From a virus (lineage: Duplodnaviria; Caudoviricetes), in the IMG/VR virus record IMGVR_UViG_3300035396_000833, positions 1 through 36,899 of that record: a stretch of DNA of 36,899 nt. The stretch is one strand, 5' to 3'. Both the position numbers and the translations under genes were made by a program. Under the pieces are notes generated by a model. It did no database searches and was not told where the DNA came from. It was given only the letters and a program-made list of their open reading frames with translations. Shown here piece after piece: positions 1 to 36,899 of the stretch. The first letter of the stretch is position 1. The number at the start of each line of letters is the position of its first letter.

Positions 1-141
1 GTGAGGTTAAAGACAACCCTTATTTCAAATTATAATTAACCCGTAGGGGCGTAATGCTTACGCCCGACAACACAAACCTCGATGACAACACAAACATCAT
101 CAACAACATAATTTTACCAGACAATAACCACCAGATTCAAC
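1..141. repeat. Terminal direct repeat, left copy (circular assembly overlap)
   Basis: Identical to 36759-36899; it starts inside the scaffold gene's 3' end. Confidence 0.95.
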
Positions 142-201
142 ATAACAATTCAATTCAATCTGAAAATATAAATCTATCGGGCGTATGCAATACGCCCCTA
201 C
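43..201. repeat. REPIN-like doublet: two inverted GTAG-type REPs (43-65 and 179-201) around a C/A-rich spacer
   Basis: GTAG-GGGCGTAA-TGC-TTACGCCC ... GGGCGTA-TGCAA-TACGCCC-CTAC. Confidence 0.85.
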
Positions 202-234
202 AAATTATAAATAATCTAAATTGGAGAAATGAAA

Positions 235-546
235 ATGGCTGAAAAAACTCTCTTGGTTGCAGAGCCCGGCTGGATTAGACAAGCAAGTGTTTGTTTGACC
301 TACACTGTGGATTCTGCTAACACTGCTGTTACTAACGGCAAAAAAACTATCACTTCCGGTTCGCTAGTGAAAATGTCTGGTGCTAAAATTGTTGCTGCCG
401 CTGTTGGTGATGCCTGTATCGGCTATCTGGTGCACGATGTTGATGTGACAGATGGCGACAAAGCTGTATCTGTTCTGGTTGACGGCGTGGTCGATACTAC
501 CGTCCTTGCTCCGACCGCTGCTATTGTTGGTATTAAAAGAATTTAA
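235..546 (+). CDS. Head decoration / capsid cement protein
   Basis: About 100 aa, beta-rich, G(Y)LxHDVDVTDGD motif; lies between scaffold and capsid genes; GGAG RBS. Confidence 0.7.
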   Translation: MAEKTLLVAEPGWIRQASVCLTYTVDSANTAVTNGKKTITSGSLVKMSGAKIVAAAVGDACIGYLVHDVDVTDGDKAVSVLVDGVVDTTVLAPTAAIVGIKRI

Positions 547-561
547 CGAAAGGTTTTGTAC

Positions 562-1608
562 ATGAAAAACATGATCAAAATTGTTGCCGCTTTGGTTGTA
601 GCCTTTTTTAACGCTACCAATGCTAAGCGATCTGCTCCAAGACTTTACAAAGTCTTATTTCCTGAAAAAAAACAACTGGGTTTAAAGCTTGAGTTTATGA
701 AAGGCCGTAATGGCTTGAATGTTAAGCTAACCGCACACGCCTTGGATTCTACCACTAAAAAGATTGCCGTTCCTGCTGTAAAGTCTATTGCTCATGATAT
801 GCCACTTTTTAAAAACGAAGTGCCTATTTCTGAAGAAAAAAGACAGCAATTATTGTCTCTTAATCCGCAGTTTGAGAGCATGATTGACAGCGTTGTTGGT
901 GAAGTTGTTGGCGATTTTGCCGCCTTGCCTGCTGGTGCTGAAGTTAACGCCGATGTGATGATGGGTCAGTTACTTTCTACCGGTACAGTGGTGATCTCTG
1001 AAAATGGTGTGGCTTTGACTTATACTTATGGCTTAGACGATGCTACTCAAAAAGAAGTGTTACTAACCACTGCTAAATGGTCTGCTCTTGCTACTGCTAC
1101 GCCTTTGGCTGATATCACCAGATGGAAAGAAGCTGTTGCTACTGCTACTGGTGAAGCTCCAAGCGTTGCCCTCTGTAGCCGTAAGACTTTCAACTATATC
1201 AAAGCCAACACTGCAATCAACGCCCAGCTTTTGGCTACTAAAAAATCTACCTCTGACAAATCTTTAAAAGAGCTGATTTTTGACGAAACCGGAATTGTAG
1301 TTGAAATCTATACTGAAAAATATGTTAACGCTGCCGGAAACTCAACAGCTATCTTCCCGGATGAAATTTTTACCTTATTGCCTGCCGGTAATGTTGGCTA
1401 TATGATGTATGGCACAACTCCTGAAGAGGCTGACCAGATGGGCGGAGACGGTAAAAGAGACATTGTTCAGTGTGGTGATTGTGGCGGTGTCAGTGTTTAT
1501 GTTAGAGATATTGACGATCCTGTCACTAAACTTTGCCGTGCGTCTGCAATCATGTTGCCGTCCGGTGAAAAATTGCACAAAATCTTTATTGCTACTGTTC
1601 ATAGCTAG
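562..1608 (+). CDS. Major capsid protein (lambda gpE-like family)
   Basis: 348 aa; KWS..ATPLADI..W, G...YGTTPEE and DPV motifs; position after the decoration gene. Confidence 0.88.
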   Translation: MKNMIKIVAALVVAFFNATNAKRSAPRLYKVLFPEKKQLGLKLEFMKGRNGLNVKLTAHALDSTTKKIAVPAVKSIAHDMPLFKNEVPISEEKRQQLLSLNPQFESMIDSVVGEVVGDFAALPAGAEVNADVMMGQLLSTGTVVISENGVALTYTYGLDDATQKEVLLTTAKWSALATATPLADITRWKEAVATATGEAPSVALCSRKTFNYIKANTAINAQLLATKKSTSDKSLKELIFDETGIVVEIYTEKYVNAAGNSTAIFPDEIFTLLPAGNVGYMMYGTTPEEADQMGGDGKRDIVQCGDCGGVSVYVRDIDDPVTKLCRASAIMLPSGEKLHKIFIATVHS

Positions 1609-1621
1609 GTATCGAATTATT

Positions 1622-1649
1622 GTACGGGCGAATGATTATTCGCCCCAAC
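1622..1649. repeat. Degenerate GTAG-type REP palindrome
   Basis: GTAC-GGGCGAAT-GATT-ATTCGCCC-CAAC, 13 nt after the capsid stop. Confidence 0.7.
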
Positions 1650-1676
1650 AGTTAAATAATAAATTGGAGAAATAAA

Positions 1677-1901
1677 ATGGCTAAGAAAAATGTTGATGGT
1701 ATTGAGCCAGTTGAACCCGTAATCACGCCGGTTGATGGTATTGAGCCAGTTGAAGATGTTAAAAATCCGACTGCTTTAAAAGTTCAATTAACCGTGGCTG
1801 TTCGCTGGATGGGTAAAAGTTATATTCCGGGTGATGTGGTTACGATTCCTTTTGAACAGGCTAAGGAGTTCGCACCTTATTCTGAAATCGTGGTGGAATA
1901 A
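1677..1901 (+). CDS. Small post-capsid virion/packaging accessory protein
   Basis: Strong RBS; 24-bp internal repeat encoding VDGIEPVE twice; C-terminal Y.PGDVV motif. Confidence 0.6.
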   Translation: MAKKNVDGIEPVEPVITPVDGIEPVEDVKNPTALKVQLTVAVRWMGKSYIPGDVVTIPFEQAKEFAPYSEIVVE

Positions 1902-1902
1902 A

Positions 1903-2295
1903 ATGAGTGCTTTAGAGCTTGCTAAATCTATGACTAAACTTGCCGTAAATGCTGTTATATCTCCTGCGCAATGGGAGCTTGCGGACACTATGGCAACGAC
2001 AGATTTAGCTGTGATGATTAAGCGGTTGGGTGTTGAAAATTATTCTTCAGACCCTCTTTGCGATCATGCTAAAGCGTTTTTGATTAAAAGGCAGCTATCT
2101 TTTTTGACTCTTGAATTTGTGCCAGATAGAACTATGAAAGGACGGAGTCATTATGATCAAAATGCTGATGGAGTTGATTATAATTCCGTCCAAAAATTTC
2201 GTGATGATCTGGAAAAAGAAGCTGAAAAAATTCTTGAAACCTTAAAACCGGTTTATTCAGATAGCGGATTTTTTAATATTAAGCCGAAGCGGTGA
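1903..2295 (+). CDS. Putative head-tail adaptor
   Basis: 130 aa, helical; synteny; start moved to ATG 1903. Confidence 0.5.
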   Translation: MSALELAKSMTKLAVNAVISPAQWELADTMATTDLAVMIKRLGVENYSSDPLCDHAKAFLIKRQLSFLTLEFVPDRTMKGRSHYDQNADGVDYNSVQKFRDDLEKEAEKILETLKPVYSDSGFFNIKPKR

Positions 2296-2337
2296 TTGGC
2301 ACGCAGAGACGCAGAGATCGCGGAGATTGTTTAACCC

Positions 2338-2360
2338 GTAGGGGCGTAATGCTTACGCCC
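2338..2360 (+). repeat. GTAG-type REP
   Basis: TTAACCCGTAGGGGCGTAATGCTTACGCCCG, identical to the copy at 36-66. Confidence 0.85.
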
Positions 2361-2398
2361 GTCCCAACGACATCTACGCCCGGATAAAGGAAACAATA

Positions 2399-2980
2399 AT
2401 GACAAATTACGATCAGCAAAATAAAGAGGTTATCGGGCGTGCTTTTGGGTACGCGGTTGATCTAGTTAAGCAGCGTTTGGGTGTTGCTGGTGAAGTGATG
2501 AAACAAGAGGCTGAAACGATTTTAAAAAATCGTAATGGTTATGCTAGTGGTGAGATTGTTAAAACGCTAAAATCCACGGTTAGGAAGACCAATACAAGCA
2601 TTGTTTTAGAATTTGGCTGTTATGCTAAGTCTGATACTGGTTATCCTTACGCCTCAGTGGTTGAATATGGCAGAAGGGCAGGACTAAGACCGCCGCCAAG
2701 TTCAGTTGTGGAGCGATGGCTCTATGATAAGGGGCGGACTGGGCATATTTATGTTCGTGACACTAAGTTTTCTAACTCTAAAACAGCTAAGGGTAATGAC
2801 CGTAAATCCACAAGTATCAAAAAACAACTTAAAGCATCAAGTGTGATGATCACTAATGATACTAAAGGACTTGCTTTTATTATCGCTAGGCGAATTGGTG
2901 AGCATGGTATTAAAGAAAAGCCGTTTATGCGTCCGGCTTTCGCTAAAGGTGTTGAATCGTTGAAAATTTGGTTTAAGTAA
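2399..2980 (+). CDS. HK97 gp10-like neck/tail-completion protein
   Basis: YASVVEYG and KPFMRPAF motifs. Confidence 0.8.
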   Translation: MTNYDQQNKEVIGRAFGYAVDLVKQRLGVAGEVMKQEAETILKNRNGYASGEIVKTLKSTVRKTNTSIVLEFGCYAKSDTGYPYASVVEYGRRAGLRPPPSSVVERWLYDKGRTGHIYVRDTKFSNSKTAKGNDRKSTSIKKQLKASSVMITNDTKGLAFIIARRIGEHGIKEKPFMRPAFAKGVESLKIWFK

Positions 2981-2993
2981 GGAGGTTTACTAA

Positions 2994-3404
2994 ATGGATG
3001 TAACAGAAGCTAGAGCTAAGATTGAAGCTGCGATAAAACGAGCTTGCCCTGGTATAACTTGTTTAAAAGGTCGCTGGGAAACTGCACCGGTTTATCCGTT
3101 CTGCGTTGTGCTTTACAAGGGCTTGAAATTTGAAGAGGATAATGACCAGCACTTTGGTGATCTCGACTTTGCCGTCGTGTTTATCAAAGATGTTGAGGTT
3201 ACTAATTACGACAATGGCGAGAGTTCTAAGGATTATGATTCTGCTGCTAGTTTTACCGGTAATCTGGCGGTTAAATTCGTCAACGCCCTAAAGACAAGCA
3301 GATTGGGTATTACTCTTGAACCAGACGCACCGGCTTTGCGTTATGATGATAACGGAATTGATCTTGCCGGAACAGAAATAAACTTTGTTATGCAATCTGA
3401 ATAA
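2994..3404 (+). CDS. Putative tail terminator
   Basis: 136 aa, acidic, YPFCVV; directly before the tail tube gene; AAGGAGG RBS. Confidence 0.6.
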   Translation: MDVTEARAKIEAAIKRACPGITCLKGRWETAPVYPFCVVLYKGLKFEEDNDQHFGDLDFAVVFIKDVEVTNYDNGESSKDYDSAASFTGNLAVKFVNALKTSRLGITLEPDAPALRYDDNGIDLAGTEINFVMQSE

Positions 3405-3461
3405 ACCCTCACCCCCTGCCCTCTCCCTATAAAAGGCGAGGGTGATACGGGAGGAAATGAT
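3403..3461. repeat. CCCTC-type REP-like element, copy 1
   Basis: AACCCTCACCCCCTGCCCTCTCCCTATAAAAGGCGAGGG...GGAAATGAT; homologous to 9836-9898. Confidence 0.7.
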
Positions 3462-3484
3462 AAAATTAAAATGGAGAAAATAAA

Positions 3485-4006
3485 ATGAGTGCAAGAGGCA
3501 AAAAACAATATTTCCAAGTCGGTATCGTGCCAACAAATGCTATTATTCCTGCAAGTTTTGCAGATACACGAGTGTTAAAAGATTTTTGTTCTAACTATGT
3601 TTTTGTAACAACTGGTGAGCTTAGATCAAATAACACGTGTTATGTTGCTGGATTAAAAAGCAAAGCAAAATACACAGCCAAACCAGAGGGCGAAGAAGAT
3701 AATTTAGGAGTCAAGGAATACAAGGGTGACTTATCTTTCACTATTGTAGGCGTTGATGATCCCGATGCTAGCGATGAGATTTCTAGGCATATTAGACACT
3801 TTACGCGTGGCATGTCCACTGTTTTTTTAATTGATCCTTTTACTGGTTATGTTCGCAGATGTAACGATATATTGTTACAACTAGAAGAGAGTGTTACAGG
3901 AAACGAAATTGAAGAGTTTAATGTAACTGGGACTCATAATGGCAGTTTAGAAGAAATCACTTCTGTTGCTGTTGTGCTTGTGTCTGGGCCTCCGCCGCAG
4001 ACTTAA
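3485..4006 (+). CDS. Putative tail tube (major tail) protein
   Basis: 173 aa, beta-rich; upstream of the frameshifted chaperone and tape measure; strong RBS. Confidence 0.6.
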   Translation: MSARGKKQYFQVGIVPTNAIIPASFADTRVLKDFCSNYVFVTTGELRSNNTCYVAGLKSKAKYTAKPEGEEDNLGVKEYKGDLSFTIVGVDDPDASDEISRHIRHFTRGMSTVFLIDPFTGYVRRCNDILLQLEESVTGNEIEEFNVTGTHNGSLEEITSVAVVLVSGPPPQT

Positions 4007-4096
4007 GCTGCCGTCAGTTGCACTGGCGGTTATTCATAGGAAACCCCCATTCGGGGTTAGAGCGGAAATGATAAAAATATTAAAACGGGATAATAA

Positions 4097-4330
4097 ATGA
4101 AAAAATTTACAATTGTAGAACCTGGTCTAAGAGCTACCATCAAACTTGTGGAGCTTAGAGAACAGATGCTAGAAATGACGAAAGAATCTGACAGACTTAA
4201 AAGCTTGCATAAACAGCTCGAGATTGTAACCGGTGGTGCTTACGATCCGAATGACGAAACCGTGGAGATTAACAGCTTGCAAGCCGGGGAGTTGATCAAC
4301 TCTTTTTTGTTAGGGCAGACACTGTCATAG
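4097..4330 (+). CDS. Tail assembly chaperone (gpG-like)
   Basis: Position; slippery T TTT TTG near its 3' end. Confidence 0.75.
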   Translation: MKKFTIVEPGLRATIKLVELREQMLEMTKESDRLKSLHKQLEIVTGGAYDPNDETVEINSLQAGELINSFLLGQTLS

Positions 4331-4509
4331 ATGATTATGATGATGGTGATGGTGAAGGTAATCCTTTGCCTTTGTTCAGATGGTTGATTAAGCTTAATTT
4401 AGCGTTGTCTAAACTAGGATTGAAGACAGGCGACATGAGCTTAAACGAAGCTCTGGCTTATTGTGAAGCGATCAAAGAAGATGATTGTAGCGAGGAAATC
4501 GAAGAGTAA
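4097..4509 (+). CDS. Tail assembly chaperone, -1 frameshift product (gpGT-like)
   Basis: TTTTTTG at 4303-4309; the -1 frame is open from 4309 to TAA 4507-4509 (VRADTVIDD...EEIEE). Confidence 0.75.
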
Positions 4510-4513
4510 AAAT

Positions 4514-4545
4514 AAAGGCGGTTAAGAAATTAAAACCGCCTTTTT
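4514..4545. terminator. Bidirectional intrinsic terminator
   Basis: AAAGGCGGTT...AACCGCCTTTTT between convergent genes. Confidence 0.75.
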
Positions 4546-4547
4546 GT

Positions 4548-4703
4548 TTAATCGTTATCGTAGATTTGGTGTGAGGGTACGACTCCGGTTTTGTTGGTGA
4601 AACCGCCACGGTTTGCCATCTTGCGGGCTAGATAAAAGATTAGTATCAGCGGTGTAAAGCAGACGGCTGTTATAATTAGAAATGTGATTATTGATAGTAT
4701 CAT
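4548..4703 (-). CDS. Small membrane protein, 51 aa (moron)
   Basis: Hand translation MILSIITFLIITAVCFTPLILIFYLARK...; GGAG RBS; below the ORF-track cutoff. Confidence 0.6.
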   Translation of the reverse strand: MILSIITFLIITAVCFTPLILIFYLARKMANRGGFTNKTGVVPSHQIYDND

Positions 4704-4716
4704 GATTGGGCTCCAG

Positions 4717-4878
4717 TTAGTTTCTGCCGATTAGCCAAAATAATAATAGTGCCAATATTCCTTTGTCTGTACTAGTTGCTTTTGGAACAGGATTTTTGGC
4801 AAAATGTTTGTTTAATTCACGATTCCAGAAAGGAATTGAAATTATGATAGCTAGGATTATTACAATAGTGACAAACAT
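4717..4878 (-). CDS. Small membrane protein, 53 aa (moron)
   Basis: Hand translation MFVTIVIILAIIISIPFWNR...ILALLLFWLIGRN; GAGGAG RBS. Confidence 0.6.
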   Translation of the reverse strand: MFVTIVIILAIIISIPFWNRELNKHFAKNPVPKATSTDKGILALLLFWLIGRN

Positions 4879-4937
4879 GGTTCGACTCCTCTGGTTGTTA
4901 TAAAAGAAATATACGATATTTAAAATGGAGATGACAA

Positions 4938-7607
4938 GTGGAAAATGTTTTAAAATTTAATGTTGATGTGAATACGGCAACGGGTATTGCATCTATAAAC
5001 GGCTTGAATGGTGCTGTTGGTAATGTTGGTACTACAGCGGTTAAAACCGGTAAGTCTCTAACCGAGGCTTTTAGCAATGATATGATTGCTTCAGTTAGTC
5101 ATTTAACTAATATTTATGGTAGTTTAAGCGGTGCTTTGTCTTCAGTAACTAGTACGGTTGGTGAATTTATTGCAGCATCTAATAAATCAGCTCTTGCCCT
5201 TGCTGGTCTTGGTGAAGTTTCCAAGGCTTATGGTCAGAGCGTTGATCAGGCGAATCAGTACGCTAAGGCGTTAACCAGTGATGGTTTGATGCAGTTAAGT
5301 TCTTCAGCACAATCTTTAAAATTTTTGATGAGTTCAGGCTTTAATATTTCCGAAGCCATGCAAATGGCAACTGCCATGAAAGATATTGGTGCTTTTAATA
5401 ATGTGGTTGGTAATTTAGATCAAGCCATGGTTGATGCTTCAAAAGGTATTAAAACCGGTTCGATAGAGCTTATTGAAAATATCGGACTTACTCAAAGATT
5501 ATCTGCCGTGATGAAAGCTGCTAATATTGATGCGAGCAACGGCATTGATATAACTAATAATGCTGCTCAAAGACAGGTTGTTTTTAATATGGTTATGGCG
5601 GAGGGTAACAAGTTTCAGGGCAATGCTGCCAGATTAGCCAAAGAGAGCATGGGTGCTTACGCACAGCTGGATAATTCTGTTACAGTTTTAAAATCTGGAA
5701 TTGGCGATGTTCTTAATGTTGGATTTGTTCCTTTAGCTAAAATTATAACTACGATTACAAGGGGTTTAACCAAAGATTTGATTCCCTTAACTATTGCAGT
5801 TGCAGGCGGATTGACTCTATACATGGTTCCAGCAATTATTACAACCACCACGGCGTTGTATGCGCAGGGCGTTGCTTTAAATGTTGCGACTGGCGGGATG
5901 TCTTCCCTTGCCATGTTTATGACAGCAGCGGTTGTTGGTGTAACAAGTTACGAAATGGCAACTAGAGATAGCACCACGGCACAGGATAAAAATACCGAAG
6001 CACTTAAAAAAGCTAAAGAAGAACAGGAAAAGTTAACAGCTGCCAGACAAGCTTATATTGATGGTGAAACCGATTTTGTTGACCGGGTTAAAGATGCTCA
6101 AAAACAAGTGATGGGTGAAGATGAAAAAAAGATTGCCGAAGCAAAAGCTTTTTGGGTTAAAACGATAAAGTTGAATGAAGAGGGTCAGCAGCGGATCAAT
6201 TACGAAACGATGAGCGTTACCAGAAAATATTCAAAAGAATTTTTGGAGGCAAAACAACAGGAGCGAGATGCTTTAAACAAGTTGGAAACCGATGCTGCCA
6301 ATAAATTATGGCAAATAATAGATGAAATAGATGCTAAAAAAGCCAAAGCCAATGCCGACAAAGCAAAAGACAGGGAGTTAGATGCTTTAAAGAAAGTCAA
6401 AACAAAACCAATGGAGTTATCTTTTAGGACAATCGAAACCAAACAGACGATTAACGAAGCACCGCCGGAATTGAAATTGCCGGAAACTTTCAACTCCAAA
6501 GAAGAATATCTACAGCATTTAAAAGAGATGCAGAAAGCCGGACAGGTATTTACCAAATCAGAGCAAGAGGTTTTTGATAACTCTTTTGAGTTTGTTTCAG
6601 CTCATGTTAATGATTCAGGTAAATTGATTGACGGTTATTATCGGAAACGAAAAACAGACGAATCTAAGTTTGCTAATGATATGAAATCAATCTCACTTTC
6701 CGCCCTATCCGGTATGCAGTCGGAAATTGACAACATCTTTAATTACAAGCGCAAGCGCTCAAACGAAGAATACGCTCTTGATAAAAAAGAGGCTGATTTA
6801 AATTATAAGCAGAGCATTAAGCGGATTGATGACGAACTTAAAGCCGAGAAAAAAGGGTCTGACAAGTACGAAAAACTAATGATCGAAAAGCAAAAACTAG
6901 ACGCTGATTTTTCCAAAGCCAACAAAGAGCGCAAAGGCCAGGAAGAGTTGGATAATATGAGTTCAGCGGATAGAGCCGCTGCTGTTGTTAAAGCTGGCAT
7001 GAAGTCCGCCATCTCCGCCGTGGCCGCTATGTCTGCCGCTAAAACTTTTGAAGGAGCGTTGACAGCTTTTCCGGGTCCACCTGGTTGGATTATTGCGCCA
7101 ATTGCAGCTGCCGGAGTTTATACAGCCGTTTCCGCTTTTGGTGGAATGTTTGCCGATGGTGGACAGGTTCAGAGCGGGATTTTAAAAGGCAATAGCCATA
7201 GTAGGGGTGGAATCTTGATTGAAGCTGAGGGTGGCGAGCATATCACTAAGAAAAGCCGCGTAAGCGAACTGGGTGTAGGCTTCTTTGATTTTATCAACAC
7301 AGCACCGTTAACCGAGGTTAAAAAGATGATTTCCGCTGTTAGTATTCCATCTTATCAATCCAAGGAGCGAATGGTTTATGCCGAGGGTGGGTTGGTTAAT
7401 CGTGGTTTTCCGGTTATAGTTTCCGGTGGTGGATTTAGTGAGGCTAAGCTGGATAAAATGATTGCGCTGTTGGAGTCTAATAATATGATAAATTATAAAA
7501 AACAACCTTCACAGGTTACAATCGTGCAGAAATTCATTGATCCAAAGATTGTGGCCAAGAGTGCCAATAAGGGTAATGAGACAATTGTTGCAAAACGGAG
7601 GATTTAA
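4938..7607 (+). CDS. Tail tape measure protein
   Basis: 889 aa, Ala/Gly-rich and coiled-coil with hydrophobic segments; C-terminal FADGG..G.SH..GG...EAEGGE motif; follows the chaperones. Confidence 0.92.
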   Translation: MENVLKFNVDVNTATGIASINGLNGAVGNVGTTAVKTGKSLTEAFSNDMIASVSHLTNIYGSLSGALSSVTSTVGEFIAASNKSALALAGLGEVSKAYGQSVDQANQYAKALTSDGLMQLSSSAQSLKFLMSSGFNISEAMQMATAMKDIGAFNNVVGNLDQAMVDASKGIKTGSIELIENIGLTQRLSAVMKAANIDASNGIDITNNAAQRQVVFNMVMAEGNKFQGNAARLAKESMGAYAQLDNSVTVLKSGIGDVLNVGFVPLAKIITTITRGLTKDLIPLTIAVAGGLTLYMVPAIITTTTALYAQGVALNVATGGMSSLAMFMTAAVVGVTSYEMATRDSTTAQDKNTEALKKAKEEQEKLTAARQAYIDGETDFVDRVKDAQKQVMGEDEKKIAEAKAFWVKTIKLNEEGQQRINYETMSVTRKYSKEFLEAKQQERDALNKLETDAANKLWQIIDEIDAKKAKANADKAKDRELDALKKVKTKPMELSFRTIETKQTINEAPPELKLPETFNSKEEYLQHLKEMQKAGQVFTKSEQEVFDNSFEFVSAHVNDSGKLIDGYYRKRKTDESKFANDMKSISLSALSGMQSEIDNIFNYKRKRSNEEYALDKKEADLNYKQSIKRIDDELKAEKKGSDKYEKLMIEKQKLDADFSKANKERKGQEELDNMSSADRAAAVVKAGMKSAISAVAAMSAAKTFEGALTAFPGPPGWIIAPIAAAGVYTAVSAFGGMFADGGQVQSGILKGNSHSRGGILIEAEGGEHITKKSRVSELGVGFFDFINTAPLTEVKKMISAVSIPSYQSKERMVYAEGGLVNRGFPVIVSGGGFSEAKLDKMIALLESNNMINYKKQPSQVTIVQKFIDPKIVAKSANKGNETIVAKRRI

Positions 7608-7609
7608 AC

Positions 7610-9835
7610 ATGAAAATCGAATTTTGGTATTACCAAACATACTATAATAAATTCAGAGAGGATAGCACCGACACACACTTGCCTTTGGTTACTCTGTATG
7701 ATGATGATATCGTGGCGGACTCTTTGAGCGATATTAGTAGAGAAGCTGTGGTTGATTCTGATATGTTCGTGCAGGATGCTGGTGAGTTTTCAGCTACGGT
7801 TAAGTTTAACAAACCCGTGTTTGATTTGCTGTTTGCTAATTATAGGCACGCTAAATTACCTGAATTGTCTAAGTTTATTATTCGGGTTTATTTAGGCAAT
7901 GACACGGATAGCACTTTTGATGGTATGATTAAATTTGATGGTAACACCTGTGAAAGCGAGTTTAATAATATTTCGTTTTCCGCTTGGGATTTTCTCTATT
8001 TGATTAATAATCCGAAACCGGCTGAAACGGATGTGGCTGCTAATTTTAACTGTATTGATTATTTGGATAGGTTTTTTACCTGGTATAGAGCTGGCGGTAT
8101 TTGGGATCATGATGTTTTAGGACAGTTTTATTTTGATTTTTTGCTGGTGCCGTCAACTAATTTTTCGCCGTTTATATTTGATACTACCGGACGGAAGTTA
8201 GAACCATTGACCGGAGTAATTAATCTTGAACTAATCATGAGCGATGAAGGTACACCATGGACAACCCAACACCCCGGAACTATCGCTGTTGCTACTTTTA
8301 AAGATGGTGTATTACATGTTCTTTTGGGATTTTCTGTGATAGGTTTCTATCTGCCACCTCAAGAACATTTGCCACTACCAAACACTAGAGTTGAGTATTT
8401 TAAATTTAAACCTTACAATATCACAGAGTTTGAAGCGATACCTTATTTTTTTGATACCAGCAAAATTAGCGAGATGATTAATTTTGATTATACTTCTGTT
8501 GATCAGTTAATTGTAAAATTGAAAAGCTTGGCTGGGGTTACGGATTTGGTTTGTTCTATGGAATCTAACGGGGTTACTTATTCTTTGCCGAGTTATTTTA
8601 ATCCTTTTACGATCACCGACATTACTACTAATGCAAAAGTTGTAATTCCGATGCAATTAAATGGCACACCGATAACCTACGCTATCAAAACTAAAAATAA
8701 AGATTTGATTAAGAAATTCTTGTTCTTAAACAACTGGAGTTTATCTATCAAAGGACTAACGATAAGCATTAAACAAAAAGGCGATTTTGTTTTTGATTAC
8801 AATGATTTTCGTGTTTTACCAAACGACAAAAACACTAGTTGGGAATTGTCTTCAGTGGAAAAAAGAGAGTTCACGACCGGTGTTTTTGATGATTTACCGG
8901 GCGGAAATAAGCCAGTTGGCAGCGAAGTTCCATATCTTGCCGATTGGCTAACTAAGCGCACGCAAGCTCTGAATGACAGGGTTTTTTATGAAGCCTCGGT
9001 TACAACTAAAGAAGTAGTTGATCTTGGTGATGTAATCATGATTGAATCATTGCCGTTGCCGATCTCTTTTAGAGTTGGGGCGGTTAGCGTTAACCCTGAA
9101 TATCCTGACACTAGAAACATTACTGCTTACAGCGTTTCGCCGCCTTTAGTGAATGGGTTTGATCCGGTTTTTTATAGATATTATCAGGATCTTATCTTTA
9201 CAATCCAGTCGATTGTTGGAGCTGTTATTTATTACACATATTCCGCATCCGGAGAACCGGCAACTCCTACGGCTAATAGTGCCAGATATACAGTTCCGCT
9301 AAGCGTTTATGGTAATTATAAAGCTATTGCGATCTGCGGTGGTTCTGTGTCTGGCGTTGTATCTTACACTTTTGCTCCAGCGATGCTTAATGATAGCCCA
9401 ATCTTTCAATACGCTTTCTACCCGCTTAATAGCGCTAAATGGCCCGAAGTTACTACTATGACTAAGGTGTATTTTTTTAGGGAAGATACTAAAGTTGTGC
9501 TTGTAACTTTTTCTATGGATTGGACGGACTGGGCGTATAACGATCATGAAAGTCCTATTTTGATGGGCGTTCTTCGGTATGAGTTCAGCGGTGATCATTA
9601 TATTATAAATAGCGCGCGAGATGGTTATGCTGAAGCTGATAACACGCAGATTGTAACTTGTAAAGACGACGCTCATGTTGTGCTTATTCAAGCTCTTTTG
9701 GCGTCTGTTGGCTGTAGTAAAGCTTATGATGATATTACTGCTTATCAATTGTCGTTTAGTGATGATTTAGGCTATAATAGGCTTTATAGGGCTGGCGAGA
9801 ATATTGTTTATTATACTGGAATTGTTACTGGGTAG
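7610..9835 (+). CDS. Tail tip/hub protein with an Fn3-associated (chitobiase C-terminal-like) Ig domain
   Basis: Directly after tape measure; GAVIYYT...P...S.RYT.P.....KAIA motif. Confidence 0.6.
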   Translation: MKIEFWYYQTYYNKFREDSTDTHLPLVTLYDDDIVADSLSDISREAVVDSDMFVQDAGEFSATVKFNKPVFDLLFANYRHAKLPELSKFIIRVYLGNDTDSTFDGMIKFDGNTCESEFNNISFSAWDFLYLINNPKPAETDVAANFNCIDYLDRFFTWYRAGGIWDHDVLGQFYFDFLLVPSTNFSPFIFDTTGRKLEPLTGVINLELIMSDEGTPWTTQHPGTIAVATFKDGVLHVLLGFSVIGFYLPPQEHLPLPNTRVEYFKFKPYNITEFEAIPYFFDTSKISEMINFDYTSVDQLIVKLKSLAGVTDLVCSMESNGVTYSLPSYFNPFTITDITTNAKVVIPMQLNGTPITYAIKTKNKDLIKKFLFLNNWSLSIKGLTISIKQKGDFVFDYNDFRVLPNDKNTSWELSSVEKREFTTGVFDDLPGGNKPVGSEVPYLADWLTKRTQALNDRVFYEASVTTKEVVDLGDVIMIESLPLPISFRVGAVSVNPEYPDTRNITAYSVSPPLVNGFDPVFYRYYQDLIFTIQSIVGAVIYYTYSASGEPATPTANSARYTVPLSVYGNYKAIAICGGSVSGVVSYTFAPAMLNDSPIFQYAFYPLNSAKWPEVTTMTKVYFFREDTKVVLVTFSMDWTDWAYNDHESPILMGVLRYEFSGDHYIINSARDGYAEADNTQIVTCKDDAHVVLIQALLASVGCSKAYDDITAYQLSFSDDLGYNRLYRAGENIVYYTGIVTG

Positions 9836-9926
9836 AACCCTCAACCCCTAACCCCTTCTCCCTATAACAAGGAGAAGGGGAACACGGGCGGAAATGATTA
9901 ATTGTAGGCGCGTAATGCTTACGCCC
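9836..9926. repeat. CCCTC-type element (9836-9898) plus GTAG REP (9904-9926)
   Basis: CCCCTTCTCC-loop-GGAGAAGGGG hairpin, GGAAATGAT, then GTAGGCGCGTAATGCTTACGCCC. Confidence 0.8.
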
Positions 9927-9972
9927 GGTAATAACGGCGGTTCGCCCGAAAATAATAAATTGGAGAAAATAA

Positions 9973-10392
9973 ATGAATAAAACATTTGGTAGTGCAAGAT
10001 GGCGTTTAACCTGTGTTTCGCCTAGTATAACGATCAGTAACAGGGTTGGCAGTAGGATTGTTTTAGACGACTATGAGCCGGTTGTAAATGAGCAGATTAT
10101 GCTTAGCGGTAAAAGGGATATTGATGCAAAAGGGCAATATCTTAATCCAAAAATCATTGTCAAAAAAACAGATTACGCTGAGTGGCAAAATAAATTAAAA
10201 CCTCTGTTTAATAAAGTGGTTAATTTTACACCTTTTGCCGATAATGATAACTGGAATTTTGATTGCAAAGTTGTTTCGGTGCTGCCGCTATTTGAAGACG
10301 GCTTGTTTTGGAAGAACTATGTTGAGATCAATTTGAAAAGCGTTGGATTTGTAGGTGTGACGGCTTTTGATCCAGGTGTACATATTGATTGA
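9973..10392 (+). CDS. Putative distal tail (Dit-like) structural protein
   Basis: 139 aa, beta-rich; last gene of the tail operon; strong RBS. Confidence 0.45.
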   Translation: MNKTFGSARWRLTCVSPSITISNRVGSRIVLDDYEPVVNEQIMLSGKRDIDAKGQYLNPKIIVKKTDYAEWQNKLKPLFNKVVNFTPFADNDNWNFDCKVVSVLPLFEDGLFWKNYVEINLKSVGFVGVTAFDPGVHID

Positions 10393-10411
10393 TGATGGAA
10401 ATAAAAAAGAC

Positions 10412-10446
10412 AGCAAAAAAGCCCCGATTTTGGGGCTTTTGCTTTT
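10412..10446 (+). terminator. Intrinsic terminator of the late operon
   Basis: AAAAGCCCC-GATTTT-GGGGCTTTT hairpin with T tract. Confidence 0.8.
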
Positions 10447-10711
10447 AATTTGTTACTCGAGATGTTTTTTATGTGTTGTATGTTGTTTGCTGGTTGTTAG
10501 ATGTGAAATTTGATTTACTATCAAGCAAATGTCATAAATATGTTGGAGATGGTTAAGAGGATTATCGTTTGCATTGCTGTTTTCCGCTATAATTTTTAAT
10601 AAATCTTAATAAATCTTTTATCATTCTGACAACTATTTTATTATTCTTTTATTGTTTTTTTGTTGTTAATTTGTTACTTTGGTTTTAAAGCTAACCTATT
10701 GGAGTAACAAA
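10445..10711. other. Putative attP region with arm-type repeats
   Basis: AT-rich, non-coding, upstream of int; TTAATTTGTTACT at 10445 and 10666; inverted AGTAACAAA at 10703. Confidence 0.5.
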
Positions 10712-11821
10712 ATGGCAACTGCTATCAATATAATTAAAGAACTTGATAAAATCAATTATCAAAAATATTTAAAAGTTCGAGCAAAGAAACTTACTAATGG
10801 CGGTTATTCGGTTTATCTCGACATCTGGCATAATGGGAAGCGGCAATATATCTTCTTGAAAATTCGTTTGCAGAATATTCCGTCCAGCAGGGATTCAGAT
10901 ATTGATTTATTGCGTTTGGCTATTGCGATCAGAGACAAGAAAGAAATTGAATTGATTAGTAATTCTGCCGGCTTTGAGGTTGCTGGTTCCGGTAAGGCTG
11001 ATTTTCTGGCCTACTTTCAATACTGTTTATCTAAGCGGGAAAAAGAAGCGCAAAATCATATTAATGGCAATTGGTACGGAACTCAAAAAAAGCTTGTTGA
11101 ATTTAGTAACAACCGGGTAACATTCGCGGATTTGGACTATAAATTTTGTAAGCGGTTTTTAGAGTTTTTGCAAAGTAAGGATTATAAGCCGGCAACTGTT
11201 CAGAGTATGTATTGCAGTATTTTTAAGGGCGTTCTTAATCGGGCGGTTAGAGATGGCATTATTCCCAAAAATCCAGCCGATGGGTTGACGGTTCCGGTTC
11301 CTGACTCTGAAAGACAATTTTTAACTTTTGAAGAACTTAAACAGTTGATTTCTACGCCTTGTAATCATCCAGAAGTTTCCGCAGCGTTTTTATTTAGTTG
11401 CTGGACTGGCTTGCGGCATTCTGATTTAAAAAACTTATCTTTTGATCAGATCAAAGATGGTTATATCGGTTTTAAACAGGCTAAAACGGGCGGAGTGGAG
11501 CGAATAAAGTTATCTGAAAACGCTTTAGCAATTATCGAAAGACGACAGGTGAACAACCACGGTAAGTGTGTTTTTAAAGTACCGCATTTGCAATGGGTTA
11601 ACCGGCAGTTAAAACTGTGGGTATTGTCAGCCGGAATAACCAAACATATCTCTTTTCATTGCGCCAGACATACCTTTGCTACGCTCTGTCTGACCTATGA
11701 TATTGATTTATTTACTGTGAGTAAGCTATTAGGGCATAGAGATATTAAAACGACTCAAATCTATGCTAAATTGATTGATAAGAAGAAGGATGAGGCAATT
11801 GATAAGCTGCCGAAGATTTAA
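10712..11821 (+). CDS. int: Tyrosine integrase (arm-binding, SAM-like and catalytic domains)
   Basis: TGLR, K, HCARHTFAT, LLGH, TTQIY catalytic residues; N-terminal YSVYLDIWHNGKRQY arm domain. Confidence 0.95.
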   Translation: MATAINIIKELDKINYQKYLKVRAKKLTNGGYSVYLDIWHNGKRQYIFLKIRLQNIPSSRDSDIDLLRLAIAIRDKKEIELISNSAGFEVAGSGKADFLAYFQYCLSKREKEAQNHINGNWYGTQKKLVEFSNNRVTFADLDYKFCKRFLEFLQSKDYKPATVQSMYCSIFKGVLNRAVRDGIIPKNPADGLTVPVPDSERQFLTFEELKQLISTPCNHPEVSAAFLFSCWTGLRHSDLKNLSFDQIKDGYIGFKQAKTGGVERIKLSENALAIIERRQVNNHGKCVFKVPHLQWVNRQLKLWVLSAGITKHISFHCARHTFATLCLTYDIDLFTVSKLLGHRDIKTTQIYAKLIDKKKDEAIDKLPKI

Positions 11822-12717
11822 AGATCAAGTTTTTGTTGTTCGCCTCTTGGAATGTGTTTTAGTACTTTTAATATTTCGTATTCTTTGTTTACAAATGTAT
11901 TAACCGATTTATCAAATTCCTGTTTAATTTTTAAATCCACAAACAGGGCATCGCCTTTGCCGAATCTTAAACCGTTGTCTATTAATCCAAAGAAACTTTC
12001 ATCAATCATTAGTGCGGAAATTCTGTTGCCATCATAAATAAAAGACCAGCGGTGTTTTACTTCCATTACTATTTTGAAGATGTTTATAGTTGCCTGTTTA
12101 GTGATATAGCGGTGTGTTTTATCATCGAAATGTACATTGCCGCCTATGGTTTCAAACTCTGTTGACGGTGCTTTAAATAATGATTTTTTGTTTTTATCTA
12201 AAATGTTAAAAGAGGTTATATTTTCATCTTTTGCCATGTATGCAAAGATATTGCCGGTATATTCATTGATCTTTTGACCTCTGTCAGCGGTTGTTAATAC
12301 CACAAAAACACTATCAACTGTGGCGGTTTTATCTTCATCATTGGTTACTTCGACTTTATTGTCAGAAAGTTCTTTAGTTGCCTTTGGTGGTTTGCCTTTT
12401 AAGAATTGACGATACGAAAACAGACCGCCGACTATTGCCATAAGTGCAGCCGAATACTCTACATTGTCTTTTGAAAAGATGCTTAATAGAGTTTTGCCTA
12501 AAGACGATATAATATCAATATTCACATCAAAACTACCAGGAGAAAAACTCTTTATTTTAACTTTGATTTCAGTGTCTTTGCTGGTAATGCTGTTGATCTG
12601 TTGATTAACTTCTTTTAAAAGTTCGTTGAAATTATTTAAGGTATAAATAAAAGTGTCCGCGTCAATTTCGTTAGTTTTGCCATCGTATTTTATTGTAAAT
12701 AATTCAGATTTTTGCAT
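11818..12717 (-). CDS. Hypothetical accessory protein, 299 aa
   Basis: Long ORF with AAGGA RBS; I.YDG, GSF and C-terminal W.F...D..F....F.KGD.L motifs. Confidence 0.7.
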   Translation of the reverse strand: MQKSELFTIKYDGKTNEIDADTFIYTLNNFNELLKEVNQQINSITSKDTEIKVKIKSFSPGSFDVNIDIISSLGKTLLSIFSKDNVEYSAALMAIVGGLFSYRQFLKGKPPKATKELSDNKVEVTNDEDKTATVDSVFVVLTTADRGQKINEYTGNIFAYMAKDENITSFNILDKNKKSLFKAPSTEFETIGGNVHFDDKTHRYITKQATINIFKIVMEVKHRWSFIYDGNRISALMIDESFFGLIDNGLRFGKGDALFVDLKIKQEFDKSVNTFVNKEYEILKVLKHIPRGEQQKLDL

Positions 12718-12735
12718 TTTACTTATTTCCTTAAT

Positions 12736-13197
12736 TTATCGTAATTTTGCGTTTAATTCTTCGAGTTCTGCAAGGTGTTTCTTGGTCGCATACTTGTTGA
12801 CAATAAACTGATCATTGGTTAATATTAGTAATACTTGCTTATTAGACTGTTCAAATTCACGAACATCTATTACCGTTACATTGTTCGGTGGAGTGTATGC
12901 CTGAAATTCTAATTCTTTATATTTGTTGATACTTTCTATTATAGTTATATTACTAGCTGTGGATTGCCCGTTTATAATATACTCATAACCCTCTAGTTCT
13001 TGAAAAATAACATCAACGCCAGTATCGCTTGTAATAGCAAACCAAATTCCACCATCATCATGGGAACGCCCGATAATCAACCCACCTTTGCGGACATCTA
13101 TTGTGTAAAACTCGGTAGATTGTACTAATGTTTCAACTTTAACGAAAGGATTTATATTGTTACGAAAACTTTCTAAAACAAAATTGACTAAGCTCAC
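12736..13197 (-). CDS. Hypothetical protein resembling the tape-measure C-terminal motif
   Basis: AAGGAG RBS, GTG start; GGLIIGRSHDDGGI...ELEGYEYIIN. Confidence 0.7.
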   Translation of the reverse strand: MSLVNFVLESFRNNINPFVKVETLVQSTEFYTIDVRKGGLIIGRSHDDGGIWFAITSDTGVDVIFQELEGYEYIINGQSTASNITIIESINKYKELEFQAYTPPNNVTVIDVREFEQSNKQVLLILTNDQFIVNKYATKKHLAELEELNAKLR

Positions 13198-13443
13198 TGA
13201 TTCTCCTTGTAATGGAATTACCCCAAGAGTTGATTATACACAAGGCGGTTTGGTTAGATTTGATCTTACACAAGATGGCTTGGCTGGTGAGGGCTTAAGG
13301 ACAACATCGCCAATGACAGAAGCCGAACTTGATGCTTTAATTGATAAATTAGTTGCTTCTAATTCCCTTTAATTACCAGCCCTCGGAGTCTCTGAAATTC
13401 AGCGGTGTGCTTTGCCGAAATTCCACGATGTTTGATTTAGAAG

Positions 13444-13797
13444 TTACCCGGTATTTTTTTTTTCCGCAAGATGATTATGCGCGCAGGCATCTTTTATTAT
13501 GCTTTTGAGCAATTCTAAATTCGCCTCCAGCTTATCGATAACCTTTTGCAATTCCGCACAGTTCGGGCATTCCCCCTCTGGCTGATCCGTGAGAAACATC
13601 GAGCCAGTGCCGGTGAGGAGCCAGTGAAGGTTGATGTTATAGGTGGATACAATTTTGTCTAATACCTCTTTTGTTGGTATTATATCACTTTTTTCGTAAC
13701 GATAAATAACTGATTTTTGCACACCAACTACTTGTCCGAGTTCTTCACCGGATAAATTTAAATAATCTCTAAACTCTTTTAGCCTTAAACCGAGCAT
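13444..13797 (-). CDS. XRE-family HTH repressor, paralog 2
   Basis: LRLKEFR..LNLS..ELG...YEK..INLHWLLTGTGSMFL; CPNC; start assigned by alignment to 15854-16135. Confidence 0.88.
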   Translation of the reverse strand: MLGLRLKEFRDYLNLSGEELGQVVGVQKSVIYRYEKSDIIPTKEVLDKIVSTYNINLHWLLTGTGSMFLTDQPEGECPNCAELQKVIDKLEANLELLKSIIKDACAHNHLAEKKNTG

Positions 13798-13810
13798 ATA
13801 AATTAAAATA

Positions 13811-13862
13811 ATGCAAAATTGCATCCTTTTTTCTTGACAGGGTTACAAATTTGTATTATCTT
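13811..13862 (+). promoter_or_regulatory. Sigma70-type promoter with palindromic operators, copy A
   Basis: TTGACA(13834)-17-TATCTT(13857); TACAAATTTGTA at 13844-13855; ATGCAAAATTGCAT at 13811-13824. Confidence 0.75.
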
Positions 13863-13928
13863 ACCCTTGTAATTAAGTTTACTGTAAACTTGATTTAGTA
13901 ATGATCATTGAAAATATAAGGAGGTTTT

Positions 13929-14033
13929 GTGAAACTAACAATTTGGTCGATAATTAGAAATAATAACCTACGAGTAAGCTATAAAGTGATTGCCATCTTT
14001 AAGACGCTTTTCAATTTCAAGAATCGCATTTAA
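13929..14033 (+). CDS. Possible 34-aa basic peptide
   Basis: AAGGAGG then GTG; MKLTIWSIIRNNNLRVSYKVIAIFKTLFNFKNRI; downstream of promoter copy A. Confidence 0.35.
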   Translation: MKLTIWSIIRNNNLRVSYKVIAIFKTLFNFKNRI

Positions 14034-14119
14034 AGCTTCTGGCTTGAAGTGCTGTTTTTTAACCAATTTTTCTGTAATAGTCTTACAGTGCTTTAATTTT
14101 GGTTAAATCCTTTTGTTCT

Positions 14120-14407
14120 CTACATTCTATTTTTTAGCAACTCATAAAAGTTCTCTCTTTTGGATATAGCTAAAAATAATATGGTGACAATTTGATCGTT
14201 AACCAAATAAGCAATTCTGTATTGCACACCGTTACAGCCGAAATGATAAGACCTAACACCGGACAGATTGCCGGTTAACGGACTGCCGGATTGAGGATTG
14301 TTAACAATTTCCGGGATGCAAACATCGTGGATTTTATCAACAACCTGCTTGTCCAGCCGTTTGATATCTTTTTTGACTTGCGGATGATATTCTTTAGCGT
14401 ACGCCAA
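14120..14407 (-). CDS. RelE/ParE-family type II toxin
   Basis: KKDIKRLDK...NP..G.PL.GNL.G.RSYH...YRIAY...I..RENFY. Confidence 0.9.
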   Translation of the reverse strand: MAYAKEYHPQVKKDIKRLDKQVVDKIHDVCIPEIVNNPQSGSPLTGNLSGVRSYHFGCNGVQYRIAYLVNDQIVTILFLAISKRENFYELLKNRM

Positions 14408-14585
14408 AAACTTCCTCGTGTGTCAGGGTTTTTACTCTGCCACTTTCAATCTGTTTTTTGCGTTTAAGTATCTCTTTATCGTCCCTGGTTTCTAAAAGAT
14501 ACAATAACTTAGCTTTTGCCTTATCATTAAGATTAGCAATCATTTCAGCTAGTGTTTCAATCTCTATTTCGGCTGTGATCTTCAT
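14394..14585 (-). CDS. Cognate antitoxin
   Basis: 63 aa, overlaps the toxin start; C-terminal IESGRVKTLTHEEVF. Confidence 0.8.
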   Translation of the reverse strand: MKITAEIEIETLAEMIANLNDKAKAKLLYLLETRDDKEILKRKKQIESGRVKTLTHEEVFGVR

Positions 14586-14590
14586 TTTCT

Positions 14591-14620
14591 CTATTCCTTA
14601 TCTATAGTGATCTTGAGTTT
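14591..14620 (-). repeat. Cassette junction repeat C (repressor 3'-end remnant)
   Basis: 30 of 30 nt identical to 15293-15322. Confidence 0.9.
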
Positions 14621-15077
14621 AATCTTTACTTTGTAAATCTTTTGTTTGCTGCTTTTTGCCGTAAACAAACATACCTACTAATGCTAACACTGTTGTTGAA
14701 CCGAATAGTCCGCCCACTACTGGTTGACCATTTAAAGCAAGGTACGAGGCAGAGGTTATAAAAGTTAATGCCAAGACAAAGCCCATTATTTGACCGCGTG
14801 TACTTTCTTTGAGCTGAGTAGTAATTGATAACCTTTCTAACTCTATACGGTGTTTTTCTTGTTCTTCATACCGCTCAAACAACACTCTTGCCGCCTCTGG
14901 ATGAAGCTTTTGATAATGCTCAATCATCTGTGGCGGTGGAAATGGTCCCGAATAAGAGTATGAAACTTGACTGATTCGGGCAATGGCAATTCCAAGTTTA
15001 TCTTTGGGAATTAAATCAATAAAGGGCTTTAATTCATCTGGAACAACTGGCTGTATTTCTTGATTGTGTTTACTCAC
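14619..15077 (-). CDS. DUF2335-like membrane protein, copy 2
   Basis: YSGPFPPP..I..Y....P.AA......E..HR, RGQ..GF, two TM helices. Confidence 0.85.
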   Translation of the reverse strand: MSKHNQEIQPVVPDELKPFIDLIPKDKLGIAIARISQVSYSYSGPFPPPQMIEHYQKLHPEAARVLFERYEEQEKHRIELERLSITTQLKESTRGQIMGFVLALTFITSASYLALNGQPVVGGLFGSTTVLALVGMFVYGKKQQTKDLQSKD

Positions 15078-15288
15078 TCTTAAGCTTCTTTAGTAAATTG
15101 CCGAAACTTTGACCAATTACACCCCATGAAGAATTAAACGCCTTACGATTTGCCTCTTGTGGCGTTTTTGAAGTGTTAAATTTGTAGTAGTTTCCCCAAA
15201 TATTAAAACAACTCCCAATACCTGTTGTGATACTGCTTTTGGAAGCAAGAAAATTTGTTTGATATTTTGGTTTACTATAATCTGTCAT
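15070..15288 (-). CDS. Small partner protein of the DUF2335-like gene, copy 2
   Basis: Overlaps the downstream gene; G...FN.WG...EA......IGQ shared with 15655-15849. Confidence 0.75.
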   Translation of the reverse strand: MTDYSKPKYQTNFLASKSSITTGIGSCFNIWGNYYKFNTSKTPQEANRKAFNSSWGVIGQSFGNLLKKLKSE

Positions 15289-15326
15289 ATTCCTATTCCT
15301 TATCTATAGTGATCTTGAGTTTGCTT
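15285..15326 (-). repeat. Cassette junction repeat B (repressor 3'-end remnant)
   Basis: 37 of 42 nt identical to 15846-15887; reads SKLKITIDKE* in the repressor frame. Confidence 0.9.
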
Positions 15327-15683
15327 GCGGGATTTACCCGTGAACATAGAAAGCATTGGTATTAGCGCGGTTACTAATGTAACAAAACCGCCAATTTGTT
15401 TGTCGAGATATAATAGAAATATACCACCGGACATACTGCCTAACACCATGATGAAGCCTAGAATTAAACCAAGGGTATCGTTACGGGTTGCAGTATTTAC
15501 AATCTTGGTTTCAACAAAACGCCTTTGATCACTTTGTTTGTAGAAATCATCAAATATTTGCTTAGCAGTACCGGGTACAATTGATTCATAATGTTGTATT
15601 ATATTGGGTGGTGGTAATGGTCCAGAATAGTGCAGACTGGTAACAACTTGTTGTTTATTTGATTTGTGCTTTGTAGGCTTCAA
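15300..15683 (-). CDS. DUF2335-like membrane protein, copy 1
   Basis: YSGPLPPP.II..YE.IVPG.A..I, two TM helices. Confidence 0.85.
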   Translation of the reverse strand: MKPTKHKSNKQQVVTSLHYSGPLPPPNIIQHYESIVPGTAKQIFDDFYKQSDQRRFVETKIVNTATRNDTLGLILGFIMVLGSMSGGIFLLYLDKQIGGFVTLVTALIPMLSMFTGKSRKQTQDHYR

Positions 15684-15849
15684 TTGTTCTCCTTAAGTCT
15701 TGCCCGATTGTTTCTAAGTCTGCCTTGTATGCTTCAACATCGCTATGCTGTTTAATTGGGTTGGCTATTCTGCCCCAGTTAAAAAGCCTGCGCATACCGC
15801 CTAAGAATGACGGCATTTCAATGTATTTAAATGATGATGACTGTTTCAT
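15655..15849 (-). CDS. Small partner protein of the DUF2335-like gene, copy 1
   Basis: SFLGGM.RLFNWG...SDVEAYKADLETIGQDL; starts 4 nt after the repressor stop. Confidence 0.75.
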   Translation of the reverse strand: MKQSSSFKYIEMPSFLGGMRRLFNWGRIANPIKQHSDVEAYKADLETIGQDLRRTIEAYKAQIK

Positions 15850-15853
15850 ATTC

Positions 15854-16135
15854 CTAATCCTTACCTATAGTGACTTTAAGTTTGCTTCCACAGTTGGGGC
15901 AGTGTAAGCCGGTATCCGGGAGAGGCTCTAAGAACATACTGCCGGTGCCGGTTAGGAGCCAGTGAAGATTGATGTTGAAAAACTCTACAATTTTGTTTAG
16001 TACATCTTTATTGGGCAAAGTGTCATTTAGTTCATATCTTGATACGGCAGACATAGCAATATTTATCTTATCCCCAAACTCTTTTTGAGTAAGATTAATA
16101 CTTTCTCTAATATTTTTTAGCCTTAAACCGATCAT
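15854..16135 (-). CDS. XRE-family HTH repressor (CI-like), paralog 1
   Basis: LRLKNIR..INLTQKEFG...VSRYE...INLHWLLTGTGSMFL; CPNCG; divergent from the early operon. Confidence 0.9.
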   Translation of the reverse strand: MIGLRLKNIRESINLTQKEFGDKINIAMSAVSRYELNDTLPNKDVLNKIVEFFNINLHWLLTGTGSMFLEPLPDTGLHCPNCGSKLKVTIGKD

Positions 16136-16150
16136 AATTTTAAAAAACTA

Positions 16151-16200
16151 TACAAATTTGTAAAATATTGCTTGACAACTATACAAACTTGTATTATCTT
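16151..16200 (+). promoter_or_regulatory. Early lytic promoter with two operators, copy B
   Basis: TTGACA(16172)-17-TATCTT(16195); TACAAATTTGTA at 16151-16162 and TACAAACTTGTA at 16182-16193. Confidence 0.8.
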
Positions 16201-16232
16201 ACCCTTGTTAATTGAGTTTCACACTTGATTAT

Positions 16233-16423
16233 AAGTTTAGGGCGGCACGGTCGCCAAACTAGTCCGCCCTGAACTTTCCCGTTCATTGACATATCGCTTC
16301 TGACTAACCGGTTTGTTTCAATCCTTGTTTTACTGGATTGGAAATAGTCCGCTAAAGAAAAGCAATAGTCAGGTCAAGCCGCGTACAGACTCTTCCTATT
16401 TATAATATAAAACAAGGGAGAGT
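16233..16423 (+). ncRNA. Putative structured leader RNA of the early operon
   Basis: Hairpin 16233-16276, multi-stem element 16300-16372 and hairpin 16389-16423, folded by eye. Confidence 0.45.
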
Positions 16424-16462
16424 TAAAAACAATTAAATTAATTATTAAATAAGGAAAATAAC

Positions 16463-16720
16463 ATGCTTGTGTTAAACAAAAAGACGGTTGTGTTTGACCC
16501 TGATCAGTGGTATTCCTATAGAGATATTGCCCAAAAACTTAATATTGATATCAAATCTCTTGAATACATGGTTAAGCACAGCCCAGATGAATTGACCGCG
16601 GTTAAATTCGGTCCACGAAACACCCGTTTTAACGGGGCAGAACTAAACAATTTTATCAACAACCCGGCTAATCACCGGTATAATCGTAAGGTTAAGAAAA
16701 TTAAGGATGAGGCGGTGTAG
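16463..16720 (+). CDS. Excisionase/AlpA-like HTH protein (Cro position)
   Basis: WYSYRDIAQKLNI...L.AVKFG.RNTRF...EL..FI. Confidence 0.7.
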   Translation: MLVLNKKTVVFDPDQWYSYRDIAQKLNIDIKSLEYMVKHSPDELTAVKFGPRNTRFNGAELNNFINNPANHRYNRKVKKIKDEAV

Positions 16721-16721
16721 G

Positions 16722-17216
16722 ATGGATGAAGTTTCTATTCGGGGATATTTAATACCTGCAAAAAACATACTTGCCGAATTAAAAATCGGTGATCGTCACT
16801 ATTACTATGTTAAAGATGGTATCTTCAACAATGGATCAAAATGCGTTGCCAGAATGGAAAAAAATCGCAAGGACAAAGATTGCGCCGTACTGACAACTAT
16901 TGAAGAAAGCATCACTAATACTAAAAGTGTTTTTGCTAAAAAAAGAACCATCCTTGAAAATTTCATCAACTCACCGGAAAACAAAGCAATTGGGAGTGCC
17001 GAGTTTTTTACACCAAATACAAATAGTGTATGCTACTGGAAACCCATCAATGATATAGTGGATAGGCTTTGGCATATTTGCAAAAAATACGCTGTGAAAA
17101 TATCAAGAAACGAACTTGGCAAATATAAAGCTGCCAATCTTTGCGATCTATGCGAGTTGATGTTGGGCGGAAAGCTTAAAAATCGGCAATACATCCTTGA
17201 GCATTTAAAATCCTAA
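16722..17216 (+). CDS. Hypothetical protein
   Basis: ORF coupled within the early operon. Confidence 0.6.
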   Translation: MDEVSIRGYLIPAKNILAELKIGDRHYYYVKDGIFNNGSKCVARMEKNRKDKDCAVLTTIEESITNTKSVFAKKRTILENFINSPENKAIGSAEFFTPNTNSVCYWKPINDIVDRLWHICKKYAVKISRNELGKYKAANLCDLCELMLGGKLKNRQYILEHLKS

Positions 17217-17233
17217 ATTACGAGGTTCAAATT

Positions 17234-18052
17234 ATGAACGAATTAACAACAATCAAATTTCACGGTGCCGATCTGGTCACTGTTAATAAGGATGGCAAAA
17301 TCCTTGTGGCAATGAAACCGATTGCAGAACATTTGGGGCTTGACTGGAATGGTCAGCTCCAAAGAATTAAACGAAATCCGACACTAAAAAGGTCGATGTG
17401 CATAATACACATTGATACCACAGATTGTGGAGACAGGGAAGCCACGGCACTACCGCTTGAGTTTTTGAACGGTTGGTTGATGGGCGTTTCGGTCAATCAA
17501 GTCAAGCCGGAAATCAAAGACCGGTTAATGGAATATCAAGACGAATGTTACCAGGCCCTCCACGACTACTTTTTTAAAGGCGTTGCCATCAATGACCGCC
17601 GGATCGCGGAACTGGAGACGGTTAATCATGGCTTGACTGATAGAGTTCAGACCTTAAAAAACGAATTGGATAAAACGGTCGATAACTTTGATCGGCTCTA
17701 TTACAATGCTCTGGACGGCAAAAAAGAGTTGCACGATAAAGTTGTTACCCTGGAACAGCAAGTAGGAGAACTCCAGTATGAAAACGGAAGGCTGGAACTC
17801 AAAATTATTGAGCAGAACGAAATTCCTGAATGGCTTTTAAAGGAGCATGTAAGGAAAAGGGCTCAAACTCTTGCACAAAGTGCCAAGGTTGAAGTAAAAA
17901 CTGTTCATATTAGGATTTACGAATACCTAAAAAATCACCACAATTTTAATGTAATGGAAGAATCTGAATATTATGCCAGCAAACTTGATGCTATTGAAGC
18001 AAAAGGATTATTGCCGGTTGTTAAAAAATTCTTGGATAGGCAGGGGGCTTGA
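17234..18052 (+). CDS. ant: Antirepressor (P22 Ant N-terminal-like domain) with coiled coil
   Basis: I.FHGA.L......VAMKPI.E.LGLDW..Q..RIK; LPL..LNGWL; YQ.ECY..L.DYF. Confidence 0.88.
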   Translation: MNELTTIKFHGADLVTVNKDGKILVAMKPIAEHLGLDWNGQLQRIKRNPTLKRSMCIIHIDTTDCGDREATALPLEFLNGWLMGVSVNQVKPEIKDRLMEYQDECYQALHDYFFKGVAINDRRIAELETVNHGLTDRVQTLKNELDKTVDNFDRLYYNALDGKKELHDKVVTLEQQVGELQYENGRLELKIIEQNEIPEWLLKEHVRKRAQTLAQSAKVEVKTVHIRIYEYLKNHHNFNVMEESEYYASKLDAIEAKGLLPVVKKFLDRQGA

Positions 18053-18053
18053 T

Positions 18054-18377
18054 ATGAGTGTTGAAGAAGCTTTAAAAACGCTAACAAATGCCGGCTGGAA
18101 TGTTGAGCTAAGTAAACCGCAACCAAAGGTTATACGCTACAACATCAAAGAAGTTGCTGAAAAAATGGGATATAGAAGCATTCAGACGGTTTACTCTCTG
18201 ATCAATCCGATACACGGAAAAGCACCAAGAATGAAATGCGAGCGAGTGGGTGGAACGGTTTATATTCACCAGTCACACATTGACGAGTATTTGAACCGTA
18301 AGGGCAAGATCAGTAAAACAAAATCTGATTATGAAGCCGAGGCGGAAACTAAAATTATTTGCGGAGAAGTGAGATGA
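18054..18377 (+). CDS. Excisionase-like HTH DNA-binding protein
   Basis: YNIKEVAEKMG...TVY.LI...RVGG...I..S.I.EYL. Confidence 0.7.
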   Translation: MSVEEALKTLTNAGWNVELSKPQPKVIRYNIKEVAEKMGYRSIQTVYSLINPIHGKAPRMKCERVGGTVYIHQSHIDEYLNRKGKISKTKSDYEAEAETKIICGEVR

Positions 18378-19165
18378 AAAGTAACGATTTAAAAGTAACG
18401 ACAATAGATATCGCTTTGAACACAGGGGTGGCGATGGATTTTTTGTATAATCGGTTTGGTTTGGGAAGAAGAGATACTATTAGCGTAAGCGATTTACTAG
18501 TGAGGACAAAGCGAGCAGAATCACTTTCAGCTCCCTCTCTAAAACATAGATTCAAACCAATAATCGACTACTGCAAAACGGCGATACAACCCAAACCGGA
18601 AATAAAGGAAGTTGCAGCTAAACCTGAAACAATATCAAACAATACGCCAAAGAACGAACATCTATATACAGCTAAACAGCTTGCCGATATATACAAATGT
18701 CCGATTGGCATGTCGTATAAAGCATTCTCTTTCGCAAAAGATGGGGAATTGATTACAAAAATATCTGATGGAAATGGGCTAATAACCAAAACTTCTTCTA
18801 TTCCTGCTTTCATGACCTGCTTAAAAAGAGTTTTAGAAAGCGACAAAGGGGGTGGTAATTACACCACTAAGGCTAAAGAAATACTAAACGCCTATAAAAA
18901 ATACAATTTGGAGCCCGTAATTAAACCTATTAAAGAGTTGCCTGAAAATGAAAGCAAACCGGATTTAGAAACCATATCAAGCAATATGCACGATTTGATC
19001 AACGAAATAAAAGGCTTGAAAAGATTTATATACAGCGGGATTGAGCTAAATCAAGAACTCGTTGAACTCCAAAGAAAACGAAATGAAATAGCAGAAAAAC
19101 ACAACGAAATAGCAGAAAAACACAACGAAATAGCCCTAAAACAACTGGAGGTATGGACTAAATGA
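18374..19165 (+). CDS. Hypothetical protein with C-terminal coiled coil
   Basis: ATGA overlap; 21-bp tandem repeat encoding NEIAEKH. Confidence 0.65.
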   Translation: MKSNDLKVTTIDIALNTGVAMDFLYNRFGLGRRDTISVSDLLVRTKRAESLSAPSLKHRFKPIIDYCKTAIQPKPEIKEVAAKPETISNNTPKNEHLYTAKQLADIYKCPIGMSYKAFSFAKDGELITKISDGNGLITKTSSIPAFMTCLKRVLESDKGGGNYTTKAKEILNAYKKYNLEPVIKPIKELPENESKPDLETISSNMHDLINEIKGLKRFIYSGIELNQELVELQRKRNEIAEKHNEIAEKHNEIALKQLEVWTK

Positions 19166-19410
19166 AAAACATAATCCTCACAATCCTAACATTAACAGCC
19201 CTATCATTTGGGGCTTTTTTTATGTCCTGCAAATTCGCTGACCGGATAGAAGAAAAACAGCAAAAACGAGAGCTCGTGACAATATCAAACAAACAAATCA
19301 GAGTTGATAAAATCATGACTGAATACTACGGTAAACCGGTGAACTTTGAAGCTTTAAACCGAATGACACCGGAGCAGTTGGACACAATAATTAAACAGGC
19401 GGGGTTTTAA
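19162..19410 (+). CDS. Hypothetical protein with N-terminal hydrophobic segment
   Basis: GGAGG RBS; MKNIILTILTLTALSFGAFFMSC. Confidence 0.6.
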   Translation: MKNIILTILTLTALSFGAFFMSCKFADRIEEKQQKRELVTISNKQIRVDKIMTEYYGKPVNFEALNRMTPEQLDTIIKQAGF

Positions 19411-19411
19411 G

Positions 19412-19585
19412 ATGACTGATTTAGAAAAAGGGGCAAAACTCAAAGCCGAGCTGTTGGATAAGTATAAAAAAAGAATGATCCAAAACGAACCTAAAGACCG
19501 AAAAGCTTTTATTTGTGGATCTTTAGAGAATTGTAAACAACCAACTTTTACTAAAAACGAAAATTCCCTGCCAATTATCAGATGA
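19412..19585 (+). CDS. Hypothetical protein, 57 aa
   Basis: Hand translation MTDLEKGAKL...; starts 1 nt after the previous stop. Confidence 0.45.
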   Translation: MTDLEKGAKLKAELLDKYKKRMIQNEPKDRKAFICGSLENCKQPTFTKNENSLPIIR

Positions 19586-19641
19586 CAGGGAATTAACAGG
19601 AAACGAACCATGAAACTGTAATATAACGAAAGGACTTGATA

Positions 19642-20994
19642 ATGTCAACTAAGATTATCGGCTTGCAGATTGAAAATTTGCGCAAAATCAGAACTGCTGA
19701 AATGCAGTTTGCAGAAAACGGACTAATCCAGTTCAAAGGCGAAAACGGACAGGGAAAAACCACGGTGCTTGATGCTCTAATGATCTTGTTTCAGGGCGAT
19801 AGGGCACGCAATGATGACATGGTTACTCATGGAGAAAAGAAAGCAAAAATAACCGTTGATCTAGGTGCTTATATTGTAGAGAAAGTGTTCACCAATGACG
19901 GCACTCCAAAACTTAGCATCATCGAAAAAGCAACCAATCAGCCGGTTAAAAATCCGCAAAAGTTTTTGACTGATATGGTTAATCAGATCTCTTTTAATCC
20001 TTTCGACTTCCTGAATAAATCACCTCTTGAAAAAAATCGTTTTTTGATGAAGCTTTTGAAGATAGATTTTACCGAGATCAACAAACAACTTGAACTTACA
20101 GAAAAAGAGCGTACGGTTGTTGGGCGTGAAGTTGATCGTTTTGGCGTGATTGATCCGGTTAATCCCGCTGAAAAGGTGAGTCTAAAAGAACTCTATGACG
20201 AAAAGAAAGTGGTTGAAGATGAAAATCGGCAGATTAGAACAGATTATCAGAACAAATTTGCCGCCGAAAGTCAAAAGGTATCTGTTTATCAAAACGAACT
20301 TGGACAATACAACCGGACTAAAAAAGACCTGACTGACCAGGTGACTAAAATTGAATCTCAAAAAGATCGTAATCTTGCAGAAATTAAGAGATTGCAGGCG
20401 GAAAATAATCAATTAACTCTGCAGCTGATCGAGGTTGAAGAGAAGCGAGACGCTTTAATAGTTCCGGTTGAACCAATCATCTGCGAAATACCCGAACCGG
20501 TTTACAAATCAACGGCTACTATTGACAGCCAAATCGAAAACGCTGAATCTATCAATATCAAAGCTCACGAATACGCCGAATACTTAAAAAAACGAGAACA
20601 AAAACAAAAACTAAAAGATCAGTATGATGCTTTGACCGGTGATATTGAAGACCTTAGACAGCAGAAATTAAAAATCCTTGCCGAAACACCAACCGGAATT
20701 AACGGCTTGGTTATTACCGAGGAAGCAGTTCTTCACAACGGAATCACTTCCGAAAACTGGAGCGATGCACAGGGCATTGATGTTGCTGCTCAATTATGTA
20801 TAGCGCAGAATCCAGAGCTTAGAGCGGTCTTTATTGACAAGGGTGAGAGTTTTGATAAAAAGAGGCTGGCAGCATTGCAGGAATGGGCTGAAAAGAATGA
20901 CTTACAAGCCTTTGTGACGATTGTGGACGAAACCCCAGAATCGTTAGAGGACGGCGTATTTTACATTGAAGAAGGAACTATAATTACTAAATAG
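19642..20994 (+). CDS. SMC/Rad50-like ATPase of the recombination module
   Basis: Walker A GENGQGKT, long coiled coil, signature-like WSDAQ, Walker B VFIDKGE. Confidence 0.85.
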   Translation: MSTKIIGLQIENLRKIRTAEMQFAENGLIQFKGENGQGKTTVLDALMILFQGDRARNDDMVTHGEKKAKITVDLGAYIVEKVFTNDGTPKLSIIEKATNQPVKNPQKFLTDMVNQISFNPFDFLNKSPLEKNRFLMKLLKIDFTEINKQLELTEKERTVVGREVDRFGVIDPVNPAEKVSLKELYDEKKVVEDENRQIRTDYQNKFAAESQKVSVYQNELGQYNRTKKDLTDQVTKIESQKDRNLAEIKRLQAENNQLTLQLIEVEEKRDALIVPVEPIICEIPEPVYKSTATIDSQIENAESINIKAHEYAEYLKKREQKQKLKDQYDALTGDIEDLRQQKLKILAETPTGINGLVITEEAVLHNGITSENWSDAQGIDVAAQLCIAQNPELRAVFIDKGESFDKKRLAALQEWAEKNDLQAFVTIVDETPESLEDGVFYIEEGTIITK

Positions 20995-21005
20995 GAGAAA
21001 TTACC

Positions 21006-22106
21006 ATGGCAAACGAAGTAGCAACAAAACAGACTTTTTCTAACTTCTTAACTTCTCCGGTGGTTAAGCAGAAAATAAATGAAGTGATTGGCGGTGCAGG
21101 CGGTCAGCGGTTTATGACACAAATTCTTTCCGCTGTTACAAATAATCCAGCCTTGCAGGAATGCGAACAGATGACAATCTTCAATTGTGCGCTTTTGGGT
21201 GAGGGTTTAAAGCTCTCCCCTTCTCCGCAACTTGGACAATACTACATGGTTCCGTTTAAGGACAAAAAAAACAACCGGACGGTAGCGACATTTCAACTCG
21301 GTTACAAAGGCTATATTCAACTGGCTATCAGATCTGGGCAATATAAAAAGCTGAATGTTCTGGCAATCAAACAGGGTGAACTGATTAATTTTGATCCACT
21401 TAACGAAGTGATTGAGGTTGATCTTATTCAAGATGAAGTAGTCAGAGAAAACACGGCAACCGTTGGTTATTACGCAATGTTTGAATATACCAACGGATTT
21501 AGAAAAGCAATGTACTGGTCAATCGCCAAAATGATGGCTCACGCAAATACTTATTCGGCTGCCTTCTCTTCTGAAAATTATCAAAAGTTAAAAGATGGTA
21601 AAATTCCGCCGTCTGATATGTGGAAATACAGTTCTTTCTGGTACAAAGATTTTGACGGTATGGCATATAAAACGATGTTGCGCCAGTTAATCAGCAAATG
21701 GGGGATCATGTCAATTGATATGCAGACCGCCTATGAAAGCGACATGGAAATTAAAGACGAAAAAGGGAAAAATCTTTATCCGGATAATGACGGTGACAAT
21801 TTTGGCATGATCGAGCCGCAAGAAGTTCAAGCAGATGCTAAAAACAAACTGGATGCCTTGAAAAATCAGAATAAAAAAGAACCCGAAACCGCCACGGTAG
21901 TTGAGCCGGAACCAAAGGTAAATAAAGAAACTGGCGAGATGAAAATGAGTAATAAAGATAAATTGACTGTTATGTTAGAACCTCACGCTGTTAATATCAA
22001 TTACTTTGTACAGGAAAATGGGCTTGACGGAAATGACGACGATTCTTTAAAATTGATTGTTGAAAATGACAAACTGTTTAGAAGTTATCTGAAAAAATGT
22101 ATCTAA
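21006..22106 (+). CDS. recT: RecT-family single-strand annealing protein
   Basis: LGQYYMVPF, FQLGYKGYIQLAIRSGQY, FDGMAYKT motifs. Confidence 0.92.
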   Translation: MANEVATKQTFSNFLTSPVVKQKINEVIGGAGGQRFMTQILSAVTNNPALQECEQMTIFNCALLGEGLKLSPSPQLGQYYMVPFKDKKNNRTVATFQLGYKGYIQLAIRSGQYKKLNVLAIKQGELINFDPLNEVIEVDLIQDEVVRENTATVGYYAMFEYTNGFRKAMYWSIAKMMAHANTYSAAFSSENYQKLKDGKIPPSDMWKYSSFWYKDFDGMAYKTMLRQLISKWGIMSIDMQTAYESDMEIKDEKGKNLYPDNDGDNFGMIEPQEVQADAKNKLDALKNQNKKEPETATVVEPEPKVNKETGEMKMSNKDKLTVMLEPHAVNINYFVQENGLDGNDDDSLKLIVENDKLFRSYLKKCI

Positions 22107-22200
22107 ACAAATCTGTGTGAACAAATCTGTGTGTAAACAAGGGGTTGCAACCCCTTGTTCAGTGATGGGATATTCCGGCGATCCACCGGATTGCCCCTAC
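22106..22200. repeat. Composite repeat cluster: 14-bp tandem, CAAGGGG palindrome and GATCC-type REP
   Basis: (AACAAATCTGTGTG)x2; AACAAGGGGTTGCAACCCCTTGTT at 22136-22159; GGCGATCCACCGGATTGCCCCTAC at 22177-22200. Confidence 0.8.
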
Positions 22201-22217
22201 GAAAGGAAAAACGAACC

Positions 22218-23126
22218 ATGAAAGATTTATCAACTATGCTAGACGGTATTTATACCGATATTTCGGACGAGGAATATTTTGGAGATAAAAGCCGGGTTAA
22301 CTGCTCAACTCTGAAAAAGGTTATTCAATCCGGTTCTACTTCTTACTTGAAACAAATCGTTAAACCAACGGAAGCAATGAGAATCGGAACTGCTTTTCAT
22401 ACTTTAGTTTTAGAACCAGCAAAATGGGATGAAAGGTTTATTGTTGTTGAAGATTATGATGGTAGAACAGCAGCCGGCAAAAAATATAAAGAAAGCCTTG
22501 GGGATGTAGTCTTCATTGATGAAAAAGGTCGAGATTCTGACGACAATAAAAGAATCGCAATGAAAGAACCAGTAAGAGCGGAATTAGAAAACCTTAAAAC
22601 CGGCTTACTGGTTGGAGCGGACGGCAAACCCACACTGGCAGCCGATCTGCTAAATCAAAAGGGCGATGTTGAGGCGGTTGTTTTGTTTACCTATCTGGGC
22701 GTTCCGTGCAAAATTAAGATTGATAAATTGCTGGAAGATTATCACTGCTTGGATGTTAAGACCTGTTTGAGTTGTAAATTGGAAGATTTTCAGAGAGCGA
22801 CTTTTGATAGAGGTTATTTTATTCAATCAGCGTTTTACAAACTGGCTTTTAAGTGTTTAACTTCTGATTTACCGGAAAAGGCTAATGTCAAATTTACATT
22901 CCTTGCGGTGGAGAAGACGGATAATATCTGGTTAAACCAGTGTTACAATACCAATATTTGGGACGCTAAAGCACAGGCTTTGATTGATTACTATCTGCCG
23001 ATCACTTATGAAGCTATGCAGACTAAAGCCTATTCGACTTATGCCGGACACAATCAGCAGGAAATTATCAGCCTTCCTTTAAGCGGCTGGATTGAAAAAA
23101 GTATTAACTCAATGCTTGGGTGTTAA
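22218..23126 (+). CDS. RecE/exonuclease VIII-like PD-(D/E)XK nuclease (DUF3799-like)
   Basis: AMRIGTAFH..VLEP, K.KID, DVKT, Y..Q.AFY, F.AVEK; adjacent to recT. Confidence 0.88.
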   Translation: MKDLSTMLDGIYTDISDEEYFGDKSRVNCSTLKKVIQSGSTSYLKQIVKPTEAMRIGTAFHTLVLEPAKWDERFIVVEDYDGRTAAGKKYKESLGDVVFIDEKGRDSDDNKRIAMKEPVRAELENLKTGLLVGADGKPTLAADLLNQKGDVEAVVLFTYLGVPCKIKIDKLLEDYHCLDVKTCLSCKLEDFQRATFDRGYFIQSAFYKLAFKCLTSDLPEKANVKFTFLAVEKTDNIWLNQCYNTNIWDAKAQALIDYYLPITYEAMQTKAYSTYAGHNQQEIISLPLSGWIEKSINSMLGC

Positions 23127-23170
23127 ACCAAAAGGTAACAACCAACGCAAAATTAAACAAAAGGGCAATT

Positions 23171-23440
23171 ATGCAAAATTTACTTGCAATCAGGTTTAGG
23201 CAGTTGCCAATCCGTCTAAATATCACAAGTAAAGTATTGGCTGAAAAACTTTCTATTACTCCGCAAATGCTTATCAGATACCAAAAGGGGGAAGCCGTCC
23301 CCAGTGCTGAAATCTTGATTAAAATTAAATCATTGTTTAACTTTGATATGAACTGGTTTTTAAATGAGAAAATCAAAGACGAGGTCGTAAAGACTAGAAT
23401 CATTTTGAAAGCTCCGATCTGCTGCTATTGTGGGGCATAA
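23171..23440 (+). CDS. XRE-family HTH protein
   Basis: LAEKLSIT......YQKGE..PS...L..I......MNWFL. Confidence 0.75.
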   Translation: MQNLLAIRFRQLPIRLNITSKVLAEKLSITPQMLIRYQKGEAVPSAEILIKIKSLFNFDMNWFLNEKIKDEVVKTRIILKAPICCYCGA

Positions 23441-23446
23441 CCAACT

Positions 23447-23478
23447 AAAGGCGGAACTTAAAACACTCCGCCTTTTTT
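23447..23478 (+). terminator. Intrinsic terminator/attenuator before the replication genes
   Basis: AAAGGCGGA...TCCGCCTTTTTT. Confidence 0.65.
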
Positions 23479-23498
23479 ATTTAACCGCAGAGGCGATC

Positions 23499-23783
23499 AT
23501 GGCGAATCAATTTTATAAAATGGATATCAGCAAGTGGCATGATAGAACATCGACAGAAAGAATTATGCTACACCTTCTTGATAATTGTTCTTTTAGCCTT
23601 TCAAACGATTGGTTATCTAAAACGACAGGCTTTACCGTAAAAAATATAAAAAAGGTTTTAAAACAACTGCAAGATGATTGCATTATTGAAATTATTTATG
23701 ACGGTAATCCTCACAATCAAAAAACTAAAAGAACGATAAAGATAATAAACCACTTCAAAGACACCAACTGTCCCCCACAGTAG
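23499..23783 (+). CDS. Winged-HTH replication initiator (N-terminal-type domain)
   Basis: SNDWLS..TG.....IK..LK.L.....I; immediately followed by iterons. Confidence 0.65.
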   Translation: MANQFYKMDISKWHDRTSTERIMLHLLDNCSFSLSNDWLSKTTGFTVKNIKKVLKQLQDDCIIEIIYDGNPHNQKTKRTIKIINHFKDTNCPPQ

Positions 23784-23900
23784 TCACGGTGTCCCCCACA
23801 GTAGTCACGGTGTCCCCCACAGTAGTCACGGTGTCCCCCACAGTAGTCACTTTCTATTAATACTAGATTAATTATTATATTAATTACTAGATTAATTTAA
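23769..23900. repeat. Putative replication origin: four 21-bp iterons and an AT-rich tract
   Basis: TGTCCCCCACAGTAGTCACGG three times plus a 19-bp fourth copy (23769-23850), then an AT-rich tract with TACTAGATTAATT twice. Confidence 0.8.
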
Positions 23901-24005
23901 TAGAGTCAGTCAGTCAGTCCTTTGATTGATTAATTATTCCACGCGGGACAGATGCGCATGAGGACTTGACGACCGACTTTTTTTAAAAAAACAGGAGAAT
24001 TTTAA

Positions 24006-24743
24006 ATGTTAACTCCAGAGCAACGCAAGAATTTTGAGGTGTCGTATCCTGATTGTGATATTGACAAAGCTATTAGTCACATGGAAAGTAAATACGGTGA
24101 CAAAATCACAAGTCCAGTAAATTTATTACATACCTGCATTAAATCAGACAGACAGAAATTTGCCAGACAAGAACTGCAAGAGCACACAGGATCAGACAGC
24201 AAGCCGAAAAACGCTAAAGAGCTGGAGAATGCAGAAGCTTACAGAAAATCAGCTATTGAGAAATTTAAGGCAGAACACAACATTTTAACCAATGGCTACC
24301 ATAAGCCACGCTACAACTACGGAATCGAAGCAACCGGCACTATTGAAGAAAAGAGCTGCATCGAGCGAGCTTTAAGAACTGCATTTAATCCAGAGACTGA
24401 ACAAACTTACGAAGAATGGATGCAAAAAGAATACGCTATCTTCTGCGGAAACTATCAAAACTTCAATATTGATTTTGACAATGTGATCAAATCCTTTGTT
24501 GACAACCTGGACAAACACAAGGGAACGCCGCTTCACGATTCTTACCCAAACTATTTTACTTACCGTTGCCGAAAGGTGGCGGATCAATGTTTAAAAGTCA
24601 ATGATCCAGACGATCCCGACCGGATTAAAAATATGATCCGTTACGGCATGGACTTAAACGAAGCGTTAAACCAAAAGCAAAAAGAGGAAATGCAGCAGGT
24701 GAAGAACGATATTTGTCAACCTGTAATGGAAGAATTATTTTAA
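24006..24743 (+). CDS. Hypothetical replication-associated protein
   Basis: AGGAG RBS; follows the origin. Confidence 0.6.
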   Translation: MLTPEQRKNFEVSYPDCDIDKAISHMESKYGDKITSPVNLLHTCIKSDRQKFARQELQEHTGSDSKPKNAKELENAEAYRKSAIEKFKAEHNILTNGYHKPRYNYGIEATGTIEEKSCIERALRTAFNPETEQTYEEWMQKEYAIFCGNYQNFNIDFDNVIKSFVDNLDKHKGTPLHDSYPNYFTYRCRKVADQCLKVNDPDDPDRIKNMIRYGMDLNEALNQKQKEEMQQVKNDICQPVMEELF

Positions 24744-24755
24744 AAAGGAGGTGTT

Positions 24756-25343
24756 TTGAACACTTATCTATTTTTTGACACCGAAACAACCGGATTGCCA
24801 AAGGATTATAAAGCTCACTATTCGGATGTTGATAATTTTCCAAGACTGGTTCAGTTGGCTTGGATAATTTATCAGGAAGAGAAAGAAGTTTCATTCTCTG
24901 ATTTTTTGATTATTCCAGACGGCTTTGAAATACCGGAAGCGGCTAGTGAGATTCACGGTTTTAAAACCGACATTTGCAAACATTACGGCTATGATCTAAA
25001 AAAGGTTCTCAATAAATTCTGTTCTGATTTTGCCGTTTCCACACATCTAGTTGCTCATAATGCCAGTTTTGACAAAAACATCGTATCGTCTGAACTTTTT
25101 AGAGCCGGAGCAGAAAAGCACGCTAAGGCAATTTTTGATCAAAATACGGTTTGCACGATGATGAAGTCAATCAAACACTGTAATCTTCCCGGAAAGTACG
25201 GTCCTAAGTTTCCAAAACTCCAAGAACTTCACGAGAAATTATTTGGATGCGGCTTTGAAGATGCTCACAACGCTTTGAATGATATTCGGGCAACTGCAAA
25301 ATGCTTCTTTGAAATGAAAAAATTAAATTTAATCGGAGAATAG
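24756..25343 (+). CDS. DEDDh 3'-5' exonuclease (DnaQ-like)
   Basis: FFDTETTG, AHNASFD, AHNALND. Confidence 0.92.
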   Translation: MNTYLFFDTETTGLPKDYKAHYSDVDNFPRLVQLAWIIYQEEKEVSFSDFLIIPDGFEIPEAASEIHGFKTDICKHYGYDLKKVLNKFCSDFAVSTHLVAHNASFDKNIVSSELFRAGAEKHAKAIFDQNTVCTMMKSIKHCNLPGKYGPKFPKLQELHEKLFGCGFEDAHNALNDIRATAKCFFEMKKLNLIGE

Positions 25344-25345
25344 CC

Positions 25346-25801
25346 ATGACCGAGCAACAATACGAATTACCGGGCTTAGCACTTACGCCAACCGGACGGA
25401 TTAAAAAGCCAAAGGCAACCAGACCGCCAAAAGAATCAGACGAACAGACCATTTTGTTTAAATATCTCTGGGGAGTTAAACGACTTTCTTTGTGCTACTC
25501 AACTCAAAACGGTGTAAAAATCGGCGGTGATAGAAAGTTTGGGATTATTGCCCAGATGAAAAAGACCGGATTAAAAAAAGGTATTCCAGATATTTGCATC
25601 CCTTATGCCAGAGGCGGGTTTCATGGTTTGTACATCGAAATGAAACGGCAAAAAGGCGGTGTTATCTCTGATGATCAACATCAAATTGCCGAATGTTTAA
25701 GGGCGGAAGGTTATAAATCTGTTTTCTGCAAAGGTTTTGAGGATGCAAAAAAGGTTGTTGATGACTACTTTTTAAAACAACCGTCAGAAATGCCGTTTTA
25801 A
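25346..25801 (+). CDS. VRR-NUC nuclease (Holliday junction resolvase-like)
   Basis: E..EQ, G.KKGIPDI, LYIEMK, S..Q. Confidence 0.9.
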   Translation: MTEQQYELPGLALTPTGRIKKPKATRPPKESDEQTILFKYLWGVKRLSLCYSTQNGVKIGGDRKFGIIAQMKKTGLKKGIPDICIPYARGGFHGLYIEMKRQKGGVISDDQHQIAECLRAEGYKSVFCKGFEDAKKVVDDYFLKQPSEMPF

Positions 25802-25888
25802 GCGATCTAAATCGCTTGACGGTAAAATGTCGGGCGGTCTTTTGTTTTGCGAAATTTGAACAGCCAAAATAAGCGAGGGTTTGAAATT

Positions 25889-26002
25889 ATGGTGGATAAT
25901 CGAAAATATAATCTGTTAACATCGGTATTAGCGGTGGTATTGTTCGCTGTGGCGTTCTGGCTGACCGTTGCAATGATCGTAATTATTCTTTGTGGAGTGT
26001 GA
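25889..26002 (+). CDS. Small single-TM protein, 37 aa
   Basis: Hand translation MVDNRKYNLLTSVLAVVLFAVAFWLTVAMIVIILCGV; GAGG RBS. Confidence 0.45.
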   Translation: MVDNRKYNLLTSVLAVVLFAVAFWLTVAMIVIILCGV

Positions 26003-26003
26003 G

Positions 26004-26273
26004 GTGATAAATTCAACTCTTAAAAAAATAGATGCTTTACTAATGGGGCAATCTATGAAAGATGAGGTTAAAAAAATATTCATGGAATACGCGAATAGAA
26101 AACCGCTCTTAATCTTTGAAAATGTTTCAAGCAATATCATTTGCAGTCAAATTACCGGCAATCGGCAATTATTAGATTTAACGCTGAAAATAACGCCGGA
26201 AAATATTGAAGCGGTTAATATTGCCTATCGTAAATCTGGGAAAATTAGAGTAATAATTGAGGTGCAGCCATGA
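26004..26273 (+). CDS. Hypothetical protein
   Basis: ORF overlapping the next start (ATGA); start uncertain. Confidence 0.5.
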   Translation: MINSTLKKIDALLMGQSMKDEVKKIFMEYANRKPLLIFENVSSNIICSQITGNRQLLDLTLKITPENIEAVNIAYRKSGKIRVIIEVQP

Positions 26274-26569
26274 CCGAGCAACTCTCACTATTCCCAGATA
26301 TTCCACCGCCGGAAGAAAAGGAAGCGCGTCAAAAAATCCAAGTAGATCCCGATTTTTGGAAAAATCACCATTCCCCCAAAACCTTTGGCTCTTACATCGG
26401 ACAGGACGAAGACACTGTATGTGCCAAAATCGAGCGGGGAAAAATCAAGGCAATCAATCTTAATCCGGGTGGAGTTAAAGCCCGCTATGCCATACCAGTA
26501 AGCGAACTAGAAAAGTTTAAGCCGGAAGAGTACCGGGGAGTTTATAAACATTTGAGGGGCGAGGCGTAA
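26270..26569 (+). CDS. Excisionase-like HTH protein (possible late regulator)
   Basis: TV..KIE.GKIKAI......RY.IP.SEL.KF. Confidence 0.65.
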   Translation: MTEQLSLFPDIPPPEEKEARQKIQVDPDFWKNHHSPKTFGSYIGQDEDTVCAKIERGKIKAINLNPGGVKARYAIPVSELEKFKPEEYRGVYKHLRGEA

Positions 26570-26600
26570 TTCATTAACTCTGTCCGGATAAAAACAAATC

Positions 26601-26625
26601 GGGCGATCCACCGGATCGCCCCTAC
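26601..26625 (-). repeat. GTAG-type REP (GATCC subfamily)
   Basis: GGGCGATCC-ACC-GGATCGCCC-CTAC. Confidence 0.85.
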
Positions 26626-26679
26626 GGTTATTGTATGGACAATGTCAATACAAATAATAATTAAAAAAGAGGTTCCAAA

Positions 26680-26961
26680 ATGAAAAATCTACTACTAATC
26701 ACAATCGCAATCTGCTTAATCTCTTGCCAAAAAGTGCAGGAAATTCAGCAGGAATCACACAAAGCACAGATGAAAAACATTTACCAAGAAACGATTAATC
26801 AGCAGTTAAAACAATGGGATATTATCAGCCGAAACGGAACCGATGCCGAAAAATGGGTTCACGCCCAAGTTGTGGCTGGCTGTTATTTACAAGCCGGAGA
26901 CGAAGCTGGTTACAAGCAGTGGAGCGATAAGGCAAAAATATATGATCCAATGGGGAAATAG
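26680..26961 (+). CDS. Putative lipoprotein (moron-like)
   Basis: MKNLLLITIAICLIS-C lipobox-like signal; GAGG RBS; followed by its own terminator. Confidence 0.7.
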   Translation: MKNLLLITIAICLISCQKVQEIQQESHKAQMKNIYQETINQQLKQWDIISRNGTDAEKWVHAQVVAGCYLQAGDEAGYKQWSDKAKIYDPMGK

Positions 26962-26972
26962 TTTTTTCCGAT

Positions 26973-27012
26973 AAATCCGTACTGGCTTTGTGCTGGTACG
27001 GATTTTTTGTTT
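26973..27012 (+). terminator. Intrinsic terminator
   Basis: AAATCCGTACTGGC...GCTGGTACGGATTTTTT. Confidence 0.7.
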
Positions 27013-27022
27013 ATTACTGGCT

Positions 27023-27460
27023 ATGGTTAAAAAGAAAAACGATAAATTGACAGCTAAAATGATGCTGTTTTGTGAAGAATTGGCAAAAGGTAAAAGTCAG
27101 CGAGAGTCTTACAGTTTGGCGTATCCAAATTTAAAACGGTCTGATATTACAACCGACTCCAACGCGTCAGAAACCCTTAGAATCCCTAAGGTGTGGAACT
27201 ATTATCAAACTCTTTTAAAACAGTCAGCAGAAAAGGCACAAGTCACAAGAGATGAAATATTAAACAAATACAAAGAAATTTACAATAGTTCGCCTGATGG
27301 TATGATTATTAAAAATTCAGACCGCTTAAAAGCTCTTGAATTGACTGCTAAGATGCTCGGCTTTAACGAACCAGATAAACTCGACCTATCCAACAAAGAC
27401 GGCAGCCTAACGCCTACAATCAACTTTGTGATGAATGGAGTTATCAAAGATGCAGATTAA
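27023..27460 (+). CDS. terS: Terminase small subunit
   Basis: LT.K...FC.E......SY..AY; DRLKALEL..K.LG; overlaps terL. Confidence 0.85.
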   Translation: MVKKKNDKLTAKMMLFCEELAKGKSQRESYSLAYPNLKRSDITTDSNASETLRIPKVWNYYQTLLKQSAEKAQVTRDEILNKYKEIYNSSPDGMIIKNSDRLKALELTAKMLGFNEPDKLDLSNKDGSLTPTINFVMNGVIKDAD

Positions 27461-28781
27461 CACGGCTTTTAATCCGGCGTTCGCCAAGGTGTTAAACACT
27501 AAGGCACGGTTTAAATTCCTGTTTGGTGGGCGTGGTTCTGGCAAATCGTTTGCTGTTGGTGATGTGCTGATTGCCCGGTCTGTTGCCAAGTCGCTTAATA
27601 TCCTTTGTGCTCGGCAAATTCAGAGTTCTATCACTGATTCCGTGCAATCGTTATTAACCGCACGGGCTGAAAATATGCAACTGGCTGACAGTTTTAAACC
27701 GACTCAAGCGGAACTGGTGAACAGGTTCGGGAGTCGGTTTATTTTTAAGGGCTTGAAAGATCAGATGGCGCAGAACTCGGTTAAATCCATCTTTGATATT
27801 AATTATTGCTGGGTGGAGGAAGCGCAGGCGGTTACGCAGGATGCTCTTGATTTACTAATTCCGTCAGTTCGTGCTAAGGGTTCGGAGTTGATCTTTACTT
27901 ATAACCGCTTAGCTGATAACGATCCGGTGCACAAATTGTTTACAAGCCTTGCCGATTCTGAAAAGAAAAAGGTTTTTGAAACTGATTCCGGTTGCTTCAC
28001 CTGGACAGAGTATTCCGGCAATAACATGGCTGGTGTGTTTGTTAACTTTGATGGCAATGTATTTTTCCCTGAAGAACTGGAATTCGACCGCAATCATTGT
28101 TTGGAGAAATTCCCGGATGATTACGGACATATCTGGCTTGGTCAGCCGTTAAGTAAAGAGCTGAACACGATTATCAGCAGGGTTTTAATTGCCGAAGCGA
28201 TGAGCCGTAAGGTGTCAGATGACGGGCAGGTGCAAATCGGGTGCGATGTGGCACGATATGGCGATGACAAAACCGTGGTTACTAAGCGCAAGGGTTTGAA
28301 AGTTTTTCCGCAAAAGGAATATTCTAAATTATCAGTGCCAGAGGTTGCCCGTTATTGCATGGAAGCCGGTGATTTTGATAAATCTATTCTGATCAAGGTT
28401 GATGATTCCGGTGTTGGTGGTGGTGTTACTGATATTCTGAAAGAAAACGGCTACAATGCCGCCGGTGTAAATAATGCACAAGTTGCCAAAGAACAAGATC
28501 GCTATCCTAACGCAATATCTGAAATGTGGTTTGAGTGCCGTGAGTTGATGAGCCAATTAGAATTGCCGAATGATACCGCCCTGAAAGATGAACTGGCTGG
28601 CAGGCGATATGGTTTGGATGCCAAAGCAAGGCGATTTGTTGAGAAGAAAGATGATTATAAAAAACGCTATGGCAAGTCGCCAGATAGAGCGGATAGTTTG
28701 CTTTTGTGTTTGTATCAGCCGGAAATAAAAGCCGCCCCAGTATTCCAAAAACTAAACATTAACATAAAAGCATGGAAGTGA
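27450..28781 (+). CDS. terL: Terminase large subunit (PBSX-like)
   Basis: GGRGSGKS, WVEEAQ, IGCDVARYGDD, SPDRAD. Confidence 0.95.
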   Translation: MQINTAFNPAFAKVLNTKARFKFLFGGRGSGKSFAVGDVLIARSVAKSLNILCARQIQSSITDSVQSLLTARAENMQLADSFKPTQAELVNRFGSRFIFKGLKDQMAQNSVKSIFDINYCWVEEAQAVTQDALDLLIPSVRAKGSELIFTYNRLADNDPVHKLFTSLADSEKKKVFETDSGCFTWTEYSGNNMAGVFVNFDGNVFFPEELEFDRNHCLEKFPDDYGHIWLGQPLSKELNTIISRVLIAEAMSRKVSDDGQVQIGCDVARYGDDKTVVTKRKGLKVFPQKEYSKLSVPEVARYCMEAGDFDKSILIKVDDSGVGGGVTDILKENGYNAAGVNNAQVAKEQDRYPNAISEMWFECRELMSQLELPNDTALKDELAGRRYGLDAKARRFVEKKDDYKKRYGKSPDRADSLLLCLYQPEIKAAPVFQKLNINIKAWK

Positions 28782-28785
28782 CAAT

Positions 28786-29964
28786 ATGAATAAAACAAAC
28801 AGAGCCGTCCGCTTTTACTACGAAAAGAGCGAAAACATTTATGATGCGTCTTATACCGCTGAATACGGGCTTGACGAGAAGATTAAGCCAATCCATAACC
28901 CGATCAAGCCAGCTGTGCAAACACTGTGCTCTTTGAGCTTACAGCAGGTTATTGAGCATAATGCAGCAGACAGGCAGAAGGTTGCTGTTGATGATCTTTG
29001 GAAAAACAGTGGTATTCAGACGGTTAAATACCAGTTAATGATTGATCTGCTGTTGTATCGGTACGCCGCTGTTTGGATCAATAAAGATAATCTGATTACC
29101 CGGCTGAATCCATCAACTGTTACTTACGAAAAAGAAGCTGAAAAACTTCTGAAAGTTGCCATTACCGGAGAGCGCAAAGAGTTTGTGAATGGTGTTTTGA
29201 AAGTAGTTCCGGTTAAGCGGGTTTATTACCAGGAGGGGAATAATTGTTTTGTTATTGATAATGACGAAAAGCCGCTGCCGATTATTGGTGATGTTATGCC
29301 CGTTACGATTATTGAGACCGGCTATGATTTAGAGCACCTGCTTGACATTACTGATGACATCAACGAAAAGCGGGCTTGGTTGCGCAATATTTACAAGATG
29401 CACGGTAATGCTATTTTGAATTTACAGCAAGGCGGAAAGCCTGCCACCGGTGACATCGAGGTGAACAATGGTTATAACTTCTTTCAGTCCGAGGGTGTTT
29501 TAAAGTATGTAGAGATGCAGGGGAATGTTGCACAGCAGATTTCCAATGATATAAATGTTCTGAAAGAAGATCAAGCGGTGGAGTATCCTGAATCTGCTCT
29601 AAGCCGTGTTTTAACTGGCAGCAACATTTCGGAGAATACTTCCAAAATCCGTTTTGCTGATTTGGAAAGCAAAGTGAACCGGTTGCGTGGTGAGCTTTCT
29701 GGTGGATTGGTGGAGATCACAAATAAAGCACTGACAATGGCCGGCAAGGGCAGCGTTGACAACCTAGCTATTAAGTTTGAGGATATATTCCCTAAGCAAA
29801 ACAATTATGATGATGAAACGAAAATTGCAGACTTAGCCGTTAAATACAAAGAGCTGAGCAATCAGAAGCTTTGGAACGAATATCGGGCAAGGGTTGATCT
29901 GCCGCTATTTGATGATGGCGATGATGCTAATGGTTCTGAATGGCAGGATTTTGTTAATAATTAG
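28786..29964 (+). CDS. Portal protein
   Basis: 392 aa between terL and MuF; I.F.DIFP motif. Confidence 0.75.
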   Translation: MNKTNRAVRFYYEKSENIYDASYTAEYGLDEKIKPIHNPIKPAVQTLCSLSLQQVIEHNAADRQKVAVDDLWKNSGIQTVKYQLMIDLLLYRYAAVWINKDNLITRLNPSTVTYEKEAEKLLKVAITGERKEFVNGVLKVVPVKRVYYQEGNNCFVIDNDEKPLPIIGDVMPVTIIETGYDLEHLLDITDDINEKRAWLRNIYKMHGNAILNLQQGGKPATGDIEVNNGYNFFQSEGVLKYVEMQGNVAQQISNDINVLKEDQAVEYPESALSRVLTGSNISENTSKIRFADLESKVNRLRGELSGGLVEITNKALTMAGKGSVDNLAIKFEDIFPKQNNYDDETKIADLAVKYKELSNQKLWNEYRARVDLPLFDDGDDANGSEWQDFVNN

Positions 29965-29988
29965 AAATAGTTGGGTATGATGTGTGCG

Positions 29989-30008
29989 CAAGGGGTAGCT
30001 ACCCCTTG
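29989..30008. repeat. CAAGGGG palindrome
   Basis: CAAGGGGTAGCTACCCCTTG, a perfect palindrome; variant of the 22138 and 35229 copies. Confidence 0.8.
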
Positions 30009-30031
30009 TTCAGAAACGGAGTTGAGGAGTT

Positions 30032-31843
30032 ATGGCAGATCAAATTGATACATACGCAATTGAGTTTAATAAATCAGTGTTAAAAGGTTTGAAACTTTCT
30101 ATTGCTGATATTTATAAACAGCTGGTTAAGCATGGCAGGGGTGGAACTAATGCCGGGCAAATCCTTAAGCATCGTATTGATAGAGTTGCTATGACTGAAC
30201 TTTGTCCGCAAGTATTCAAAGCAATTACAGAGCAGTACGAAATGATGAAACGACCGGACGCTTCAATGATGAAAAACGGTGTCCGGTATGATCAATTTAA
30301 CTGGGATATTAAAGACACGGAAACCTTAGACATCTTGCGCAAGAACAATGTTTTTCTGACTTCTAAATACTACAATCGTCTGGAGGCGGGCAAGGTTCGG
30401 GAACGGATTGAGAAAGCTTTCACGGAGGGTAAAAGTCCGGCTAGTATCGCCAACGCTCTACGGTTTGAGTTTGGCGATCTGAATAAGGGCTTGCGGGCTT
30501 ATAACGAAATGTTTGTTGATACGATTAGCCATACTGCTAGGAATTTTGCCAATATTAATACTTATCAGCAGATTGGGGTTGAGTATAGTAAGATTGTAGG
30601 CTTTAAGGATGAATTAACCTGTCCGCAGTGTTCACGGTTGATTGGACGGATTGTATCGGTAGAAACGCAGGCAAAGGCGGTCAATGATTATCTATCCGTG
30701 GACTTTGAGAAACTTGGTTATGATAAAGCTCTTGAGCAGATTAAAACGGTTAATCCTTGGTGGACTGAAAAGGGATTGATTGGTGCGGGATTTGAGAAGC
30801 CGAATTATAAGAGTGATGCTGAGAATATTCGTGAGACTGCTAAGTTGATTCAGCCGGGGTTGGAGTTGCCGATTTTTCATGGTAGGTGCAGGTGTTCTAC
30901 TGCTGCATATTTTGGAAATAAGGGAAGTTTGCCGTTGGTTTCGGGCGGCGGCGGTGGTATATTACCAGTTAAGCCGGTAGTTGCTAAGCCGGTTAAACCA
31001 GTGACAAAGCCAGCAGTGCCGACTAAAATAAAACCATTGATAAAACCAGCTCCAGACGATTCTATCATTGATATTACGGGGAGTAAACCGTTTGATTTGA
31101 AGATTCAAGCCTTATCAAACAAACTAAAAGCAGCCAAAACCGCAAAAGATGTTGAAGATTTATACAAACAACAATTAGGGTTAATAAATTGTAATTTGTC
31201 AGGCATTGATTTAAACCTTGCAAAGTTAAATTTATTAAAGCTTGATGAGTTGGTAAAGTCCTATAAATGCGATTTGGCAAACATAGAGAGTATTATTAAC
31301 GATAGTGTTTTTGGTCATTATGATCCAAGAACAGAAACGATTGGCTTAAATGCTAATTCATTCAGCGACTTGAGAGTTTACAGGAAAAGCCGTATAAGGG
31401 AAGCCGGGAGTGGAAATAAAGTAAAAGTTGATGATAAAAACAGAATACTCTCAACTACTGTTCACGAATTAGCACATAGCATTGTTTTAGAAAATAAAGC
31501 ATCTTTAAATTACGCTAATGAAGTTTGGAATCCAGTTAGAGAAATAAGACAGGCGTATATTGATGAGGTTGATAAACATTTAAAGGCGTTTTGGAAAAGC
31601 AAAGGATATACAGAAAAAGGTGTTAGATATTCGGGTAAAAAGGCTAGAATAGAACCTGGTGCGTATGATTATGTTCGCCAGCAAATGGGCAATAATTTTA
31701 TCAGTAAATACGGTGAAGATGGAGCGGGTAAAAATATGTGGTCAGAATTTGTTGCAGAATCTTTTACCAAAGCCAAACTTGGAACGCCCGGGAAATACGA
31801 TGGCCAGGTATTAACAATAATTGATAAATATTTTAAAAAGTGA
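30032..31843 (+). CDS. MuF (SPP1 gp7-like) minor head protein with C-terminal zincin-like metallopeptidase domain
   Basis: D..TCPQC..L.G and P.FHGRCRC MuF motifs; Pro/Lys linker; HELAH and EFVAESF. Confidence 0.85.
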   Translation: MADQIDTYAIEFNKSVLKGLKLSIADIYKQLVKHGRGGTNAGQILKHRIDRVAMTELCPQVFKAITEQYEMMKRPDASMMKNGVRYDQFNWDIKDTETLDILRKNNVFLTSKYYNRLEAGKVRERIEKAFTEGKSPASIANALRFEFGDLNKGLRAYNEMFVDTISHTARNFANINTYQQIGVEYSKIVGFKDELTCPQCSRLIGRIVSVETQAKAVNDYLSVDFEKLGYDKALEQIKTVNPWWTEKGLIGAGFEKPNYKSDAENIRETAKLIQPGLELPIFHGRCRCSTAAYFGNKGSLPLVSGGGGGILPVKPVVAKPVKPVTKPAVPTKIKPLIKPAPDDSIIDITGSKPFDLKIQALSNKLKAAKTAKDVEDLYKQQLGLINCNLSGIDLNLAKLNLLKLDELVKSYKCDLANIESIINDSVFGHYDPRTETIGLNANSFSDLRVYRKSRIREAGSGNKVKVDDKNRILSTTVHELAHSIVLENKASLNYANEVWNPVREIRQAYIDEVDKHLKAFWKSKGYTEKGVRYSGKKARIEPGAYDYVRQQMGNNFISKYGEDGAGKNMWSEFVAESFTKAKLGTPGKYDGQVLTIIDKYFKK

Positions 31844-31851
31844 GGTATATT

Positions 31852-32067
31852 ATGACAGACCCAATGATGCCAAGAAGTTGCGGATTTTGCAAACATTATA
31901 AAAGCAAAGTTGACAAAGTAAAAAAAGAACTAATTGGTTATTGTATAGCTTTTCCAGATGAAATTCCGGCAAAATATGAAGATAATTATTTTGAGCATAC
32001 AGAAGTTTTGCCAGAGCAAACCGGTGATTATGTATTTGAGCCAAGAGATTATTCAAAAAATAAATAA
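31852..32067 (+). CDS. Small Cys/His protein, candidate immunity partner of the MuF C-terminus
   Basis: CxxCKH...C.AFP..IP......H.....Q.GD.VFE; directly downstream of MuF. Confidence 0.65.
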   Translation: MTDPMMPRSCGFCKHYKSKVDKVKKELIGYCIAFPDEIPAKYEDNYFEHTEVLPEQTGDYVFEPRDYSKNK

Positions 32068-32125
32068 CCGAAAACAAAAAGTTAAATAAAACTCTTTTCA
32101 TCGCCAAATGACAAGACACAACCGC

Positions 32126-32179
32126 AAGCTCCGAAAGTTCGGGCGTAAGCATTACGCACCTACGATTGGGGCTTTTTTT
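32126..32179 (+). terminator. Terminator hairpin with a REP (32141-32163) in its loop
   Basis: AAGCTCCGA...[GGGCGTAAGCATTACGCACCTAC]...TTGGGGCTTTTTTT. Confidence 0.6.
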
Positions 32180-32270
32180 GTTGCCTAAAATCCGAGCTTT
32201 CCGCCCTTGCTTTTATATCTGATAATCTGATTGTATATAGCCTAGATTGTTAATTAAAAACGAGGGAAAT

Positions 32271-32630
32271 ATGGCTGGTTATGATTGTTTGGAGATGGCG
32301 GAATATAACGACTTTGTTGTTACGCAAGGGCAGAAATTTTGCTTTAGCACTTATTTGCGGAAAAATGGTGCAGTTATTCCGCTTACCGGATTGAAAGCGA
32401 GAATGACGGTTGCCTATAAAGATACTGCTGAAATTGGTTTGAATCTGACTACTGAAAACGGCGGAATTACGATTGTTGATGGCAAGCTTAATATTGTTGC
32501 CAACTCCGTGGCGACTAAGCTTTTAAAGGTTAATCCTGCGGTGTATGAATTAGAGCTGATTGATAGCACTGATGAGGTGATCGGTTATTTGGGCGGAAAC
32601 ATCAAGATTAAGCGGGGGATTATTCAATGA
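32271..32630 (+). CDS. Putative fibre-anchoring structural protein (BppU N-terminal-like)
   Basis: QG..F......LTG..ARM.V....LTTENGGI....YELEL......L.G. Confidence 0.6.
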   Translation: MAGYDCLEMAEYNDFVVTQGQKFCFSTYLRKNGAVIPLTGLKARMTVAYKDTAEIGLNLTTENGGITIVDGKLNIVANSVATKLLKVNPAVYELELIDSTDEVIGYLGGNIKIKRGIIQ

Positions 32631-33403
32631 GTGAAGTTGTGATTGAAAAAGATGGCAAAGAAATTTTGATTGAAAAGAATATTATTATCAATCAGATTAC
32701 TGGCGGCGGTGATCAAGTACAGTCTGATTGGAATCAATCATTAATCGCAGCCGTCGATTACATCAAGAACAAGCCTGTTATTCCAGCGGCACAACTCCAA
32801 GCCGATTGGAATCAATCATTAATCACAGCCGTCGATTTGATCAAGAACAAGCCTGTTATTCCTTTAAGTCTTGTTGAATTAAATGATGACGCGGATCATA
32901 GAACTGTAACTGATGATGAAAAGACTGCTTGGAACGGCAAATATATAAATGGAAATAATCTTTTAATCAGTGGAACTAACACCATTATGTTTGATGGTGA
33001 TAATGAAATATTTAGAAATGGAGACGGTGCTCTAATTTTTAGTTCATCTGCTAGTAGTTTCACTGGAAGTATTTCAGCTAGTAATTTAAGTGGAACTAAT
33101 ACTGGCGATCAAGATTTATCTAATCTTGTTATTAAAGAAGCTGGTAAAGGTTTATCGTCAAATGATTTTAAAAATGATGATAAGAATAAGCTTGACGGTA
33201 TTGAAAGCGGTGCGCAGGTTAATGTAGTTCCGACTTGGAATAGCGTAACCGATAAACCGGAAACATTTCCGCCTGCGGATCACAATCATGCCGGAATGGT
33301 TGTTAGTTCTACAATTACCAGTATCGTAACACTAACACAAACCACTTATGATGCCATACCAATCAAAGACCCGAATGTCATGTATGTAATTACAGGGGTT
33401 TAA
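32627..33403 (+). CDS. Fibre protein
   Basis: QSDWNQ..IKNKP repeats; SGTNTGDQDLS, GKGLSSNDF...KLDGIE.GAQVN, KP.TFPP..H.H, LTQ..YDA...KDP. Confidence 0.75.
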   Translation: MSEVVIEKDGKEILIEKNIIINQITGGGDQVQSDWNQSLIAAVDYIKNKPVIPAAQLQADWNQSLITAVDLIKNKPVIPLSLVELNDDADHRTVTDDEKTAWNGKYINGNNLLISGTNTIMFDGDNEIFRNGDGALIFSSSASSFTGSISASNLSGTNTGDQDLSNLVIKEAGKGLSSNDFKNDDKNKLDGIESGAQVNVVPTWNSVTDKPETFPPADHNHAGMVVSSTITSIVTLTQTTYDAIPIKDPNVMYVITGV

Positions 33404-33404
33404 G

Positions 33405-34316
33405 ATGTTATTTGGTGATAATATTTATATTGGCGGTACTGCTGTTGATAAAATCTATCTGGGCGATACAGAGGTTTGGTCTGCTATTCCTGCCGATGTA
33501 AAGGCGCACATTGCTAGAGTGCTCGCGGATGGAGGAACTGTGCCGGAACAAGTAAAAATGGTTTCGATGGTTAAACAGTTGATGGCTGCTAATCTGTGGA
33601 ATAATTGTGTATTTTTTGGTTTACCTTTGGGCGGTGTGAAGAAAGATGGCAATCAGTTTGTTTCAAAGGTTTACGATTTAAAAAATAACGCCGATTTAGT
33701 ACAAGCAACAGGAACGCGTCAACCAACATATTATAACGACGGAAGTTTATTGTTTGATGGTGGCGACTGTATGTTATCAGCAACACTTGGTGTAGCAAAC
33801 CCTATAAGAACGATAACAACAAATATGAGCGTTAGTTTGTGGATAGATATAAAATCAGCTACATATGACCAAGCGATTTTTGATAGATGGGGAACTGGTT
33901 CTAGTGCTAATTCAAATTGGTTAATCTATATTCAAGCTAGTGGATTATTGAGAGTATATATCACCGGTATATCAACGGCTGCTAAAATATTTGCAACAAC
34001 CGTATCTATGGTTAATAGAGGTTTAACACACTTCACATTTACCTACAATGGCAATGCTATGGATGGCAGTGTAAATGGTATGTTGAAATTATATATCAAC
34101 GGTGTCGAACACTCTCCAACTAAAGTTACAAGTCTTAATAGTACTACATTATATTCAAATGATAAGCAATTACAGATAAGTGGATTTAACGCATCCACAG
34201 TTAATAACTTAATTAAAAATAGTGGATATGTAGTATTACCAATGGTATTTAATTCAACATTAACAGATGCTCAAGTGTTATGGAATTATAATAATATCAG
34301 ACCGGAGGGCGTATAA
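33405..34316 (+). CDS. LamG/concanavalin-like receptor-binding protein
   Basis: IYIG...V.KIYLG...VW N-terminus; FDGGD, SVSLW, HFTFTY, KLYINGV. Confidence 0.8.
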   Translation: MLFGDNIYIGGTAVDKIYLGDTEVWSAIPADVKAHIARVLADGGTVPEQVKMVSMVKQLMAANLWNNCVFFGLPLGGVKKDGNQFVSKVYDLKNNADLVQATGTRQPTYYNDGSLLFDGGDCMLSATLGVANPIRTITTNMSVSLWIDIKSATYDQAIFDRWGTGSSANSNWLIYIQASGLLRVYITGISTAAKIFATTVSMVNRGLTHFTFTYNGNAMDGSVNGMLKLYINGVEHSPTKVTSLNSTTLYSNDKQLQISGFNASTVNNLIKNSGYVVLPMVFNSTLTDAQVLWNYNNIRPEGV

Positions 34317-34561
34317 TGTACGCAATAGTTAAAACAATAGATGAAGCAGAATTGCTAAATACTTATATCAAGAATTGGTATTATAAAGATATTCCTAATG
34401 CCTGTTTTGACAAGTGGTCTGATATAATCGAGGTAGATAATGGCTATGCTTTGCAGATTATGCCAGAGTGGAAGGATTATACTGTTCCTGAATTTGTTGT
34501 GAACGGAATTGAATTTGTTGATGAAATTGAAGATAAGGAGAAACAAGATTGGACAATATAG
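34316..34561 (+). CDS. Small acidic protein, possible fibre chaperone
   Basis: Coupled to the LamG gene (TAATG). Confidence 0.55.
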   Translation: MYAIVKTIDEAELLNTYIKNWYYKDIPNACFDKWSDIIEVDNGYALQIMPEWKDYTVPEFVVNGIEFVDEIEDKEKQDWTI

Positions 34562-35163
34562 AACGCTACGGGCTTGCAACAGTTTTACTGTTTTTAATCC
34601 TTAAAGAATCAATCGCATTTTACAAGGGCAGAATTAAAAAATCGGACAGCACAGAGGATAAATTTGTTAAAGCTCTAACGGATAATTTAAATAATGGTTT
34701 AGACAAGATCAATAGCACTTTGCAGGAAATCAAGTTTATTGCCTGTAAAACCACTTTGGCAAAACATGAAGTTATGCAGATCGTTGGGGATAAGTTTCAA
34801 ATCCATATCCGTAAAAAGCAGACCGTTTTAAACGATATTTTAGAGAAAAATAACCTCAAAACTAGGCGTTGTCAAATTGAGCAGCGAATTTCAACGGAGT
34901 TTAGAGAAATTACACGCCAGGAGTGCTCGGAGATGAATGTTTTCAATACCAAAATTGGAGCCGTGGGAACTATTATCATGGATATGATTGACTGGGAAAA
35001 ATTCTTGTCTGCTATCAATGAAATTGTTTTTAGTGATGACGAGAAGAAAACCAAGTTAAGAGATACCGAAACACTGATGAATAGTTATGTAAGCGAGATC
35101 AAGGGCAAGATTGAAGAAATGATGGTTATTAGAGAACGCAACACAGAAAGCTTTATTGAATAA
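34549..35163 (+). CDS. Putative holin / single-TM lysis protein
   Basis: N-terminal TM segment then helical soluble domain; upstream of the endolysin. Confidence 0.5.
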   Translation: MDNIERYGLATVLLFLILKESIAFYKGRIKKSDSTEDKFVKALTDNLNNGLDKINSTLQEIKFIACKTTLAKHEVMQIVGDKFQIHIRKKQTVLNDILEKNNLKTRRCQIEQRISTEFREITRQECSEMNVFNTKIGAVGTIIMDMIDWEKFLSAINEIVFSDDEKKTKLRDTETLMNSYVSEIKGKIEEMMVIRERNTESFIE

Positions 35164-35166
35164 ATC

Positions 35167-35259
35167 GTAGGGGCGATCCGGTGGATCGCCCGAACCAAAC
35201 CAACGCCCGAATATGTGATCTGAGTGCGCAAGGGGTTGCAACCCCTTGTTCAGTGATGG
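35167..35259. repeat. GATCC-type REP (35167-35191) plus CAAGGGG palindrome (35229-35248)
   Basis: GTAGGGGCGATCCGGTGGATCGCCC; 35229-35259 is identical to 22138-22168. Confidence 0.85.
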
Positions 35260-35369
35260 TGATGGTGATGGCGGTGGAGCTTTCCGACATATCCGACAAT
35301 GTTTTTGTTTTTATGCTTTGTATATTATATTTGTATTTTAGAGAATATAATTAAATCAAAGGTTTAGCA

Positions 35370-35759
35370 ATGAAAATGATTTCAGACCATTTCTCTTATA
35401 ATGAGATGACCGCAACTACAAAGAAGCTTTTGAATATTCCAAAGTTTAATGACGAGGTTAATTTGATTCATCTTTGTCATGATGTTTTGGAGCTGGTGCG
35501 TGCTTTGCTTGGCGTTCCTATGATTATTAGTTCAGGCTTTAGATGTGAGGCTGTTAATGATGCTGTTGGCGGTGCTGATCATAGTCCGCATTTAGATGGC
35601 TTAGCTGCTGATTTTTGCCCAAATGGCGTGCGCTTAAACGATGCTTATATTTTAATTAAAAGCTCAAAGATTCCGTTTGATACGCTGATTTTAGAACCAG
35701 GCTGGTTACATATTTCAGCGAGTAAAGGCGTGCCTAGACGAAAGGCTTGGATAGCGTGA
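35370..35759 (+). CDS. Endolysin, peptidase M15A family
   Basis: ISSGFRC..VN.AVGG...S.H..G.AAD and WLHIS. Confidence 0.9.
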   Translation: MKMISDHFSYNEMTATTKKLLNIPKFNDEVNLIHLCHDVLELVRALLGVPMIISSGFRCEAVNDAVGGADHSPHLDGLAADFCPNGVRLNDAYILIKSSKIPFDTLILEPGWLHISASKGVPRRKAWIA

Positions 35760-36103
35760 AATTTTATAACCTGATATATCCAAAGGGTTGTAAAAAATCG
35801 GCTGCATATCTTGCCAGTAATGGTTGCGGTGCGGACGGGGCTTTGTTTGACTTAGTGCCGGATAATTTCCTTGGCGTTGATATATCGGAACCCTGTAAAA
35901 TTCATGATTACTGTTATTTTATCGGTGGCACGGAAAAGGACAGAGAGTTAGCCGACAGAATGTTTAGAAGTAACCTTAGGACTTGTGTGCTAAATGATGA
36001 TAATTTAATCTTCAGAGATACTAATTTAAAATTATGCGAGCTGTACTATATCGCTGTTCGACGGTTTGGAATGTCAAATTTCAATTATAATGATAAATCG
36101 TAG
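35747..36103 (+). CDS. Phospholipase A2-like (DUF1353-related) protein
   Basis: NGCG...C.IHD.CY......AD..F......YY.AVR.FG. Confidence 0.7.
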   Translation: MDSVKFYNLIYPKGCKKSAAYLASNGCGADGALFDLVPDNFLGVDISEPCKIHDYCYFIGGTEKDRELADRMFRSNLRTCVLNDDNLIFRDTNLKLCELYYIAVRRFGMSNFNYNDKS

Positions 36104-36128
36104 GGGCGATCCACCGGATCTCCCCTAC
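36100..36128. repeat. Double-ended GTAG REP supplying the upstream stop codon
   Basis: GTAGGGGCGATCCACCGGATCTCCCCTAC; TAG at 36101-36103 is the stop. Confidence 0.85.
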
Positions 36129-36157
36129 GGTTAAATAAATAAAATGGAGAAAACAAA

Positions 36158-36793
36158 ATGAAAAAATACCTGTTATCACTGTTACTAATGTTCGCGGTGT
36201 TTGCGTTCGCCCAAGCTGCCGGTGATGCCGGAGCTAACACAACTGCCGGCGTTGGCGCAACTACCACAACCACAACCGGTACTACTGGTGGAACACCTGG
36301 TGGACAAACGATTGAAACCACTGCTGCAACTCTCAAAGAGTTAGAAGACCTTAGGAAAGCCGTTGCTGATCAAAAAAAAGAATTAGACGACCAGAAAACC
36401 GCTGCCGAGTTGGCGAAACTTAGCGAGGTTGACAGAGCAAAAGCCTTGCTTGATAATGAGCGAAAAGCGCTTGATTCTGATAGACAGAAACTAACTCTTG
36501 ATAAAAATAATGTGTTTGCCAAATCTGTTTTGTTGAGTGAAAATATTAATATTGGTGGTGAATTTCTACCATACCTGAATATTACCGCTGCCGACAAAGA
36601 ACCGGATATTACCACTAGAGCAACAAACCTCAAATCCGCCCTTGACGCTTATGTTAAGAAATTCATTGATGACAAGACTGGAAATTTTGACCCGGCTAAA
36701 AAGGGCGGTAGTACTAATGATACCGTTGCTGCTTATGCTGCTAAACTGGTTGGCAAGGGTGAGGTTAAAGACAACCCTTATTTCAAATTATAA
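36158..36793 (+). CDS. Capsid scaffolding protein with hydrophobic N-terminal leader
   Basis: G/T-rich linker and charged coiled coil (AKLSE.DRAK); precedes decoration and capsid genes across the circular junction. Confidence 0.75.
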   Translation: MKKYLLSLLLMFAVFAFAQAAGDAGANTTAGVGATTTTTTGTTGGTPGGQTIETTAATLKELEDLRKAVADQKKELDDQKTAAELAKLSEVDRAKALLDNERKALDSDRQKLTLDKNNVFAKSVLLSENINIGGEFLPYLNITAADKEPDITTRATNLKSALDAYVKKFIDDKTGNFDPAKKGGSTNDTVAAYAAKLVGKGEVKDNPYFKL

Positions 36794-36899
36794 TTAACCC
36801 GTAGGGGCGTAATGCTTACGCCCGACAACACAAACCTCGATGACAACACAAACATCATCAACAACATAATTTTACCAGACAATAACCACCAGATTCAAC
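36759..36899. repeat. Terminal direct repeat, right copy
   Basis: Identical to 1-141. Confidence 0.95.

What the first reader, a model, noticed from the sequence alone, without database searches (positions are those of the whole stretch)
12736..13197. Stand-alone accessory protein resembles the C-terminal motif of the phage's tape measure protein
Seen: this ORF has KGGLIIGRSHDDGGI...ELEGYEYIINGQST......IESIN. The tape measure C-terminus (about 7149-7300) has FADGGQVQSGILKGNSHSRGGILIEAEGGEHITKK......FDFIN. The shared pattern is G-x-S-H-x-x-G-G-I...E-x-E-G-x-E-x-I...IN. The ORF also repeats the second half (QFIVNKYAT....LEELN). It lies in the lysogeny region, not the tail operon. Inference: a decoy of the tape-measure tip motif that could poison tail assembly or DNA ejection of superinfecting phages, or a free His/Glu catalytic module related to tape-measure processing.
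Basis: partly seen in the sequence, partly recalled or inferred. Interest (0 to 1): 0.72.

Follow-up and report, generated by a model that had tools for sequence, protein, structure and literature searches.

The report
Free-standing tape-measure module, likely anti-phage
A small accessory gene of this temperate phage encodes a one-and-a-half-fold copy of a conserved module from phage tail-ruler (tape measure) proteins, belongs to an unnamed family carried by prophages, mobile elements and bacterial chromosomes, and likely hampers tail building by rival phages, which is untested.

Summary
ORF 12736-13197 (minus strand, 153 aa) belongs to an unnamed stand-alone family: 292 clusters at 50% identity, median 164 aa. 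[quoted passage not shown] Residues ~108-149 are a real partial repeat. AlphaFold pLDDT is 94.

Two corrections: the match to this phage's own TMP is weak and the gene is not a recent copy of it; the module lies ~100 residues before the TMP end, so it is not the tip plug.

Relatives occupy accessory positions in six divergent prophages, mostly without a cognate TMP module. They lie near defence systems in 4 of 12 bacterial loci against 1 of 16 controls (p 0.13, suggestive only). Here the neighbour is PDC-S42.

Best reading (0.4): a lysogen-expressed TMP mimic interfering with tail assembly of other phages, Tab-like in effect but unrelated in sequence. The scan noted stand-alone TMP modules before on other DNA.

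The parts
12736..13197 (-). Stand-alone TMP-module protein, 153 aa, member of an unnamed family
   Evidence: AlphaFold pLDDT 94.2, pTM 0.88
12925..13086 (-). Full module, residues 38-91 (GG-x3-G-x-S-H-x2-GG ... E-x-E-G-x-E ... I-N); H46 94%, E69 91%, G70 97%, E72 98%, N91 94% of 151 family members
12751..12876 (-). Partial internal repeat, residues ~108-149 (significant over ~128-151); lacks the GxSH hairpin and the glutamates
   Evidence: 40.3 vs at most 14.4 shuffled against the first half; 31.7 vs 14.1 against TMP modules; strand/helix order repeats
13203..13208 (-). Shine-Dalgarno-like AAGGAG, 5 nt before the GTG
   Evidence: sequence
11818..12717 (-). Downstream gene 18 nt away on the same strand; matches PADLOC candidate defence model PDC-S42
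   Evidence: E 1.9e-34, positions 4-299 of 302; phrog_3243
13444..13824 (-). Upstream repressor-like HTH gene, same strand; shared lysogenic transcription is inferred
10679..11821 (+). Tyrosine integrase, marking the lysogeny region
4938..7607 (+). Tape measure protein, 889 aa
   Evidence: position in tail operon; C-terminus hits PHROG TMP families and Douge TMP; its close relative P0005 carries PF06791
7149..7298 (+). TMP module, residues 738-787; a further xxGG motif follows at 7377-7391

Best explanation
The gene encodes a small protein, predicted to be soluble and well folded, made of one full and one partial copy of the module found near the end of phage tape measure proteins, and it likely acts as a lysogen-expressed mimic that interferes with tail assembly of other phages. 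Shown: homology, internal repeat, accessory and mobile locations, and no detectable cognate TMP module in most carriers. Inferred: transcription with the repressor during lysogeny; that the two halves imitate a pair of TMP modules; that the protein binds the C-terminal region of an invading phage's TMP, or the tail-tip or chaperone partner that reads it; and that tails then fail to form, protecting the population rather than the infected cell, as with Tab.
For: Reciprocal homology: family to TMPs; a TMP profile finds the stand-alone gene in 11 of 11 genomes and 5 of 5 prophage records. BT12 TMP scores 17.1 bits, 0 of 1000 shuffles. No other TMP-type module was detected in 10 of 11 genomes and 5 of 5 records, one a complete provirus, so the target is probably foreign. 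Six prophage lineages (27-45% identical) hold it at accessory sites: behind the repressor (window, L026), between terminase and portal (L016 group), against the end of the tail operon (L025, L027) and near an integrase (L009). Immediate neighbours include Lamassu (L005), Thoeris (L010), PDC-S31 (L011) and PDC-S42 (window). One member is fused to DUF4238, a domain that protects against T7 on its own (PMC9122126, passage). The family is rare: 2 stand-alone hits in 401 genomes of one phylum, one being the search centre. Precedent: Tab acts through the TMP C-terminal region (PMC10884400, passages).
Against: Defence enrichment is not significant: 4 of 12 vs 1 of 16 control loci, p 0.13; 5 of 12 with a Cas6 gene, p 0.057; 4 of 17 with metagenome loci, p 0.34. 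Several loci look like plain variable gene arrays (L003, L007, L082, L087, L186). The phage's own TMP carries the module, so self-poisoning needs an unidentified escape. A two-module protein may be self-satisfied and bind nothing. The module also occurs in many small or long phage proteins that are not TMPs, so it need not be TMP-specific. No PADLOC model matches the ORF.
Confidence: 0.4

Rival explanations
1. It is a mobile accessory protein that descends from the TMP module but now serves a function unrelated to phage tails.
For: Many bacterial loci lack defence neighbours (8 of 12). Some sit among immunity-like or variable genes (barstar, DUF4288, SseB). One is on a Pararhizobium plasmid among hypothetical genes. 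The family is separate from TMP modules in the tree.
Against: The residues conserved in the family are those of the TMP motif. Repeated occupation of prophage accessory sites and adjacency to defence systems.
Confidence: 0.25
2. It is an enzyme: H46, E69 and E72 would form a catalytic or metal site, the module would be the TMP's own processing element, and the free form would cut or modify TMPs of invading phages in trans.
For: H46, E69 and E72 are 91-98% conserved in 151 members. How lambda gpH is cleaved is unknown (PMC12617516, section 12).
Against: The related Douge modules lack the GxSH histidine, so the residues are limited to one clade of modules. The motif may be a structural glycine-rich turn. 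Residue geometry could not be measured, as no coordinates are returned. The link to lambda gpH is not significant.
Confidence: 0.14
3. It is a counter-defence decoy or a sensor: it would soak up host factors that recognise the TMP C-terminus, or act as the bait domain of a defence effector.
For: TMP-directed defences exist (Tab; SNIPE, abstract only). The DUF4238 fusion and tight linkage to Thoeris or PDC genes fit a bait role.
Against: Only 1 of 151 members is such a fusion, the partner genes differ from locus to locus, and counter-defence does not explain copies in bacterial defence islands.
Confidence: 0.12
4. It is a virion cargo or assembly helper for the element's own tail.
For: Single-module small proteins and N-terminal modules occur in other phages; one lineage holds the gene inside the head operon, on the same strand (L016).
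Against: It lies outside the late operon here and against tail genes in L025-L027; it occurs in ICEs, a plasmid and chromosomes without a cognate TMP module; some copies are broken (L013, L083).
Confidence: 0.09

Closest known systems
Sub-terminal module of siphophage tape measure proteins (PF10145-bearing TMPs; Bacteroides phage BT12 TMP; mycobacteriophage Douge gp16, PDB 8ZDO)
   Same: Same GG..G.SH..GG...E.EG.E...IN motif in Bacteroidota-type TMPs; the TMP profile reaches Douge gp16 at E 7e-9 through its two GEFI stretches.
   Different: Free 150-aa protein with a partial second copy and an extra N-terminal part; no ruler helix, no hub-docking end; encoded outside the tail operon.
Tab (Pseudomonas phage JBD26; PMC10884400)
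   Same: Small prophage accessory gene expressed apart from the late operon; acts through the TMP C-terminal region and blocks tail assembly. This is the predicted mode here.
   Different: No sequence relationship; Tab is 83 aa, lies between the terminase genes with anti-Tab, and is known only from JBD26 relatives. The ORF is itself a TMP homolog, and its activity is untested.
Tai systems (PMC11364771)
   Same: Small genes in prophage moron loci and satellites that block tail assembly.
   Different: Tai targets the central tail fibre or tail needle; no homology was tested or is suggested.
P-FimU (PMC12952977, abstract only)
   Same: Prophage defence through a look-alike of a structural component.
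   Different: Mimics a host pilus protein and blocks adsorption; here the model is a phage tail protein.

Membership tests
TMP sub-terminal GxSH/ExEGxE module (homology) | Significant profile match to TMP C-terminal modules | tested here: met
TMP sub-terminal GxSH/ExEGxE module (homology) | Same three-dimensional fold as the TMP module | tested here: inconclusive
   ORF model is confident; own-TMP model has mean pLDDT 62 with the strands unformed, from 31 sequences; no model-to-model comparison tool
Tape measure protein | Long helical ruler encoded in the tail operon | tested here: not met
   153 aa, opposite strand, lysogeny region
Tab / anti-Tab | Sequence homology to JBD26 gp31 | tested here: not met
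   No hit at E<=5 with the family profile among 803 frames that included gp31
Tab / anti-Tab | Position between small and large terminase with a counter-defence gene | tested here: not met
   Window position; L016 lies between terL and portal
Tab / anti-Tab | Blocks tail assembly through the TMP C-terminus | not testable with these tools
   needs infection assays
Tai | Homology to Tai proteins and targeting of central fibre or needle | not tested
   Tai sequences not fetched; PADLOC 2.0 of 2023 predates them
Curated families (Pfam, NCBIfam, PHROGs, PADLOC) | Match above cut-off | tested here: not met
   NCBIfam 0 of 141 members; Pfam only single weak hits at E>=0.001; ORF alone: PHROG best E 0.08, PADLOC none
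crAss_CARG1 (PF25725) | Profile or fold match to crassvirus cargo protein 1 domain | tested here: inconclusive
   Only an Atlas score of 0.80, within chance range; not reported; the Pfam copy may lack this model
His/Glu protease or metalloenzyme | Clustered catalytic residues in a known catalytic fold | tested here: inconclusive
   Residues conserved; coordinates unavailable; fold searches in Tried and rejected

The most novel reading that the evidence does not exclude
The GxSH/ExEGxE module is the element that pairs or processes tape measure proteins during tail maturation, and this family is a domesticated, trans-acting form of it that locks or cuts the TMP of invading phages: a defence family built from the TMP itself, and a soluble model for the unsolved step of TMP processing.
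Probability: 0.13. Interest if true: 0.88.

Novelty: new variant of a known kind. Interest (0 to 1): 0.57.

Why it matters
It would be a broad, unnamed defence family that turns a conserved phage tail part against phages, extending tail-assembly interference (Tab, Tai) to Bacteroidota and beyond. Even without defence, it offers a soluble, confidently predicted version of a TMP module that is unresolved in the Douge structure, in a part of TMPs whose role and cleavage are open questions (PMC12617516). It can be tested now: a Bacteroides ovatus member exists, and cultured B. thetaiotaomicron phages such as BT12 carry the module in their TMP.

Tried and rejected
Fold searches with the ORF model gave nothing clear: PDB Foldseek no hit at E<=0.001; VIA-align wide best Z 3.3, rmsd 4.8 over 64 residues; BFVD best E 0.03, top rows long phage proteins, some named tape measure. 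This does not show the fold is new. The TMP model search was uninformative. Sequence searches of the PDB with the ORF or its family gave only chance hits.

Complex prediction of the ORF with the TMP C-terminus was not available.

Lambda gpH and JBD26 TMP show a similar layout by eye, but my profiles do not detect them (133 and 163 of 1000 shuffles as high), so I do not claim that link.

N-terminal truncation: homolog P0002 is called 41 aa longer and the window has an upstream in-frame stop. I rejected truncation because of the Shine-Dalgarno site and because family matches start near residue 30.

The crassvirus cargo lead (PMC10172136 passages) found no support. No RNA holder listed. A single-protein scan of viral contigs found nothing, nor did P0008 in cultured phages.

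Ten literature searches listed no paper that, by title or abstract start, describes this family; the library is open-access only and no supplements were read.

Full report
Setting. The window is a whole phage record with 141-bp terminal repeats, 38.8% GC. It has a capsid, terminase, portal, TMP, integrase, two repressor-like HTH genes and RecT. The ORF lies on the minus strand between a repressor-like gene (13444-13824) and a 299-aa gene (11818-12717) that ends at the integrase. It starts at a GTG with AAGGAG 5 nt upstream. It and its downstream neighbour have lower GC (33.8% and 32.6%) than the genome. The neighbour matches PADLOC candidate PDC-S42 over nearly its whole length.

The family. 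A profile of the ORF and its one close homolog finds 292 clusters at E<=0.001 and 80 at E<=1e-10 among 1.84 billion representatives. I examined the best 150 plus the homolog, 151 in all: median 164 aa, 5 over 230 aa, 1 over 300 aa. G38, G39, G43, H46, E69, G70, E72, N91, N134 and N149 are 90-98% conserved. Only 1 of 151 has a transmembrane-like stretch. No curated family covers it. AlphaFold with 141 sequences gives pLDDT 94.2 and pTM 0.88, with a strand-helix-helix unit appearing twice. The repeat is significant. Named members come from Bacteroides ovatus and Myroides, other Bacteroidota and a Pararhizobium plasmid.

Homology to the TMP module. The cleanest test is: the family profile, searched against longer proteins (7993 candidates scored), returns 8 hits at E 3e-7 to 4e-5; 6 carry PF10145, and the motif lies near the C-terminus in 7 of the 8. 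A tblastn of the ORF against 50,697 phage records gave 45 weak hits (listed rows E 3-6), 41 in Bacteroides or Phocaeicola phages. Of the 26 such rows listed, 5 are annotated as TMP, and I checked one, BT12. Profile-profile scores (probability 98.5) are partly circular: 5 of 8 rows of the first TMP alignment came, and the second was filtered for the GxSH motif and partly found with the ORF. The invariance of H and E in that TMP set therefore follows from selection. In reverse, the TMP profile finds the stand-alone gene in 11 of 11 genomes and 5 of 5 prophage records.

Against a close tie to the own TMP: BLASTP E 0.045 and weak profile scores. In a quick tree of 89 short modules (66 columns, many forks open, careful search unfinished) the ORF groups with its family and the own TMP with other TMPs; two long-branch TMP rows fell inside the family.

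What the module is. Among 79 distinct modules in viral loci, 33 lie near the C-terminus of long proteins, 5 at the N-terminus, 5 in the middle and 36 in ORFs under 400 aa, many of them 60-150 aa single-module genes. It is thus a mobile phage module, most often in TMPs. The TMP profile reaches Douge gp16 (E 7e-9), where only residues 1658-1699 are resolved in the hub (PMC13033339, passages). In lambda, gpH residues ~690-817 are unresolved and neither the cleavage site nor its catalyst is known (PMC12617516, passages and section 12); my profiles do not detect gpH. The own TMP C-terminus folded alone gives confident helices but unformed strands. That fits a module needing a partner, but may reflect the shallow alignment.

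Contexts. Prophages: the window; 11 IMG/VR records with the same 146-aa member, between terL and portal in the one annotated (L016); L025 and L027, facing the end of the tail operon; L026, overlapping the end of the repressor gene; and L009, near an HTH gene and an integrase in a probable prophage. These six are 27-45% identical. Conjugative-element markers flank L006 and L013.

Defence neighbours were counted as PADLOC hits at E<=1e-30 over most of the model, within about 6 kb. This gave 4 of 12 bacterial genome loci (Lamassu with PD-Lambda-1; PDC-M62; Thoeris; PDC-S31), three of them immediate neighbours, plus a cut-off Cas6 at L009. It gave 0 of 5 distinct metagenome loci scanned, mostly short, and 1 of 16 control stretches from eight of the same genomes. 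Fisher p is 0.13, 0.057 with Cas6, and 0.34 with the metagenome loci. Two test loci are contigs under 5 kb, and some test ORFs with housekeeping domains or under 100 aa were not submitted. Of the 17 loci I left out the phage itself, nine copies of the Bacteroides prophage gene, one duplicate and one 1.5-kb contig. The control does not separate defence from mere location in mobile DNA. No second TMP-type module was detected in 10 of 11 genomes (which may be incomplete) or in 5 prophage records, including one complete provirus; divergent modules could escape this profile. L026 and the window do carry one in their own TMP.

Mechanism. Shown: a conserved TMP-derived module with a partial repeat, in accessory and mobile positions, mostly without a cognate TMP module. 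Predicted: a compact soluble fold. Inferred: expression in the lysogen, binding to an invading TMP or its partner, and failure of tail assembly. Tab shows that a small prophage protein can do this through the TMP C-terminal region (PMC10884400, passages), Tai through other tail parts (PMC11364771, passages). The ORF is not a Tab homolog. How the phage would spare its own TMP is unexplained; divergence of its module from the family consensus or shut-off on induction are guesses.

Earlier scan notes (unchecked) describe stand-alone TMP modules in other genomes; none matched this sequence or genome. What this work adds is the two-half family, its size, its model and its spread into bacterial chromosomes and defence neighbourhoods.

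Verdict. A real, unnamed family with proven TMP-module homology and a plausible but unproven anti-phage role: new variant of a known kind, interest 0.57.

Noticed in passing
window 13444-13870 and 15854-16208: The repressor-like HTH gene and its upstream region are duplicated 2338 bp apart (repeats of 33-51 nt, 71-88% identical), flanking a ParE-like toxin pair and two DUF2335 cassettes.
   Followed up: no
window 14583-14624, 15285-15326, 15846-15887: Three copies of a 42-nt repeat at the gene junctions of the tandem small-gene/DUF2335 cassettes.
   Followed up: no
window 13198-13372: The region upstream of the ORF is conserved at protein level with the N-terminal extension of P0002 and holds a short duplication and an in-frame stop; the plus strand has a 71-aa open frame. 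Role unknown.
   Followed up: partly
window 11818-12717: PDC-S42 / phrog_3243 candidate defence gene, apparently in one operon with the ORF.
   Followed up: partly
L205 11388-14948 (JBD26 TMP): The Tab-sensitive TMP has by eye a FAxGG...SxxE...IN...ATGG layout near its C-terminus, like the module here; not significant with my profiles.
   Followed up: partly
L096-L168 (for example L123, L126, L142, L150): Many phages carry 60-150 aa genes made of a single module, clustering together in the tree.
   Followed up: partly
L028-L043, L046: The module sits at the very N-terminus of 440-800 aa phage proteins; the three tested had no PHROG or Pfam match.
   Followed up: no
P0068: DUF4238 fused to a degenerate family domain that lacks the histidine.
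   Followed up: partly
L016 9944-11602: Head morphogenesis protein with a region matching PHROG 'Bxa ADP-ribosyl transferase' in the Bacteroides prophage that carries a family member.
   Followed up: no
L013 5968-6562; L083 5935-6276: Split or truncated family members in a conjugative transposon and in a Bacteroides prophage copy.
   Followed up: no

Follow-up and report, generated by a model that had tools for sequence, protein, structure and literature searches.

Putative Leftover Repressor 3' Ends Separate Stacked Accessory Gene Modules in the Immunity Region of a Temperate Phage

Results

Gene Content of the Immunity Region

The window analyzed here, meaning the whole stretch of 36,899 nt, was classified as a complete circular temperate phage on the basis of a 141-nt terminal repeat and of capsid, terminase, integrase, antirepressor, RecT, and exonuclease VIII-like genes. 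Its immunity region harbors, on the minus strand, an array of accessory genes with the early genes on one side and the integrase gene on the other. At the head of the array lies the gene for repressor 1 (15854..16135, minus strand; Pfam HTH_3, E 4e-13; PHROG transcriptional repressor), a 93-aa protein composed of an XRE-type HTH, the linker NINLHWLLTG, and a short CPNC tail, which is oriented divergently from the antirepressor and early genes. Three two-gene modules follow directly downstream in the same orientation, i.e., in the position that rexAB and bstA occupy in other phages. Cargo 1 comprises a small ORF of 64 aa as DUF2335 partner (15655..15849, minus strand; without family match, phmmer E 3e-6 to an ORF preceding DUF2335 in a Leptospira phage) and the DUF2335 membrane protein DUF2335-1 (15300..15683, minus strand; PF10097, E 8e-10; phrog_3996). 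Cargo 2 is built alike from a small ORF of 72 aa (15070..15288, minus strand; phmmer E 1e-11 to a Leptospira phage ORF, with P0009 as a close relative) and DUF2335-2 (14619..15077, minus strand; PF10097, E 9e-8). Cargo 3 encodes a bacterial toxin-antitoxin pair consisting of a putative 63-aa antitoxin (14394..14585, minus strand) and a RelE/ParE-like toxin (14120..14407, minus strand; PF15781, E 5e-19; above the Pfam and TIGR02385 cut-offs). Domain matches thus bear out the HTH repressor, both DUF2335-like proteins, and the RelE-like toxin of the initial annotation, while its antitoxin is named by position before the toxin only, with a TIGR02574 score of 15.9 bits that falls below the cut-off of 31.9 and Atlas matches under 0.9. 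PADLOC matched none of the six cargo proteins, and Rfam yielded no matches.

A crude scan of positions 13100–16500 found 0 terminator-like sites versus 2.6 expected, and 15 promoter matches versus 10.3 expected. Based on the gene spacing and on the lack of terminator-like sites in this crude scan, the cargo genes are predicted to be co-transcribed from the repressor promoter in lysogens.

There is considerable divergence between the two DUF2335 modules: DUF2335-1 and DUF2335-2 share 32 of 109 residues (29%), and the small ORFs of cargo 1 and cargo 2 are not alignable (E 0.10), so that the simple tandem duplication weighed in the initial annotation is not what the sequences indicate. DUF2335-2 is nearer to proteins of other phages (34% and 40%) than to DUF2335-1 (29%); in the reverse direction, DUF2335-2 was the top-scoring match of DUF2335-1 among ten proteins compared, by a small margin (67.0 versus 64.7 bits). 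A small ORF directly preceded the DUF2335 gene in all ten phage records examined out of 23 matching ones, homology among these small ORFs being demonstrated for some pairs only, and the pairs occupied varied sites beside lysin, integrase, or tail genes. Judged from these comparisons, the small ORF/DUF2335 pair is a mobile moron that was acquired twice rather than a recent tandem duplicate. The arrangement resembles the known two-gene DUF2335 moron (PF10097, phrog_3996) in that the small ORF overlaps the DUF2335 gene, and differs from it in that two unrelated versions are stacked in one operon.

Three Copies of a Repressor-Type 3' End

Each of the three modules is preceded by a copy of the same short sequence, as the initial annotation had noted and as our recomputation of the copies confirmed. 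Copy A (15846..15887, minus strand) is the genuine 3' end of the repressor 1 gene together with the ribosome-binding site (RBS) and the start of cargo 1; copy B (15285..15326, minus strand) reads SKLKITIDKE followed by a stop codon, likewise with an RBS; and copy C (14583..14620, minus strand) consists of a repressor-type 3' end at 14591–14620, a spacer, and an ATG. A 26-nt repeat pattern derived from them matched three times in the window compared with a shuffle mean of 0.00, and 0 of 100 shuffles reached three matches. Over 30 nt (14591–14620 in C), copies B and C show no difference, whereas A and B differ at 5 of 30 nt, corresponding to two synonymous changes plus the replacements V/I, G/D, and D/E. 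Each copy thus spans the last 10–12 repressor codons, the RBS, and the start codon of the following gene pair. The spacer between stop codon and ATG measures 4, 4, and 5 nt across the three copies, and the motif AAGGA is located 8–9 nt upstream of every cargo ATG, in agreement with the earlier proposal that each copy supplies RBS and spacing for the following module. The stop codon of DUF2335-1 falls within copy B, also as described before, that of DUF2335-2 shares two bases with the beginning of copy C, and the left ends of copies B and C lie 4 nt apart. The repeat motif was missing from all 53 other RBS-bearing starts (maximum score 26.5 versus 60). Copies A, B, and C folded no better than shuffled sequences on either strand (6/6 folds, z 0.13 to 1.42), and no inverted arms were located inside them among the 25 longest of 50 inverted pairs.

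A further stretch at 14637–14650, inside the end of DUF2335-2, matches the repeat at 12 of 14 positions; its score of 30 lies within the shuffled background, and it gives a hint of microhomology only.

In sequencing run X1, which may be the source sample, one contig spans 11000–19000 with a single difference, and a contig from a second study (X2) covers 15081–15366 across copy B with 0 differences. In view of these two contigs, an assembly artefact is unlikely to underlie the array. Joints were lacking in the assembled contigs of X1, X2, and X3; contigs drop rare forms, and hence this result has no bearing on circles. The X3 contigs represent pieces of relatives (repressor 2 tail, cargo 2), none of which covers copies A, B, or C. 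A loose X3 contig end at 13410 was considered as changed cargo behind the tail of repressor 2 and rejected, because its overhanging sequence is similar to that of the window a few nucleotides further on.

Copy B Corresponds to the C-Terminus of Another Repressor

A protein search with repressor 1 gave four matches, among them P0003, a full-length 93-aa repressor from an independent assembly that ends in SKLKITIDKE. Copy B translates into this C-terminus over 10 residues plus the stop, with each of the three residues that distinguish it from copy A, and in this way the search for the repressor C-terminus suggested in the initial annotation found the copy B end on an actual repressor. As P0003 terminates in the exact translation of copy B, the B/C allele represents, by sequence comparison, a genuine repressor end rather than a decayed form of copy A. 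The P0003 match is the strongest result of our analysis. Among the 53 proteins from a profile search was one addition, P0021, in which an unrelated fourth head (9/52 residues identical to repressor 1) is joined to a tail that is identical to that of repressor 1 at 18 of 24 positions. With an exact match to the P0003 terminus and a similar P0021 tail, the earlier suggestion that copies B and C are leftover repressor 3' ends has gained support. In a profile search of representatives, which was swamped by multi-HTH proteins, there was no new protein with the repressor 1 tail among the 150 matches listed.

A Second Repressor Unit and Exchange of Heads and Tails

Behind the array, 2338 bp downstream of the first, lies a second, diverged promoter-plus-repressor unit that was absent from the initial annotation. 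Its upstream, promoter-like region (13825..13900, minus strand) aligns with, and has diverged from, its counterpart at repressor 1 (about 16140–16230), with a 41-nt repeat at 85%, and both regions match the promoter consensus at 10 of 12 positions. Repressor 2 (13444..13797, minus strand; HTH_3) is a 117-aa protein with a different HTH, the same NINLHWLLTG linker, and a different, long tail; relative to repressor 1, 23 of 53 head and 7 of 24 tail residues are identical. In P0002, the repressor 1 head (53/53) is followed by the repressor 2 tail (44/48), and in P0003 a head of the repressor 2 type (48/53) precedes a tail of the repressor 1 type (18/24), such that all four head/tail pairings of the two window repressors exist in the window, P0002, and P0003, the latter two being proteins without readable neighbors. 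These reciprocal combinations show that the region recombines at the repressor linker and that heads and tails are exchanged within the family. Replacement of the repressor tail, as postulated in the initial annotation, therefore occurs in this repressor family at the protein level.

If the 2338-bp block were excised, P0002 and P0003 would be the products expected, or, conversely, the parents of its integration. The idea that they are this genome's own excision products was rejected because of the mismatches in tail (44/48) and head (48/53).

A Candidate Fourth Copy

The best match to the repeat other than A, B, and C in the genome is located at 12715..12759 (minus strand; candidate copy D), reading KRKITIN followed by two 1-nt insertions; it, too, was absent from the initial annotation. 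It holds the stop codon of the ORF at 12736–13197 and ends at the next ATG, which belongs to a PDC-S42 candidate defence protein (11818..12717, minus strand; PADLOC PDLC05015, E 2e-34). The 53 other RBS-bearing starts average 16.9 and reach at most 26.5, against a score of 34.5 for candidate D, which 16 of 20,000 local shuffles attained. Genome-wide the match is not significant, with 3 of 6 shuffled genomes holding an equal one; for this reason, 12715–12759 may be a decayed fourth copy and is kept as a candidate only.

Relatives and Analogous Phages

The repeat pattern had 0 matches in viral contigs and 0 in genomes, and in metagenome contigs it was confined to L004 and L005, which do not count as independent since they represent the same phage (9943/9944 nt). 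Three repressor searches for related loci gave distant HTH matches only (3, 2, and 3 loci), the PDC-S42 and RelE queries gave no related loci, and neither blastn against annotated phages nor a search of the antitoxin against plasmids produced a match. As no close relative with DNA context was found in the collections searched, gain, loss, or reordering of modules at the copies was not observed.

Among 38 loci whose integrase shares about 35% identity, 28 carry a different repressor family with one conserved tail, providing 29 junctions; these phages are unrelated to the window and serve as analogues. The first cargo genes belong to 9 clusters and begin at +16 in 22 of the 29 junctions; five of six head types (26 readable heads) pair with 3–5 cargo clusters each. 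With one tail followed by 9 different first-cargo clusters, the 3' end of a repressor gene can serve as a swap boundary in these phages, which is evidence by analogy for the window. None of the 28 loci had a coding-tail relic between its cargo genes; a spacer-only copy was present in one of them and an entire second repressor in another.

Discussion

Sequential Displacement and Its Alternatives

We consider it probable that copies B and C are repressor 3' ends left behind when blocks from related phages displaced the resident tail by ordinary, non-site-specific recombination. According to this model, an incoming repressor tail with new cargo would anchor by homology in the repressor, probably aided by RecT/RecE; the far end of the block, i.e., the 3' end of the last cargo gene, would then join inside the old tail through microhomology or illegitimate recombination. 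Joins would survive if any terminator is dropped and the old RBS kept, leaving the older cargo translatable and pushed downstream, and the relic would be retained because it holds the ribosome-binding site. The resulting copies of 30–43 nt may later act as short homologies for gain, loss, or swap of blocks. The order of acquisition would have been the toxin-antitoxin pair first, cargo 2 next, and cargo 1 last, and the stacked genes are predicted to be accessory, partly defensive, and read from the repressor promoter in lysogens. Displacement is in line with the tails of P0003 and P0021, the reciprocal head/tail combinations, the swap boundary in the analogous phages, the mutual independence of the cargo modules, the 4-nt distance between the left ends of copies B and C, and the inability of the copies to fold. 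The RecT-like annealing protein and exonuclease VIII-like genes of the phage (21006..23126, plus strand; PF03837, E 2e-39; phrog_412) are candidate drivers of the homologous step, considering their presence and the report that Rad52-like recombinases can use short diverged homology (as far as the consulted part of PMC3945230 describes it).

Some observations sit less easily with displacement. The left ends of copies B and C are closer together than free illegitimate joining would produce unless selection or a preferred site was involved; the analogous phages have a tail boundary without scars (28/28 loci); and the B/C identity fits integration of circles equally well. In the latter scenario, which follows PeSL mini-circles and the rhs model, a unit of cargo plus tail copy would leave one phage by excision and enter another through one homologous crossover in the tail. 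Circles would then be the main carrier, although a first non-homologous capture would still be required. Identity over 30 nt is what such an integration would leave, P0002 and P0003 are the expected products of a linker crossover between repressors 1 and 2 or the parents of an integration, and circles have been documented for PeSL cassettes (in the portion of PMC2839356 consulted); the 5/30 nt differences between A and B, the deviation of P0002 and P0003 from the window repressors, and the shortness of a 30-nt substrate weigh against it, and we regard circles as the main route as rather unlikely. The copies might alternatively have arisen from repeated use of a translation-start motif, or remain from local tandem duplication, and not be records of gene capture at all. 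The correctly spaced RBS in each copy and the best score of DUF2335-1 with DUF2335-2 would suit such an origin, yet the motif is missing at the 53 other RBS-bearing starts, DUF2335-2 has nearer matches in other phages, cargo 3 is unrelated, and the motif encodes the repressor end of another phage. By the P0003 comparison this explanation appears largely refuted, and we give it hardly any weight.

A site-specific, integron-like system, in which cassettes are placed at a defined cleavage site within the repressor tail by the phage integrase or some other recombinase, would account for the near coincidence of the left ends of B and C, for candidate D beginning at the same place as C, for the right end being fixed at the ATG, and for the upstream gene stopping in or at the copy in the case of B, C, and D. 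Against it stand the absence of a hairpin on either strand, the lack of inverted arms in the copies among the 25 longest of 50 inverted pairs, and the fact that the A/B differences keep to the repressor reading frame, which we counted against site specificity. The integrase itself (10679..11821, plus strand; Phage_integrase, SAM_5, Arm-DNA-bind_5), which closes the region, scores 56.9 bits with the integron integrase model TIGR02249, via residues 305–370 only and versus a cut-off of 265, and possesses an arm-binding domain. Neither the integron-like mechanism nor the integrase as its driver, both put forward in the initial annotation, is supported by these findings (no attC-like hairpin in 6/6 folds, no IntI-type integrase, instead a phage arm-type enzyme), and we deem such a system very improbable. 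Somewhat less remote, but still quite unlikely, would be a dedicated capture site, with a phage recombinase joining the 3' ends of incoming genes at a near-fixed point in the last repressor codons; the phage would then have made an integron-like cassette system from its own repressor, in which defence genes and a swap of immunity are obtained in one step.

Relation to Known Systems

Integrons are defined by attI, attC, and IntI, with attC folding into a single-strand hairpin. The present array resembles them in being ordered, its newest unit presumably lying closest to the promoter, and differs in lacking an attC hairpin and an IntI-type integrase. The class of mechanism that we favor, sequential displacement, is already known from rhs and T6SS arrays. 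Displacement models have been presented for the T6SS immunity arrays of V. cholerae (PMC5361080) and for rhs C-termini (PMC2935791); in the accessible sections of both reports, new modules are inserted at a conserved upstream gene and push the older ones downstream behind leftover gene ends, and the authors propose homology-anchored illegitimate or circle-based recombination with no part for an integrase. Two features of such arrays were found here as well, namely, downstream units headed by leftover 3' ends of the anchor gene, as seen for the repressor copies, and decoupling of anchor and tip among relatives, the latter at the protein level only. Differences from what these sections describe are that the anchor is a phage repressor, that the leftover is only 30–43 nt long and doubles as an RBS, and that the cargo appears intact and unrelated to the function of the anchor.

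PeSL cassettes of T4-type phages, in the portion of PMC2839356 that we draw on, likewise feature short direct repeats between accessory genes, homologous shuffling, and an expression signal within the repeat. As described there, PeSLs are intergenic promoter-terminator hairpins of lytic phages for which circles have been shown, whereas the copies in the window, known from assembled contigs, are putative coding relics plus RBS with no hairpin, promoter, or stem-loop terminator. The lambda rexAB and bstA genes share the position behind the repressor, a mosaic hotspot with defence genes expressed in lysogeny (10.1101/2020.07.13.199331); the part of that source at hand describes one module, and no stack split by copies of a repressor tail. 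In the literature covered by our search, which fell short of most subscription journals and excluded supplements, we found no paper describing repressor-tail relics.

The relics would constitute a readable record of cargo build-up at the best-known prophage defence site. By providing an inferred order of acquisition and module boundaries, they could be used to mine repressor-linked cargo, the small ORF/DUF2335 pair included. Swapping of heads and tails in the repressor family would, in addition, couple a change of immunity type to a change of cargo.

The second promoter-plus-repressor unit behind the array is likely to reflect the same kind of event with a longer leftover. Among the window and 105 loci (1.2 Mb, highly redundant, L004 and L005 left out), a scan for repeated gene ends detected one other repeat of a repressor end, and this repeat, in L028, comprises a whole second repressor.

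Repressor-cargo loci comparable in layout were also seen in an unrelated phage group (28 loci, L010–L042, e.g., L023 and L028:1788-4894), where the repressor heads vary while the tail is of a single conserved type and the spacer is fixed. The cargo behind these repressors is modular, its first genes falling into nine clusters, and a similar gene end plus spacer is common to several internal junctions. One of these loci, L028, carries two repressor-cargo blocks, with an integrase end repeated. Two related repressors, P0019 and P0060, may represent a second instance of tandem repressors; the longest contig of each is 2878 bp.

In the window, a 12-bp palindrome lies upstream of both repressors (13844-13855, 16151-16162, and 16182-16193), the recognition heads of which differ; with one mismatch allowed, the number of such palindromes was not above chance (10/100 shuffles). 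Repressor 2 is flanked on each side by a small plus-strand ORF with an RBS-like sequence, oriented opposite to the cargo, one encoding 34 aa (13929-14033) and the other 71 aa (13157-13372).

Among the DUF2335 modules found, the nearest is that of another phage locus (L059:4654-5339), at 40% to DUF2335-2, the membrane protein of cargo 2. It is placed behind a putative toxin-antitoxin-like pair, with lysis genes on one side and an integrase on the other.

Elsewhere in the window, GC-rich repeats of palindromic appearance that fall into three dispersed families (family 1: 36-66, 2331-2361, 9897-9927; family 2: 22176-22205, 26601-26630, 35171-35200, 36104-36133; family 3: 22130-22173, 29981-30024, 35221-35264) appear to be intergenic and are possibly terminators or REP-like elements. 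A 21-nt unit is tandemly repeated in about four copies at 23748-23850, and a tail-tip gene contains a 71-nt internal repeat (89%; 32714-32862).
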